A stretch of 56,376 nucleotides of DNA from an uncultured bacterium (lineage in GTDB: Bacteria; DYJV01). The stretch is from assembly GCA_964492825.1 (NCBI GenBank), contig CAZBLP010000004.1:1-56376 (forward strand), read 5' to 3'. Both the position numbers and the translations under genes were made by a program. Below the pieces are notes generated by a model. That model did no database searches, was not told the DNA's origin, and saw nothing but the letters and a program-made list of their open reading frames with translations. Shown here in pieces: positions 1 to 56,376 of the stretch (its first letter is position 1; the number at the start of each line of letters is the position of its first letter).

Positions 1-124
1 TTATTAAAATTTTTACATCTAAAAGAAAAATCTGGATTTAGCATTAATTTTTTATTTTTCTGTAACATGAAGGAGAAAGCTTTTTATTGTACATGAAATT
101 TTACTAACTCATTATATACTTCAT

Positions 125-646
125 TTATTGCTTATCTCCCCAGAAAAGTTTTTCTATTTGTTCTTTTTCTTCTTTGTCAAGCTCAGAACACTCATAAATT
201 TCAGCATCCCCTTGTGATAATTTTGTGGCAAACACAAAGCATGAAGCATGGCTACAATTACCGCAGTTTGTTTTAGGTAAAATTTTATAAATATCAAGAA
301 CTTTGGGAGGTTCTTTTTTCTCATAATCAGGAGTTATACTATCCTTTTTATCCCACAGTTCATTTAGAAAATCAATGAGTTTTCTGGTTATAACCTCTCC
401 CTCTTCTTTATCTTTAATATTTGATATTTTAACCTCCTTGGGTCTTATAGAAACTTTATGATTTTCAAAATTAAAAATAATTGTCTTTGCCACAGGATTA
501 TAAATTCTTTTTTTTAGATAACCATTTAAATATGGCAAAAACTCCGTTAAATCACCATCAAAATCAACTTTCCCTGTCCAAAAAGCTGAACCAAGAAAAC
601 AAGGTGGCGGAAAAAGTTCCAATTTGTAATTGGTTATAAGTGACAT
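125..646 (-). CDS. (Fe-S)-binding protein with C-terminal putative Fe-S cluster domain (RnfB/CdhE N-terminal-like)
   Basis: C-terminal LPKTNCGNCSHASCFVFA...YECSEL four-Cys motif; GGAGG RBS upstream. Confidence 0.7.
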   Translation of the reverse strand: MSLITNYKLELFPPPCFLGSAFWTGKVDFDGDLTEFLPYLNGYLKKRIYNPVAKTIIFNFENHKVSIRPKEVKISNIKDKEEGEVITRKLIDFLNELWDKKDSITPDYEKKEPPKVLDIYKILPKTNCGNCSHASCFVFATKLSQGDAEIYECSELDKEEKEQIEKLFWGDKQ

Positions 647-813
647 GGAATTTCCTCCTTTTAATTTTCATAATCTTCTAATCCCATAATTTTTTTCTAA
701 ATTTATTGATAATTAATTCCATTGTAGGATGATCATTATAAAATTCTTGTGGTTTAGATACAAATGCTGATTATTTTTTCATATTTTCATACAAAATTTT
801 ACACTTTTTATCA

Positions 814-1206
814 TTAATTACGTTTATAAACAACTGGTTTCGTAGAGCTTATTAAATCAGATTCAAATACTGCACGACCTGATGACGAATCTTTACCTTC
901 CATTATAAATAATCTGTATGAAGCATCGCCTGATACTTTTTGAATTTTAACTTCCTTTATATAATCACCGCGAAAATTCCATCCCCAGGCATTGTCTTTT
1001 TCAAGTTTTTTTCTGATTTCTTTCCCATTTTTTACATAAATGCAGTACCCTTTTATTTTTATTTTATTGCCATTAGCCATTATAACTACACCTAATAATT
1101 TGTAATTAGAGGAACTTTGTGCATCAGCTATACTTGAGCCGCAAAGTTGCAAAACAAAAATAGAACAAACTAATAATTGTAATAAAGTAAATATTTGTTT
1201 CTTCAT
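814..1206 (-). CDS. hypothetical secreted protein
   Basis: 130 aa ORF with KK + hydrophobic stretch + ADA-type cleavage site; GGAG RBS; no recognisable family. Confidence 0.55.
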   Translation of the reverse strand: MKKQIFTLLQLLVCSIFVLQLCGSSIADAQSSSNYKLLGVVIMANGNKIKIKGYCIYVKNGKEIRKKLEKDNAWGWNFRGDYIKEVKIQKVSGDASYRLFIMEGKDSSSGRAVFESDLISSTKPVVYKRN

Positions 1207-1441
1207 TTAAATATCTCCTTTAATTTATTTTAAACATTACTGCCCAATTTATAAGCTTGAAAAGTTTTACTTTATGTTAAATATATCTTAGATTTTTGTG
1301 AAAATCAACAAAGGGATTTTTAGTCCTTATTCTGAAATTAAATTTATTTTGATATTTTTCAATTTGGCTTATAATGATATTTTCAATATATTATTATACT
1401 TGATATTTGACTTTTTATTCATTGTTGATTAAATAAGTTTT

Positions 1442-1819
1442 ATGATAAATGAAGCTAAAGTTCTTGGTTTATTCAAAAAATGGAATATGGCTATTCAGTC
1501 AGGCAATCCTGATGAAGTTGTTAAGCTTTATGCTGATGATGCAATATTAGTTCCTACCCTATCAAATAAAATAAGACATAATAATAAGGAAATCAGAGAT
1601 TATTTTGTCCAGTTCTTAGCACTTAATCCAGTTGGGAAAATTTTAGAGCATAACATTAGAATTTATAATGATATTGCCATTAATTCAGGAATTTATTCTT
1701 TTGAAATTAATAAAAACAACAGCCGTACGGAAGTAAAAGCAAGGTTCTCCTATGTTTACAAAAAATTTACTAATAGCTGGCTTATTATAGAACACCATTC
1801 ATCACTCCTTCCGGAATAA
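1442..1819 (+). CDS. SgcJ/EcaC-family NTF2-like protein (CaMKII association-domain-like)
   Basis: WNMAIQSGNPDEVVKLYADDAILVPT...ARFSYVY...WLIIEHHSSLLPE pattern. Confidence 0.8.
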   Translation: MINEAKVLGLFKKWNMAIQSGNPDEVVKLYADDAILVPTLSNKIRHNNKEIRDYFVQFLALNPVGKILEHNIRIYNDIAINSGIYSFEINKNNSRTEVKARFSYVYKKFTNSWLIIEHHSSLLPE

Positions 1820-1881
1820 AATTAATACTTGCAAATTTTAATATTATAAATTAATTCTATAAAAAATCAAAGGAGAGAGTT

Positions 1882-2232
1882 ATGAATTTTATGGAATTTG
1901 TAAAAAACTTTAAAAAAGACATTGATTATTCAAAAACAGGAATGATTCTTTTTCATAATGGTGTTGTTAGAGGGACATCAAGAAAAGGTGAAAAAGTTTC
2001 AAAAATTATTGTAAGAAAAGATGAGAAAAAAATAGCTGAAATTATAGATTCATTAAAACAAATGCAGGGTATTTCAAAAGCAGATGCATATGTATTTGAA
2101 GGTGAATTTAATGTTGGAGATGATTTAATGTATGCAGCAGTTGCAGGAGACATTAGGGATAATGTTTTCCCTGCTATTGAAAAGTTTGTAAACACTGTGA
2201 AAAAAGAAGCTGTTTTTAAGGAAGAAATGTAA
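1882..2232 (+). CDS. moaE: molybdopterin synthase catalytic subunit MoaE-like
   Basis: GMILFHNGVVRG...GEFNVGDDLMYAAVAGDIR...VKKE motifs; GGAG RBS. Confidence 0.75.
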   Translation: MNFMEFVKNFKKDIDYSKTGMILFHNGVVRGTSRKGEKVSKIIVRKDEKKIAEIIDSLKQMQGISKADAYVFEGEFNVGDDLMYAAVAGDIRDNVFPAIEKFVNTVKKEAVFKEEM

Positions 2233-2300
2233 AATATCACTAAAAAGGTATTGAAATTTCTTTTAAACTATAATAAATTAAATTAAAAAGGAATTAAAAA

Positions 2301-2786
2301 ATGAATAAAATCGATTTTAAACCTATAGGCATTATCCACTCTCCGTTTAAAGAACCAAAAGGTACACCAATTCAGCCAAAAGCAGCAGATGGAATTTTAG
2401 GGAAAGTTGAAATTTTTCCTGAGTATTTGGAAGGTTTAAAAGACCTTGACGGTTTTTCTCACATTATTCTGATATATTATTTTCATCTTGTTAGAAATTT
2501 CAAACTATTGGTTAAACCTTATATGGATGATAAACTTCATGGATTATTTGCAACAAGAGCTCCTGCAAGACCAAACCCTATTGGTTTATCTGTTGTTAGG
2601 CTTATTAAAATTGAAGAAAATTTTTTGCACATTCAAGATGTTGATATAGTAGATGGCACACCACTACTTGATATTAAACCTTATGTTTCAAAATTTGATA
2701 CAAGAAAGCCAGAGAGATTTGGCTGGCTTGAGAAAAACATTCATAAGCTAAGCAAAGCAAAAGATGATGAAAGATTTGTTAAATAA
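2301..2786 (+). CDS. tsaA: tRNA (N6-threonylcarbamoyladenosine(37)-N6)-methyltransferase TrmO/TsaA
   Basis: PIGIIHSPF, GLFATRAPARPNPIGLS, DIVDGTPLLDIKPY motifs. Confidence 0.9.
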   Translation: MNKIDFKPIGIIHSPFKEPKGTPIQPKAADGILGKVEIFPEYLEGLKDLDGFSHIILIYYFHLVRNFKLLVKPYMDDKLHGLFATRAPARPNPIGLSVVRLIKIEENFLHIQDVDIVDGTPLLDIKPYVSKFDTRKPERFGWLEKNIHKLSKAKDDERFVK

Positions 2787-2876
2787 AACTTAAGGTGTAA
2801 GCCAACTATATTTAAATCTATCCTTAAAATATGAATTATATTGCAATAAATAAATTCTTCTGTTATTTAAAAAATC

Positions 2877-4058
2877 ATGAATCTTAAAAAACTGAAAGAT
2901 AAATATGCAATTGCTGGTATTGGCTACACTGCACAAGGTAAAATTCCCGGCAGAACTGCCATAAGCTTTTATGTTGAAGCAGGAATTAATGCAATAAAGG
3001 ATGCTGGCCTTAAAAAGGAAGATATTGATGCATTAATATGCTACAGACAATTTAACCCTCTTCTTAACGAACCAACGGTTACCCCATATCTTGTTGCACA
3101 GCACCTTGGTATTAAACCGACAATTTTAAGCCAGGAATCTTTTTGCCAGAGGAATCAATTTATTCAGGCAGTTGCATTGCTTGAAGCTGGTTTTTGCAAA
3201 AATGTGTTAATAATCTATGCTGACAATGCTGCCACTGGCAAACGATTGTTTGTTGAAGAAGCGACTCATGGTGAATCTTTTAATGATAATTCCATACTTG
3301 GCGAATTCGGCTTTGTAGGTGATTATGCAATGGCTGCAAATAGGGCTATACATGAATTCAACACAGGCCCTGATACATGGAAACATATAGCTATAAGTCA
3401 GAGAAAATGGGCAAATCTCAATCCATTGGCTCAATATTTTAATAGCTCTCTCACTGAAAAAGATTATTTAAATGCACCTATAATTACAGAACCTTTCAGA
3501 AAATATGATGCAGCATTAATAAGTGATGGCGGTAGAGCCTGTATAATAACATCCACTGAAAGAGCAAAAGATTTAAAAAATCCGGTTGTTTCAATAATGG
3601 GAATTGGAGAAGCAAATCCTTCTACTGATGTTCATCAGGCTGATTTTCTTACAGGCAGCACCGGTGCAAAACAGTCAGGTGAAATGGCTTTTGGAATGGC
3701 ACAAATAAGTATAGATGAAATTGATGCTTGCCAGATTTATGATTGTTTTACTTATACTGTGGAGGTCACAATGCAGGACTATGGTTTTTTTGCACCAGGT
3801 GAAGGAAAAGATTTTTTCAAAAATAACAGAACAGCTCCTGGAGGCGAATTGCCGCTTAATACTTCCGGAGGTTTGCTTAATGAGGCATATTTTATGGGAT
3901 TGACACCAATTACTGAAGGTGTAATGCAGCTTATGGGAAGGTGCGGAAAAAGACAACTTGGTAAAAACACAGGCACAAAAAAACCTGAAATAATACTCTG
4001 CTGTGATAATGGCGGGGTTTTACAGAGTCATTCTACACTTATATTAAAAAAACTTTAA
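2877..4058 (+). CDS. thiolase-fold protein, SCP-x/Ltp2-like (possible acyl-CoA aldolase)
   Basis: AIAGIG start, ISDGGRACII, IYDCFT, LPLNTSGGLLNEAY; followed by DUF35 gene. Confidence 0.8.
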   Translation: MNLKKLKDKYAIAGIGYTAQGKIPGRTAISFYVEAGINAIKDAGLKKEDIDALICYRQFNPLLNEPTVTPYLVAQHLGIKPTILSQESFCQRNQFIQAVALLEAGFCKNVLIIYADNAATGKRLFVEEATHGESFNDNSILGEFGFVGDYAMAANRAIHEFNTGPDTWKHIAISQRKWANLNPLAQYFNSSLTEKDYLNAPIITEPFRKYDAALISDGGRACIITSTERAKDLKNPVVSIMGIGEANPSTDVHQADFLTGSTGAKQSGEMAFGMAQISIDEIDACQIYDCFTYTVEVTMQDYGFFAPGEGKDFFKNNRTAPGGELPLNTSGGLLNEAYFMGLTPITEGVMQLMGRCGKRQLGKNTGTKKPEIILCCDNGGVLQSHSTLILKKL

Positions 4059-4064
4059 CGGTGG

Positions 4065-4466
4065 TTGACAATGACCCAATTTTTTCCAATACCTAATTTT
4101 GATACAGAAATTTTCTACAATGGTTGCAAACATAAAAAATTAATTTTCCAAAAATGCACAAATTGCGGACATATCAGATGGCCATATTCATTTGCATGTC
4201 CTGTCTGTTTTGAGGTAGACACTGAACTGATAGAAGCAAAAGGCACAGGCAAAATATATACTTTTACAATTTACAATGTAGCTTTTCACAAGTCGTTCAA
4301 AGATAAAACACCTTATGTTGTTGCCGTTATCAAGCTTGATGAAGGGCCTAAAATAGTTGGCAATATAATTTACACTCCTTTTGAAAGAATAAAATGTGAC
4401 AAAAAAGTCAAAGTTGTTTGGAAAAAATCAGGAGATTATTTTCTTCCGAAATTTAAGGTGATTTAA
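4065..4466 (+). CDS. Zn-ribbon/OB-fold (DUF35) protein
   Basis: CTNCG...ACPVC Zn ribbon; GKIYTFT...PYVVAVIKLDEGP OB-fold; start may be ATG 4071. Confidence 0.85.
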   Translation: MTMTQFFPIPNFDTEIFYNGCKHKKLIFQKCTNCGHIRWPYSFACPVCFEVDTELIEAKGTGKIYTFTIYNVAFHKSFKDKTPYVVAVIKLDEGPKIVGNIIYTPFERIKCDKKVKVVWKKSGDYFLPKFKVI

Positions 4467-4670
4467 TCAGAATTTTTCAAATAACATGCTTTAATTAAAC
4501 CTGATATTATAACCAAATTTACACTATCAAAATTTTAATTGTATTTAAATAGCCTTTACTTATTCTACACAATTTTCACCTTGAAATTTAATTTCCACAA
4601 AAAAATCGTTTAGTATGACTTTTTACAAATAGATAACTTATGGTTTTGGCTCAGAATAGGAGATAAACAA

Positions 4671-6812
4671 ATGAAAATAAAATTTTACCCTTACCAATTA
4701 AATTTCCAGAAAAACAACTTTTTGCTGCTAATATTTTTATCAATTTTCTGTTCAGTGTTTTGCTTTACTATACTTGCACATACTGAATCTTACCAAGACT
4801 TCCGTTCAGACGGGGCAGTACTGCTTTTTGAGTCGTCATCTATTGAGAGCATACAGAATCCAGCCTTTAGTCCAGACGGGAAATACGTAATCTATACACT
4901 GTTTCATGAAGGATACAACAAAGGGCCTGCCGGTATTTACACATATAGCATCTCCAAAGGGAGCAGCACCCTTCTTATTGATGAAGAAAATAATGATTCG
5001 GTAAATCTCCCTGGAGCAAGCTGGAATTCTGTAACAAACCTTATTACATTTGCTTCTGACCGTCAAGGAATGGACAATATTTGGACAATGTCATCAGACG
5101 GCTCTAATCTTAAACAGATAACTAACCATTTAACCACTGCCTATTACATTGAACCGAGTTTTTCCCCTGATGGTCAGTGGATAGTGTTTGAGGCAGATAC
5201 CACTGAACCTGACGATACTCAGCAGGGAAGTATATACAAAGTAAATGTGGATGGCACCAATCTTGTAAAACTTACTGACGGCCCCGGAAGTGGCACAGAT
5301 GACCGTCAGCCAAACTGGTCGCCATCTGGCAATACAATACTGTTTCAACGTAGAGTGCCGGGAAGTAATAACTGGGATATTTATACCATTCATCCTGATG
5401 GAACTGGCCTCAAACAGATAACAACATCTGATTCAAGTGATACTGATGCAAGTTTTTCCCCTGATGGCCAGTGGATAGTCTATTCCACAGACTATGGCGG
5501 ATTAGAAATGCCGAATATTTTCATTATCCCTTCAGTAGGTGGAAAACCTGTGCAAATAACAAATAGCAAAACCAACGAAGATGGAGCGCCTTCATGGTCA
5601 CCTGACGGCAAATGGATTGCTTTTGAATCACATAAAGGTGCTGATGAGGATACCCCATCAACAATATGGCGTATTGCAGTGTCAATGCCTGCCCCCTTAA
5701 TAACTGCAAACGGAACTGCAGATACAGTGAATATTTCCGAAAATACACCAGTAACTTTTACGTTAAGTCTTGATGCTGCTACTTTTAAAGATACAAGTGC
5801 AGACTGGTGGTTACTACATGTTTGTCCCACAGGAACTATTGAATATTTTGACCTCAAATCTATGGCTTTTAACTATGGTATTTTACCTACTTTTCAAGGG
5901 AAACTTGTCTCTTTCGAATCAATTTCACTTGCATCTTTATCTTTTACAAACATAGGAACTCACTGGTTTTATTTTGGTGTTGATCTTGATAAAAATGCTC
6001 AAGTTGATACTGAAACTACTTTTTATGACAGTGTAAAGGTAAATATAATTACAGATAACAATACAACCGATTACAAGGCAAAACCGGTTTATAATCAGGC
6101 TTATCAGGAAAATTTTGAGGAAGATAATGTATCAGACATTATTCAAAATGCATCAAATGCTTATGTTCTGTTAGATCCTTTTATGCCTGGCATTTCAGAT
6201 AAAATAGAAGATATCAAGGAAAACAATAATGAAATAGGATGTTATATAAGTATTGGCACAGGAGAGAACTGGCGGAGCGATTTTGACCAACTGAAACCTT
6301 ATCTGGTTTCAAAACCATGGGGAAAATGGGAAGGTGAATACTTTGTATCTCAAACCACCACAGGAATTATACCAATTATAAAGACACGGATTGACCATAT
6401 GTCACAATGGAAATGTGACTGGGTAGAGTTTGACAACATGGACTGGGCACTTGATGATAATAAAAAAAAGCTGTATGGTTTCCAGGTAACAGAGACAGAG
6501 GCAACTGCTTACTTTCAGGAATTATGTGATTATGTTCATCAGAAAGGCATGAAATGTATGGCTAAAAATATGCTTGAGGGAGCTTCTGATTTTGACGGAG
6601 TATTGTATGAGTCATATGATAACAAGCTGAATTGGTGGGACAATCAGGAGACATGGAATTTTTTAAATTCAAAAAAGCTGGTAATAATAAATCACTACAA
6701 TGAAACCAACTGTAATAAAGTATATCAGGATTATAAGAAAATTTACAATAATAATATCTCTTTTATATGCGAAGATGTAAATTTGAAAAAATATGTACAT
6801 TATAGTGAATAG
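4671..6812 (+). CDS. secreted multidomain protein: PD40/TolB-like beta-propeller + unnamed beta domain + GH114 endo-alpha-1,4-polygalactosaminidase-like domain
   Basis: signal-like N-terminus; repeated P(A/S)(F/W)SPDG(K/Q)WI PD40 repeats; C-terminal GCYISIGTGENWRSD, WGKWEGEYF, VEFDNMD, VLYES. Confidence 0.75.
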   Translation: MKIKFYPYQLNFQKNNFLLLIFLSIFCSVFCFTILAHTESYQDFRSDGAVLLFESSSIESIQNPAFSPDGKYVIYTLFHEGYNKGPAGIYTYSISKGSSTLLIDEENNDSVNLPGASWNSVTNLITFASDRQGMDNIWTMSSDGSNLKQITNHLTTAYYIEPSFSPDGQWIVFEADTTEPDDTQQGSIYKVNVDGTNLVKLTDGPGSGTDDRQPNWSPSGNTILFQRRVPGSNNWDIYTIHPDGTGLKQITTSDSSDTDASFSPDGQWIVYSTDYGGLEMPNIFIIPSVGGKPVQITNSKTNEDGAPSWSPDGKWIAFESHKGADEDTPSTIWRIAVSMPAPLITANGTADTVNISENTPVTFTLSLDAATFKDTSADWWLLHVCPTGTIEYFDLKSMAFNYGILPTFQGKLVSFESISLASLSFTNIGTHWFYFGVDLDKNAQVDTETTFYDSVKVNIITDNNTTDYKAKPVYNQAYQENFEEDNVSDIIQNASNAYVLLDPFMPGISDKIEDIKENNNEIGCYISIGTGENWRSDFDQLKPYLVSKPWGKWEGEYFVSQTTTGIIPIIKTRIDHMSQWKCDWVEFDNMDWALDDNKKKLYGFQVTETEATAYFQELCDYVHQKGMKCMAKNMLEGASDFDGVLYESYDNKLNWWDNQETWNFLNSKKLVIINHYNETNCNKVYQDYKKIYNNNISFICEDVNLKKYVHYSE

Positions 6813-7079
6813 GATAAAGTATTTTAAAAAATAGACCTGTAATAACGAGTTATTACGAGCACCAAAAATACATGGCAATATTTACAAAAAAGTTATAAAA
6901 ATTATGCATGTATGCCTACCTCATCTAATCTTTTTACTTTTTTCTTGCTATTGATATGTGCATGTGAGGTTCTTTTTCACAGTTCAAAATATGTTTGTTC
7001 TAAAATTAAATTTATTCCATTTTGCTGATTTATGTGATATTAGCATATGAAATAAATTAAAAATAGCAGTGTATTAGAA

Positions 7080-8111
7080 ATGTTTGAATTAACTAATTTT
7101 ACAAGAGAAGAATTAGGTGAATATTTACAATCCATCGGGTTGCAGCCATACAAAGTAAAACAGATATTTCAATGGGTTTATCAAAAAGGCGTGTTTGATT
7201 TTAATTATATGAGCAATATTTCAAAACAAGACAGAAAATTATTAGAATCAAAATTTAATATAAATATTCCTAAAATTATCAAAACAACCAAATCTGTTGA
7301 TGGTACGGAAAAATTTGCATTACAGCTAAATGATGGCAATATTATAGAATCAGTTCTTATTCCTGACAATAAACGGCTAACTCTATGTTTATCCACGCAG
7401 GTTGGTTGCAAAATGGGATGTAAATTTTGCTATACTGCCAAATTAGGTTTTAAAAGGAACCTTGAACCATTTGAAATCATAGCACAAATTCTATCAGCAA
7501 AATATCAAATATTAAAAAACAATCTGAAATTAACCAATCTTGTTTTTATGGGTATGGGTGAACCTCTTGATAATTTTGATAATTTTAAAAAAGCATTGGC
7601 TATTATCTATGACAAATACGGTTTAAATTATTCATACAGAAAAGTCACTGTTTCCACTGTGGGAATAATAGATAAAATGATACAGCTTGGTAATGATTTT
7701 GACATTAATCTTGCTGTTTCCCTGCATTGCGCAGATAATAAAAAGAGAAGTGAATTAATACCTGTTAACAAAAAATACCCTTTGGCAAAATTAATAGAAG
7801 CTTGCAAAAAATTTCCTGCTAAAAACAGGCAGAGAATTACTTTTGAATATATTTTAATTGAAAATTTCAATGATTCAGTTGATGATGCAAAAAATCTTGT
7901 AAAAATACTTTCAAATGTAAAAAGCAAAGTAAATCTTATAAAATTCAATCCTTTTCCAGGAGCAGAAATCAATCCGCCTTCTATGGATAAAATAAAAAAA
8001 TTTCAAGAATATCTTATAAAAAAAGGCTACACTGCTACCTTGAGAAAGAGTAAAGGTGATGATATTCTGGCTGCATGCGGCCAATTAAGCGGAAAATTAA
8101 CAAACAAATAA
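7080..8111 (+). CDS. rlmN: 23S rRNA/tRNA A2503/A37 C2-methyltransferase RlmN
   Basis: CLSTQVGCKMGCKFC radical-SAM motif, FMGMGEPL, DDILAACGQL. Confidence 0.95.
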   Translation: MFELTNFTREELGEYLQSIGLQPYKVKQIFQWVYQKGVFDFNYMSNISKQDRKLLESKFNINIPKIIKTTKSVDGTEKFALQLNDGNIIESVLIPDNKRLTLCLSTQVGCKMGCKFCYTAKLGFKRNLEPFEIIAQILSAKYQILKNNLKLTNLVFMGMGEPLDNFDNFKKALAIIYDKYGLNYSYRKVTVSTVGIIDKMIQLGNDFDINLAVSLHCADNKKRSELIPVNKKYPLAKLIEACKKFPAKNRQRITFEYILIENFNDSVDDAKNLVKILSNVKSKVNLIKFNPFPGAEINPPSMDKIKKFQEYLIKKGYTATLRKSKGDDILAACGQLSGKLTNK

Positions 8112-8120
8112 GGAGTTAAA

Positions 8121-8888
8121 ATGAGTGAAGAAATTTTATTTGAAGTAAAAGAAAGCATTGGTATTATAACTATTAACAGACCTCTTGAAAATAATGCATT
8201 TTCAAAATCAATGCTTTCTCAGTGGCTAAAAATTTTAAAAAAAATAAAAGAGGACAATTCTATTAAAGCTATGATTCTCACAGGGAACGGCAAAGTTTTT
8301 TGTACCGGAGGAAGCATTGAGGAAATGGCAAACGGTGAGTTAAGCGGCTGGAAAATGAAAAAGTTTTTAAGAGATTATGTTCATAAAATAGCAATGGAAA
8401 TGAAAACATTTTACAAGCCAACCTTAGCTGCCATAAATGGCTATGCTATTGGTGCAGGGCTGGATATGTCTCTTATGTGCGATTTTAGGGTAGCATCGGA
8501 AAAAGCTGTTTTTGGAGAAAGTTATATTAAATTGGGCCTTGTAGCCGGAGATGGCGGCTGTTTTCTATTACCAAGAATAATTGGTGTTTCAAGAGCATTG
8601 GAAATGCTCCTTAGTTCCAAATTTATAGATACTGATACAGCTCTGCAATGGGGACTTATTAACAAGGTGGTACAGCATGAAAAACTTTTAGATGAAAGTA
8701 TTGATTTTTTAAAAAACATAATCTGTTTTCCTGACGAAGCTGTCCAGCTTATGAAACAGCTGGTTTACAAAAGCCTTAATGAAGATTTTGAAGAGCATTT
8801 GTCAAAGGTTTCATCACACATGGGGCTTTTAAGTGAAACTGATGAATATTTTAATAATGCAAAACAGTTATTGGAGAAAATTTCCTAA
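8121..8888 (+). CDS. enoyl-CoA hydratase/isomerase family protein
   Basis: ITINRP, FCTGG, AAINGYAIGAGLDMSLMCDFR, GLVAGDGG. Confidence 0.9.
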   Translation: MSEEILFEVKESIGIITINRPLENNAFSKSMLSQWLKILKKIKEDNSIKAMILTGNGKVFCTGGSIEEMANGELSGWKMKKFLRDYVHKIAMEMKTFYKPTLAAINGYAIGAGLDMSLMCDFRVASEKAVFGESYIKLGLVAGDGGCFLLPRIIGVSRALEMLLSSKFIDTDTALQWGLINKVVQHEKLLDESIDFLKNIICFPDEAVQLMKQLVYKSLNEDFEEHLSKVSSHMGLLSETDEYFNNAKQLLEKIS

Positions 8889-10003
8889 AAATAAAACATA
8901 TTGAAATTTTGCTCTAAAATAGCATTTAAATTAAATTCTTTCAAATTTATAAATGCAGGAGAAGGGAGGATACCTGCCAATAAATAGTTTCTCCTGCATA
9001 TAATTGATAATATTTCATTAAAACTAAGATTTAGATTTTCTTTAAAAAACTTGATTTCTTGTAAAAAAGATTCTCCATGTTTTACATTAAAAGAACCTGA
9101 ATCTGTACCAAGACAGATTTCTCCACCCTTATCCAAAAAATATTTTATTTCATTTATATGAAATTCAACTGTCTTTTTTATAATACTTTTCTCTTTCAAG
9201 CTCAAACCTTCCATTTCTGTCAGATTGTACATTGCAGAAAACGTAGGAGTAATTTTAATATTATTTTTTGCCATTATTTCAGCATTTTCTTTGCTCATAA
9301 AAAAAGCATGTTCAACTGAATCAACATTAAAGTCCAAAGTTAAATCCAGAGCTTTTTTCCCATTAACATGAATCATTGTTTTCAAATTATGTTTTTTGGC
9401 AAAATTAACAATAATCTTTAATTCATCTTTGGTAAATTGAGGTTCTGTTTCTTTTGCAAATTCTTTTATGGAATTAACGCCTGAATTTAAAACCTTAATT
9501 GTTTTCACTCCTTTTTGTAATAGCAATTCAAGTGAAAATTCAAGCTCTTTTCTATTTTCAACAGGCAAGCCAATAAAAGCACCATATCTGCCTTTTTTGT
9601 AAAGAGCTTTACCTGAAGGTATTATAATAAAACTTTTATCTTTACTGATTTTTTCATGTTCTATTGTAAAGAATCCATTATCACCTGCATCTCTAACTGC
9701 ACCTATACCATATTTGACACATTTTTTAATACTATCCCCTACTCTGCTAAGAGTTGTTTCAAAATCATCATTTAATTCTCGCTTTCTTATGTTTAGATTA
9801 TCAGAACCGCTTAGAAAAAGATGAACATGTGCATCAAAAAAAGGTGGAATTAGATAATCAGCATGTTCTACATTTACATATTTGTTAATTGATTTTTTGG
9901 GAATAATCCCAAATTTACTGTTATTTAATTTTAAATAAATGTCTTTTTTTAATGTTTCTGTTGTAAAATCCCAAAGTCCTTTACAATGTATTATTTTATC
10001 CAT
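8885..10003 (-). CDS. amidohydrolase family metal-dependent hydrolase
   Basis: PPFFDAHVHL (HxH), IKV Lys, HVNG, SVEHA, LGTDSG. Confidence 0.85.
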   Translation of the reverse strand: MDKIIHCKGLWDFTTETLKKDIYLKLNNSKFGIIPKKSINKYVNVEHADYLIPPFFDAHVHLFLSGSDNLNIRKRELNDDFETTLSRVGDSIKKCVKYGIGAVRDAGDNGFFTIEHEKISKDKSFIIIPSGKALYKKGRYGAFIGLPVENRKELEFSLELLLQKGVKTIKVLNSGVNSIKEFAKETEPQFTKDELKIIVNFAKKHNLKTMIHVNGKKALDLTLDFNVDSVEHAFFMSKENAEIMAKNNIKITPTFSAMYNLTEMEGLSLKEKSIIKKTVEFHINEIKYFLDKGGEICLGTDSGSFNVKHGESFLQEIKFFKENLNLSFNEILSIICRRNYLLAGILPSPAFINLKEFNLNAILEQNFNMFYF

Positions 10004-10073
10004 TTTTAAGAATTGACTTTAAAAATAATTTGATATATCTTTTTGGAAATTCAATATCATAAAAGAGGGAATA

Positions 10074-10616
10074 ATGAAAGAGAGACTTAAAGAGATTATT
10101 AAAAAATTTTCTTATGAAAAACGGGAAGTAACTCTGGCATCAGGCAGAAAAAGCAATTTCTACTTTGACGGCAAACAGACCACATTAAATGCAGAAGGTG
10201 CATATTTAGTTGGTAAATTAATGTTTGACATTATAAAAAATCTGCCTTTAAAAATTGATGCTGTTGGCGGCCCTACAATAGGTGCCGACCCAATAGCCAC
10301 CTCAATTGCCATTGTTTCACATCTTGAAAAAGAGCCTATAAATGCATTTATTGTTAGAAAAGAGCCTAAAGGACATGGCAAGAAACTTTGGATAGAAGGC
10401 AATAAAAACTTGATTAAGGGTAGTGTTGTTGCAATTGTTGAAGATGTTATTACTACAGGCGGTTCTATTTTAAAAGCAATAAAAATTGTTGAAAATGAAG
10501 GATATAAGATTGGCGCTGTTATTGTTTTAGTTGACAGAGAAGAAGGCGGCAAAGAAAATATTGAAAAAGCAGGATATAAATTATACTCTGTTTTGAAAAA
10601 AAGCGAAATTATTTAA
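10074..10616 (+). CDS. pyrE: orotate phosphoribosyltransferase
   Basis: TLASGRKSNFYFD, RKEPKGHG, IVEDVITTGGS PRPP motif. Confidence 0.95.
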   Translation: MKERLKEIIKKFSYEKREVTLASGRKSNFYFDGKQTTLNAEGAYLVGKLMFDIIKNLPLKIDAVGGPTIGADPIATSIAIVSHLEKEPINAFIVRKEPKGHGKKLWIEGNKNLIKGSVVAIVEDVITTGGSILKAIKIVENEGYKIGAVIVLVDREEGGKENIEKAGYKLYSVLKKSEII

Positions 10617-10837
10617 TATTAACATAAAAACAAATTTAAATTGAAAAATTTTAAAATAAGGTGAAATACCAAGTCCTAAGTCCTATTGATTTGCCAAAAG
10701 GTTGTTTTTTTACTCCAATATGCCTGTATAAAATCAAACAATACCTAATACCTATTTAAAAACAAAAGTTATTGGAAATTGATAAAGAATTGATAAAAAA
10801 TACTGTATAGATGTTTTAATTTAAAAAAGTAATATTT

Positions 10838-10853
10838 TGGCAACGGTATTGCT
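10838..10853 (+). promoter_or_regulatory. sigma-54 (-24/-12) promoter upstream of lpxC
   Basis: TGGCAACGGTATTGCT = GG-N10-GC with TGGCA and TTGCT boxes, about 50 bp before lpxC ATG. Confidence 0.7.
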
Positions 10854-10905
10854 TATCTATCATAAGAAAATCTGACTAAAACTGCAAAACAAAGGAAATT
10901 CAAAT

Positions 10906-11817
10906 ATGTATAAATACCAAACTACTATTGACCGTGTAGAAAAGTTTACAGGAATAGGCTTGCATAGTGGCAAGAATGTCACAGTAAAAATAGTTCCTGC
11001 ACCTGTTGATACAGGTATTATTTTTATTAGAGAAGATTTGGATAATTTTGAAATAGAAGCAAACCCTTTCAATGTTGTGGATACCACATTATGTACAACT
11101 TTAGGCAAAAACAATATTACAATCAAAACAATTGAGCATTTTTTATCAGCAGCAGCAGCAGCTGGTATAGATAATATGTATGTCTTTATTGATTCAGAAG
11201 AATTACCAATAATGGATGGTAGTGCAGCTCCTTTCCTATATATACTGAAAGAAGCAGGTATTAAAACTTTACACAAAAAGAAAAAATATATTAAAATTAA
11301 GAAAACCTTGAAAGTATTTTGTGAAGATAAGCAAGCATCTTTAGAACCTTCAGATGATTTCATTATATCTTTTCATCTTGATTATAATCATAAATTAATC
11401 AATAAGCAGTTTTATTCCATTAATTTTAGCAAAGAGTCGTATTTAGAGCATATTAGCAGAGCAAGGACATTTGGTTTTTTGCATGAAGTTGAAATGCTAA
11501 AAGCCAATAATCTTGCACTGGGCGGTTCTCTTGACAATGCAGTAGTTATTGATAAAGATAAAGTCCTAAATAAGGACGGATTAAGATACGAAGATGAATT
11601 TGTAAGGCATAAAATTTTAGATGCTTTAGGAGACCTTTATCTTCTTGGCCATCCTATTATTGGTCATTACAAAGGTATTAAAGCTGGTCATGCACTTAAC
11701 AATAGGCTTTGCAAAAAATTATTATCCCATAGGGAATATTGGGAATTTGCTGAAGCAAAAGAAACATATTCTGAGAAATTGCACCTTTTTGAAGAGTTAC
11801 AATTAGCATTTTGCTAA
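10906..11817 (+). CDS. lpxC: UDP-3-O-acyl-N-acetylglucosamine deacetylase
   Basis: GIGLHSG, TIEHFLSA, ELPIMDGSA, ARTFGF, RHKILDALGDL. Confidence 0.95.
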   Translation: MYKYQTTIDRVEKFTGIGLHSGKNVTVKIVPAPVDTGIIFIREDLDNFEIEANPFNVVDTTLCTTLGKNNITIKTIEHFLSAAAAAGIDNMYVFIDSEELPIMDGSAAPFLYILKEAGIKTLHKKKKYIKIKKTLKVFCEDKQASLEPSDDFIISFHLDYNHKLINKQFYSINFSKESYLEHISRARTFGFLHEVEMLKANNLALGGSLDNAVVIDKDKVLNKDGLRYEDEFVRHKILDALGDLYLLGHPIIGHYKGIKAGHALNNRLCKKLLSHREYWEFAEAKETYSEKLHLFEELQLAFC

Positions 11818-11818
11818 C

Positions 11819-12448
11819 ATGTCATCATTTCGTCAAAAATATTATAATTTCTTTTCAAAGTTTTATGATCATTTTATCAAATTACATTCTGGTGACAAAC
11901 AAGAAATTTTAAGAAAATTTTTTGTTAAACAACTTAGTCTGAAAAACAATAATAAAATCCTTGATATATGTTGCGGTACAGGTGCAACTACATACTATAT
12001 TTTTAAACAATTAGGCAACAATGGACTGATTGTAGGTCTTGATTTTTCACCTGGTATGGTAAAAAAAGCCAAGGAGAAATATCCTGAAATATCTTTTGTT
12101 ATAGGAGATGTTTCAAAACTACCGTTTAAACCTAACATTTTCCACAGAATAACCTGCACATTCGCTTTTTATGAATTAAAAGGTGGGAAAATAGAACAAA
12201 CTTTGCAAGAAATATTGAATCATTTAGATAAAAATGGTCAATTTTTTATGATGGAACATGAAGTTCCAAAAAGACCTTTTATAAGATTTCTGTTTTATAT
12301 TAGAATGATGTCAATGGGTTTTAGAAAAGCCTTTACTATTTTAAAAAATGAAAAAGAGTTATTTGAAAAATATTTTAAAAAAGTAGTAAAACTAACCTCT
12401 CCTTCCAAAAACTCCAAAATATGGAAATGTTACAAAAATGATAATTGA
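11819..12448 (+). CDS. class I SAM-dependent methyltransferase (UbiE/MenG-like fold)
   Basis: ILDICCGTG, GLDFSPGMV, GDVSKLPF. Confidence 0.8.
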   Translation: MSSFRQKYYNFFSKFYDHFIKLHSGDKQEILRKFFVKQLSLKNNNKILDICCGTGATTYYIFKQLGNNGLIVGLDFSPGMVKKAKEKYPEISFVIGDVSKLPFKPNIFHRITCTFAFYELKGGKIEQTLQEILNHLDKNGQFFMMEHEVPKRPFIRFLFYIRMMSMGFRKAFTILKNEKELFEKYFKKVVKLTSPSKNSKIWKCYKNDN

Positions 12449-13205
12449 TACCCATGCCCACATTGATGATAGTTGTTTTGATTTCAACAGAGAGGAAACA
12501 ATAGATAAATCTAAAAAAATTGGAATTGAGAAAATTATTAATCCTTCCATATCCACTGGAAATTTTAGCAAAGTAAAAAGTATAGGAGAGTTATTTAAAC
12601 CTGTTTTTACTGCCTATGGGATACATCCTCTTTGGGCAGATACTTTTAATCAATCTTCCATTGATATTATTGAAAATTACATAAAAAATGATAAAAAAGC
12701 AGTGGCTATTGGTGAAATAGGGGTGGATTTTAAATATGATACTCCTTTAAAAAACATTCAAATCAATTGTTTTAAAGAGCAAGTCAAACTGGCGGTGGAT
12801 TTGCAACTTCCTGTTTTAATACATTGCAGAAGAGCTGTTTTTAAAGTTTATGAAATTTTAAAAAAGTATTGGGATAAAAATATTCCGGCAATTATGCATG
12901 CTTATTCAGGAAGTGTTGAAATGGCCGAAAAATTTATTAATCTGGGATTTTTTATCTCAATTTCAGGGACAATTACATATCCTAATGCAAAAAAGCCTTT
13001 GTTAATTGCAAAAAAAATACCTATGACCTGCCTTGTAGTTGAAACAGATTCTCCTGATTTAACACCCCATAAGTATAAAGGTGAAAAAAACAAGCCTTTT
13101 TACATAAAAGAAATAATAAGAAAAATAGCTATATTAAAAAACACTTCTGAAGAAAAAACCGAAGAAATTATTTATAAGAACACTCTTTCTATTTTCGGAA
13201 AATAA
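12438..13205 (+). CDS. tatD: TatD family hydrolase
   Basis: IDTHAH, IGEIGVDF, LIHCR, MHAYSG, VETDSP. Confidence 0.9.
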   Translation: MIIDTHAHIDDSCFDFNREETIDKSKKIGIEKIINPSISTGNFSKVKSIGELFKPVFTAYGIHPLWADTFNQSSIDIIENYIKNDKKAVAIGEIGVDFKYDTPLKNIQINCFKEQVKLAVDLQLPVLIHCRRAVFKVYEILKKYWDKNIPAIMHAYSGSVEMAEKFINLGFFISISGTITYPNAKKPLLIAKKIPMTCLVVETDSPDLTPHKYKGEKNKPFYIKEIIRKIAILKNTSEEKTEEIIYKNTLSIFGK

Positions 13206-13233
13206 AAAAAGCAGGCAATTGCCTGCTTCTTTT
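13204..13233. terminator. bidirectional intrinsic terminator between convergent tatD and glnA
   Basis: perfect palindrome AAGCAGGCAATTGCCTGCTT flanked by an A-run and a T-rich run. Confidence 0.8.
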
Positions 13234-13234
13234 A

Positions 13235-14647
13235 TTAAATATCATAGTATAGTTCATATTCATGCGGATGCGGTCTCATTCTTACAGCATCTGCTTCTTT
13301 TTCTCGTTTGTATTCTATCCAGTCATTAATACATCTTTCTGTGAATACATCGCCTTTCATAAGAAAATCATGATCATTTTCAAGAGCGTCAAGTGCCTCT
13401 TCAAGAGAACCTGGAGTAGATGGAACATTTGCCAATTCTTCTGGTGACAATGAGTAAATATCCTTATCAAGAGCTTCTCCTGGATCCATTTTATTTTCAA
13501 TTCCATCAAGACCAGCCATTAGCATAGCTGCAAAAGCCATGTATCCATTAGCTGATGGGTCAGGGAATCTTACTTCTATTCTTTTTGCTTTTTCACTCAT
13601 TGAATACATAGGTATCCTAACAGCAGCACTTCTGTTTCTGCTTGAATATGCAAGATTAACAGGAGCTTCATAACCTGGAACTAATCTTTTGTATGAATTT
13701 GTTGTAGGGTTGGTAAAAGCACAAATAGCTTTCGCATGTTTCAATATACCTCCAATATACCACAATGCCTCTTTACTCATTCCACCATATTCATTACCTG
13801 CAAAAAGGTTTTTACCACCTTTCCAGATTGATTGGTGGGTATGCATTCCTGTACCATTGTCTCCAAAAAGTGGTTTAGGCATAAATGTAACTGTTTTACC
13901 GTTTCTCCATGCAACATTTTTGATAATATATTTAAACCACATTAATTTATCACCCATTTTAAGAAGCTCATCAAATCTCAAATCAATTTCAGCTTGTCCG
14001 GCTGTGGCAACTTCATGATGCTGACATTCAACATTCATTCCTAATTTCATCATTTCCATAACCATTTCATTTCTTAAATCCTGCAAACTGTCTGTTGGAG
14101 GTACTGGGAAATAGCCTTCCTTATATCTTGGCTTATATCCTAAGTTAGGATTTTCATCTCTTGCAGTATTCCATCTGCCTTCTACTGAATCAACTTCATA
14201 ATAACTTTTGTTCTGAGTAGTTATATATCTCACATCATCAAAAATAAAAAATTCTGGCTCAGGACCAAAAAAAGCCGTATCTCCAACACCTGTCGATTTT
14301 AAATAATTTTCAGCTTTTTTTGCAACATTTCTTGGATCTTTTTCATAGGCTTCCCTTGTAATAGGATCAACAATATCACAGATTAGGCTTAAAGTAGTAA
14401 CTTCAGTAAATGGGTCAATACAAGCTGTTGAAGGATCAGGTATAACAAGCATATCACTTGCATGAATTGGTTGCCATCCTCTAATACTTGAACCATCAAA
14501 TCCAAATCCATCTTCAAAAGAACCTTCATCAAGCTCAGAAAGGGGAACAGAAAAATGCTGCCACATTCCTACAAAATCTGTAAATTTTACATCTACCATT
14601 TTTACATCATTTTCTTTTGCAAAATTTAATACTTCTTTTGGTGTCAT
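13235..14647 (-). CDS. glnA: glutamine synthetase type I
   Basis: [52 protein letters not shown] adenylylation-site region. Confidence 0.97.
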
Positions 14648-14692
14648 AAAAACATCCTCCTTTTTTATTGTAATTTAAATCTATTCAAAAGA

Positions 14693-15037
<345 letters not shown>

Positions 15038-15077
15038 CTATCCCTCCACATATCAATCTATTAAACATTTTTTTAAC

Positions 15078-15093
15078 TACAAAATTCATGCCA
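15078..15093 (-). promoter_or_regulatory. probable sigma-54 promoter of glnB-glnA
   Basis: minus strand TGGCATGAATTTTGTA (GG-N10-GT, non-canonical -12), about 40 bp upstream of glnB. Confidence 0.55.
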
Positions 15094-15204
15094 CAACATT
15101 TAAAAAAATTTTTCTGCTAAATTCTGTTGAGCAAATGCCTATAACTTGGTACTTAACACATATTACACTATTATTAATATATATTTTAAATTATTGCAAG
15201 TAAG

Positions 15205-15247
15205 ACAAAAATGTTACAAAAAACAAAATTTAGTACAATTTTGTACT
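15205..15247. promoter_or_regulatory. putative tandem enhancer (UAS) sites for the adjacent sigma-54 activator
   Basis: perfect inverted repeat AGTACAA-TT-TTGTACT (15232-15247) and related ACAAAAATGT (15205-15214), 30 bp apart, 110-155 bp upstream of the -24/-12 site. Confidence 0.5.
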
Positions 15248-15299
15248 TTTATATAAATATTTCTTGTTTTTAATCTAATTTTATGGCATAATTTACGGT

Positions 15300-16802
15300 A
15301 TGAATATATATTTTGAAACCTTAAAACATATTAGCAATTTAATCAACGAAAATTTGGAATTTTCTACTATTTTATACAACGTACTTGAAATATTAGCAAA
15401 AAATGTAGGAATGGAACGTGGAATCATATCTGTTTACAGACAAGATCTTGAAGAAATTTTTGTTGATGTTGCCTATGGTATACCAAAGAAAAAAGGAAAA
15501 ATTTATTATAAGTTAGGCGAAGGAATAACAGGTCAAGTAGTATCTTCAGGCAGACCGGTTGCAGTACCTCATTTAGATCAGGAACCTCTTTTTTTAGATA
15601 GAACCGGTGCAAGAAAACATATTAACAGGTCAAAATTAGCCTTTATTTGCGTACCTATTAAATATGGTTTTGAAACTGTTGGCGCATTATCTGTTGATCA
15701 TGTTTCAAAAAATGTAAATCTCGATGTTGAAGTGAGATTTCTTGAAATTGTAGCTAATATGATAGCTTCCAAAGTTTATATAAGAAGAATACAGGAAGAA
15801 AATTACAAATTAAAAGAAACTATTAAACGACATAGTCCCATTGGAAGCATGATAGGCAATTCTGAAGCTATGAGAGAAGTATCATATTTAATAGCCCAGG
15901 TTGCAGAAACAGATTCCACTATTCTTATTACAGGCGAGACAGGTACAGGTAAAAGTCTTGCTGCTTATGAAATTCATTATCTAAGCAGAAGATCAAAAGG
16001 TCCGTTTATTAAGCTAAACTGCGGAGCAATACCAGAAAACCTTATTGAAAGCGAGCTATTTGGCCATGAAAAAGGCTCATTTACAGGAGCTGTTTCTAGA
16101 CAAATAGGCAAATTTGAAATTGCAAACGGAGGGACAATCTTTCTTGATGAAATAGGAGAGCTACCTATTTCTTTGCAATCTAAATTACTGAGAATCTTGG
16201 AAGAAAAGTGCTTTGAAAGAATTGGCAGTAATAAAACAATTTATACTGATGTTAGAATATTGGCTGCGACTAATAAAAACCTCGAAAAAGAAGTTGAAGA
16301 AGGAAGGTTCAGAAAAGATTTGTTTTACAGGTTAAATGTTTTTCCTATACATTTGCCTCCTCTGAGAGAAAGAGGCGCTGATATTATAATGTTGGCAGAT
16401 TATTTCACTCAAAAATTAAGCACCCAGCTAAAAAAAAATGTCTCTGGAATAGATAAATCAGCTATGGATATACTTCTGTCGTATAATTGGCCCGGAAATG
16501 TTCGTGAATTACAAAATTGTATAGAACGCGCAATACTACTTGACCGTGACGGAATTATAAAAGTTGACGATCTTCCGACTTATGTGAAACTTGAAAAAGA
16601 AGGCACTGTTAAATTTAACGGTAATTTTCAATATCTTGTCGAATCTTACGAGAAATCTTTGATTATCAGTGCATTAAAAGAAACAGAAGGCAATCAAACA
16701 AAAACTGCTCAAATATTAGGTACAACCAAAAGAATAATTCAATATAAAATTCAAAAATACAATATTGACTATACTAAATTTAAAACAAACTCTCAATTAT
16801 AG
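15300..16802 (+). CDS. NifA-like sigma-54-dependent activator (GAF-AAA+-Fis HTH)
   Basis: N-terminal GAF ([15 protein letters not shown]), [37 protein letters not shown]-terminal HTH. Confidence 0.9.
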
Positions 16803-16821
16803 TTAACAATAAAGTAAAATT

Positions 16822-18633
16822 CTATTCATAGAAAATTTTCAGTTGTTTACTTCTGTTGGGATGTCTGAGTTTCCTCAGGGCCTTAGCTTCAATTTGTCTT
16901 ATTCTTTCTCTTGTAACACTAAAATCTTTACCAACCTCTTCCAAAGTATGATCGTATTTTTCACCAATACCAAATCTCATTCTTAAAACTTTTTCTTCCC
17001 TTGGTGTCAATGTTGATAAAATTTTTCTTGTGGTTTCAGCAAGTGCTAAATTTATTGTAGCATTTGCAGGATTTATAACTCTTTTATCCTCAATAAAATC
17101 ACCTAAGATACTGTCTTCATCTTCTCCAATAGGAGTATCAAGAGAAACAGGTTCTTTGGATATTTTTAAAACCTTTCTTACTTTTTCCACAGGAAAATCC
17201 ATTTTTTCAGCAATTTCTTCTGCTGTTGGCTCTCTTCCAAGTTCTTGCACAAGACTCTTTGTAGTTCTTATAAGTTTATTTATTGTCTCTATCATATGTA
17301 CAGGTATCCTAATGGTTCTCGCTTGATCAGCTATTGCCCTTGTAATAGCCTGCCTAATCCACCATGTAGCATACGTACTAAATTTATATCCTCTCTGATA
17401 TTCAAACTTATCAACAGCTTTCATTAATCCAATATTGCCTTCTTGTACAAGATCTAAAAATTGCAATCCTCTATTTGCATACTTTTTGGCAATGCTAACA
17501 ACTAATCTCAAATTCGCTTTGACCAACTCGTTCTTTGCTTTTTCAGCTTTATTCTGAGTTTCTATAATTTCATAGTAAATTTTTTTGAATTCTTTTATTT
17601 CATAACCTGTTATTTTTTCAATTTCTTTAATTCTTTTTAAATATTCTGAATAACGCCTGGAGAATTCTTGAATTTTTTCAATATTAATATTAAACTTTGC
17701 ATACTTTTTTGCAACTTCCTCATTATGCAGGATATCATTAAATTTCTCTTTAATATCTGGAATAATTGTTTGAATCGAATCAATATTCCTCTCTATGGAG
17801 TTATATTCATTAACTAATTCTCTAAACCTATCAATAATTGAAGATAGCTGTTTGTTTTTAAGATTAATTGATTTAATAAGTTCAACAATTTTATTTGAGT
17901 TCTCTCTCATTTTTGCTTTTAAATCATTTTGCATATCTTCAGGAATATTTGTTTTCAGTTTCTCTTCAATTTCAATATTTTCATATTTTAATTCTTTTAT
18001 AGAATTTATAATTTCCAAGATTCTTGCAGTTTGCAAACGCTCTTCTTCTGACACAAACTCATAAACTTCACTATCCTCTTCAAAATGATAATTTTCCATC
18101 TCTTCTTCAATATCTCTTGTTACATCTCTAATACCGATTTTCTTGGTTTCTATTAATTTCTCCAATTCAAGAACTTGATCTGTGGTTAAAGGTGATCTGA
18201 TGATTTTTGAAACAATTATTTTCTCATTTTTTTCAATTTCTTTTGCAAGCTCAATTTCCTCCTCTTTTGACAAAAGAGGGATTTGTCCCATTTCTTTTAA
18301 ATATATTCTAATAGGTTCTGAAGTTCTGTAATTTGCATCATCAATAACAATTTTTTCTTCTAAATGTTCATCTTCTTCAGTATCCTGAGCAGTTGTATTT
18401 TCTTCCAAAATCTTTTTAGCTATTTTAATATTATTTTTTTTACCATCAATGATTTCTATATCCAACTCTTCCATTAATTCAATCATGTCTTCAATTTGTT
18501 CTGGATTAATATCAATAGGCAAAGAATTATTCAATTCTTCATAGGTTATAAAACCTTTTTCTTTTCCATACACAATTAATTGTTTTATTTCTTTTATTTT
18601 TCTTATATCAATTCCTTTTCTTGCAAGCTCCAT
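16822..18633 (-). CDS. rpoD: RNA polymerase sigma factor RpoD
   Basis: region 1.1/1.2, [48 protein letters not shown]. Confidence 0.97.
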
Positions 18634-18651
18634 TGGGTGCTTTTCCTCCTG

Positions 18652-20361
18652 TTAATCTAATTTCTTTATTTCATTCAAAATATTCTTTTGTTCCTGAATT
18701 AATAAAATAACCGCATCTGTATTACTATTTTTTTCTTGTTCTTTTATTTGATTTGTTAAATTTTTTAATTTATTTTCAAAGTAATTCCTTTTCAATCTGT
18801 TAAATAACCGATTAATTTCTCTTTCATTTTTCAATATTTCTTCAAACTTATTATTTAGTGCTAAATATCTTAAGTAATACCTTTCTTCTTCGGAAAATTT
18901 ATCTGATTCTAAAATATCATTGAAACTCTTACCATCTTTTAATAGATTAACTAACTTCTTATACGTATTATTTTGAAAAAACTCAGGTTCTATTCTTTCT
19001 AAAAAAACATTATCCTTTAATACTATTCCAACAATTTCCTCTTCCAATTTTATTTTTACAGTTTCTGGTTTAGTGCTTTCAAAATATTTAGCAAATTTAG
19101 TGGATTTTGTAATATACCTTTTAACTTCATTATAATCTAAATTTAAAATTTCACTGCAACCCTTTATAAAATGGTCTTTGTATAGAGGGTTGTCAATATC
19201 AAAATATATTTTTTTTAGCCTATCCATTAATTTAATTCTATTTTCTAAATTTTTCAAGTCAATAGATGAAAAAATTATATTTTTTAAAAAATTCACAAGA
19301 TTATCAGCTTTATTCTTAATTTCCACAAAGTTCTCATAACCATTTTTATTAATAAAATCGTCAGGATCATTATTATTTGGCAAATAAATTATTTTAGGAT
19401 TTAAATCTTTGTTAATAGCAATTATTGAAGCTTTTATTGAGGCTCTTATACCTGCCTTGTCTCCATCATATAAAAAAATTATATTGTCAGTAAATCTTGT
19501 AATTAAATTTAACTGTTCTGCTGTAAAAGCCGTACCTAAAGTTGCTGCTACATTTTTTACATTATTGCTGTAGAGAGAAATTAAATCCATATAACCTTCA
19601 ACTATTATTACTTCATTTTCCTTTTTTACACTCTCTCTATTTTCAAACAATCCATACAAATTTTTTCTTTTATGATAAATTAACGAATCTGGTGAATTTA
19701 AATATTTCGGCTGAATTTTATTATTTAAAATTCTTCCTCCAAATGCAATAAATTCTCCTTTTAAATTTCTAATCGGAAAAATAATTCTGTCTCTGAACGT
19801 ATCGTAATAATTCTGTTCTTTTTTGATAATACCTATTTCACATGCTAATTTTAAATCTATATGTTTTTTTTTAAACTCTTTTATTAAAAATTGTGAATTT
19901 TCAGGAGCATATCCAATAAAAAATTTTTCTAAAACATCTTCTGTTAATTTTCTGTTTTTTATAAAATTTTTTACTTTATTTCTATTAATGTTATTTTTTA
20001 AACAGGAATGAAATATTTCTGCAGCTGTTTTTGTTATTTCAAAGAAATCATTTATTTTTGAACTTTCTTTAAAATCAAATTCCAAATTATAATCTTTAGC
20101 AAGTTTTACTGCAGCATCATAATAATCCAGCCCATTTATTTCACCAACAAACTTTATAACGTCTCCACCTTTACCACATCCGAAACAATGATAAATCTGT
20201 TTCTGAGGACTTACAATAAAAGAGGGCGTTTTTTCCGTGTGAAAAGGACATAAAGCTGTGAAATTTACACCACTTCTCTTTAAATTTACATATTGTGAAA
20301 CAACTTCAACAATATCTAAATGTTCTCTTATTTTTTCAAATGAAAAACTTTTTTTTGGCAT
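18652..20361 (-). CDS. dnaG: DNA primase
   Basis: CPFHTEKTPSF...YHCFGCG Zn finger, KYLNSP, VEGYMD, LYDGDKAG TOPRIM. Confidence 0.95.
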   Translation of the reverse strand: MPKKSFSFEKIREHLDIVEVVSQYVNLKRSGVNFTALCPFHTEKTPSFIVSPQKQIYHCFGCGKGGDVIKFVGEINGLDYYDAAVKLAKDYNLEFDFKESSKINDFFEITKTAAEIFHSCLKNNINRNKVKNFIKNRKLTEDVLEKFFIGYAPENSQFLIKEFKKKHIDLKLACEIGIIKKEQNYYDTFRDRIIFPIRNLKGEFIAFGGRILNNKIQPKYLNSPDSLIYHKRKNLYGLFENRESVKKENEVIIVEGYMDLISLYSNNVKNVAATLGTAFTAEQLNLITRFTDNIIFLYDGDKAGIRASIKASIIAINKDLNPKIIYLPNNNDPDDFINKNGYENFVEIKNKADNLVNFLKNIIFSSIDLKNLENRIKLMDRLKKIYFDIDNPLYKDHFIKGCSEILNLDYNEVKRYITKSTKFAKYFESTKPETVKIKLEEEIVGIVLKDNVFLERIEPEFFQNNTYKKLVNLLKDGKSFNDILESDKFSEEERYYLRYLALNNKFEEILKNEREINRLFNRLKRNYFENKLKNLTNQIKEQEKNSNTDAVILLIQEQKNILNEIKKLD

Positions 20362-20372
20362 TTTGACTCAGC

Positions 20373-20410
20373 ATAAAAGTATTTTACAGGGGTTCCTGTG
20401 CTACTTTTAT
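20373..20410 (-). terminator. possible hairpin/terminator between leuC and dnaG
   Basis: minus strand ATAAAAGTA-GC-ACAGG-AACC-CCTGT-AAAA-TACTTTTAT interrupted stem. Confidence 0.35.
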
Positions 20411-20412
20411 TA

Positions 20413-21675
20413 TTAAGATTTAATGTCTCCTGGATGAGTAATATATCCTGTAATAGCTGATGCTGCTGCTACAGCAGGATTTGATAAATAAACTTCACTT
20501 TCTGGATCACCCATTCTTCCCACAAAATTTCTGTTGCTGGTTGCAATAGCTTTTTCACCTTTGGCTAAAATGCCCATATGCCCTCCAAGACACGGCCCGC
20601 AGGTAGGTGTGCTTACAACTGCACCTGAATTTATAAATATTTCTATTAATCCTTCTTTTAGTGCATCCATATATATTTTCTGGGTAGCTGGAATAATAAT
20701 AACTCTGATATATTTTGCAACTTTATTTCCTTTCAAAATATCAGCTGCAATTCGTAAATCTTCCAATCTGCCATTAGTACATGAGCCTATAAATACTTGA
20801 TCAATTTTTATACCTTTAGCTTCTCTTACAGGCTTTGAATTTTCAGGAAGATGAGGAAAAGCAACCTGAGGTTCAATATCAGACACATCTATCTTAATAA
20901 CTTCGGAATAATTTGCATTTTCATCACTGCTAAAAAATTTATATGTTCTTTGGGCTCTACCCTTTACATATGCTTCAGTTATTGTGTCAGGCTCAATAAT
21001 ACCAGCCTTTCCACCTGCTTCAATAGCCATATTACACATTGTAAACCTAGCATGCATAGGTAATTTTTTAATTACTTCACCTGAAAATTCCATTACTTTA
21101 TAAAGTGCTCCGTCAACCCCTATTTTACCAATAGTATATAAAATTAAATCTTTACCATCAACCCATTTTTGCAATTTACCATTATACATAAATTTTATTG
21201 TTTCAGGTATTTTAAACCATGCTTTGCCACCTATCATAGCTGCTGCAAAGTCAGTACTGCCAACACCTGTTGCAAAAGCACCAAGTGCACCGTATGTACA
21301 TGTATGACTGTCAGCTCCTATTACTATATCACCTGGTACAACAATACCTTTTTCAGGCAGAAGTGCATGTTCAACCCCTACATCACCTAATTCAAAATAA
21401 TATTTCAAGTTGTGTTTTTTTGCAAAATCTCTCAATATTTTGACCTGGTTAGCTGAATTTATATCTTTATTTGGAGTAAAATGGTCAGGTACAAGAACAA
21501 TTTTATCTTTATTATATATTTCTCCCTTATATAATTCTTCAAACCTTTTAATTGCAATTGGAGCTGTAATATCATTTGCCAAAGCTATATCTATTTCCAC
21601 CTCCACAAATTCTCCTGGCTTAACAACCCTGCCAGCTCTTTCTGAAAAAATTTTTTCAGTAACTGTCAACCCCAT
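20413..21675 (-). CDS. leuC: 3-isopropylmalate dehydratase large subunit (LeuC/HacA type)
   Basis: DHFTP, GADSHTCTYGA, IGSCTNGR, CGPCLGGHMG, SNRNFVGRMG. Confidence 0.9.
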   Translation of the reverse strand: MGLTVTEKIFSERAGRVVKPGEFVEVEIDIALANDITAPIAIKRFEELYKGEIYNKDKIVLVPDHFTPNKDINSANQVKILRDFAKKHNLKYYFELGDVGVEHALLPEKGIVVPGDIVIGADSHTCTYGALGAFATGVGSTDFAAAMIGGKAWFKIPETIKFMYNGKLQKWVDGKDLILYTIGKIGVDGALYKVMEFSGEVIKKLPMHARFTMCNMAIEAGGKAGIIEPDTITEAYVKGRAQRTYKFFSSDENANYSEVIKIDVSDIEPQVAFPHLPENSKPVREAKGIKIDQVFIGSCTNGRLEDLRIAADILKGNKVAKYIRVIIIPATQKIYMDALKEGLIEIFINSGAVVSTPTCGPCLGGHMGILAKGEKAIATSNRNFVGRMGDPESEVYLSNPAVAAASAITGYITHPGDIKS

Positions 21676-21837
21676 GTTTTTCTCCTGTAATTTTTATATT
21701 ATACAACGCAAATTAATAAAAAATTCGAAATTCGAAACAAATCTGAATTACCAAACAACCAAACAAAAAATTACTATAAATAACCTTTTTTTATTTTTCA
21801 TCATTCAAAACTATTTTCTATAGACTAACGACTTTGA

Positions 21838-23364
21838 CTAATTTAATTCAACCCAATTCTCAAGTCTATATGCCAACTTGTTAAGTGCATTTACAAAACC
21901 CTTGGCACTTGCAACAATAATATCAGTATCAGCTCCTTGGCCCGTAACCTGCTTACCCTGATACTCTATTCTTACCGTCACTTCTCCTAATGCATCAGTA
22001 CCACCTGTGATAGCTTTAACTGCATAGGTAACTAAAGTACAATTAATACCTGTAATTTTCTTAATTGTTTTAAAAGCAGCATCAACAGGACCATCTCCAA
22101 ATTCCGCATCTAATTTTACCTGCCCGTCCACTAACATCTGTATAGTTGCAGAAGGTTTTACAAATGTACCTGAGTTTATGTTAATATACTTTAATTCAAA
22201 TTTATGAGGAATTCTTAATATGTTTTCAGCAACTATTGCATCAATATCTTCGTCATATACAACTTTTTTCTTATCAGCTATATTTTTAAAAGCTTTAAAA
22301 GCTTTTTCAAAATCTTCGTCACTTAATTCATATCCAAGATTTTGCAATTTTGTTTTTAATGCGTGTCTTCCCGAATGTTTACCTAAAACAATTGCTTCCG
22401 TTGATATTCCAATGGTTTCAGGCTTCATAATTTCATACGTCTCTTTTGCTTTTAAAACTCCATCCTGGTGAATACCTGATTCATGAGCAAACGCATTTTT
22501 ACCAACAACTGCTTTATTAGGCTGCACAGATATGCCTGTTATTTGAGAAATTAATTTACTTGTAGGATATATATTTTGAGTAATAATATTTGTATCATAT
22601 TTGTAAAAATCTTTCCTTGTTTTTATTGCCATAACAACTTCCTCAACTGCTGCATTTCCCGCCCTTTCACCTATACCGTTAATGGTTGTTTCTATTTGTC
22701 TTGCTCCTGCTTCTATTGCAGCAAGTGTATTGGCAGTAGCCAGCCCTAAATCATTATGACAGTGAACACTAATTGTAACTTTATCCATATTTACGATTTT
22801 TTCATTTAGATACTTTATAATATTAAAGTATTCTTCTGGCACAGTATAACCTACTGTATCAGGAACATTTATTATAGTAGCACCTGCATCTATAACTTTT
22901 GTAAAAATCTCCACAAGAAAGTCAAGGTCACTCCTTGTGGCATCCTCTGCTGAGAATTCTACATTATCTGTAAACTTTTTAGCAAATTTAACAGAAGCAA
23001 CAGCTCTATCAATTACCTCATCAGGAGTTAATTTAAGCTTAAATTTCATATGAATAGGAGAAGTTGCTATAAATGTATGAATCCTTGGCATATCACTATA
23101 CTTAATTGCTTCATACGCCCTTTCTATATCAGCTTTATTAGCTCTTGCAAGGCCTGCAATTTCAACACCTTTTACTTCCTTGGCAATTCTTTTAACAGCA
23201 TTAAAATCACCTGCACTTGCTATTGGAAATCCTGCTTCAATAATATCAACATTTAATTTTGCAAGCTGTTTAGCAACAATTAATTTTTCATCAGGAGTCA
23301 TGCTTGCACCAGGTGATTGTTCACCATCTCTCAAAGTTGTATCAAATATCTTCACTATTTCCAT
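21838..23364 (-). CDS. leuA: 2-isopropylmalate synthase
   Basis: [33 protein letters not shown]-terminal regulatory domain. Confidence 0.95.
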
Positions 23365-24103
23365 TACTACTTTCTCCTACAACCTTTTTCCTGAAAATTT
23401 TTTTATATAGAGTTTCCAGAGGACCGGAAATCACATAAAAACCCATTAAAATAAATAAGCTTATTTCAGTTTCTAAAACAACAATCAGAAGAAGTAAAAT
23501 TAAAAAAAACACAAATTTTAATGGCTTCTGTTTTATAAATTGAACTTCTTTAAAGCTCAAATATTTAATATTACTAACCATTAAAAAAGATAAACAGTAA
23601 ACAAGAATTAATAATATAATATTTCTATCAATTGTAATTTTGCCTAATTTGAACATTAGCAATACTGTTGTTGCAATCATACTTGCAGCAGCAGGAATAG
23701 GCAAACCTGTAAATCTACTTTTTTCTGATACTGTAACCATTACATTGAACCTTGCTAATCTAAGCGCTCCACAAGATGTAAACATAAACGCAGCAACCCA
23801 TCCAAATTTACCATAAGGAATCAATGCCCATGTATAAATTAAAATGCTTGGTGCAATTCCAAAAGATATTAAATCAGACAGAGAATCATATTCTACACCG
23901 AACTTGCTTGTAGTGTTTGTAATTCTGGCAACTTTACCATCAGCAATGTCAAAAAAATTAGCAACTAAAATCGCAATTGCAGCATATAAAAATTTGCCGT
24001 TAATTGCAGCTATTATAGCATAAAAACCGCAAAAAAGATTCCCAGTAGTGAAAAGATTGGGGAGCACATAAATTGTTTTTGCTCGAGAAATTTTTTTATC
24101 CAA
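23342..24103 (-). CDS. pssA: CDP-diacylglycerol--serine O-phosphatidyltransferase
   Basis: [14 protein letters not shown]...[15 protein letters not shown]-alcohol phosphotransferase motif. Confidence 0.92.
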
Positions 24104-24728
24104 TTTTTAAAAACCCTAAAATAGTCTCTCCTCCATAAACCTGCTGGTTTACAGAAACATTTATATCAATTATATCAACAGGAATTTCAACTTCAGCTCT
24201 TGAACCAAATCTTATAAGCCCTATTTTTTCACCTGTATCCAAAATATCACTCTCATTTACATAAGATACAATTCTTCTGGCAATAAGTCCAGCAATCTGA
24301 GTAACTTTATATTCAAAATTGTCACTTTGAATTATATAGGTCATTTTTTCATTATGCTCTGATGCTTTGTCTAAAGAAGCATTGAAAAATTTCCCTTTAT
24401 GATAAAATTTTTTTACAATTTTACCTTTAAATGGTAATCTGTTTATATGCACATCAAATATACTCATAAAAATACTTATTTTATAACATTCTCTGTTTAG
24501 AGATTCTGAGAAAATTTTTTTAATTTCTATAAGTTTGCCGTCAGCAGGAGAAACCAAGCAGTTTTCTGCTATTGGTGAAAACCTCTCTGGATCTCTGAAA
24601 AAATATATTGAAAAAAGCAAAAATAAAAGGATTATTTTTCCAAGTATAACCCAGTGTATTAAAAAAGAAATAACCATTGCAACAGCAATGGTTATAATTA
24701 TTGGATATCCCTCTTTAGTTATTTTCAA
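24096..24728 (-). CDS. psd: phosphatidylserine decarboxylase proenzyme
   Basis: FFRDPER, SPADG, DVHINR, GLIRFGSR autocleavage motif. Confidence 0.92.
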   Translation of the reverse strand: MKITKEGYPIIITIAVAMVISFLIHWVILGKIILLFLLFSIYFFRDPERFSPIAENCLVSPADGKLIEIKKIFSESLNRECYKISIFMSIFDVHINRLPFKGKIVKKFYHKGKFFNASLDKASEHNEKMTYIIQSDNFEYKVTQIAGLIARRIVSYVNESDILDTGEKIGLIRFGSRAEVEIPVDIIDINVSVNQQVYGGETILGFLKIG

Positions 24729-24746
24729 CTTAAATAAACCTCTGAA

Positions 24747-25763
24747 TTAATTTTTATCTTTATCAACGAGCTTTTCTTTTTTCAACCATGGCATCATATC
24801 TCTAAGTTTTTTTCCAACACTCTCAATAAGGTGATTCTCATCATTTTTTGTAAGTGCATTAAAAGTAGGTCTGTTAGTCTGATTCTCAAGCATCCATTCT
24901 TTGGCAAATTCTCCATTTTGAATCTCTGATAATATTTTTTTCATTTCATTTTTAGTGTCACTGTTAACTATACGAGGACCTCTTGTAAGATCACCATATT
25001 GAGCAGTATTACTTACAGAATATCTCATATTTGAGATACCTCCCTCATAAATAAGATCAACTATAAGTTTTAGTTCGTGACAACACTCAAAATAAGCCAT
25101 TTCAGGCGGATAACCGGCTTCTACAAGGGTTTCAAAAGCTGATTTTATAAGCGCTACAACACCGCCACACAAAACAACCTGCTCTCCAAAAAGGTCTGTT
25201 TCTGTTTCATCTTTAAAAGTTGTTTCTATAATACCTGCTTTGCCTCCCCCAATTGCCGTTGCATAGGCAAGGGCAACATCTTTGGTTTTACCTGATGGAT
25301 CCTGCTGTATGGCAATTAACATTGGAACACCTCTGCCATTTACATATTCATGTCTGACAAGATGGCCTGGAGCTTTTGGTGCAACCATAAAAACATTAAT
25401 ATCATCACGAGGTACAATTTGTCCAAAATGAATATTAAAACCATGAGCAAATGCAAGAAAAGCATTTTCTTTAATATACGGAGCAATTTTTTCTTTATAA
25501 ATAGAGCCTTGCAATTCATCTGGAGTGAGAATCATAATCACGTCAGCTTGTTTAGCAGCTTCTTCAACTTCAAGAACTGTCAGACCGCCCTTCTCTGCTT
25601 TTTCCCAAGAACTGCTTCCCTTTCTTAACCCGATTATAACATTCATACCACTGTCTTTCAGGTTGTTGCTATGTGCAAAACCTTGACTTCCATAACCTAT
25701 TACAGCTATTTTCATATCTTTTAAAAGATTAATATTAGCATCATGTTCATAATAAACCTTCAC
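24747..25763 (-). CDS. ilvC: ketol-acid reductoisomerase
   Basis: [30 protein letters not shown]. Confidence 0.97.
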
Positions 25764-26257
25764 TTTTTCCCCCCTTTTTTGTTTTCTCTTGCCATTGCAA
25801 GTATGCCTGTACGAGCAATTTCTGTAAGACCATATGGTGTCATTAGCTCTATGAAAGCTTCTAATTTATCTTCATCTCCTGTTATTTCTATAATAAAACC
25901 GTTTTTATTTACACTTACAATTTTCCCCCTGAAAACATTAACAAGGTTAATAACCTCACTTCTTTTTGAAACATTCGGATTAATCCTAACAAGTGCAAGC
26001 TCCCTGCCAACAAAATCTTTAATCTCTGTCATATCAATAACACGGATAACATTAATTAATTTATTCAGCTGTTTTTTTATCTGCTCAATTATAATATCAT
26101 CACCCCGTGTAACAAGAGTTATTCTTGATATTTTCGGATCCTTTGTAACAGCAACGTTTAAACTTTCAATATTAAAACCTCTTCCACTGAACAATCCCAC
26201 TACTCTTGACAAAACACCAAATTCATTTTCTACTAAAACGGAAATAACATGTTTCAC
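25760..26257 (-). CDS. ilvH: acetolactate synthase small subunit
   Basis: [31 protein letters not shown] domain, EIARTG; GTG start abutting clpP stop. Confidence 0.93.
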
Positions 26258-26851
26258 TTATTCCTCCTCACCCCTTTTTTCAAAAACTTTATCTACAATG
26301 CCATATTTTAAAGCAGCTTGACTATCCATGAAAAAGTCTCTTTCAGTATCTTTCCTAATCTGTTTTAAACTTTTTCCTGTATGTTTTGCAAGAATTTCAT
26401 TAATTCTTTCTTTAATCCTGATAATTTCCTTTGCATGAATGGCAATATCAGTTGCCTGTCCTTCTGAGCCTCCTAAAGGTTGATGCAACATAACTCTTGA
26501 GTTGGGCAAAGCATATCTTTTGCCTTTTGCTCCTGCAGCAAGCAGTACTGCAGCCATACTTGCAGCTTGCCCTATACAAATAGTTGATACATCAGCTTTT
26601 ATATATTGCATGGTATCATAAATAGCCATACCTGATGTTACAACTCCTCCGGGACTGTTAATGTATAAATAAATATCTTTATCAGGATCATCAGCTTCCA
26701 AAAAGAGAAGCTGAGCTATTATGGAATTGGATATTGTGTCATTAATCGGAGAACCGAGCATAATAATTCTGTCCCTAAGCAATCTTGAATATATATCATA
26801 AACTCTTTCACCTTTTGATGTTGTTTCAATAACATATGGAACTAAATTCAT
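26258..26851 (-). CDS. clpP: ATP-dependent Clp protease proteolytic subunit
   Basis: YINSPGG, QAASM, MLHQP, RDFFM. Confidence 0.97.
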
Positions 26852-28152
26852 TAATCCTCCTTGCTGTTTTCTTCTTCTTTTTCCTCTGTTTCTTCTGTTG
26901 GTTCAGTATATTTTACATTTATATTTTCAATTAAAAAATCAAAGGTCTTTTCAGTTAAAACCTTATCATGCATATTCTTAAACAAATTTTCATTTTTCAA
27001 ATAAATATCTCTAATAGTATTTATATCCATATTAAAAGCTTTGGACATTTTCTCAAGTTCTTTGTCAAGGTCTTCTTTCAATACTTTAATATTTTCTTTT
27101 TGTTCTATTTTTTCAAGAATAATTGAGTTTTGTATTTGCTTAACAGCTATTTCCCTTATTCTTTCATTGTAATCCTCTTCTTTTTCAGATGGAAGTTGTG
27201 GTGTATTTTTTTTCAAAAAATCTATTTGCTTTTCAATTAATTTTTCCGGAAACTGAAATTTATGTTCTTCTCTCAATTTTTCCATAAGTTTTTCTATTAT
27301 TTCATTTCTTATTTGCTGCTTGAAATTCTCTTCTAAATCCTGCTTTACTTTATCTTTAAACTCTTCCACACTGGTGTATTCTTCACCGAATTGTTTAATA
27401 AACTCCTCATCAAGTTCTGGAACAACAGGTTTTTTAATCCATTTCACTTTTATTTTAAAAGTTGCTTCTTTTTCCTCATTATCAACTAATATATTGTGGG
27501 TAACTTCAGTTTCATCATTTTTGGTTAACCCTATAAAATAATTATCAAAATCAGGAAGAAAAGTATTTTCACCAATTGTAATAACCAATTCTTCTTTTGA
27601 AAACTTTTCATTTTTCTCACCATCTATAAAAGCTTCTACTTCTGCTACTACCTGAAATCCTTCTTCTACTGGAGTATTGTCATCTTCAATATCTTCAAAA
27701 TATGTAAATCTTTTTAATATTGACTGAATTGAATCATTTAACATATCTTCTGTAACTTCTAATTTTTCAACTTCTATTTCTATACCCTTATAATCTTTTA
27801 ATTCAAACTCCTCTATACAGTCAAATTCCGCTGTGTAAGAAAAATCTTTGCCTTCGTCTATATCTGAAATTTCTTTAACTGAAGGCTCGCCTATATAAAC
27901 AATCTTTTCATCTGTAACAGCTTTGGTCAGAGAATCATTAATAAGCTTATTTACAACTTCATACTTAGCAGAATCACCATAAAGCTTTTTAACTAAGTGT
28001 AAAGGAATTTTACCTTTTCTAAAACCTTTTAAAGATGCTTTTTTCTTGATTTTCTGGAATTCTGACATTAATTCTTTGTCAACTGTTTCTTTGGGTATTT
28101 TTACTTTTAATATTTTTTGAACCGCTGTAGGCTGTTCTAACTGTACTTCCAT
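26851..28152 (-). CDS. tig: trigger factor
   Basis: GFRKGKIP ribosome-binding motif, FKBP-like middle domain, position before clpP. Confidence 0.92.
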
Positions 28153-28260
28153 TTTCTTGCTCCTTTTTTTTGAAAAGTAAGTATCATTATAACAATAATA
28201 GATATAAAGGTCAATAATTTTAAATAAAAAATTTTAATGAAAAAAAATAATAAAAACATA

Positions 28261-28293
28261 TTGACAGTTAACGTAATATATTGTATACAGTAT
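28261..28293 (+). promoter_or_regulatory. sigma-70 promoter with overlapping palindromic operator for the fumarase-hdr-frd operon
   Basis: TTGACA (28261-66); 16-bp near-palindrome ATATTGTATACAGTAT (28278-93) over the -10 region. Confidence 0.55.
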
Positions 28294-28320
28294 CCAATAA
28301 TTTTTTGAAGGATTTAAAAA

Positions 28321-29160
28321 ATGAGAAAAATTGATGTGTCAGAGATAAAAACAAAAGTTAAACAAATGTGTATGGATGCAAATTTTTATCTTGGCAAGGA
28401 TGTTGTCGATTCATTTAAAAAAAGTCTTGAGATTGAGGAATCAGATACAGGAAAGCATATTTTAAATGTTTTACTTCAAAATTCGGAAATAGCCAAAACC
28501 GAACATATTCCTATTTGCCAGGATACTGGCGTTGCGGTAATTTTTCTTGAAATTGGCCAAGATATACATTTTGTCGGAGGAGACCTTTACAAAGCAATAA
28601 ACGATGGTGTCAGGGAAGGATACCAAGAAGGTTATTTAAGGAAATCCATGTGTGACCCGTTTACAAGAAAAAATACAGGCGATAACACTCCGGCGGTTAT
28701 ACATTTTAAGATAGTACCTGGAGATAAAGTCAAGCTCATTGTTGCGCCAAAAGGTGGCGGAAGTGAAAATATGAGTTTGCAGCAAATGTTAAAGCCAGCA
28801 GATGGAATAGAAGGAATAAAAAAAATGATAATAGATAGAGCTTCTGTTGCAGGCCCTAACCCTTGCCCTCCTGTAATTATTGGCGTTGGAATAGGTGGTA
28901 ATTTTGAAAGAAGCACTATTTTGTCCAAAGAAGCTCTTTTGAGAGAAATTGGTAGCAGTAACCCCGACCCTGAACTTGATAAAATTGAAAAAGAATTATT
29001 AGAGAAAATTAATAATCTTGGTATGGGCCCTCAGGGATTAGGCGGCAGAGTTTATTGTCTTGCAGTGCACATTAAAAAGGAACCTTGTCATATAGCATCG
29101 CTTCCTGTTGCTATAAATTTTCAATGTCATGCAGCAAGACATAAAGAAGTTGTAATTTAA
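28321..29160 (+). CDS. class I fumarate hydratase, alpha subunit (FumA/TtdA N-terminal family)
   Basis: PICQDTG, KGGGSEN, GPNPCPP, CHIASLPV, CHAARH. Confidence 0.92.
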   Translation: MRKIDVSEIKTKVKQMCMDANFYLGKDVVDSFKKSLEIEESDTGKHILNVLLQNSEIAKTEHIPICQDTGVAVIFLEIGQDIHFVGGDLYKAINDGVREGYQEGYLRKSMCDPFTRKNTGDNTPAVIHFKIVPGDKVKLIVAPKGGGSENMSLQQMLKPADGIEGIKKMIIDRASVAGPNPCPPVIIGVGIGGNFERSTILSKEALLREIGSSNPDPELDKIEKELLEKINNLGMGPQGLGGRVYCLAVHIKKEPCHIASLPVAINFQCHAARHKEVVI

Positions 29161-29171
29161 GGAGAAAACAG

Positions 29172-29732
29172 ATGTCTGATATAATTAAAATACATGCACC
29201 ATTAACTGACGATGTTTTGGAAAATTTAAAAGCCGGTGATAATGTCCTTATTTCAGGAACAATATATACAGGGAGGGATGCTGCGCATAAAAGATTGACA
29301 GATTTAATAAAAAAAGGTAAAGAACTCCCTTTTGATATAAAAGGTCAGATAATATACTTTGTTGGCCCTACCCCACCAAAACCTGGCAAGGTTATTGGTG
29401 CTTGCGGGCCTACTACAAGTTACAGAATGGACCCTTATTCTCCTTTGCTTATAGAACACGGATTAAAAGGTATGATAGGCAAAGGTACAAGATCTCAGGA
29501 AGTTAAAGATTCAATGGTTAAATATAAAGCTGTTTATTTTGCCGCAATTGGCGGAGCAGGAGCTCTAATAAGCGAATGTATTAAAGAAGCTGAGATAATA
29601 GCTTATGAGGATTTAGGCCCCGAAGCTATTAGGAGGCTTGTTGTAAAAGATTTTCCAGTTGTCGTTGTAAATGATATTTACGGCAATGACCTTTATGAAA
29701 TAGGTAGAGCTAAATACGCTAAAAATGATTGA
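29172..29732 (+). CDS. class I fumarate hydratase, beta subunit
   Basis: GRDAAHKR, GPTTSYRM, IGKG, DLGPEA. Confidence 0.92.
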   Translation: MSDIIKIHAPLTDDVLENLKAGDNVLISGTIYTGRDAAHKRLTDLIKKGKELPFDIKGQIIYFVGPTPPKPGKVIGACGPTTSYRMDPYSPLLIEHGLKGMIGKGTRSQEVKDSMVKYKAVYFAAIGGAGALISECIKEAEIIAYEDLGPEAIRRLVVKDFPVVVVNDIYGNDLYEIGRAKYAKND

Positions 29733-29746
29733 TTCAGGAGGATTGG

Positions 29747-30157
29747 ATGAAAACTAAATTATCTAAAGAATCTATTGATTCTGAAATAATTGAGAAAATA
29801 GAAGAAATAAGTGGCGAAAATATATATAAATGTTATCAATGCGGTAAATGTTCAGCAGGATGTCCTGCTGTTGAAGAGATGGATATAATGCCTTCACAGG
29901 CAATAAGGTTCCTTCAGCTTGGCATGTACGATAAAGTTCTTAATAGTAAAACAATATGGATTTGTGCTTCCTGTATAATGTGCTTTAACAGATGCCCAAA
30001 AGGAGTTGATTTTGCCAAAATTGCAGAAGCTTGCAGAATGATTAAGTTGCGTAAAGAAGGAAGTAAAATAGAAGTAATTGATTTTGACGAAGATTATAGA
30101 AAAAGAGCGCCTCAAATAGCTTTTATAAGCTGTTATAGAAAATTTTCTTCATTATAG
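29747..30157 (+). CDS. hdrC: heterodisulfide reductase subunit C-like (HdrC1)
   Basis: CYQCGKCSAGCP and CASCIMCFNRCP; GGAGG RBS favours ATG 29747 over the track start 29729. Confidence 0.85.
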   Translation: MKTKLSKESIDSEIIEKIEEISGENIYKCYQCGKCSAGCPAVEEMDIMPSQAIRFLQLGMYDKVLNSKTIWICASCIMCFNRCPKGVDFAKIAEACRMIKLRKEGSKIEVIDFDEDYRKRAPQIAFISCYRKFSSL

Positions 30158-30159
30158 TA

Positions 30160-30217
30160 ATTGGATTTAGGATTTTGATATATTCCGGATCTTAAGTCCT
30201 AATCTAAAAATCCAAAT
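30160..30217. repeat. intergenic imperfect hairpin of GGATTTA/AAGTCCT-type heptamers
   Basis: TTGGATTT(30161-68) pairs with AAATCCAA(30208-15); AGGATTT pairs with AAGTCCT. Confidence 0.5.
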
Positions 30218-30232
30218 ACGTAGGAGTTTAAA

Positions 30233-31105
30233 ATGGAATTTGCTTATTTTCCAGGCTGTACATTATATACAAAAGCTACTCATCTCGACCATGCAGGAAG
30301 AGAATCAGCTAAAAAATTAGGCTTTGAATTAAAAGAGCTTGATAATTGGACATGTTGCGGTGCTTCATTTCCACTTGTTAATGATTATCATATGGGACTT
30401 GCATCATGTTCAAGAGTTTTAGCAGATACTAAAAATGAAGGATATGACAAATTAGTGACTCTCTGCTCAGTATGTTATAATGTATTAAAGAGGACCAATT
30501 ATGTTTTAAAAAATGATGAAGAAAGAAGATATAAAATAACAGAATTTATAGAAAGAGAATATCATGGAGAGTTAGATGTTACTCATTATCTGGAAATTAT
30601 AAGAGATGAAATAGGGTTTGATAATTTAAAAGAGAAAGTTATAAAACCTCTTAAAGATTTAAAAGTGGCTGTTTATTACGGGTGTTTGCTTTTAAGACCT
30701 CATAAAGAGATTCAGTTTGATGATCCAGAAAATCCTTCAATTTTTGAGAATTTTATGTGTGCATTAGGTGCAGAAGATGTTTACTTTCCATACAAAAATG
30801 AATGTTGCGGTGCATTTCAGGTAATGAATAACGTTGAAACTGCCAACAGATGCTCACATAATATAATTGAAAATGCAATTAAAAACGGAGCTGACTTAAT
30901 AGTAACTTCATGTCCGCTTTGTCAGTTTAATTTAGATGACAGACAAAAGATTTTAACAGAAACATACGATAAGTTTAATACAATTCCTGTAGTTTATTTT
31001 ACACAATTATTGGGCCTTGCAATGGGGCTGGATTACGAGGTTCTTGAATTTGAAAGAAATTTTGTTGATCCGAGACCTGTTTTAAAAGAAAAGGGACTTA
31101 TTTAA
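30233..31105 (+). CDS. hdrB: heterodisulfide reductase subunit B (HdrB1)
   Basis: two complete CCG domains: YFPGC/WTCCG/CSVC and YYGC/ECCG/CPLC. Confidence 0.92.
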   Translation: MEFAYFPGCTLYTKATHLDHAGRESAKKLGFELKELDNWTCCGASFPLVNDYHMGLASCSRVLADTKNEGYDKLVTLCSVCYNVLKRTNYVLKNDEERRYKITEFIEREYHGELDVTHYLEIIRDEIGFDNLKEKVIKPLKDLKVAVYYGCLLLRPHKEIQFDDPENPSIFENFMCALGAEDVYFPYKNECCGAFQVMNNVETANRCSHNIIENAIKNGADLIVTSCPLCQFNLDDRQKILTETYDKFNTIPVVYFTQLLGLAMGLDYEVLEFERNFVDPRPVLKEKGLI

Positions 31106-31137
31106 AAAATTTTTAACTATTTTTTAGGGGAATATAA

Positions 31138-32466
31138 ATGTCAGATTTTGTTAAAAGGGTTTTGGTTATAGGTGGCGGAATAGCAGGTATTACAGCAGCT
31201 ATTGATATTGGCAATGCCGGTTATGAAGTTGTTATGGTTGAAAAACTGCCAAGTGTTGGCGGTAGGATGCTTCAACTTTCAGAAACTTTTCCTACTCTTG
31301 ATTGTGCTCAATGTACTCTTACTCCAAGAACCGTTGAGACAGGACAACATCCTAATGTTAAACTCTATACATATGCAGAGGTTGTTAATGTGGAAGGAGA
31401 AGCCGGTAATTTTAAAATAAAAATCAGAAGAAAGCCAACTTATGTTGATTGGAGTAAATGTACAGGATGTGGCACATGCGTTGAGAAATGCCCTGCTAAA
31501 GTTCCTTCTGAATTTGAAAGAGATGCTGGAAAAGGAAAAGCAATTTACACTTTATCTCCCCAGGCAGTTCCAAATAAACCGGTAATAAACGCTGATTATT
31601 GCAGAATGCTTACAAAAGGCAAATGCGGAGTTTGTTCTAAGGTCTGTCCTGTTGGAGCAATTGATTATAAACAAACAGAAAGTTTTTTTGAAGAAGAAGT
31701 TGGAGCCATTATTGTAGCAACCGGTTTTCAAGTATACAACAAAAGTAATTTAAAAGATTATGGAGCAGGAAATATCCCTGATGTAATAGACGGACTTACA
31801 ATGGAAAGATTTTTATCAGCTTCAGGCCCTACAACAGGTGTTGTAAAAAGGCCTTCTGATGGCAAAATTCCAAAAGAGATAGTTTTTGTGCAATGTGCAG
31901 GCTCCAGAGATCCTGAATTTCATAAGCCTTATTGTTCAAGAATTTGCTGTATGTATACTGCAAAACATGCCAAATTGTACAAACATAAAGTACATGACGG
32001 TAAAGCTTATATTTTTTACATAGATATACGATCTACAGGAAAGGGATATGAACAGTTTATTCAGCAGACAATGGAAGAGGAAAGAGTTGTATATGTCAGA
32101 GGCAAAGTTTCCAAAATTTTTCAGGATGGCGATAAAGTTGTAGTTTGGGGCTCTGACACTTTAACTGGAGAAAAAATAGAGATTTCCGCTGATATGGTAG
32201 TATTGGCTGCTGCTGTTGAGCCTAATCCTGAAGCAAAAGAAATAGCAGAAACTTTAGGGATAGATATTAATGAATTAGGTTTTTTTAAAGAAAAAGATTA
32301 TAAAACAAGCTCAAATGAAACAAACAGAGAAGGAATTTATCTTGCAGGCTGCTGCCAAGGAATTAGAGATATTGCAGATTCCACAGCTCATGCAAGTGCG
32401 GCTGCAAGCAAAGTTCATGTATTGTTTGAAAAATTAAGTAATAAACTTGCTAAAAAAAGTTGTTAA
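31138..32466 (+). CDS. hdrA: short HdrA-like flavoprotein lacking N- and C-terminal Fe-S domains
   Basis: starts at GGGIAG; FPTLDCAQC; inserted ferredoxin; QCAGSRD...YCSRICCMYTAK; ends after GCCQG. Confidence 0.88.
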   Translation: MSDFVKRVLVIGGGIAGITAAIDIGNAGYEVVMVEKLPSVGGRMLQLSETFPTLDCAQCTLTPRTVETGQHPNVKLYTYAEVVNVEGEAGNFKIKIRRKPTYVDWSKCTGCGTCVEKCPAKVPSEFERDAGKGKAIYTLSPQAVPNKPVINADYCRMLTKGKCGVCSKVCPVGAIDYKQTESFFEEEVGAIIVATGFQVYNKSNLKDYGAGNIPDVIDGLTMERFLSASGPTTGVVKRPSDGKIPKEIVFVQCAGSRDPEFHKPYCSRICCMYTAKHAKLYKHKVHDGKAYIFYIDIRSTGKGYEQFIQQTMEEERVVYVRGKVSKIFQDGDKVVVWGSDTLTGEKIEISADMVVLAAAVEPNPEAKEIAETLGIDINELGFFKEKDYKTSSNETNREGIYLAGCCQGIRDIADSTAHASAAASKVHVLFEKLSNKLAKKSC

Positions 32467-32481
32467 AAGAGGAATAATAAA

Positions 32482-34464
32482 ATGCCCAAAAGAATAGGTG
32501 TTTTTGTATGCTGGTGCGGTGCAAATATTGCATCTTCTGTTGATGTTAACAAAGTTGTTGAAGAAATAAAAAAAGAACCTGACGTTGAATTTGCCATAAA
32601 TTATATGTACATGTGTTCTGATCCGGGACAGCAGCTTGTAAAAGATCATATTGTAGAAGACAATTTAAACGGTGTGGTTGTGTGCAGTTGTTCACCAAGA
32701 ATGCACGAAAATACATTTAGAAAAGCAGCTGCAAGTGTCGGACTCAATCCTTTTTTAGTGGAAATAGCTAATATTAGAGAGCAGTGCAGTTGGGTTCATC
32801 AGGGGGACAAACCTGTAGCTACTGCAAAAGCAATTAATATTATAAAAGCAACTATTGAAAAAGTAAGACAAAATATAGAATTAGTACCTATTGAAGTCAG
32901 TCTTAATAAAAGGTCTCTTGTTGTTGGAGCCGGTATCAGCGGAATAATGGCAGCAATAGATCTTGCAGAAGCTGGATATGAAGTTGTGCTTGTTGAAAAA
33001 GAGCCTGCTATTGGCGGCAAACTTTTGCAATTATACAAAACAGTTCCTTATTTTAAAAAAGCATCTGATTATATAAAAGAAAAATCAGAAATAGTTTTAA
33101 ATCATCCGAATATTACTTTATACACATATAGCGAAATTGACGACCTTGACGGTTATGTCGGAAATTTTGAAGTTAATATCAGAAAAAAAGCTTCTTTTAT
33201 TAATACGGACAAATGCACAAATTGCAACAAATGTATTGACGTCTGTCCTGTTGAAGTTTCAGACGAATTTAACAGAGGATTGTCAAAGAGAAAAGCAGTT
33301 CATTATCTTACTGAAAAAGCATTCCCAAAAAGATTGGTAATTGATGCTGCAAATTGCAAACATTTTACAGATGGGAATTGTGACAAGTGCGTTAATGTAT
33401 GTAAAGAATCGGCAATAGATTTTAATATGAAGGATGAAATTGTTAAAGAGCTTGTTGGTGCAATTGTGATAGCAACAGGATATAAACTTTACAGTTCAGC
33501 AAATTTCCCTGAATGGGGAGGCGGAGAACTACCTGATGTTATTGATGCTCTTGCATTTGAAAGAATGCTTGATCCTGAAGGTCCTACAGGTGGTAAAATA
33601 ATCAGACCATCAAACGGAAAAGAAGCCAAAACAGTTTTATGGGTAAAATGTGCAGGCTCAAGAGATCCTGAATTTCATAAACCGTACTGCTCAAGAGTCT
33701 GTTGTATTTATACTGCAAAACAGGCAAGGCTTTTTAAACAAAATGTTCCTGATGGTAAAGCTTTTATCTCTTACATGGATATAAGAACAGATTCAAAAGA
33801 TTTTGAAGAGTTTTATCATGCAGGAATTGAAAATGACAGAATAGTATATATAAGAGGAAGAATTTCCAAAGTCTTTCAAGAAGGAGAAAATTTGGTTGTC
33901 CGAACTTCTGATACTCTTACAGGTGAGGCACTTGATTTGGAAGTTGACCTTGTGGTCTTGGCAAATGCTATTGTTCCAGTTGACGGAGTGGAAGAACTTG
34001 CAAAAAAATTGAGAGCAACAATAGATGAATTTGGATTTTTCTCAGAAACACATATAAAACTTTACCCTGTTGAGAGTTCTACAAAGGGAATTTATTTGGC
34101 AGGATGCGCTCAATCGCCAAAAGATACAACAGATTCGGTATCTCAGGCATTGGCATCAACAGGTAAAATTTTAACACTTTTTGCAAATGACAAATTAAGC
34201 CAGGACCCTTTAATTGCTATGGTTGATCCTCTTGTATGCAGTGGTTGCGGTATTTGTGTCGATATCTGTCCTTATGGTGCAAGAAAATTAAACGAAATTA
34301 CAAAAATATCAGATGTTAATAAAGCTTTATGTCAGGGATGCGGTGCCTGTATAGCAGCTTGTCCCAACAAGGCTTGCGAGCTGATTAATCAGACAAGCAT
34401 TCAGACTTTCAGAATGATTAATACATTCCAAGAGCCTGATATGGAAATAGTGCTTGAATCATAA
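32482..34464 (+). CDS. hdrA: HdrA with N-terminal Fe-S domain but lacking the DCxxC motif
   Basis: IGVFVCWCG...CSCSP...NIREQCSWVH; GAGISG; LYKTVPYF replaces TLDCxxC; inserted and C-terminal ferredoxins. Confidence 0.9.
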   Translation: MPKRIGVFVCWCGANIASSVDVNKVVEEIKKEPDVEFAINYMYMCSDPGQQLVKDHIVEDNLNGVVVCSCSPRMHENTFRKAAASVGLNPFLVEIANIREQCSWVHQGDKPVATAKAINIIKATIEKVRQNIELVPIEVSLNKRSLVVGAGISGIMAAIDLAEAGYEVVLVEKEPAIGGKLLQLYKTVPYFKKASDYIKEKSEIVLNHPNITLYTYSEIDDLDGYVGNFEVNIRKKASFINTDKCTNCNKCIDVCPVEVSDEFNRGLSKRKAVHYLTEKAFPKRLVIDAANCKHFTDGNCDKCVNVCKESAIDFNMKDEIVKELVGAIVIATGYKLYSSANFPEWGGGELPDVIDALAFERMLDPEGPTGGKIIRPSNGKEAKTVLWVKCAGSRDPEFHKPYCSRVCCIYTAKQARLFKQNVPDGKAFISYMDIRTDSKDFEEFYHAGIENDRIVYIRGRISKVFQEGENLVVRTSDTLTGEALDLEVDLVVLANAIVPVDGVEELAKKLRATIDEFGFFSETHIKLYPVESSTKGIYLAGCAQSPKDTTDSVSQALASTGKILTLFANDKLSQDPLIAMVDPLVCSGCGICVDICPYGARKLNEITKISDVNKALCQGCGACIAACPNKACELINQTSIQTFRMINTFQEPDMEIVLES

Positions 34465-34504
34465 ATTTTTAAAATAGATAAGTTATTACAAACAGAGGTT
34501 TAAT

Positions 34505-35047
34505 ATGAATAAATTTGCAGAAGAGATTAGCAGTAAAAGCGGAGAAATTTTTAATCTGTGTTATCAATGTAAAAAATGTACTGCAGGTTGTCCTACAGCG
34601 GAGTTTATGGATATTAAGCCAAATGAAATCATAAGACACATTCAATATGGCAACAGAGACAAATTATTAACAAGTGAAGCTATTTGGCTCTGTGTTTCCT
34701 GTGACACATGCGGTGAAAGATGTCCGAATGATATAAAAATTTCAAAATTAATGGGAGCTTTGAGAAGAAAAGCAATTGAAGATAAAGTGGAAATAGCTGA
34801 TAAAGTCGGCTATGCATTTAACAGATCATTTGTTGAAAGTATAAAAAGATACGGCAGGGTTCATGAAGCTACATTTTTAATTTCATACAAATTAAAAACA
34901 AAAGATTTTTTTAGCGAAGCTGCTTTAAATGACATGAAAGTCGGTATAAAATTATTCATGAGAGGTAAGTTACCTCTTTTCCCAAAAAAAATAAAAGACA
35001 TGACTGCTATTAAAAACATATTTAAAAAATGTGTGCCAGAGATTTAG
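34505..35047 (+). CDS. hdrC: heterodisulfide reductase subunit C (HdrC2)
   Basis: CYQCKKCTAGCP and CVSCDTCGERCP, GRVHE. Confidence 0.88.
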   Translation: MNKFAEEISSKSGEIFNLCYQCKKCTAGCPTAEFMDIKPNEIIRHIQYGNRDKLLTSEAIWLCVSCDTCGERCPNDIKISKLMGALRRKAIEDKVEIADKVGYAFNRSFVESIKRYGRVHEATFLISYKLKTKDFFSEAALNDMKVGIKLFMRGKLPLFPKKIKDMTAIKNIFKKCVPEI

Positions 35048-35102
35048 TTTTTTTTATTTTTAGAGAGCATTAATAAAATTTAAAAAAACATCAGGAGTAA
35101 AA

Positions 35103-35927
35103 ATGGAACTGTCATATTATCCAGGTTGTACTGCTCATTCAACAGCAATAGAGTATGAAAACTCAATTGAAGAAGTTTTGAAAATTTTGGGAGTAACAAT
35201 TAAAGAAATAGAAGATTGGAATTGTTGCGGCTCAGGGCCTGCAAAAAATATAAGCGAAGACCTTGTTATAAACCTTTCTGCAAGAAATATAAAAATAGCT
35301 GAAAAAGAGGGCAAAGATCTTCTTATACCATGTGCAGGATGTTTTAATAGTTTGAAAAGATCTGAATATGCATTAAAAGACAATAGTAAAAAAGCTGAAA
35401 TAGAGAATAATGTTGATTTCAAATTTCAGGGAAATATCAACATAAAATATATTTTGGATACATTTATGGAAATAGGTATTGATAAAATAAAAGCAAATGT
35501 TAAAAAAGAGTTATCACAAATTAAAGCTGTTTGTTATTATGGATGTGCAATTTTAAGACCAAGCGAGGTTGTAACTTTTGACAATCCCGAACATCCTGAT
35601 TCAATGGATGAATTAATGAAAGCAATTGGGGTGAAAGTTCTTGATTGGCCGTCAAAGGTTGACTGCTGCGGCGGTGATGCAGCTCTTACCAATCCGGAGC
35701 TTGCATCAAAATTAATTGGTAAGATCGTTGATTATGCAAAAGAAGCCGGAGCAAACTGTATTGTTACGTCATGCGGATTATGCCAGGCAAATATTGATAC
35801 AAAACAGAGCACGGATAATCCGTTGCCTGTGTTATATTTTACTGAATTAATAGGTGAAGCTTTTCAGGTTTCAGATACAAGCAGTTGGTGGAAAAAACAT
35901 ATTGTGGATCCAAAAGGATTATTTTAA
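35103..35927 (+). CDS. hdrB: heterodisulfide reductase subunit B (HdrB2)
   Basis: YYPGC/WNCCG/CAGC and YYGC/DCCG/CGLC. Confidence 0.92.
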   Translation: MELSYYPGCTAHSTAIEYENSIEEVLKILGVTIKEIEDWNCCGSGPAKNISEDLVINLSARNIKIAEKEGKDLLIPCAGCFNSLKRSEYALKDNSKKAEIENNVDFKFQGNINIKYILDTFMEIGIDKIKANVKKELSQIKAVCYYGCAILRPSEVVTFDNPEHPDSMDELMKAIGVKVLDWPSKVDCCGGDAALTNPELASKLIGKIVDYAKEAGANCIVTSCGLCQANIDTKQSTDNPLPVLYFTELIGEAFQVSDTSSWWKKHIVDPKGLF

Positions 35928-35956
35928 ATTTTAATTAAAAAATTCGGAGAATTAAC

Positions 35957-38950
35957 ATGAATGAGGTTGCAATAATAGGTGCAGGTTTTGCAGGAATGAG
36001 TGCGGCTCTTGCACTTGCTGATAAAGGTGTAAAAGTTAATTTAATAGATAAAAAAGTTGCAATGGGCGGTTATTTCCCGTTATTGGATAATCAATTCCCT
36101 ACAAATTCCTGCGGAGTTTGTTTTTTATCTCCTGAGCCACCTGCTTTTTGTCCTTTTATAGAGTGTAATTTAAGAGAAAATATAAATTTTATGGGAAATG
36201 CATTAGTTGAAAATATTTCAGGGGAAGAAGGCAATTTCACAATTAATGTAAAAATTCTCAATAACCCTGTAAACAATGATTTATGTATAGATTGCGGCAA
36301 ATGTGAAGAAGTTTGTCCTGTTGAAGTTTCTAATGAATTTGGCGATGGTATTGAGGTTAGAAAAGCGGTTTACAAATTTTATCCCAAAGCAGTTAAAAAA
36401 TCTTATTTTCTTAATATTGACAATTGCAATAAATGCAATAAATGTGTTGAAATATGCCCTACTAAGGCAATTGATTTAAATGCGAATAATGAGAAAAATA
36501 TCAGTTTAAATGTATCTGAAATTATTTTAACTCCCGGTTTCAAATCAGTTCAAGGAAATATTAAGGAAGAATTTGGTTTTGGTATTAATAAAAATGTTCT
36601 TTCATCTGTTCAATATGAAAGACTTATAAGCCCTTCAGGTCCTACAAAAGGAATACCGCAAAGACCTTCAGACGGTTCTCATCCAAAAAGTATAGCTTTT
36701 CTTCAATGTGTAGGCTCAAGAGACATTAGAAAAAAAGGCAATCCTTACTGTTCTTCAATTTGCTGTATGTTTGCATTAAAACAGGCAATGCTTACCAAAG
36801 ATAAACTACCAGATACTGATATTACCTTTTTTTATATGGATATAAGAGCTTTTGGAAAAGATTATGAACAATATTTCCAAAAAGCAAAAGATGAATATGG
36901 AATAAATTTTATCAGGTGCCATGTATCTACTGTAAAAGAACATGGTGACAGTAAAATCATTACAATTACATATTATGAAAACGGAGAATTAAAGGAGAAA
37001 GATTTTGATATAGCTGTACTTTCACTTGGATTTTATCAGGATGAAGAAACAAAAGCTTTAATTCAAAAATCAGGGATAAATGTCAATGAATTTAATTTTG
37101 CAATTACAAATGAATTTTCTCCTTTTAATACCAATATCCCAGGCATTTATGCAGCAGGTTCTTTTATTGCGCCTAAAGATATCCCTGAAACTACCACTGA
37201 TGGCTCAGGTGTGGCAGCAAAAATATTGGAAAAATTCAAACCAGGTTCAGATAAATTTACTCCTGTGCCAATTTCACCATCTATGGCTGAAAGCCCAAGA
37301 GTTGGAGTTTTGATATGTAAATGCGGCAATATTCTTGAAAATAGCATTGATATTTCCGCTGTTCTACAAAGTTGTAAAAATATTCCCGAAGTTGTTTATA
37401 CAGATACCATTGATAATCTCTGTAATAAAGAGACATTAAATGAAGTGAAAAAAATAATTTCAGACAATGCACTTGACAGATTGGTTGTAGGAGGCTGCTC
37501 TGTTAGAGAGCTTGAAGCTATTTTTGAAAAATTTAAAGACACTGGTTATTCAATGTTAAACTTTGAATTTGTTAATTTAAGAGAACAATGTATTTTTTCA
37601 AGCAATTGTGATAATTTTATTCTTACAGAGAAATCCTTTATTCTTTTAAATTCCGCAATAAAAAAAGTTTTATTAAACAAAGCTTCTAATCAAACTAAAA
37701 CAGAAATTAAAGATTCAGCTCTTGTAATAGGTGCCGGTGCCGCAGGAATGAGCGCTGCTCTGTCTCTTGCATACCAGGGTAGCAAAGTATTTTTAATAGA
37801 AAAAAATGATGAAATAGGCGGAAGATTGCTTAATGCATATTATACGTTAAAAGGTACGGATATTCAGAAAAGTATAAAATCCCTTGTAGAAGAAGTAAAA
37901 AATAATAAAAATATAGAAATTTTGACAGGTGCCAGAATAACCTCTTCAGAAGGATTGGTAGGAGACAGAAAAACAAAAGTTTTAACAGGCGAAGTTGAAC
38001 GTGAAATTGAACATGGAGTTACTGTTTTAGCTACAGGAGCATGTGAAGTTATCCCTGCCTCTTATTCCTATAATGAATCTGATAAAATAATTACCCAGGT
38101 TGAGCTTGAAGAAAAAATAGCTAACAATAATTTATCTGAAAATATAAAAGAAATAGTTATGATTCAATGTGTAGAATCAAGGGAAAAAGGCAAGAGAGAA
38201 TATTGCAGCAGAGTTTGCTGTACCCATGCTTTAAAAAATGCACTTAAACTAAAGGAAAAATATCCGGATGTTCAAATTACGGTTCTTTACAGAGATATAA
38301 GAGCTTACGGATTTTATGAAAATTTTTATAGGCAAGCCAGAAACAAGGGGATTATATTTATTCCGTATGATGTTAATAAAAAACCTGAAGTTAAAGTTTC
38401 AGGCGATACTGTAGCAATTAGTTTTGAAGATACTATAATAAACGAAGAAGTTAATAAAAATACAGACTTGTTAGTTTTAAGCACAGGCATCCAGGCTAAT
38501 GATAATAAAAAATTAGCAGATATATTCGGAATTCCCATTGATAAATTTAACTTTTTTAAAGAAGCAAATAAAAAAACCGGTATTTTAACATTTTTAAAAA
38601 AAGATATTTTTATGTGCGGACTATGCCATGCTCCAAAGCATATTGACGAAGCAGTTGCACAAGGTTATTCTGCTGCAGCAAGAGCTTCTCTGTTTTTATC
38701 AAAAAAAGAACTAATATCTTTGGAGAAAAAATCTTTTGTTATTGACAGGTTTTGCAGTGGCTGCGGAATATGCGTTGAAGTGTGTCCATTTGATGCAAGA
38801 ATTATTGATGAAGAAAAGAAAATAGCAAAAGTATTTGAGACTATCTGCGAAGGCTGCTCAGCTTGTGTTATGGCTTGTCCAAACGGAGCAGCACAGCAGT
38901 ATGGTTATGAAAAATCACAGATATTAAATGTTGTGGATAAATTACTTTAA
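35957..38950 (+). CDS. hdrA: large tandem HdrA-HdrA fusion (two FAD domains)
   Basis: two GAGxAG motifs; first half FPTNSCGVC + inserted ferredoxin; second half GVLICKCG...NLREQC + C-terminal ferredoxin. Confidence 0.88.
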   Translation: MNEVAIIGAGFAGMSAALALADKGVKVNLIDKKVAMGGYFPLLDNQFPTNSCGVCFLSPEPPAFCPFIECNLRENINFMGNALVENISGEEGNFTINVKILNNPVNNDLCIDCGKCEEVCPVEVSNEFGDGIEVRKAVYKFYPKAVKKSYFLNIDNCNKCNKCVEICPTKAIDLNANNEKNISLNVSEIILTPGFKSVQGNIKEEFGFGINKNVLSSVQYERLISPSGPTKGIPQRPSDGSHPKSIAFLQCVGSRDIRKKGNPYCSSICCMFALKQAMLTKDKLPDTDITFFYMDIRAFGKDYEQYFQKAKDEYGINFIRCHVSTVKEHGDSKIITITYYENGELKEKDFDIAVLSLGFYQDEETKALIQKSGINVNEFNFAITNEFSPFNTNIPGIYAAGSFIAPKDIPETTTDGSGVAAKILEKFKPGSDKFTPVPISPSMAESPRVGVLICKCGNILENSIDISAVLQSCKNIPEVVYTDTIDNLCNKETLNEVKKIISDNALDRLVVGGCSVRELEAIFEKFKDTGYSMLNFEFVNLREQCIFSSNCDNFILTEKSFILLNSAIKKVLLNKASNQTKTEIKDSALVIGAGAAGMSAALSLAYQGSKVFLIEKNDEIGGRLLNAYYTLKGTDIQKSIKSLVEEVKNNKNIEILTGARITSSEGLVGDRKTKVLTGEVEREIEHGVTVLATGACEVIPASYSYNESDKIITQVELEEKIANNNLSENIKEIVMIQCVESREKGKREYCSRVCCTHALKNALKLKEKYPDVQITVLYRDIRAYGFYENFYRQARNKGIIFIPYDVNKKPEVKVSGDTVAISFEDTIINEEVNKNTDLLVLSTGIQANDNKKLADIFGIPIDKFNFFKEANKKTGILTFLKKDIFMCGLCHAPKHIDEAVAQGYSAAARASLFLSKKELISLEKKSFVIDRFCSGCGICVEVCPFDARIIDEEKKIAKVFETICEGCSACVMACPNGAAQQYGYEKSQILNVVDKLL

Positions 38951-39019
38951 AATATAAAGACATAATTAAGACTTTTAGAAATAAAAAAACAACTTGAAAC
39001 TGAATAAAGAGGTGTGAAT

Positions 39020-39448
39020 ATGGCAGATGAGAAATTTGAACCAAAATTAATTGCATTTTTGTGTCACTGGTGTACTTATACAGGAGCAGACCTTGCCGGT
39101 ACCACAAGACAGCAGTACCCGCCTAATATAAGAGTTGTACATCTTATGTGCTCAGGTGGTATAGACGTTGTCTATGTACTAAAATCTTTGCTTGAAGGTG
39201 CAGACGGTGTACTTATTGGTGGATGTCATCCAGGGGATTGTCATTATCAATCAGGAAATTTTAAAGCAAGAAGAAGGATTGCTATTTTAAAAAATATTCT
39301 AAAACAATTCGGTCTGGAAGATGACAGAGTTTGGCTAAGGTGGATAAGTGCAAGTGAAGGTAAAATGTTTGCAGATACAGTTACTGAATTTACCAATTTT
39401 TTAAAAGCCAAAGGACCTGCTAAATTGAAGTTAACATGGGATGCTTAA
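39020..39448 (+). CDS. mvhD: MvhD/FlpD [2Fe-2S] subunit
   Basis: FLCHWCTY, LMCSG, GGCHPGDCHY; start ATG 39020 or GTG 39014. Confidence 0.92.
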   Translation: MADEKFEPKLIAFLCHWCTYTGADLAGTTRQQYPPNIRVVHLMCSGGIDVVYVLKSLLEGADGVLIGGCHPGDCHYQSGNFKARRRIAILKNILKQFGLEDDRVWLRWISASEGKMFADTVTEFTNFLKAKGPAKLKLTWDA

Positions 39449-39508
39449 TTTTTTAGATAATTGTCAGTTAAATGTTTTTAAGTTTGAACTAAACATAGGA
39501 GGAAATAG

Positions 39509-40630
39509 ATGCCTGTTACAAATAAAGTAAATAACCTGGAAGGGGTTATAGATTACTTAAAAAAATTACTTGAAAATAATGTGGTAGATGAAATTTTAAT
39601 ACCTAAACTCAGCAGCTCAAAAGATAATTATATCCAGACTCTTGTCAGTTCACCTGACATGTTAGAAGGCTGTAATCCTTTTGCACCTGTTATCCCTATT
39701 CAAACAGGTAGGATTGCAAAAAACCTGACTTTTACAACATCTGGCAAAAAATTGCTTATTATTGCAAAACCATGCGAAATTAAAGCAATTGTTGAGCTAA
39801 CGAAATTTAAACAGGTAAATCTTGACAATTGTTACATAATTGCAGTTGATTGTATTGGGACTTATGATGTTAACGATTTTCAGGAAATTTTATTGAATAA
39901 TCAAGATTATATAGATAATTTTACTTCAAAATACAGCAGCGGTGAATTTAAACCTGTTAATGGTTTTTCATTTAGAAAATCTTGCTCAATGTGTGAAACA
40001 CCCTCAATATCATTGGAACTTGTTGATGGTGTTTTCGGATATTTCGCCACTTCAGGAAGTGAAATTTTCATTATTGCCAAAGATGATTCTCCTTTAAAAG
40101 AAACTTTTGAAAATCAAAATCTGGATTTGTCAAAAAGAGAAGATGTTATAAATAAACTTAAACAGGAACGATTAAAGAATAAAAATGAAATTTTAAATAA
40201 TTTCAGAGAAGAAACATCAAATCTCGAATCTTTACAAAAGGTATTTTCAAAATGTATTAGATGCCACAACTGTATGGTTGCCTGTCCAATATGTTACTGC
40301 AAGGAATGTGTTTTCAGAAGTCCTACCTTTGATCATTCAGCTGATATGATTACAGGTTGGGCAGAAAGAAAAGGAGCCTTGAGAATGCTCGAAAACACAT
40401 TAATGTTTCACCTTACAAGACTTAATCATATGTCAAGTTCCTGTATAGCCTGCGGATTATGCTCAAGTGCATGTCCCAATGATATAGATGTGGCAACTGT
40501 TTTTATCAGTGTTTCAGACAATGTTCAAAATATGCTCGATTATAAAGCTGGTGAAAGTTTTGACGAGCCTGCGCCAGTTACAACTTTTAGAGAAAACGAG
40601 CTTGTTGCAGAAGCAGGCACAAATGAATAA
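39509..40630 (+). CDS. FdhB/FrhB-family iron-sulfur (flavo)protein
   Basis: KPCEIKAIVEL, DCIG, CSMC, CIRCHNCMVACPICYCKEC, CIACGLCSSACP. Confidence 0.75.
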   Translation: MPVTNKVNNLEGVIDYLKKLLENNVVDEILIPKLSSSKDNYIQTLVSSPDMLEGCNPFAPVIPIQTGRIAKNLTFTTSGKKLLIIAKPCEIKAIVELTKFKQVNLDNCYIIAVDCIGTYDVNDFQEILLNNQDYIDNFTSKYSSGEFKPVNGFSFRKSCSMCETPSISLELVDGVFGYFATSGSEIFIIAKDDSPLKETFENQNLDLSKREDVINKLKQERLKNKNEILNNFREETSNLESLQKVFSKCIRCHNCMVACPICYCKECVFRSPTFDHSADMITGWAERKGALRMLENTLMFHLTRLNHMSSSCIACGLCSSACPNDIDVATVFISVSDNVQNMLDYKAGESFDEPAPVTTFRENELVAEAGTNE

Positions 40631-40658
40631 TTTTATAAATATTATAAATTAACCAAGC

Positions 40659-41453
40659 ATGGAGGATAAAATGAGTGAAGCAAAAAAACAGCAAATTAAC
40701 ATTGCTACCGGTGACAGACCTGTTCTTCCGGAAGGTTCAAAAGAGATACCGGTATATATAATGGGTAAAAAATATATGGTGCCTGAGACAATTACCATTC
40801 AGAAAGCAATTGAATATGCCGGATATAAATTTATTAGAGCATGCGGCTGCCGTGGCGGAATTTGTGGTGCTTGCGGAACTGTTTACAGAATATACGGAGA
40901 TTACAGATTAAATTTCGGTTTAGCATGCCAGACTGTTGTACAGGAAAATATGTATATTGCACAGATTCCCTTTTATCCTGCTAACAGGGCAAAATATAAT
41001 ATAAATGAAGTAGAAGCAGAAGCAGACACAATAATGGCACTTTATCCTGAAGTTTTAAAATGTGTAGGATGTAACACTTGTTCAAAAGCCTGTCCTATGG
41101 ATATAGATGTTATGGGATACATTAATGCTGCAATGAGAGGTGATGTTGAAAAAGTGGCAAAATTATCTTTTGACTGTATTCAATGTGGGTTATGCTCGTC
41201 AAGATGTCCTGCACAAATACAGCATTATCACGTAGCGCAACTTTGCAGAAGATTGTATGGTAAATATATTCTTCCTAAGGATACTTTTTTACAGGAAAGA
41301 AGCAAGGACATAGAAAACGGCAAATATGAAAATATGCTTGCTGAATTAAAACAATTACCCCTTGATGAACTTAAGAAAAAATATGTTGCAAGAGAAATGG
41401 AGCCAGCAACTCATGACGGCACATGGATGCCTCAGGAAACGGAATATTTGTAA
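40659..41453 (+). CDS. FrdB/SdhB-like iron-sulfur subunit ([2Fe-2S] + 2x[4Fe-4S])
   Basis: CGCRGGICGAC...LACQT; CVGCNTCSKACP; CIQCGLCSSRCP; start may be ATG 40671. Confidence 0.8.
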   Translation: MEDKMSEAKKQQINIATGDRPVLPEGSKEIPVYIMGKKYMVPETITIQKAIEYAGYKFIRACGCRGGICGACGTVYRIYGDYRLNFGLACQTVVQENMYIAQIPFYPANRAKYNINEVEAEADTIMALYPEVLKCVGCNTCSKACPMDIDVMGYINAAMRGDVEKVAKLSFDCIQCGLCSSRCPAQIQHYHVAQLCRRLYGKYILPKDTFLQERSKDIENGKYENMLAELKQLPLDELKKKYVAREMEPATHDGTWMPQETEYL

Positions 41454-41489
41454 AATTAAAAATCGAAAATTTAAATAAAGGAGCAAAAA

Positions 41490-43148
41490 ATGGGATACAC
41501 ACCTGAAATGAAAGAATTAATAAAAAAAGTTGAAGCTTCAAGACCTGCAAGGGTTGATAAAGCAAGAAACGGGGAAATGTTTCCTCCTTTGACACTTGAT
41601 CAGAGAGAAGAAGTTCTGAATAAATTCCATCCTGATTATAAATCTGTGGGAAGACGTGCAGTAAAAGTTGGTCCAAGCAAAGGAGAAATTTATCCTGACG
41701 AATTTGCAGATGTACTTGAAGCTCACAGTAGAATCGAACCAAATATAGATTTGGACACTCTTTTAAAATATGAAACAGATGTGCTTGTAATAGGCGGGGG
41801 AGGAGCCGGAAGTGCAGCTGCATTGCTTGCACAGGAGCAAGGATGCAAAGTAATTATAGCCACAAAACTTCGTCATGGTGATGCCAATACAGTGATGGCA
41901 GAAGGCGGTATTCAGGGTGCTACAAGAAAACCTGATTCCCCATATTATCACTACCTTGATGTAATGGGAGGCGGACACTTTACCAATGATCCAGAGCTTG
42001 TTGCTGCTCTTGCAAATGATGCTCCTCTTGTTATTAGATGGCTTGAAGATCTCGGAATGATGTTTGACAAAGATGAAAAGGGTAATTTAAAAACAAGGCA
42101 TGGCGGAGGAACATGCAGAAAAAGAATGCACTCAGCAGGTGACATGACAGGTTCAGAAATAATGAGAGTTTTAAGAGATGAAGTTAGAAACAGATGTGAT
42201 GATATAGATGTTCTGGAATTTACTCCTGCTGTTGAAATAGTTTTGGATGAGAACGGTAATGCTGCAGGTGCAGTATTATACAACATGGAAACAGAAGAAT
42301 TTTTTGTTGTAAAAGCAAAAGCAGTTATTATTGCCACAGGTGGTTACGGAAGACTTCATATTCAAGGTTTTGCAACAACCAATCACTATGGTGCCACAGC
42401 AGATGGTCTTATATTAGGTTACAGAGCGGGAGTGCCTTTGGCTTTTATGCATTCCACTCAATATCACCCAACAGGAGCTGCATTTCCCGAGCAAAATATT
42501 GGGCTTTTAATTACAGAAAAAGTAAGAGGATTAGGTGCCAATCTTTTAAATATAAACGGAGAGCAGTTTGTATTTGAAAGGGAGCCAAGAGATGTTGAAT
42601 CAGCTTGTATTATCAGAGAATGCCTTGAAAGAGAGCTCGGCATTGTGACTCCTACAGGTAGAGTCGGTGTATGGCTTGATTCTCCAATGATTGACATGCT
42701 TGAAGGTGCTGGAACAGTTGAAAAAGAACTACCTGCAAAATATATTCAGTTTAAAAGATACAACATTGATATTAGCAAAGAGCCTATGCTTGTTTTTCCA
42801 ACACTTCATTATCAAAACGGAGGCTTAAAAATAAAAGATTCTACTGAGACTAATGTACCGGGGTTATTTGCTGCAGGTGAGGCAAGCGGCGGAGTTCACG
42901 GCGAGAACAGATTAATGGGAAATTCTCTTCTTGATATTACAGTTTTTGGAAGAAGAGCTGGAAAAGCCGCAGGAGAATATGTAAAAAACGGAGTTAATAT
43001 TGGTAAATTAACTCTTGAACATATAAAGAAATATGAAGAAGAATTAAAAGAAGCAGGTATTGATACAGAAAGGCAATCTCCAATGTTGCTTCCTGATTAC
43101 ACAAGACCTGAAATAAAAAAAAGCCAACTCACTCATATAGTATGGTAA
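41490..43148 (+). CDS. FrdA/SdhA/TfrA-like flavoprotein (dicarboxylate active site, no covalent-FAD His)
   Basis: GGGGAG, ANTVMAEGG, QYHPTG, LITEKVRG, EPRD, LHYQNGG, VHGENRLMGNSL. Confidence 0.85.
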   Translation: MGYTPEMKELIKKVEASRPARVDKARNGEMFPPLTLDQREEVLNKFHPDYKSVGRRAVKVGPSKGEIYPDEFADVLEAHSRIEPNIDLDTLLKYETDVLVIGGGGAGSAAALLAQEQGCKVIIATKLRHGDANTVMAEGGIQGATRKPDSPYYHYLDVMGGGHFTNDPELVAALANDAPLVIRWLEDLGMMFDKDEKGNLKTRHGGGTCRKRMHSAGDMTGSEIMRVLRDEVRNRCDDIDVLEFTPAVEIVLDENGNAAGAVLYNMETEEFFVVKAKAVIIATGGYGRLHIQGFATTNHYGATADGLILGYRAGVPLAFMHSTQYHPTGAAFPEQNIGLLITEKVRGLGANLLNINGEQFVFEREPRDVESACIIRECLERELGIVTPTGRVGVWLDSPMIDMLEGAGTVEKELPAKYIQFKRYNIDISKEPMLVFPTLHYQNGGLKIKDSTETNVPGLFAAGEASGGVHGENRLMGNSLLDITVFGRRAGKAAGEYVKNGVNIGKLTLEHIKKYEEELKEAGIDTERQSPMLLPDYTRPEIKKSQLTHIVW

Positions 43149-43163
43149 AAAATTGTATCTAAT

Positions 43164-43200
43164 AATTGGAATAGGGAGCTGCTCCCTATTCCATCCAATT
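43164..43200. terminator. strong hairpin between convergent operons
   Basis: TGGAATAGGGAGC-T-GCTCCCTATTCCA (43167-93) with outer AATTGGA/TCCAATT arms. Confidence 0.7.
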
Positions 43201-43250
43201 ATCCTTATCACACTGAATAATCGATAATTATAAAAAATAGATTGCAAAAA

Positions 43251-44297
43251 TTATTGGAAAATCAAACTTTTGACAAATTTTCCAATAGCTGGTGCAGCTG
43301 TTAATCCAGGAGAATCTATTCCAAGCAGATGTACTTTATTAGCTTTTCTGAAAATCAGGAAATCAGTTAACATCTGATTATTGTAAAAACATTTAGCTCT
43401 TATGCCAGTGAAACCCGGAGTTATTTTATTGGGATTGAACTCTGTCAATAATTCCTCACATGCTTTAATAAATACTTCTTGATTTTCTGTAATATCATAA
43501 GATTCTTTTTCATTAACTTGTTTTGAAGTGGGGCCTATCCATATTTCATTGTAAGCTGCTTTTGTAAGATGTATACCAAGGTGTCCATGTTTACCCGGAA
43601 CAGGATAAATCATGCCATTAACTTTTTCATTATTTAAAGAATAGTATTCACCTTTAAAAGGCATAATTTCAAAATTTTTTATATTGCACATACTTGCTAT
43701 TTTATCAGAATAAAGTCCTGCTGCATTTATAAAAATATCAAATTCCAGATTACCTCTGTTAGTAATTATTTTATTATCAAGTACATTTTCAACATTGCAA
43801 TTTGTAATAATATTCACCTTGTTTTCCTGAAGCAATGCTTCCATTTTTCTAAAATAGTCAGAGCAATTTACAACACCTGTGTTTGGTGAATAAAGTGCAT
43901 ATTTAGACTTTGAGAAAGGTTCTAATTTTTTAATTTCTGAAGAATCAATTAACTTTAAATTCTCAACTCCATTTCTATCTCCGTTTTCTTTTAATCTTTT
44001 TAAATCATCAAGGTCTTCATCATTGTTTGCAACAATTATTTTGCCTGACATTCGATGCTCAACATTATATTTCTTGAAAAATTCATAAGATAATTTAGCT
44101 CCTTCAATACAAAAAATCCTTTTTAACGTATGATATGGATAATAAATCCCTGCATGAATAACTCCGCTGTTCCTTGTGCTGGTGTGATACCATATGGCTG
44201 GTTCCTTATCTATTAGGAAAATTTCATGTTCTGTTTTTGAAAGTTCATAAGCAATCCAGCTTCCTACAACTCCTGCACCGGTAATTACTATTATCAT
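43251..44297 (-). CDS. FAD-dependent oxidoreductase, LhgO/L-2-hydroxyglutarate oxidase family
   Basis: IVITGAGVVG, STRNSGVIHAGIYY, PFKGEYY, GIDSPGLTAAPAIG; AAGGGGA RBS supports start at 44297. Confidence 0.85.
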   Translation of the reverse strand: MIIVITGAGVVGSWIAYELSKTEHEIFLIDKEPAIWYHTSTRNSGVIHAGIYYPYHTLKRIFCIEGAKLSYEFFKKYNVEHRMSGKIIVANNDEDLDDLKRLKENGDRNGVENLKLIDSSEIKKLEPFSKSKYALYSPNTGVVNCSDYFRKMEALLQENKVNIITNCNVENVLDNKIITNRGNLEFDIFINAAGLYSDKIASMCNIKNFEIMPFKGEYYSLNNEKVNGMIYPVPGKHGHLGIHLTKAAYNEIWIGPTSKQVNEKESYDITENQEVFIKACEELLTEFNPNKITPGFTGIRAKCFYNNQMLTDFLIFRKANKVHLLGIDSPGLTAAPAIGKFVKSLIFQ

Positions 44298-44436
44298 AAA
44301 ATCCCCTTGCTTTATGTGCTGATTTTTGCATGCAGATACCATAAAAAATTCAAATACGCAATATAATTGCTTTAATGGTAAAGACTCCATTTAAAACTGT
44401 TATAGACTTTTAACATAAAATGTGGTAATTATCAGT

Positions 44437-44805
44437 ATGAGTTGTCCGTTTTGCAATTTGGATAAATTAGATGTTTTCATGCAGAATGAATTTTGTTATG
44501 CTATATTTGATAATTCTCCAGTTAATAAAGGGCACACTTTGATTATACCTTTCAGACATTTCAGCAGTTTTTTTGATTCTACGGAAGATGAAAAATATGC
44601 AATTTTAGAGCTTTTGGATAAAGCTAAATTATATTTGGATGGCAGATACAATCCTGATGGTTACAATATAGGTATTAATGTCGGCAAACATGCAGGCCAG
44701 ACAATTTTTCACCTACATATTCACCTTATACCAAGATATATTGGTGATATAGAAAACCCAAGAGGAGGTGTCAGAGGGGTAATCCCTGAAAAAAGAATCT
44801 ATTAA
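44437..44805 (+). CDS. HIT family hydrolase
   Basis: SCPFC, GHTLIIP, AGQTIFHLHIHLIPR; ATG 44437 preferred over GTG 44422. Confidence 0.9.
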   Translation: MSCPFCNLDKLDVFMQNEFCYAIFDNSPVNKGHTLIIPFRHFSSFFDSTEDEKYAILELLDKAKLYLDGRYNPDGYNIGINVGKHAGQTIFHLHIHLIPRYIGDIENPRGGVRGVIPEKRIY

Positions 44806-46422
44806 ATGGCTCGAATTACCGGTAATACAAAGTTTTTAACATCTTTTCAAAGAAAAAAATTATCAAACCTTTTCAAACGAAAAGTTCCCAATAATCAAAT
44901 TTTTTCATATAACATTCTCAATACCATTAGCAAAATTTCAAGAGAAATATATAAGCAGATTGCTGCTGTAATTGATAGACGTGGCAATTTGCAATACATT
45001 ATTATTGGTACTGAAAATGAAATTTTATTTCCTACTTTTTATGAATTTCACCTGAATAGATTCAATTTAAGAGGTATTTCAGTAATACATACTCATTTGC
45101 ACAATCAAGGGCTTGATTATGACGATTTAACTGATCTTGCATATTTGAGGCTTGATTTTATATGTTCAATTATTGTAACAGAAAAAGGCAACCCTGAAAA
45201 AATTGAAATATCAAGAATAGATATTGTAAATGGAAAAAACAGCAATAAAATAATTTATTCAGGTTCATTCAAAAAAGTTAATATTGATTTTAATAATGAA
45301 ATAAACTTCTTAGAATCTGAAATTGCAAAGTATTTATACAAAGCTGAAGAAACTTCTCGTGAAAAAGTTCTGCTTGTCAATGCCGGCAGAAAATCAAAAT
45401 ATACATTGGAAGAGGAAATGGAAGAGCTTATAAATCTTTCAAAAGCCGCTAATTTTGAAGTAGTAGGTTCAATTATACAAAGACTGAATAAAATCAATCC
45501 TTCTTTAATTTTGGGTAAAGGCAAATTTAAAGAACTAATAATTACATCCATAGAGAAAAATGCAAGTAAAATCATATTTTACCATGATCTTACACCTGCA
45601 CAGGCAAAGTTTATAGCAAGTTTTGCTGATATTGAAATTATTGACAGAACAACTCTAATATTGAACATTTTCAGTAAAAGAGCAATTAGTAAAGAAGGCA
45701 AATTAAAAGTCGAGTTAGCCAAGTTAAAATATCTTTTGCCTCGAGTTGCAGATAAAGCTGAAGCACTATCAAGAATTAGAGGTGGGATAGGTTTAAAAGG
45801 TCCTGGGGAGACAATTGCCGAGGTTGAAAGAAGACGAATCAGAAACAGAATAAAAACAATAGAAAAAGAATTAATCAATATTGCTAATAAAAGAAATATT
45901 TTAAGAATTAGAAGAGCAAAAAAGAATGTTCCGGTTGTTTCTATTATAGGTTATACAAACGCAGGCAAATCCACTCTGTTGAATACTTTGACAAAAAGTG
46001 ATATTTTTGTGGAAAATCTTTATTTTGCCACACTTGATACATTTAGCAGAAAATTTTTTCTTGAACCAAAACGCGAACTAATAATTACAGATACAGTTGG
46101 GTTTATAAAAAATTTACCAAAAGATCTAATGGACGCTTTTAAATCAACTCTTGAAGAACTAACATATTCAGATTTGTTGATTCATGTTGTTGATATTTCA
46201 GATGATAATTTTAGTTCAAATATAGAGGTCGTTGATAATATTTTAAAGGACATTGGTGCGGAAAATGTACCTCAGGTTTTGGTTTTTAACAAAACAGACA
46301 AAGTTGACAAAGAGATAGTTGCAAATATCTCAGAAAGATATGATGCTATAATAATTTCAGCTAAAAATAAGGATAAGGTAAAACCTTTAATTAAATATCT
46401 ACAACATCACTTTAGGAAGTAG
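44806..46422 (+). CDS. hflX: GTPase HflX with N-terminal extension
   Basis: GPGET, GYTNAGKSTL, FATLD, DTVGF, NKTD. Confidence 0.93.
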   Translation: MARITGNTKFLTSFQRKKLSNLFKRKVPNNQIFSYNILNTISKISREIYKQIAAVIDRRGNLQYIIIGTENEILFPTFYEFHLNRFNLRGISVIHTHLHNQGLDYDDLTDLAYLRLDFICSIIVTEKGNPEKIEISRIDIVNGKNSNKIIYSGSFKKVNIDFNNEINFLESEIAKYLYKAEETSREKVLLVNAGRKSKYTLEEEMEELINLSKAANFEVVGSIIQRLNKINPSLILGKGKFKELIITSIEKNASKIIFYHDLTPAQAKFIASFADIEIIDRTTLILNIFSKRAISKEGKLKVELAKLKYLLPRVADKAEALSRIRGGIGLKGPGETIAEVERRRIRNRIKTIEKELINIANKRNILRIRRAKKNVPVVSIIGYTNAGKSTLLNTLTKSDIFVENLYFATLDTFSRKFFLEPKRELIITDTVGFIKNLPKDLMDAFKSTLEELTYSDLLIHVVDISDDNFSSNIEVVDNILKDIGAENVPQVLVFNKTDKVDKEIVANISERYDAIIISAKNKDKVKPLIKYLQHHFRK

Positions 46423-46427
46423 TTATT

Positions 46428-46964
46428 ATGAAAAGAGCTATTTTTCTTGACAGAGACGGTACTCTAATAGAAGAAGTTAATTATTTGTCAAATTTTTCTC
46501 AAATAAAGATATTTCCTTTTGCTTATGATGCAATTAAAATTTTTAATGAATTAAATTTCTTGGTCTTTATTGTAACCAATCAATCAGGAATTGCAAGAGG
46601 ATTTTTTAATGAAGAATTTGTGAAAAAAACCAATGAATTTATAATTAAAACTTTTAATCAAAGAGAAGCTGTAATTTCAGATTATTTTTTCTGTCCGCAT
46701 CATCCTGATGATAATTGCAAATGCAGAAAGCCTGAAACAGGAATGATTTTAAAAGCCAAAGAAAAATACAATATAGATATTTCAACTTCTTATATTATTG
46801 GGGATTCTTTAAAAGATGTGTTAACAGGAATAAATGCAGGTATGTTTCCACTTCAGGTATTAACAGGCCATGGTTGGAATAATCTATCAGAAAATAGTAT
46901 AATTTTGCCAAATTTATATTATGCTGCACTTTTTATAAAAAATATTGAGAGTCAAAATATTTAA
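46428..46964 (+). CDS. gmhB: D-glycero-beta-D-manno-heptose-1,7-bisphosphate 7-phosphatase (HAD IIIA)
   Basis: FLDRDGTL, TNQSGIARG, CPHHPDDNCKCRKP, IGD. Confidence 0.88.
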   Translation: MKRAIFLDRDGTLIEEVNYLSNFSQIKIFPFAYDAIKIFNELNFLVFIVTNQSGIARGFFNEEFVKKTNEFIIKTFNQREAVISDYFFCPHHPDDNCKCRKPETGMILKAKEKYNIDISTSYIIGDSLKDVLTGINAGMFPLQVLTGHGWNNLSENSIILPNLYYAALFIKNIESQNI

Positions 46965-46981
46965 GCTTCTTTACCTAAAAA

Positions 46982-47686
46982 TCAGACACTTTCATTATTC
47001 TTTAAAATATATCCTATACCTGGTGCAGACTCAATGACAACGTGATTTTTTAATTTCTTTCTCAAATGGTTAATATGAACATCAATTGTTCTTGACCAAT
47101 TATAAATATCTTTTCCTTTCCAAAGATTTTCTTTAATTTCATTTCTGGAGCATATTCTATCACTGTTTTCAATTAGAAACATTAAAAGATTAAATTCTGT
47201 TCTTGTTAAATTGATTTTTTCATTATTAATATAAGCTTCTCTTTTCTGAGGATAAATAGTTAATGATTTAATGTTGACTACATCTTTTGAATTTAGTTTA
47301 TTATCTTTAAAATTATATCTTCTTAAACAACTCTTTATTCTCGCTGAAAGTTCCAGAAAATTAAAAGGCTTAACAATATAATCATCTGCTCCGCATTCAA
47401 GCCCAAGAACTTTGTCAGATACAGCATCTCTTGCAGTTAACATAATAACAGGTATATCCATATTTTCTTTTCTTATTTTATTGCATAATTGAATTCCGTC
47501 TATATCCGGGAGATTTAAGTCAAGTATTATAATATCAGGATTAGCTCCGGAAATTAAATCATAGGCTTCAAGGCCTGTTTCAGCAGTAATCACATCATAT
47601 CCTTCCAATTTCAGATTTGCAGAAATAACCTTTAAAATATCCGTATCATCATCTATAACTAAAATTAATATATCATTTTGTTCCAT
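46982..47686 (-). CDS. OmpR/PhoB-family response regulator
   Basis: IDDD, ILDLNLP phospho-Asp, MLTA, DYIVKPF, LTRTEF, RTIDVHINHLRKK, GIGY. Confidence 0.93.
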   Translation of the reverse strand: MEQNDILILVIDDDTDILKVISANLKLEGYDVITAETGLEAYDLISGANPDIIILDLNLPDIDGIQLCNKIRKENMDIPVIMLTARDAVSDKVLGLECGADDYIVKPFNFLELSARIKSCLRRYNFKDNKLNSKDVVNIKSLTIYPQKREAYINNEKINLTRTEFNLLMFLIENSDRICSRNEIKENLWKGKDIYNWSRTIDVHINHLRKKLKNHVVIESAPGIGYILKNNESV

Positions 47687-49286
47687 TTTTTGCCTCTAAA
47701 TTAAATTTTTTATTAAAAATAATTATAAACTTTATTCTGTTTTTGTCTATTAATTTTACTTTTATATCTCCTTTATGTGCTAACATTATACCTTTTGCAA
47801 TGGCAAGCCCAAGCCCGCTTCCTTTTTCTTTTGAAGATTTGAGATGTTTGTATTTTAAGAAAAATGTTGATATATTTTTTTCATCTAGTTCATGATCAGT
47901 ATTGTTGCTAATTGAAATTTTTATTGATTCATCTGTTTCATCAATAGAAATTGTAATTTTATCATTTTCAGGTGAAAATTTTATTGCATTATGTAAAATA
48001 TTTATTAAAACCTGATTTATTCTTTTTCTGTCAAGATAGACAAAAAACTCTTTTTTAAAATTTATTTTTTCAAATTCTATATTTTTTTCATCTGCATACC
48101 CTTTAAAAAAAACAAGAATTTCTTCAATAATATTGTTTAGCTTTTCCTTTTTTAATTCCAGCTCCAATCTACCAATTTCAATTCGTGCAATATCTATTAG
48201 GTTATTAACCATTAAAATAAGGTTTTTAATGTTTTTATCTATTATTTCAATAAACTCTTTGTTCTCTTTTTTGGTCAAAACTTTTGAAAGATATTCAATG
48301 CCTCCCTGAATTGTTGTAAGAGGTGTTCTTAACTCATGGGATACAGTAGCTAAAAAGTCAGTTTTTAATTTATTTTTTCTTTTTAGTTCTTCAGTTGCTT
48401 TTTCAATCTCTTTCTGCATAATTTCATGGTTATTTTTAATAATATTAGCCATATCAAAAAAATTATTTTTTAATTCTCCTATTTCATCCTTTCTTGATGA
48501 TTTCTCAAATTCAGTTAAATAATTTTCTTTAAATCTCTCAATACGCTCCTTTATTGAATTAACAGGTTTAATAACAAGAAAATAATTTAAAAAATATATT
48601 ATTAAAATTGTAAAAAAAATTATAAGCAGTGAAGAGAAAAAGTAGTATTTTTTTATTATACACAACTTTTTATCTACATCAGACAAAGGGAGTAAAACAC
48701 TTATACAACCTCTCAATTCCCCTATATTATATCCTTGATACATATGACAGGTAAGACAAGATTTTTTTATATATAGAGGTCTAATCAATCTGTAAAATTT
48801 TTTATGCATTAGATACTCAACCTGAGTCACCTCTTTGGCTTTTTTCCTGTCAAAAATCCTCAAAGCATAACTTTCAGTGTCATCAGGAGCATTTGCAGGA
48901 TTAATTAAAAAATTACTTGATAGCTTGAAAAAATATTTTCCGTTTTTAAAAGCATAGTCGGAAAGCTCTCTTGTAACCATAGCTGGATTTCTTTTTAGAA
49001 AAATTTTATCTCCGCATTTTATAAAAGGTTTACTCAAGTAAGGATTAATATAAAGTCCTTTTCTTTTTAAAACATAAACCCCTCCAATATCAGCTATCCA
49101 TTTTCTTGTTAATATTATTTGATCAACTAAAATCTCTGCTTGTTTATAAACTTCTTCATATAAAAATTTTTTCTCTTGTTTAAAAAACATATAAAAGATT
49201 CCTCCTAAAATTAAGGAAAGAACAGTTATAATCCCCATTAGATACTTAAAACTAAGAGAAAAATAAAATTTTTTAATTATTTGCAT
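47673..49286 (-). CDS. sensor histidine kinase with periplasmic DUF3365/Tll0287-like heme-c domain
   Basis: TM1, NPANAPD...CLTCH (CxxCH), TM2, HAMP, VSHELRTPL, NAIKF, GSGLGL. Confidence 0.88.
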   Translation of the reverse strand: MQIIKKFYFSLSFKYLMGIITVLSLILGGIFYMFFKQEKKFLYEEVYKQAEILVDQIILTRKWIADIGGVYVLKRKGLYINPYLSKPFIKCGDKIFLKRNPAMVTRELSDYAFKNGKYFFKLSSNFLINPANAPDDTESYALRIFDRKKAKEVTQVEYLMHKKFYRLIRPLYIKKSCLTCHMYQGYNIGELRGCISVLLPLSDVDKKLCIIKKYYFFSSLLIIFFTILIIYFLNYFLVIKPVNSIKERIERFKENYLTEFEKSSRKDEIGELKNNFFDMANIIKNNHEIMQKEIEKATEELKRKNKLKTDFLATVSHELRTPLTTIQGGIEYLSKVLTKKENKEFIEIIDKNIKNLILMVNNLIDIARIEIGRLELELKKEKLNNIIEEILVFFKGYADEKNIEFEKINFKKEFFVYLDRKRINQVLINILHNAIKFSPENDKITISIDETDESIKISISNNTDHELDEKNISTFFLKYKHLKSSKEKGSGLGLAIAKGIMLAHKGDIKVKLIDKNRIKFIIIFNKKFNLEAKNGTK

Positions 49287-49309
49287 AAAAAAATTTTAGA
49301 GCATTTTTT

Positions 49310-49864
49310 TTAAAAAGTCAAAATAAAATTTTCAATAAGCTGAATAACATGCTCATAAAATTTTATATTCTCTTTTTTAACTTTTTTATTAAGTTCAGGG
49401 ATCCAGCTTTTCAGATGGGTATTTTCAAAGGAAATTAACTTTTCAATTTTGTTTTCAGAACTCAAATAATGTGCAAATTCAAGTATGGTAGGAAGGTAAT
49501 CAGGCATATCTCTGTCAGCAAGTTCCACACCTTCTTCATAATATAACTTTTCAAGAGACAATAGGAACTTAGCTCTGTCTTCAGCTCTATCGCTTTTTAC
49601 TATATAATGAGATTCATATAATGGAGTTTTCAAATCAAAATTGGTTGTGTATGTAACCTGTAACTCCTCTATATCTGTAAAATCTTTTCTCATTAAATTG
49701 ATTAGCTTTTCACTTCCGTCTCGCCTGAAATATTCTTTAAGATTATCAAAAAGCCAACCAGAAATGATAGCTTCAGCTATTTCTTTGTCAGGATAACTTA
49801 TTGCCATTGATAAAAGTTTATAATTTACTGTTTTGTTAATGCTTTCATCCATAACTATCTCCAA
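49310..49864 (-). CDS. TorD/DmsD/NarJ-family molybdoenzyme chaperone (delta subunit)
   Basis: YTTNFD...PLYES...MPDYLPTILEF; directly after beta subunit; start may be a few codons downstream. Confidence 0.8.
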   Translation of the reverse strand: MEIVMDESINKTVNYKLLSMAISYPDKEIAEAIISGWLFDNLKEYFRRDGSEKLINLMRKDFTDIEELQVTYTTNFDLKTPLYESHYIVKSDRAEDRAKFLLSLEKLYYEEGVELADRDMPDYLPTILEFAHYLSSENKIEKLISFENTHLKSWIPELNKKVKKENIKFYEHVIQLIENFILTF

Positions 49865-49875
49865 AAGATAAAGAT

Positions 49876-49948
49876 TGATTAGGATTTAGTTTCAGGGATT
49901 AGGATATAGTTTTTTCACTAAATCCTATCCCCTAAATCCCAAATCCTA
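49876..49948. repeat. intergenic inverted array of GGATT(T)A/TAAATCC heptamers
   Basis: GATTAGGATTTAG...GGGATTAGGATATAG versus CTAAATCCTATCCCCTAAATCCCAAATCCTA. Confidence 0.55.
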
Positions 49949-49987
49949 TTTTTTATTTCTCATTATTCATTTTTAATTGAGTTATAT

Positions 49988-50905
49988 TTACAACTTCCAT
50001 GTTGGAAAACCTGTTAATACATCAACAAGTTCTGATTGGGATTTTTCTCTTTCAGTTTCAAGAATTTTTTTAATTTCTTTCACTTTTTTACCAAAAAGTC
50101 CCTCCAAATATGTATAATCAACTCTTTCTCCACTGCTGTTTCCCTTATCATCTATTTTATGCTGAGCTACCATAACAGGTGGAATATAAAACACTTTTGG
50201 TTTTGTATTAAATTCGGAAAGAAGTGGAACAGCAACCTTATATTTTTTAACAAGTTTGTATACAGGAGATTCTTTATCATTTAATTTACCAAAAAATCTT
50301 GCTTTCCCAGGACATGTAATAACACAGGCAGGTGGCTCTCCTTTTTCAAGTCTTGGGAAACAAAAAATACACTTCTCAGCATTATCCATGTTTTTATTAA
50401 AAAATATTCTTTTATACGGACATGCATCTATACAATCTCCCGCACCTTCACATTTTTCACTGTCAATAAGTACAAAACCTTCTTTGGTCTTGTAAATTGC
50501 TTTTGCAGGACATGCCTTCATACAAGCAGGATCTTCACAATGCATACAGATCATAGGCAAATAAAAAAACCATTCATCTGCAACATTCATCCCATTACCC
50601 ATATCCTCGTAATAGTTTGGACTATTTTTAAGGTTTATACCAATATTAGGCAAACCTTTTCCTTTATTGCTGTGTAATTTGGAGTAATCAAATTTAGGTA
50701 CATTCTCATAATCTTTGTCATCCATCTTCATTTTCTTTTTTGTTTTCTCAAGCCAATTGTATGGATATCCCTGCCCCGGACGTGTCTCTACAATGGTAAA
50801 CCACATATGCTGTGCACCATCTCTATTGCTCCATAGCATTTTACATGCAACAGTGCATGCTTGACAACCAAGACATTTATTTAAATCTATTACCATACCG
50901 TACAT
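49988..50905 (-). CDS. DMSO-reductase family type II beta (Fe-S) subunit, NarH/PcrB/SerB-like
   Basis: CLGCQACTVACK, WFFYLPMICMHCEDPACMKACP, CEGAGDCIDACPY, CIFCFPR...CVITCP. Confidence 0.9.
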   Translation of the reverse strand: MYGMVIDLNKCLGCQACTVACKMLWSNRDGAQHMWFTIVETRPGQGYPYNWLEKTKKKMKMDDKDYENVPKFDYSKLHSNKGKGLPNIGINLKNSPNYYEDMGNGMNVADEWFFYLPMICMHCEDPACMKACPAKAIYKTKEGFVLIDSEKCEGAGDCIDACPYKRIFFNKNMDNAEKCIFCFPRLEKGEPPACVITCPGKARFFGKLNDKESPVYKLVKKYKVAVPLLSEFNTKPKVFYIPPVMVAQHKIDDKGNSSGERVDYTYLEGLFGKKVKEIKKILETEREKSQSELVDVLTGFPTWKL

Positions 50906-50929
50906 GACAACCTCCTATAATTTATGATT

Positions 50930-53900
50930 TTACATAATTTTTTTAATTTCTACTGAAGTATCACATTCATTTCCAGTAACACCCCAGAAATTCCAACCAT
51001 ATTTCAAATGATAAGAAGGTGCTTTTGTTTCAGGATACTTTACAGATTGAGTAGGTTTTGGCCTAATTGGAGTAATACCGTTAAACCATCCTTTTATTGT
51101 GGTGAACATCTCAGCACCGTTTGCAACTCTTACTTCTCCCTCTTTAATGCCAGCCATAACTTTTGCCCTGCAAATCATTTCTCCGAATTCATTGAATATT
51201 TTAATTTTATCTCCGTCATTTATTCCTCTTTTTAAAGCATCTGCTTTACTCATTAATGCAATTGTCTCACCTCTTTGTAGCCTTAGAAGAATGTCCACAT
51301 CTCTAAATGTTGAATGTGTTCCCCATCTGCCGTGAGGAGTATTCAATTTTAACGGAGCTTTTGTTCTCTTATCAGGAAGTCTGTCAAATTCAGGTTCCTT
51401 GTATATTGGCAGCTCATTTCTCAAATCAAGGAAATATGAATGATCAATGTAAAACTGTTGCCTTCCTGTTAATGTTTTGGCACCAATCATACCAAGATAT
51501 TTTTTACCGAAAAATTTAGGAACCTTCACTTTCCCACCTATAGTAATTTTTTCTTTGGCAAGTTTTCCACCTCCTGGCCATGGCAAAAGTCCTTCCACAT
51601 TTTCAACAAAAGGAGTAAGAGGTCTTCTGCTCTGAGCAGCTGGAAATGGAACAGGAGCTTTTCTAATCAATTTCACAATTCCATCAATGTATCCTTTTAC
51701 ATCTCCTTTAAAAAGTTTGTTTTCTATTATTTGCTGAAGTTCTGGAGCATAGTTGTTTTTATGTGCTTTATACTCATCAGGATTAGGATAAATTATAGGG
51801 CTTTTAGTTAGGATAAATTTGGCTGATTTAACATCAGTGTCCATTTTCCCATTAGCTGTAAATACAGAATAAACTTTTGTAAAATCAATGGTTTGTTTTT
51901 TTTCTGTATCTTTCCATTTTCCATCCCACCTGCCTGTTGCTACCAATTTATGGGAATAATTCTGTATTCCTTTTGCAATTAATTTAAAGATTTCATAATC
52001 TGTTTTTGATTCATATAGAGGTTTTATTACAGGATTGAATGCCTGCAGATATACATGCATAGGAGTAGTTTCAACATCAAATTTTTCGTACCAAGTAGCA
52101 GCCGGTAATACTACATCACAAAAAAGTGCCGTAGAGTTAATCCTAAAATCAATTGTTACCAAAAATTCAAGTTTTTCAGGATCTTTGAACCATTTTAACG
52201 TATTATATCCGCCTTTACCCTGGTTTAAGAAATTTGACCTCCAAATTATCATTGCTCGTGGCTTTTTCGGTGGTTTTGGATAAACAGGTATCCATTTTTT
52301 TGCAAGAGATTTAATAAGCAGATAATAATTGTAAGCCCAGCCATCATCTTTATTAGCACTAACAGGTAAACCATTAGGTAGTCTTTTCAATTTGCCTGAT
52401 TCTATATCCTTTACTATTTCAGGATATGTTTTGCCAAGTTTATACAGTTCTGCATCATAATGTGACCAAACAAAAAGAGTAGCATTTTGAGGTCTTGCTT
52501 TTAGTATCATTCCATATTTTCCAAGACCGCTTAGCCATACTTTATATTGCCCTGTATATTGGCTGAAACCTGAACCGGTTTTCCCAACATTACCAGTAAG
52601 AGCAAGCATTAATATCATTGAACGGTTATTAATATCATTGTTAAACCAGTGGTTAACTCCACCGCCACCAATAATCATTGCAGGTTTTTTACTAACAAGG
52701 TCAAGAGCAAATTCTTTTAATGTCGCCTCACCTATACCGGTTATTTGAAAAACTTTACCAGGTGTAAATTTTGAAACTTCTTTTTTAAGTTTGTTAAAAA
52801 CAGTTTCTACCTGAACTTTCATTCCGTTCTTAAGAGTAATTTCTCCTTCATAAAATAGAGAAGGATCAATATTGTATTTTTTCAGATTAAGTGTATCTCT
52901 GTTATCACCAAGAGTTCCTGGTGGATTAACTATCATCATTGAATTATTATCATAAACAAAAAGTTTAAAAGCATTTCCACCTGATTTCACATCAGCTTCA
53001 GTGAGGAATTTACCATTATCTTTTCTAATAATAAAAGGCAAATCAGTAAAAGTTTTAACATATTCATGGTCAAAACTGTGGCTTGAAATTAAATAATTAA
53101 TAACACCATTTGCAAATGCTGCATCAGTACCAGGCTTTGGCGAAATAAAAACATCGCCCATTCTTGCTGTAGCATTGTAATCTGTCATAATAGTATAAAT
53201 TTTTGTGCCTCTGTATTTGGATTCTTGCAATAGATGAGCTGCTGCAAGTCTTGATTCAGCAACATTTGCTCCCCAGAAAATAAGAAGTTTTGCATTTTTC
53301 CAGTCAGCTTCTTCACTTTCTTCTGTTTGAACTGCCCATGTCATTGGCTCTCCTGGAGGTAAATCACAGTACCAATCATAAAAACTCAATGGGCCACTTG
53401 CTCCCATAATTTTACAAAGCCTGTAGCCTGCACCTGCTGATACATAACTGTAAGCAGGAATTGCAGAAAAAAATACAACTTCATCTGAACCATGCTTTCT
53501 TGAAATATCAGTAAGTTTTTTGGAAATCAGGCTTATTGCTTCGTCCCATGTTGCTCTTCTGAATTTCCCTTCTCCTCTTTTCCCAACTCTTATTAAAGGA
53601 TGTTTCAATCTCATATCACCGTAAACATATCTGAGATAACTTGCACCTCTTAAACAACCACGTGGATTATAATATTTACCGAGAACTTTGTCATAAGTGT
53701 CGTAATCACCTGCCGGAGCAATTTCTACAATGTATTTGTCTCCTTTTACAAAAGCATTCCAGCCACAAGCTTGAGTACAGTTTGCAGAACATACACTTCT
53801 TATAACTTTGTCATAATCAAATACTTTTCTTAATTTGTCTTCGCTAACTTTGTGAAGTTTTCTGCCCACAAATTTTCCTGCATAAAGATTTTCAGAAATT

Positions 53901-53986
53901 AATGGTAAAGCTGTAAGCCCTGCTAATCCTCCTGCAACTGTTCCTAAAAACTTACGTCTTGTAATTTTTCTACTGTTTCCTGACAT
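50930..53986 (-). CDS. Tat-exported DMSO-reductase family type II molybdoenzyme alpha subunit (periplasmic NarG-like)
   Basis: TRRKFL Tat motif; CSANCTQAC...RGC FS0; SFYDWYCDLPP with Asp Mo ligand; TPHGRWGTHS. Confidence 0.88.
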   Translation of the reverse strand: MSGNSRKITRRKFLGTVAGGLAGLTALPLISENLYAGKFVGRKLHKVSEDKLRKVFDYDKVIRSVCSANCTQACGWNAFVKGDKYIVEIAPAGDYDTYDKVLGKYYNPRGCLRGASYLRYVYGDMRLKHPLIRVGKRGEGKFRRATWDEAISLISKKLTDISRKHGSDEVVFFSAIPAYSYVSAGAGYRLCKIMGASGPLSFYDWYCDLPPGEPMTWAVQTEESEEADWKNAKLLIFWGANVAESRLAAAHLLQESKYRGTKIYTIMTDYNATARMGDVFISPKPGTDAAFANGVINYLISSHSFDHEYVKTFTDLPFIIRKDNGKFLTEADVKSGGNAFKLFVYDNNSMMIVNPPGTLGDNRDTLNLKKYNIDPSLFYEGEITLKNGMKVQVETVFNKLKKEVSKFTPGKVFQITGIGEATLKEFALDLVSKKPAMIIGGGGVNHWFNNDINNRSMILMLALTGNVGKTGSGFSQYTGQYKVWLSGLGKYGMILKARPQNATLFVWSHYDAELYKLGKTYPEIVKDIESGKLKRLPNGLPVSANKDDGWAYNYYLLIKSLAKKWIPVYPKPPKKPRAMIIWRSNFLNQGKGGYNTLKWFKDPEKLEFLVTIDFRINSTALFCDVVLPAATWYEKFDVETTPMHVYLQAFNPVIKPLYESKTDYEIFKLIAKGIQNYSHKLVATGRWDGKWKDTEKKQTIDFTKVYSVFTANGKMDTDVKSAKFILTKSPIIYPNPDEYKAHKNNYAPELQQIIENKLFKGDVKGYIDGIVKLIRKAPVPFPAAQSRRPLTPFVENVEGLLPWPGGGKLAKEKITIGGKVKVPKFFGKKYLGMIGAKTLTGRQQFYIDHSYFLDLRNELPIYKEPEFDRLPDKRTKAPLKLNTPHGRWGTHSTFRDVDILLRLQRGETIALMSKADALKRGINDGDKIKIFNEFGEMICRAKVMAGIKEGEVRVANGAEMFTTIKGWFNGITPIRPKPTQSVKYPETKAPSYHLKYGWNFWGVTGNECDTSVEIKKIM

Positions 53987-54031
53987 CCCCCCTCCTCCTT
54001 TTTAAATATTTTATGCTTGGGAAATTATTGT

Positions 54032-54101
54032 ATTTTATATACATTATATTAAAGTAAATTTGCTGTAAAATAGTGTTATTTTCTTGTAAAGATTCTGTAA
54101 A
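54032..54101 (-). promoter_or_regulatory. promoter module A: five phased TTTACA-type direct repeats + -10 region (molybdoenzyme operon)
   Basis: minus strand TTTACA-gaatc-TTTACA-agaaa-ATAACA-ctat-TTTACA-gcaaa-TTTACT-N9-TGTA-TATAAAAT. Confidence 0.7.
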
Positions 54102-54304
54102 AAAAAGGAAAATTGGATTTTGTTGATAGAATTTAGGATATAGTTTTTTTATAATTCTATAATCCAGTTATAAATTTATATAACAGTTTAATGTGGAGGG
54201 TATAGTAATTCAACATTTTATACAAAGTATTTACAATCATTCAATCAATTACAGTCAATTACAATTAATAACCATAAATAACTAATTCTTCATTATTAAT
54301 TGTA

Positions 54305-54868
54305 TTATTTTAAATTTTCTTTAAAAATAGTTATTTTTTTACCTTTCTCCAATTTGTCAACAAGTTTTTTGTATAATTTTTTCTCTTTTCCAAGTGCAAT
54401 ATAGTCTCTTGCCGTAACTCTATCAACTCCTTTATGTTTTTTCACATAATCATCAATTTCCTCTGTAGTGACTTTAACCTTTTTAGAAATGTTTTCAATA
54501 AAATATTGCCTTAGAACTATGGTTGTCTGATAAGAATTGTCTTTTTTTAAGAAACTGTGTTTTTTAAAATTTTCCTTCATGGTTTTTCTTCCAAAATAAC
54601 CTTTTTCCCTTGCGTCTTCGATAATAAGAGTTCTTTCTATTAAATGATTCAACATTTTTAATTTTTCATCCAAGGTTGAAGGCTTTTTATTAAAAAGATT
54701 AAGAAAGTCGATATAATCCTGATAAGTAATTTCCATATTATTTATCTTTGCAACAATAATTTTCTCACTTGATTTAACAGGTGCATTGTTTTTTTTGTCC
54801 ACAGACGCTGCCAACAAAACAGGCAATATTACAACAATAAGAATAGTGTTAAAAATTTTTATTTTCAT
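54305..54868 (-). CDS. secreted SurA N-terminal-domain-like protein
   Basis: signal peptide; IVAKINNMEIT...LNHLIERTLIIEDAREKG; no PPIase core seen. Confidence 0.6.
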   Translation of the reverse strand: MKIKIFNTILIVVILPVLLAASVDKKNNAPVKSSEKIIVAKINNMEITYQDYIDFLNLFNKKPSTLDEKLKMLNHLIERTLIIEDAREKGYFGRKTMKENFKKHSFLKKDNSYQTTIVLRQYFIENISKKVKVTTEEIDDYVKKHKGVDRVTARDYIALGKEKKLYKKLVDKLEKGKKITIFKENLK

Positions 54869-54948
54869 AAAAAATATTCCTCCTTAAAAGTTTTAAAGTA
54901 AAATTAAAATAAACAAAACTTTTTTTTAAGTCAATTGCAAATAATAAT

Positions 54949-55018
54949 TTTACAAAATCTTTACAAAAAATTTACACACTTTAACCCCAAATTTACTTTT
55001 ATTAGTTGTATATAATAT
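54949..55018 (+). promoter_or_regulatory. promoter module B: five phased TTTACA-type direct repeats + -10 region (Rieske/cytochrome b operon)
   Basis: TTTACA-aaatc-TTTACA-aaaaa-TTTACA-cact-TTAACC-ccaaa-TTTACT-N9-TGTA-TATAATAT. Confidence 0.7.
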
Positions 55019-55055
55019 CAACCTTAAAAATAAGCAAGTAAAGGAGGTGTGTAAA

Positions 55056-55508
55056 ATGGCTGATGAAGAAAAAAAAGAAGATTTGTCAAGAAGAGATTTT
55101 ATGTCCAATTTTGCAGCTGGTATTGGTATAGCAGCAGTTGGAGTAACTTCCGCAGTCTATGGTTTCAAATACCTTGTTCCCCCTTCTAAGAAAAAGAAAG
55201 AAGTAAAAGTTTTAATGGCTAAAGCTAATGAAATTAAGCCTGGAGAAGCAAAAGAATTTTTTGACGGACAGGGTAGAAAAGCTCTGCTTGTTAATCAAAA
55301 TGGCAAAATTAAAGCTTTTTCAAAAATCTGCACTCATCTTGGATGTGAGGTTGAATGGAAACCTGAAGAAAATATTTTCTTCTGTCCCTGTCATTTAGGC
55401 AAATTTGATGCAAACGGTAAAAACATTGCAGGTCCTCCGCCTCGTCCTCTTGATGAGTTTAAAGTAGAGGTAAAGGATAATTTTGTTTTTGTTACTTTAA
55501 TAGTTTAA
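55056..55508 (+). CDS. Rieske [2Fe-2S] protein of a Rieske/cytochrome b complex
   Basis: SRRDFM Tat anchor, CTHLGC and CPCHLG boxes; GGAGG RBS favours ATG 55056. Confidence 0.93.
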   Translation: MADEEKKEDLSRRDFMSNFAAGIGIAAVGVTSAVYGFKYLVPPSKKKKEVKVLMAKANEIKPGEAKEFFDGQGRKALLVNQNGKIKAFSKICTHLGCEVEWKPEENIFFCPCHLGKFDANGKNIAGPPPRPLDEFKVEVKDNFVFVTLIV

Positions 55509-55523
55509 AGGAGGTGAGAATAT

Positions 55524-56376
55524 ATGATTAATGCTCAAAATATGAGTACATGGGAAAAATTTAAAGCAGTTGTGCTTGACGAAGATCTGCCTGAACATAT
55601 GAAAATATGGTGGTGGTGTCTTGGAGGAGTGCCTGCTGTTCTTCTTTTAATATTGATAATTACCGGGATTCTCCTTGCAATGAATTATTCTCCTACAATC
55701 AGCGGTGCCTATGAAAGCGTAAATTACATTACCAACAATATAAGATATGGATGGTGGTTAAGAGCTATTCATAAATGGTCAGCAGAGTTAATGGTAGTTA
55801 CTGTTTCATTGCATGTTATAAGAGTGTTTTTTACTCGCGCTTATACAAAACCAAGAGAATATGTATGGATGTCAGGGGTTCTACTTTTACTTATGACACT
55901 ATTTGCAGGTTTTACAGGTTATTCTTTGCTTTATACCCAGAAATCTTATTGGGCAGTTACAGCTGGTACAAATTTGGCCGGGAAAATTGCCATTGTAGGT
56001 CCATTCTTGCAAAAATTGCTAATTGCAGGTGACTCTTTTAATAAATTCACTTTAAGCAGATTCCTGATTTTACACGGTGCAGTTGTTCCTGCTGTAATAG
56101 GCGGTATAATTTTTATTCACATAATTCTTCTGAGAAAAGTTGGAGTAAGTGAGTTAAATGGAGGAGGCAAAACATATAAATTTTATCCCGACCATATTAT
56201 GACTGAAGTTATTATAGGTTTAATGTTGCTTTTCTTTATGACTGTTCTTGCAATAGTTTTTCCTTTAGAACCTGGAGTAAAAGCCAATCCTCTTGTTACT
56301 CCGCTGCATATTAAACCTGAGTGGTATTTTTATCCTATGTTTAAGTGGATAAAATTAACCTCACAATGGATAGGAT
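55524..56376 (+). CDS. cytochrome b/b6 (fused b6 + subunit IV), truncated by window end
   Basis: hand-translated open frame from ATG 55524 (AGGAGG RBS): WWWCLGG, IHKW, LHVI, LHGA, IHII, IKPEWYFYP; absent from the ORF track because the stop lies outside the window. Confidence 0.92.
   Translation, partial: MINAQNMSTWEKFKAVVLDEDLPEHMKIWWWCLGGVPAVLLLILIITGILLAMNYSPTISGAYESVNYITNNIRYGWWLRAIHKWSAELMVVTVSLHVIRVFFTRAYTKPREYVWMSGVLLLLMTLFAGFTGYSLLYTQKSYWAVTAGTNLAGKIAIVGPFLQKLLIAGDSFNKFTLSRFLILHGAVVPAVIGGIIFIHIILLRKVGVSELNGGGKTYKFYPDHIMTEVIIGLMLLFFMTVLAIVFPLEPGVKANPLVTPLHIKPEWYFYPMFKWIKLTSQWIG

Follow-up and report, generated by a model that had tools for sequence, protein, structure and literature searches.

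Phased TTTAC-type repeat arrays as predicted activator-dependent promoters of a molybdoenzyme operon and a Rieske/cytochrome b operon in an uncultured bacterium

The stretch of DNA analysed here, which we call the window, is 56,376 nucleotides long, and near its end it carries a molybdoenzyme operon with its own two-component system, a Rieske/cytochrome b operon, and two similar repeat arrays, modules A and B. The genes and features are as follows.

46982..47686, minus strand: OmpR/PhoB-family response regulator (RR) with REC and Trans_reg_C domains (PF00072 and PF00486) and the helix region YNWSRTIDVHINHLRKKL; proposed binder of both modules
47673..49286, minus strand: sensor histidine kinase (HK), whose periplasmic domain (residues about 40-200) is Tll0287-like (sCache_heme) and bears the heme-c motif CLTCH; HisKA and HATPase_c come after it
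49310..49864, minus strand: NarJ/TorD-like assembly chaperone (delta)
49988..50905, minus strand: iron-sulfur beta subunit, type II DMSO reductase family
50930..53986, minus strand: catalytic (alpha) subunit, 1018 aa, of a molybdoenzyme in the type II DMSO reductase family
54032..54102, minus strand: module A, five direct repeats, an 11-nt spacer and a predicted -10; predicted promoter of the alpha-beta-delta-HK-RR operon
54305..54868, minus strand: SurA_N-like putative periplasmic chaperone, 187 aa, between the modules; it adjoins the alpha gene in relatives too
54906..54934, minus strand: TTGACT-17-TATTTT, a canonical promoter of sigma-70 type predicted for the SurA_N-like gene; it stands back-to-back with module B
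54948..55018, plus strand: module B, five direct repeats, an 11-nt spacer and a predicted -10; predicted promoter of the Rieske/cytochrome b operon
55057..55508, plus strand: Rieske [2Fe-2S] subunit, its start taken at the ATG at 55057, behind AAGGAGGTG
55525..56376, plus strand: cytochrome b, extending past the end of the window

The nearest solved relatives of the alpha subunit are PcrA, of perchlorate reductase, and then NarG, and by our reading it may carry a twin-arginine signal; a look-up of the exact protein gave no match on record. A scan of genome contigs gave a single close relative (L001), the remaining matches being NarG-like at 24-39%. The kinase matches PF11845 (E = 3.5e-17) in addition to HisKA and HATPase_c and is thus, by sequence, an sCache_heme sensor kinase. 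In relatives the cytochrome b gene is followed by one for a multiheme cytochrome of about 540 aa, and cytochrome b is also present in metatranscriptome contigs. The window encodes a complete primary sigma factor, region 4 included; this RpoD is more than 70% identical only to proteins of MAG relatives, followed by MAGs labelled Deltaproteobacteria at about 51%. The preliminary description had placed twin modules before two divergent operons. The two modules are there, but the operons do not share one intergenic region because the SurA_N-like gene, read from 54868 to 54305, and its own promoter, which has a sequence-level counterpart in the relative L091, lie between them.

The elements of the two modules are given below in the direction of reading.

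54101-54096, minus strand: module A, R5, TTTACA
54090-54085, minus strand: module A, R4, TTTACA
54079-54074, minus strand: module A, R3, ATAACA, degenerate
54069-54064, minus strand: module A, R2, TTTACA
54058-54053, minus strand: module A, R1, TTTACT
54041-54036, minus strand: module A, predicted -10, TATATA, 11 nt past R1
54949-54954, plus strand: module B, R5, a TTTAC-type hexamer
54960-54965, plus strand: module B, R4, a TTTAC-type hexamer
54971-54976, plus strand: module B, R3, TTTACA
54981-54986, plus strand: module B, R2, TTAACC
54992-54997, plus strand: module B, R1, TTTACT
55009-55014, plus strand: module B, predicted -10, TATATA, 11 nt past R1

Two 49-mers had been described as identical at 40 of 49 positions, with hexamer steps of 11-11-10-11 and with TGTATATAA(A/T)AT 9 nt past the repeats, and a script reproduced both sequences exactly and gave the same identity, steps and distance. 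When the arms are extended to 54032-54102 (minus) and 54948-55018 (plus) they are identical at 56 of 71 positions (79%), and an independent repeat search returned them as its longest inverted repeat. Each array consists of direct repeats in the usual sense of at least two cores of 6-7 nt in one orientation with a period of 10-11 bp, and the arrays of relatives have 3-5 units. Five half-sites are an odd number for a protein that binds as a dimer, and R3 of module A is the degenerate one. The pair TTTAC-N6-TTTAC occurs five times in the window, four of these inside modules A and B, against 0.40 expected, and none of 100 shuffles reached five. Single pairs are not rare by chance at 31.5% GC, and with a two-unit position weight matrix (PWM) the maximum random pair score was 18.8. 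Since two units discriminate poorly in such AT-rich DNA, four phased units were scored together with a PWM built solely from orthologous units from outside the window. Module B then scored 33.7 and module A 29.1, whereas the third-ranked site in the window scored 13.5. When the 56 kb of the window were shuffled 40 times (first-order Markov), the maximum per shuffle had a mean of 13.1 (sd 2.5) and was at most 18.6. A weak candidate site lies upstream of MoaE, at 1755-1787. Thus, a matrix that owes nothing to the window singles out these two modules alone within 56 kb, and there are no further full copies.

The repeats had been said to abut the -35 region. Instead, they stand in its place, the array ending at a fixed short distance from the predicted -10. 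The distance to the predicted -10 is 11 nt from R1 and 22 nt from R2 in both modules, and therefore neither can serve as a -35 at 17+/-1. A sigma-70 scan found no full -35/-10 pair at the modules except TTAATA-17-AATAAT, which matches weakly (9/12) and lies just downstream of A, whereas it did find a canonical pair before the neighbouring SurA_N-like gene. Among 25 aligned modules, none has a TTGACA-like hexamer at 17+/-1, while a box starting with TA lies 11 nt past R1 in 23 and is a full TAnnnT in 20. The conserved -10 of the family is, as predicted from these alignments, TAnnnT exactly 11 nt past R1. The lack of a usable -35 in either module suggests a PHO-box-like, activator-dependent layout. 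With TATATA at 54041-54036 and 55009-55014 as the -10, transcription would start at about 54029 on the minus strand and about 55021 on the plus strand; the starts proposed earlier, about 54025 and 55024, are thus moved by a few bases. The contigs from metatranscriptome runs cover cytochrome b only, so no start site can be read from them.

The same arrangement is conserved in relatives. The phased repeats and the 11-nt distance to TAnnnT are kept in nine orthologous promoters, whose genomes span 29-58% GC and vary in gene order. A module with R1-11 nt-TAnnnT lies upstream of the alpha gene in L081 (58% GC), L082, L083 and L091 and upstream of the Rieske gene in L081, L082, L084/L085, L091 and L001. 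In GC-rich relatives the spacers are rich in C and G and TTTAC is retained, as in TTTACCCCCTT of L084. There is a single module where the structural genes form one operon (L084, L001, L183), and there are two where the cluster is split (the window, L082, L091, L081), those of L081 being in direct orientation and 5.4 kb apart. R2 is TTAAC in the Rieske modules, and R3 is degenerate in the alpha modules, in the window and L091 alike. Because such module-specific details are orthologous, the twins are old and their similarity has been kept by selection rather than being due to a recent duplication. No module was found in L086-L088, where IS elements lie directly upstream of alpha, nor in the DNA examined of L090 and L093; the contig of L090 begins at the first gene of the operon. 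The response regulator of L090 is 81% identical and adjoins a cyt c3/FeS/NrfD/multiheme operon.

The operator also goes together with the kinase/regulator pair: the two are linked at more than 20 independent loci, whose target operons differ, and the operator often comes directly past the stop codon of the regulator gene. Regulator orthologues of 40-49% identity keep the helix (I/L)Y(S/N)WSR(T/V)IDVHI(Q/N)HLR. In a pattern scan of metagenomes the four-repeat pattern was found immediately downstream of HK-RR genes of this regulator subfamily, and PF11845 was present in all five kinases tested beside such matches. It was also found upstream of napA, napD-napA, nrfHA, NrfA-like, Hao-like and Rieske-cytochrome b genes. 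Since these matches were selected by pattern, their hexamers are not independent evidence, and only the gene context and the -10 spacing count as such. Regulators with other helices that came up in the scan adjoin TTTAC arrays that do not have the -10 geometry.

The layout resembles several operators of the same protein family. In Escherichia coli pstS the distance from the PHO array to the -10 is 10 bp. In Bacillus subtilis, Liu and Hulett, in a 1998 study that PMC2275107 cites, reportedly defined a PhoP core binding region of four TT(A/T/C)ACA repeats with a periodicity of about 11 bp. These repeats occupy the region from about -60 to -20 of the coding strand in promoters that have no -35. 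The B. subtilis protein serves a phosphate starvation regulon with a different kinase, and the comparison with the window was made by sequence resemblance. As for molybdoenzymes, the OmpR-family regulator of TorS/TorR activates the operon torCAD from four phased direct repeats that precede the promoter. The tor box is CTGTTCATAT, and TorS, a hybrid kinase, acts together with TorT, a periplasmic binding protein. Against the TorR model the window regulator scores 142.8, with a cutoff of 275.

PHO boxes consist of paired direct repeat units, each 11 nt long, that are bound head-to-tail (PMC4415409, PMC2275107). The PhoB units of E. coli and the PhoP units of Streptomyces and Mycobacterium are likewise 11-nt repeat pairs, with about 6-7 conserved and 4-5 variable positions, and there, as here, the array lies over the -35 or in its place, its end being about 10 bp upstream of the -10. 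Head-to-tail binding by the OmpR/PhoB winged helix, often to 2-4 or more units, is predicted to be alike here (PMC4415409, PMC2275107), and so, we propose, is activation through contact with RNA polymerase (PMC4415409, PMC2275107, PMC11825685). The differences lie in the half-site, which is TTTAC(A/C) here and CTGTCAT or GTTCACC in PHO/PhoP, in the heme-c Cache sensor of the kinase, an architecture unlike that of PhoR, and in the targets, which are respiratory enzymes here and phosphate genes there. We rejected a PhoB/PhoP equivalog because the regulator scores 194.7 on TIGR02154 and 195.2 on NF053854, against curated cutoffs of 296.2 and 270, and the targets are the molybdoenzyme, Rieske/cytochrome b, nap and nrf. 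Cyanobacterial RpaB is a redox-responsive OmpR-family protein whose HLR1 site has a nearly identical half-site, (G/T)TTACA(T/A)(T/A), in direct repeats with a period of about 10 bp (PMC6525291). However, HLR1 has just one pair of 8-nt repeats, set 2 nt apart for a step of 10 bp, whereas 4-5 units spaced 11-10-11 make up the arrays here, and RpaB differs from the window system in partner kinase, phylum and regulon. The RpaB model, NF045944, is the top-scoring NCBIfam model for the window regulator, but at 208 bits against a cutoff of 330 orthology was rejected. In Desulfovibrio a dedicated but unrelated two-component system, NrfS/NrfR, has been proposed to adjust the promoters of nap and nrfHA jointly according to nitrite or nitrate (PMC5701242). 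NrfR is a sigma-54-dependent, NtrC-type activator whereas the window regulator is of OmpR type, with REC and Trans_reg_C only and no AAA+ domain for interaction with sigma-54, and a regulator of the NrfS/NrfR type was therefore rejected.

We consider it probable that each module is an activator-dependent promoter for the locally encoded regulator, and that the two operons thus form one regulon. The preliminary description had read the phased repeats as an OmpR/PhoB-type operator, TTTACA-N5, bound by this regulator and uniting the two operons. This reading is supported by phylogenetic footprinting of the putative operator, by its linkage to the kinase/regulator genes in more than 20 loci and by the conserved recognition helix. 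In the scheme that we propose, in which binding, activation rather than repression, start positions, signal and substrate are all predicted from sequence, the place of the -35 would be taken by five TTTAC(A/C/T) half-sites phased at 10/11 bp, which span about -72 to -24 as counted from the predicted start. The phosphorylated regulator would bind the array as head-to-tail dimers on the pairs R2-R1 and R4-R3, with 11 bp within a pair and 21 bp, or two helical turns, between pairs, R5 presumably being an additional unit in the lineage of the window. At R1/R2 it would recruit the RNA polymerase holoenzyme to the TAnnnT -10 exactly 11 nt downstream, in the fashion of PhoB at the PHO box; activation complexes seen by cryo-EM have PhoP dimers in tandem overlapping the -35 (PMC11825685). 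The cognate kinase would sense a periplasmic signal through heme c bound covalently in its Cache-type domain, probably NO or a related nitrogen-oxide or redox cue, and a signalling sCache_heme protein does act as an NO sensor (bioRxiv 10.64898/2026.02.01.703092). One promoter would then drive the periplasmic Nar/Pcr-like molybdoenzyme, its chaperone and the two-component system, which, being inside its own target operon, may provide positive feedback. The other would drive a Rieske/cytochrome b quinol oxidase, together with the multiheme cytochrome, that would feed the molybdoenzyme.

If the same regulator were a repressor, then, bound between -72 and -24, it would keep RNA polymerase from an extended -10 promoter until the signal lifted this block. 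TG or TGn stands directly before the -10 in many modules, so that an extended -10 might fire without an activator, and RpaB represses where HLR1 is near or over the core promoter (PMC6525291), which means that position alone does not guarantee activation. We nevertheless think repression unlikely because none of the 25 modules has the TTGACA-like -35, because the distance from R1 to the -10 is fixed to the base pair across phyla, as is expected for contact between protein and polymerase and needless for simple occlusion, and because the geometry fits the PHO-box and PhoP activation complexes (PMC4415409, PMC11825685).

Another possibility is that an unlinked, global OmpR-family regulator, PhoP-like or RpaB-like, binds the modules and that the local two-component system controls something else. 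The B. subtilis PhoP repeat TT(A/T/C)ACA resembles TTTACA, which counts in favour of this, as does RpaB being the best NCBIfam match of the local regulator. TTTACA-type half-sites are recognised by other OmpR-family proteins, such as RpaB at HLR1 (PMC6525291), and another regulator could thus share the sites. This is quite improbable, however, since the operator adjoins the HK-RR pair in so many loci whose target operons differ, it is conserved along with the recognition helix, regulators with other helices adjoin arrays without the -10 geometry, and the targets are genes of nitrogen-oxide respiration and not phosphate or light genes. It is very improbable that the main effect of the repeats is to curve the DNA, or to serve as a UP-element-like stretch, with no sequence-specific protein. 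T-runs and A-runs phased at 10-11 bp would bend DNA at 31.5% GC, and the spacers of the window are A-rich, but TTTAC is invariant despite the C/G-rich spacers of GC-rich relatives, so it is a recognition sequence that is conserved and not A-tracts; we rejected the curvature-only reading on these comparative grounds. Finally, inverted 71-nt arms of such identity flanking an 845-bp segment with one gene could be the terminal repeats of a small mobile or duplicated SurA_N-like cassette, or could stem from a recent duplication or from gene conversion, and would then play no part in regulation. That is scarcely credible because there is no transposase between the arms and no sign of mobility, the modules of L081 are in direct orientation and L084, L001 and L183 have only one, the arms resemble each other chiefly at the phased hexamers and the -10 rather than evenly along their length, and the differences common to the window and L091 show that the copies diverged long ago. 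Transposon or MITE terminal inverted repeats were likewise rejected, since in relatives orientation and copy number vary with operon structure and the PWM found no other full copies in the window.

The kinase, with PF11845 and CXXCH fused to HisKA/HATPase, has the 'cluster 2' signalling architecture of sCache_heme (Tll0287/DUF3365) proteins (bioRxiv 10.64898/2026.02.01.703092). A term search of that preprint found no mention of regulators, operons, nitrate or nitrite, and the output side presented here is therefore new relative to it. In the literature on DUF3365/Tll0287 and on OmpR-type nap/nrf regulators we found no description of this regulon; the operator is of an ordinary kind, and the regulator family is not known to have been described before. 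Beyond the window, we lean slightly towards the view that a kinase with a heme-c Cache domain of the NO-binding type, an OmpR regulator with YSWSR(T/V)IDVHIQHLR and a four-unit TTTAC operator (11-10-11, 11 nt before the -10) make up an undescribed, widespread unit, a dedicated switch for dissimilatory nitrate/nitrite reduction in many uncultured anaerobes. If this is the case, then its targets would be nap, nrfHA, Hao-like octaheme enzymes and periplasmic Nar-like enzymes with Rieske/cytochrome b, and the unit would be the OmpR-type counterpart of NarXL/NarQP and NrfSR. The promoter reading for the window itself, if right, gives a precise operator and promoter geometry to a two-component system whose Cache_heme/Tll0287 sensors have been characterised biochemically only recently and have no described outputs. 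In an uncultured lineage from hydrothermal vents, it also links the function of a periplasmic Nar/Pcr-like molybdoenzyme, about which little is understood, with that of a dedicated Rieske/cytochrome b complex. The operator may also be usable as a sequence tag for nitrogen-oxide respiration regulons (nap, nrf, Hao-like) in metagenomes, and the prediction is that genes so tagged would respond to a periplasmic, heme-sensed signal such as NO.

The two 49-nt sequences that the preliminary description had aligned by hand were reproduced exactly when 53800-55300 was read and recomputed, with 40 identities in 49 positions. The longest inverted repeat of this region found by the repeat finder has the arms 54032-54102 (module A) and 54948-55018 (module B), which are 71 nt long and 79% identical. 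Going toward its gene, each arm consists of five hexamers, with steps of 11, 11, 10 and 11 nt from one to the next, then an 11-nt spacer and TATATA.

Hexamers of the two modules, from the distal R5 to R1, with positions counted by placing the predicted -10 at -12 to -7
R5: -72 to -67; module A (minus) TTTACA; module B (plus) TTTACA
R4: -61 to -56; module A TTTACA; module B TTTACA
R3: -50 to -45; module A ATAACA; module B TTTACA
R2: -40 to -35; module A TTTACA; module B TTAACC
R1: -29 to -24; module A TTTACT; module B TTTACT

The window has five matches to TTTAC-N6-TTTAC where 0.40 would be expected. None of 100 shuffles had as many, and four of these matches belong to the modules. A 9-nt weight matrix was built only from 28 units lying outside the window and summed across four units at 10/11-nt steps. 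Module B scored 33.7 and module A 29.1; the next unrelated site in the 56 kb scored 13.5, and the maximum per shuffle averaged 13.1 (sd 2.5, highest 18.6) in 40 first-order Markov shuffles of the window. Scores of two units do not discriminate in this AT-rich DNA. A two-repeat site with the geometry of the modules, TTTACAAAAAATTTACT followed by 11 nt and TATTAT, lies at 1755-1787 (plus), inside the 3' end of a SnoaL/DUF4440-like ORF (1442-1819); a MoaE-like (molybdopterin synthase) ORF (1882-2232) follows roughly 100 nt downstream. The site may belong to the regulon as a weak third member, or chance may account for it, since 0.4 pairs of this kind are to be expected in the window. A 94-nt contig of the source metagenome (run X1) matches module B (54948-54996) with 4 mismatches and has unrelated flanks, which suggests that the community contains one more copy, at a different promoter or carried by a related strain.

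Genes around the modules
53986 to 50930, minus: alpha (catalytic) subunit of the molybdoenzyme, type II DMSO-reductase family, 1018 aa; facing module A in the order alpha, Fe-S beta, NarJ-like chaperone, histidine kinase, response regulator
upstream of the regulator, minus: histidine kinase with a Tll0287-like sensor domain and a CLTCH heme-c motif
47686 to 46982, minus: OmpR/PhoB-family response regulator, last gene of the module A string
54868 to 54305, minus: SurA_N-like gene, 187 aa, between modules A and B
54934 to 54906, minus: canonical promoter of the SurA_N-like gene, TTGACT-17-TATTTT, back-to-back with module B
55057-55508, plus: Rieske gene, facing module B
55525 onward, plus: cytochrome b, after the Rieske gene

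The modules were said to drive two divergent operons, and they do face in opposite directions, but they do not share an intergenic region because the SurA_N-like gene is in between. The promoter of this gene has a matching sequence in L091 and, as read from the sequence, a TTGACA-containing counterpart in L082, both loci of relatives. The length of the SurA_N-alpha spacer differs widely between relatives (L082: 127 nt; L091: 445 nt), and in the window this spacer carries the direct repeats TGTAATTGAC / TGTAATTGAT / TGAATGATTGTAAAT at 54226-54272 (minus), some 125-170 nt upstream of module A. Of the solved relatives of the alpha subunit, the perchlorate reductase PcrA (E = 2e-147) is the closest, followed by NarG. 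Since no terminator-like site was found between alpha and the regulator, and a weak TTGACT-17-TAAAAT match precedes the kinase gene, the two-component genes probably share the transcript that starts at module A and also have some basal expression. The beta-delta spacer of this operon (delta being the chaperone gene) contains a long, nearly perfect hairpin at 49880-49948 (minus), with an MFE of -35.4 kcal/mol (z = -6.8; 0 of 200 shuffles equally stable) and no clear U-tract after it. Its role may lie in processing or stability, or it may act as a partial terminator and so set the subunit-to-regulator stoichiometry. The hairpin has the word CTATATCCTAA in common with 54133-54143 (minus), and a similar sequence (...CTATATCCTAAATCC...) is present in L091 at about 3400-3420.

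With spacers to the -10 of 11 nt for R1 and 22 nt for R2, neither repeat is usable as a -35 hexamer. A sigma-70 scan of the relevant strands found no proper -35/-10 pair at the modules, the sole match being a weak one (9/12) just downstream of module A. Many modules have TG or TGn directly before the -10. The predicted transcription start sites are at about 54029 (minus) and 55021 (plus). In E. coli, 10 bp separate the end of the PHO box from the -10, which is also the spacing in the modules when their unit is taken to be seven bases long; PHO-box promoters have the same architecture as modules A and B. PHO boxes consist of 11-nt direct repeat units to which the winged-helix domain binds head-to-tail, at least two units being needed (PMC4415409, PMC2275107), and in cryo-EM activation complexes tandem PhoP dimers overlap the -35 (PMC11825685). 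The hexamer also resembles the HLR1 of RpaB, (G/T)TTACA(T/A)(T/A) (PMC6525291), and of the NCBIfam models RpaB fits the regulator best, yet at a score well below the cutoff (208 vs 330). Judged from its sequence, the element is an OmpR/PhoB-type direct-repeat operator of the classical kind at a -35-less promoter, where the regulator would act as an activator.

Relatives were collected via the alpha subunit and the regulator, and the repeats are kept in every one whose upstream region is available, across 29% to 58% GC and four different gene orders.

Modules in loci of relatives
upstream of alpha: L082, L083, L081, L091
upstream of Rieske: L082, L081, L091, L084/L085, L001

Anchored on the last repeat, R1 is TTTAC(A/T/C) followed by 11 nt and TATNNT (TAATTA once) in all nine orthologous promoters. 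Most of these have proximal steps of 11-10-11, with a deviation in L081_alpha. In the GC-rich genomes the spacers are C/G-rich (TTTACCCCCTT) beside an unchanged TTTAC, which argues against a role in DNA curvature alone. How many modules there are depends on how the operons are organised: a single module precedes Rieske-cyt b-multiheme-SurA_N-alpha-beta-delta in L084, L183 and probably L001, and two are found in the split clusters of the window, L082, L091 and L081. Module-specific quirks are common to the window and L091, namely TTAAC as R2 in front of Rieske and, in front of alpha, a degenerate R3. These quirks indicate that the twin modules are old and that selection on hexamers, phasing and -10 keeps them alike, so that they are neither a recent duplication nor ends of a mobile element. 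In L086-L088, with an alpha subunit 66% identical, DDE and Tn5-type transposase genes lie directly upstream of alpha and the repeat module is absent, as if the promoter had been replaced or disrupted naturally.

The recognition-helix stretch ...Y.WSRT(I/V)DV..(Q/N).LR.K is kept in four orthologues of the regulator that are only 46-49% identical overall. A metagenome scan with TTTAC-N6-TTTAC-N5-TTWAC-N6-TTTAC gave at least 120 loci, and among the matches listed 15 have a regulator 40-48% identical to that of the window. The signature (I/L)YSWSR(T/V)IDVHIQHLR is present in 13 of these 15 regulators, the other two (L127, L101) diverging just before SR(T/V)IDVH. At these listed loci a full-length kinase homologue is usually directly upstream of the regulator, the Tll0287 domain is present in all five kinases tested, and the module lies tens of bases after the regulator gene, ahead of the next genes.

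Genes downstream of the module in loci of the metagenome scan
L154, L208: napA (NCBIfam)
L131: napD, then napA (NCBIfam)
L107, L164, L118: napD-like small ORF (similarity to the L131 product)
L166: nrfH-nrfA (NCBIfam)
L195: nrfH-like (N-terminal similarity)
L152: hydrazine-dehydrogenase/Hao-like multiheme protein (NCBIfam)
L127, L101: multiheme protein similar to that of L152 (N-terminal similarity)
L143: NrfA-like 557-aa cytochrome (NCBIfam)
L185: 557-aa cytochrome similar to that of L143 (N-terminal similarity)
L183, L187: Rieske-cyt b (ORF calls); in L183 an alpha subunit 67% identical to that of the window is also downstream

Regulators with other helices, among the matches listed, adjoin TTTAC arrays that do not have the -10 geometry. 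In the scan loci the hexamers were chosen by the pattern, but gene neighbourhood and -10 spacing were not, and these two provide strong guilt-by-association evidence that the modules are bound by the local regulator and that nitrate/nitrite respiration is the subject of the regulon. The conserved helix and the linkage of kinase and regulator to the operator thus support the proposal that the local OmpR/PhoB-family regulator binds the modules, and the conserved modules before both operons in relatives support a single regulon of molybdoenzyme and Rieske/cyt b genes. Overall, the observation in the preliminary description was confirmed and its interpretation is supported, apart from minor corrections. 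The closest homologue of the regulator on a long contig (81% identical; L090, 38-7334) is found with its Tll0287 kinase after another respiratory operon, for a cytochrome c3-like protein, a 4Fe-4S protein, NrfD and a 529-aa multiheme cytochrome; this contig begins at the first gene of that operon and the upstream DNA is outside it.

The window DNA is from a hydrothermal-vent metagenome and has 31.5% GC. It encodes a complete primary sigma factor, RpoD (16822-18633, minus), whose relatives above 70% identity are MAGs only, followed at about 51% by MAGs labelled Deltaproteobacteria/Syntrophobacteria. The source of the window appears to be an uncultured hydrothermal-vent lineage. In three metatranscriptome runs, contigs match the cytochrome b region 55481-56376 at 99% identity or more, with coverage that stops short of the promoter. 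In situ expression of the Rieske/cyt b operon is therefore probable, although the runs may include carried-over DNA.

The sCache_heme family was recently defined, and one signalling member acts as a sensor of NO (bioRxiv 10.64898/2026.02.01.703092); a term search of this preprint did not find regulators, operons, nitrate or nitrite. In Caldithrix abyssi, Rieske/cyt b genes are within nitrate-reduction loci beside an octaheme epsilon-Hao (PMC5317091). Relatives of the window have a multiheme cytochrome of about 540 aa after cyt b, and a hybrid-cluster protein gene is nearby in L084 and L091. The analogous role in Desulfovibrio is filled by the sigma-54 system NrfSR (PMC5701242), which is unrelated to the OmpR-type system of the window. 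The most economical model is that the kinase acts through the regulator on both operons. A periplasmic nitrogen-oxide or redox cue would activate the kinase, and the phosphorylated regulator would switch on a Nar/Pcr-like reductase together with its supplier, the quinol-oxidising Rieske/cyt b module. Since the two-component genes are inside the first (module A) operon, they would also provide positive feedback. What is gained is an operator defined to the base pair and evidence for a single regulon made up of the molybdoenzyme and Rieske/cyt b operons. It also gives a lead, not described in the literature searched, that Cache_heme kinases and this regulator subfamily may broadly control nap, nrf, Hao-like and periplasmic-Nar genes.
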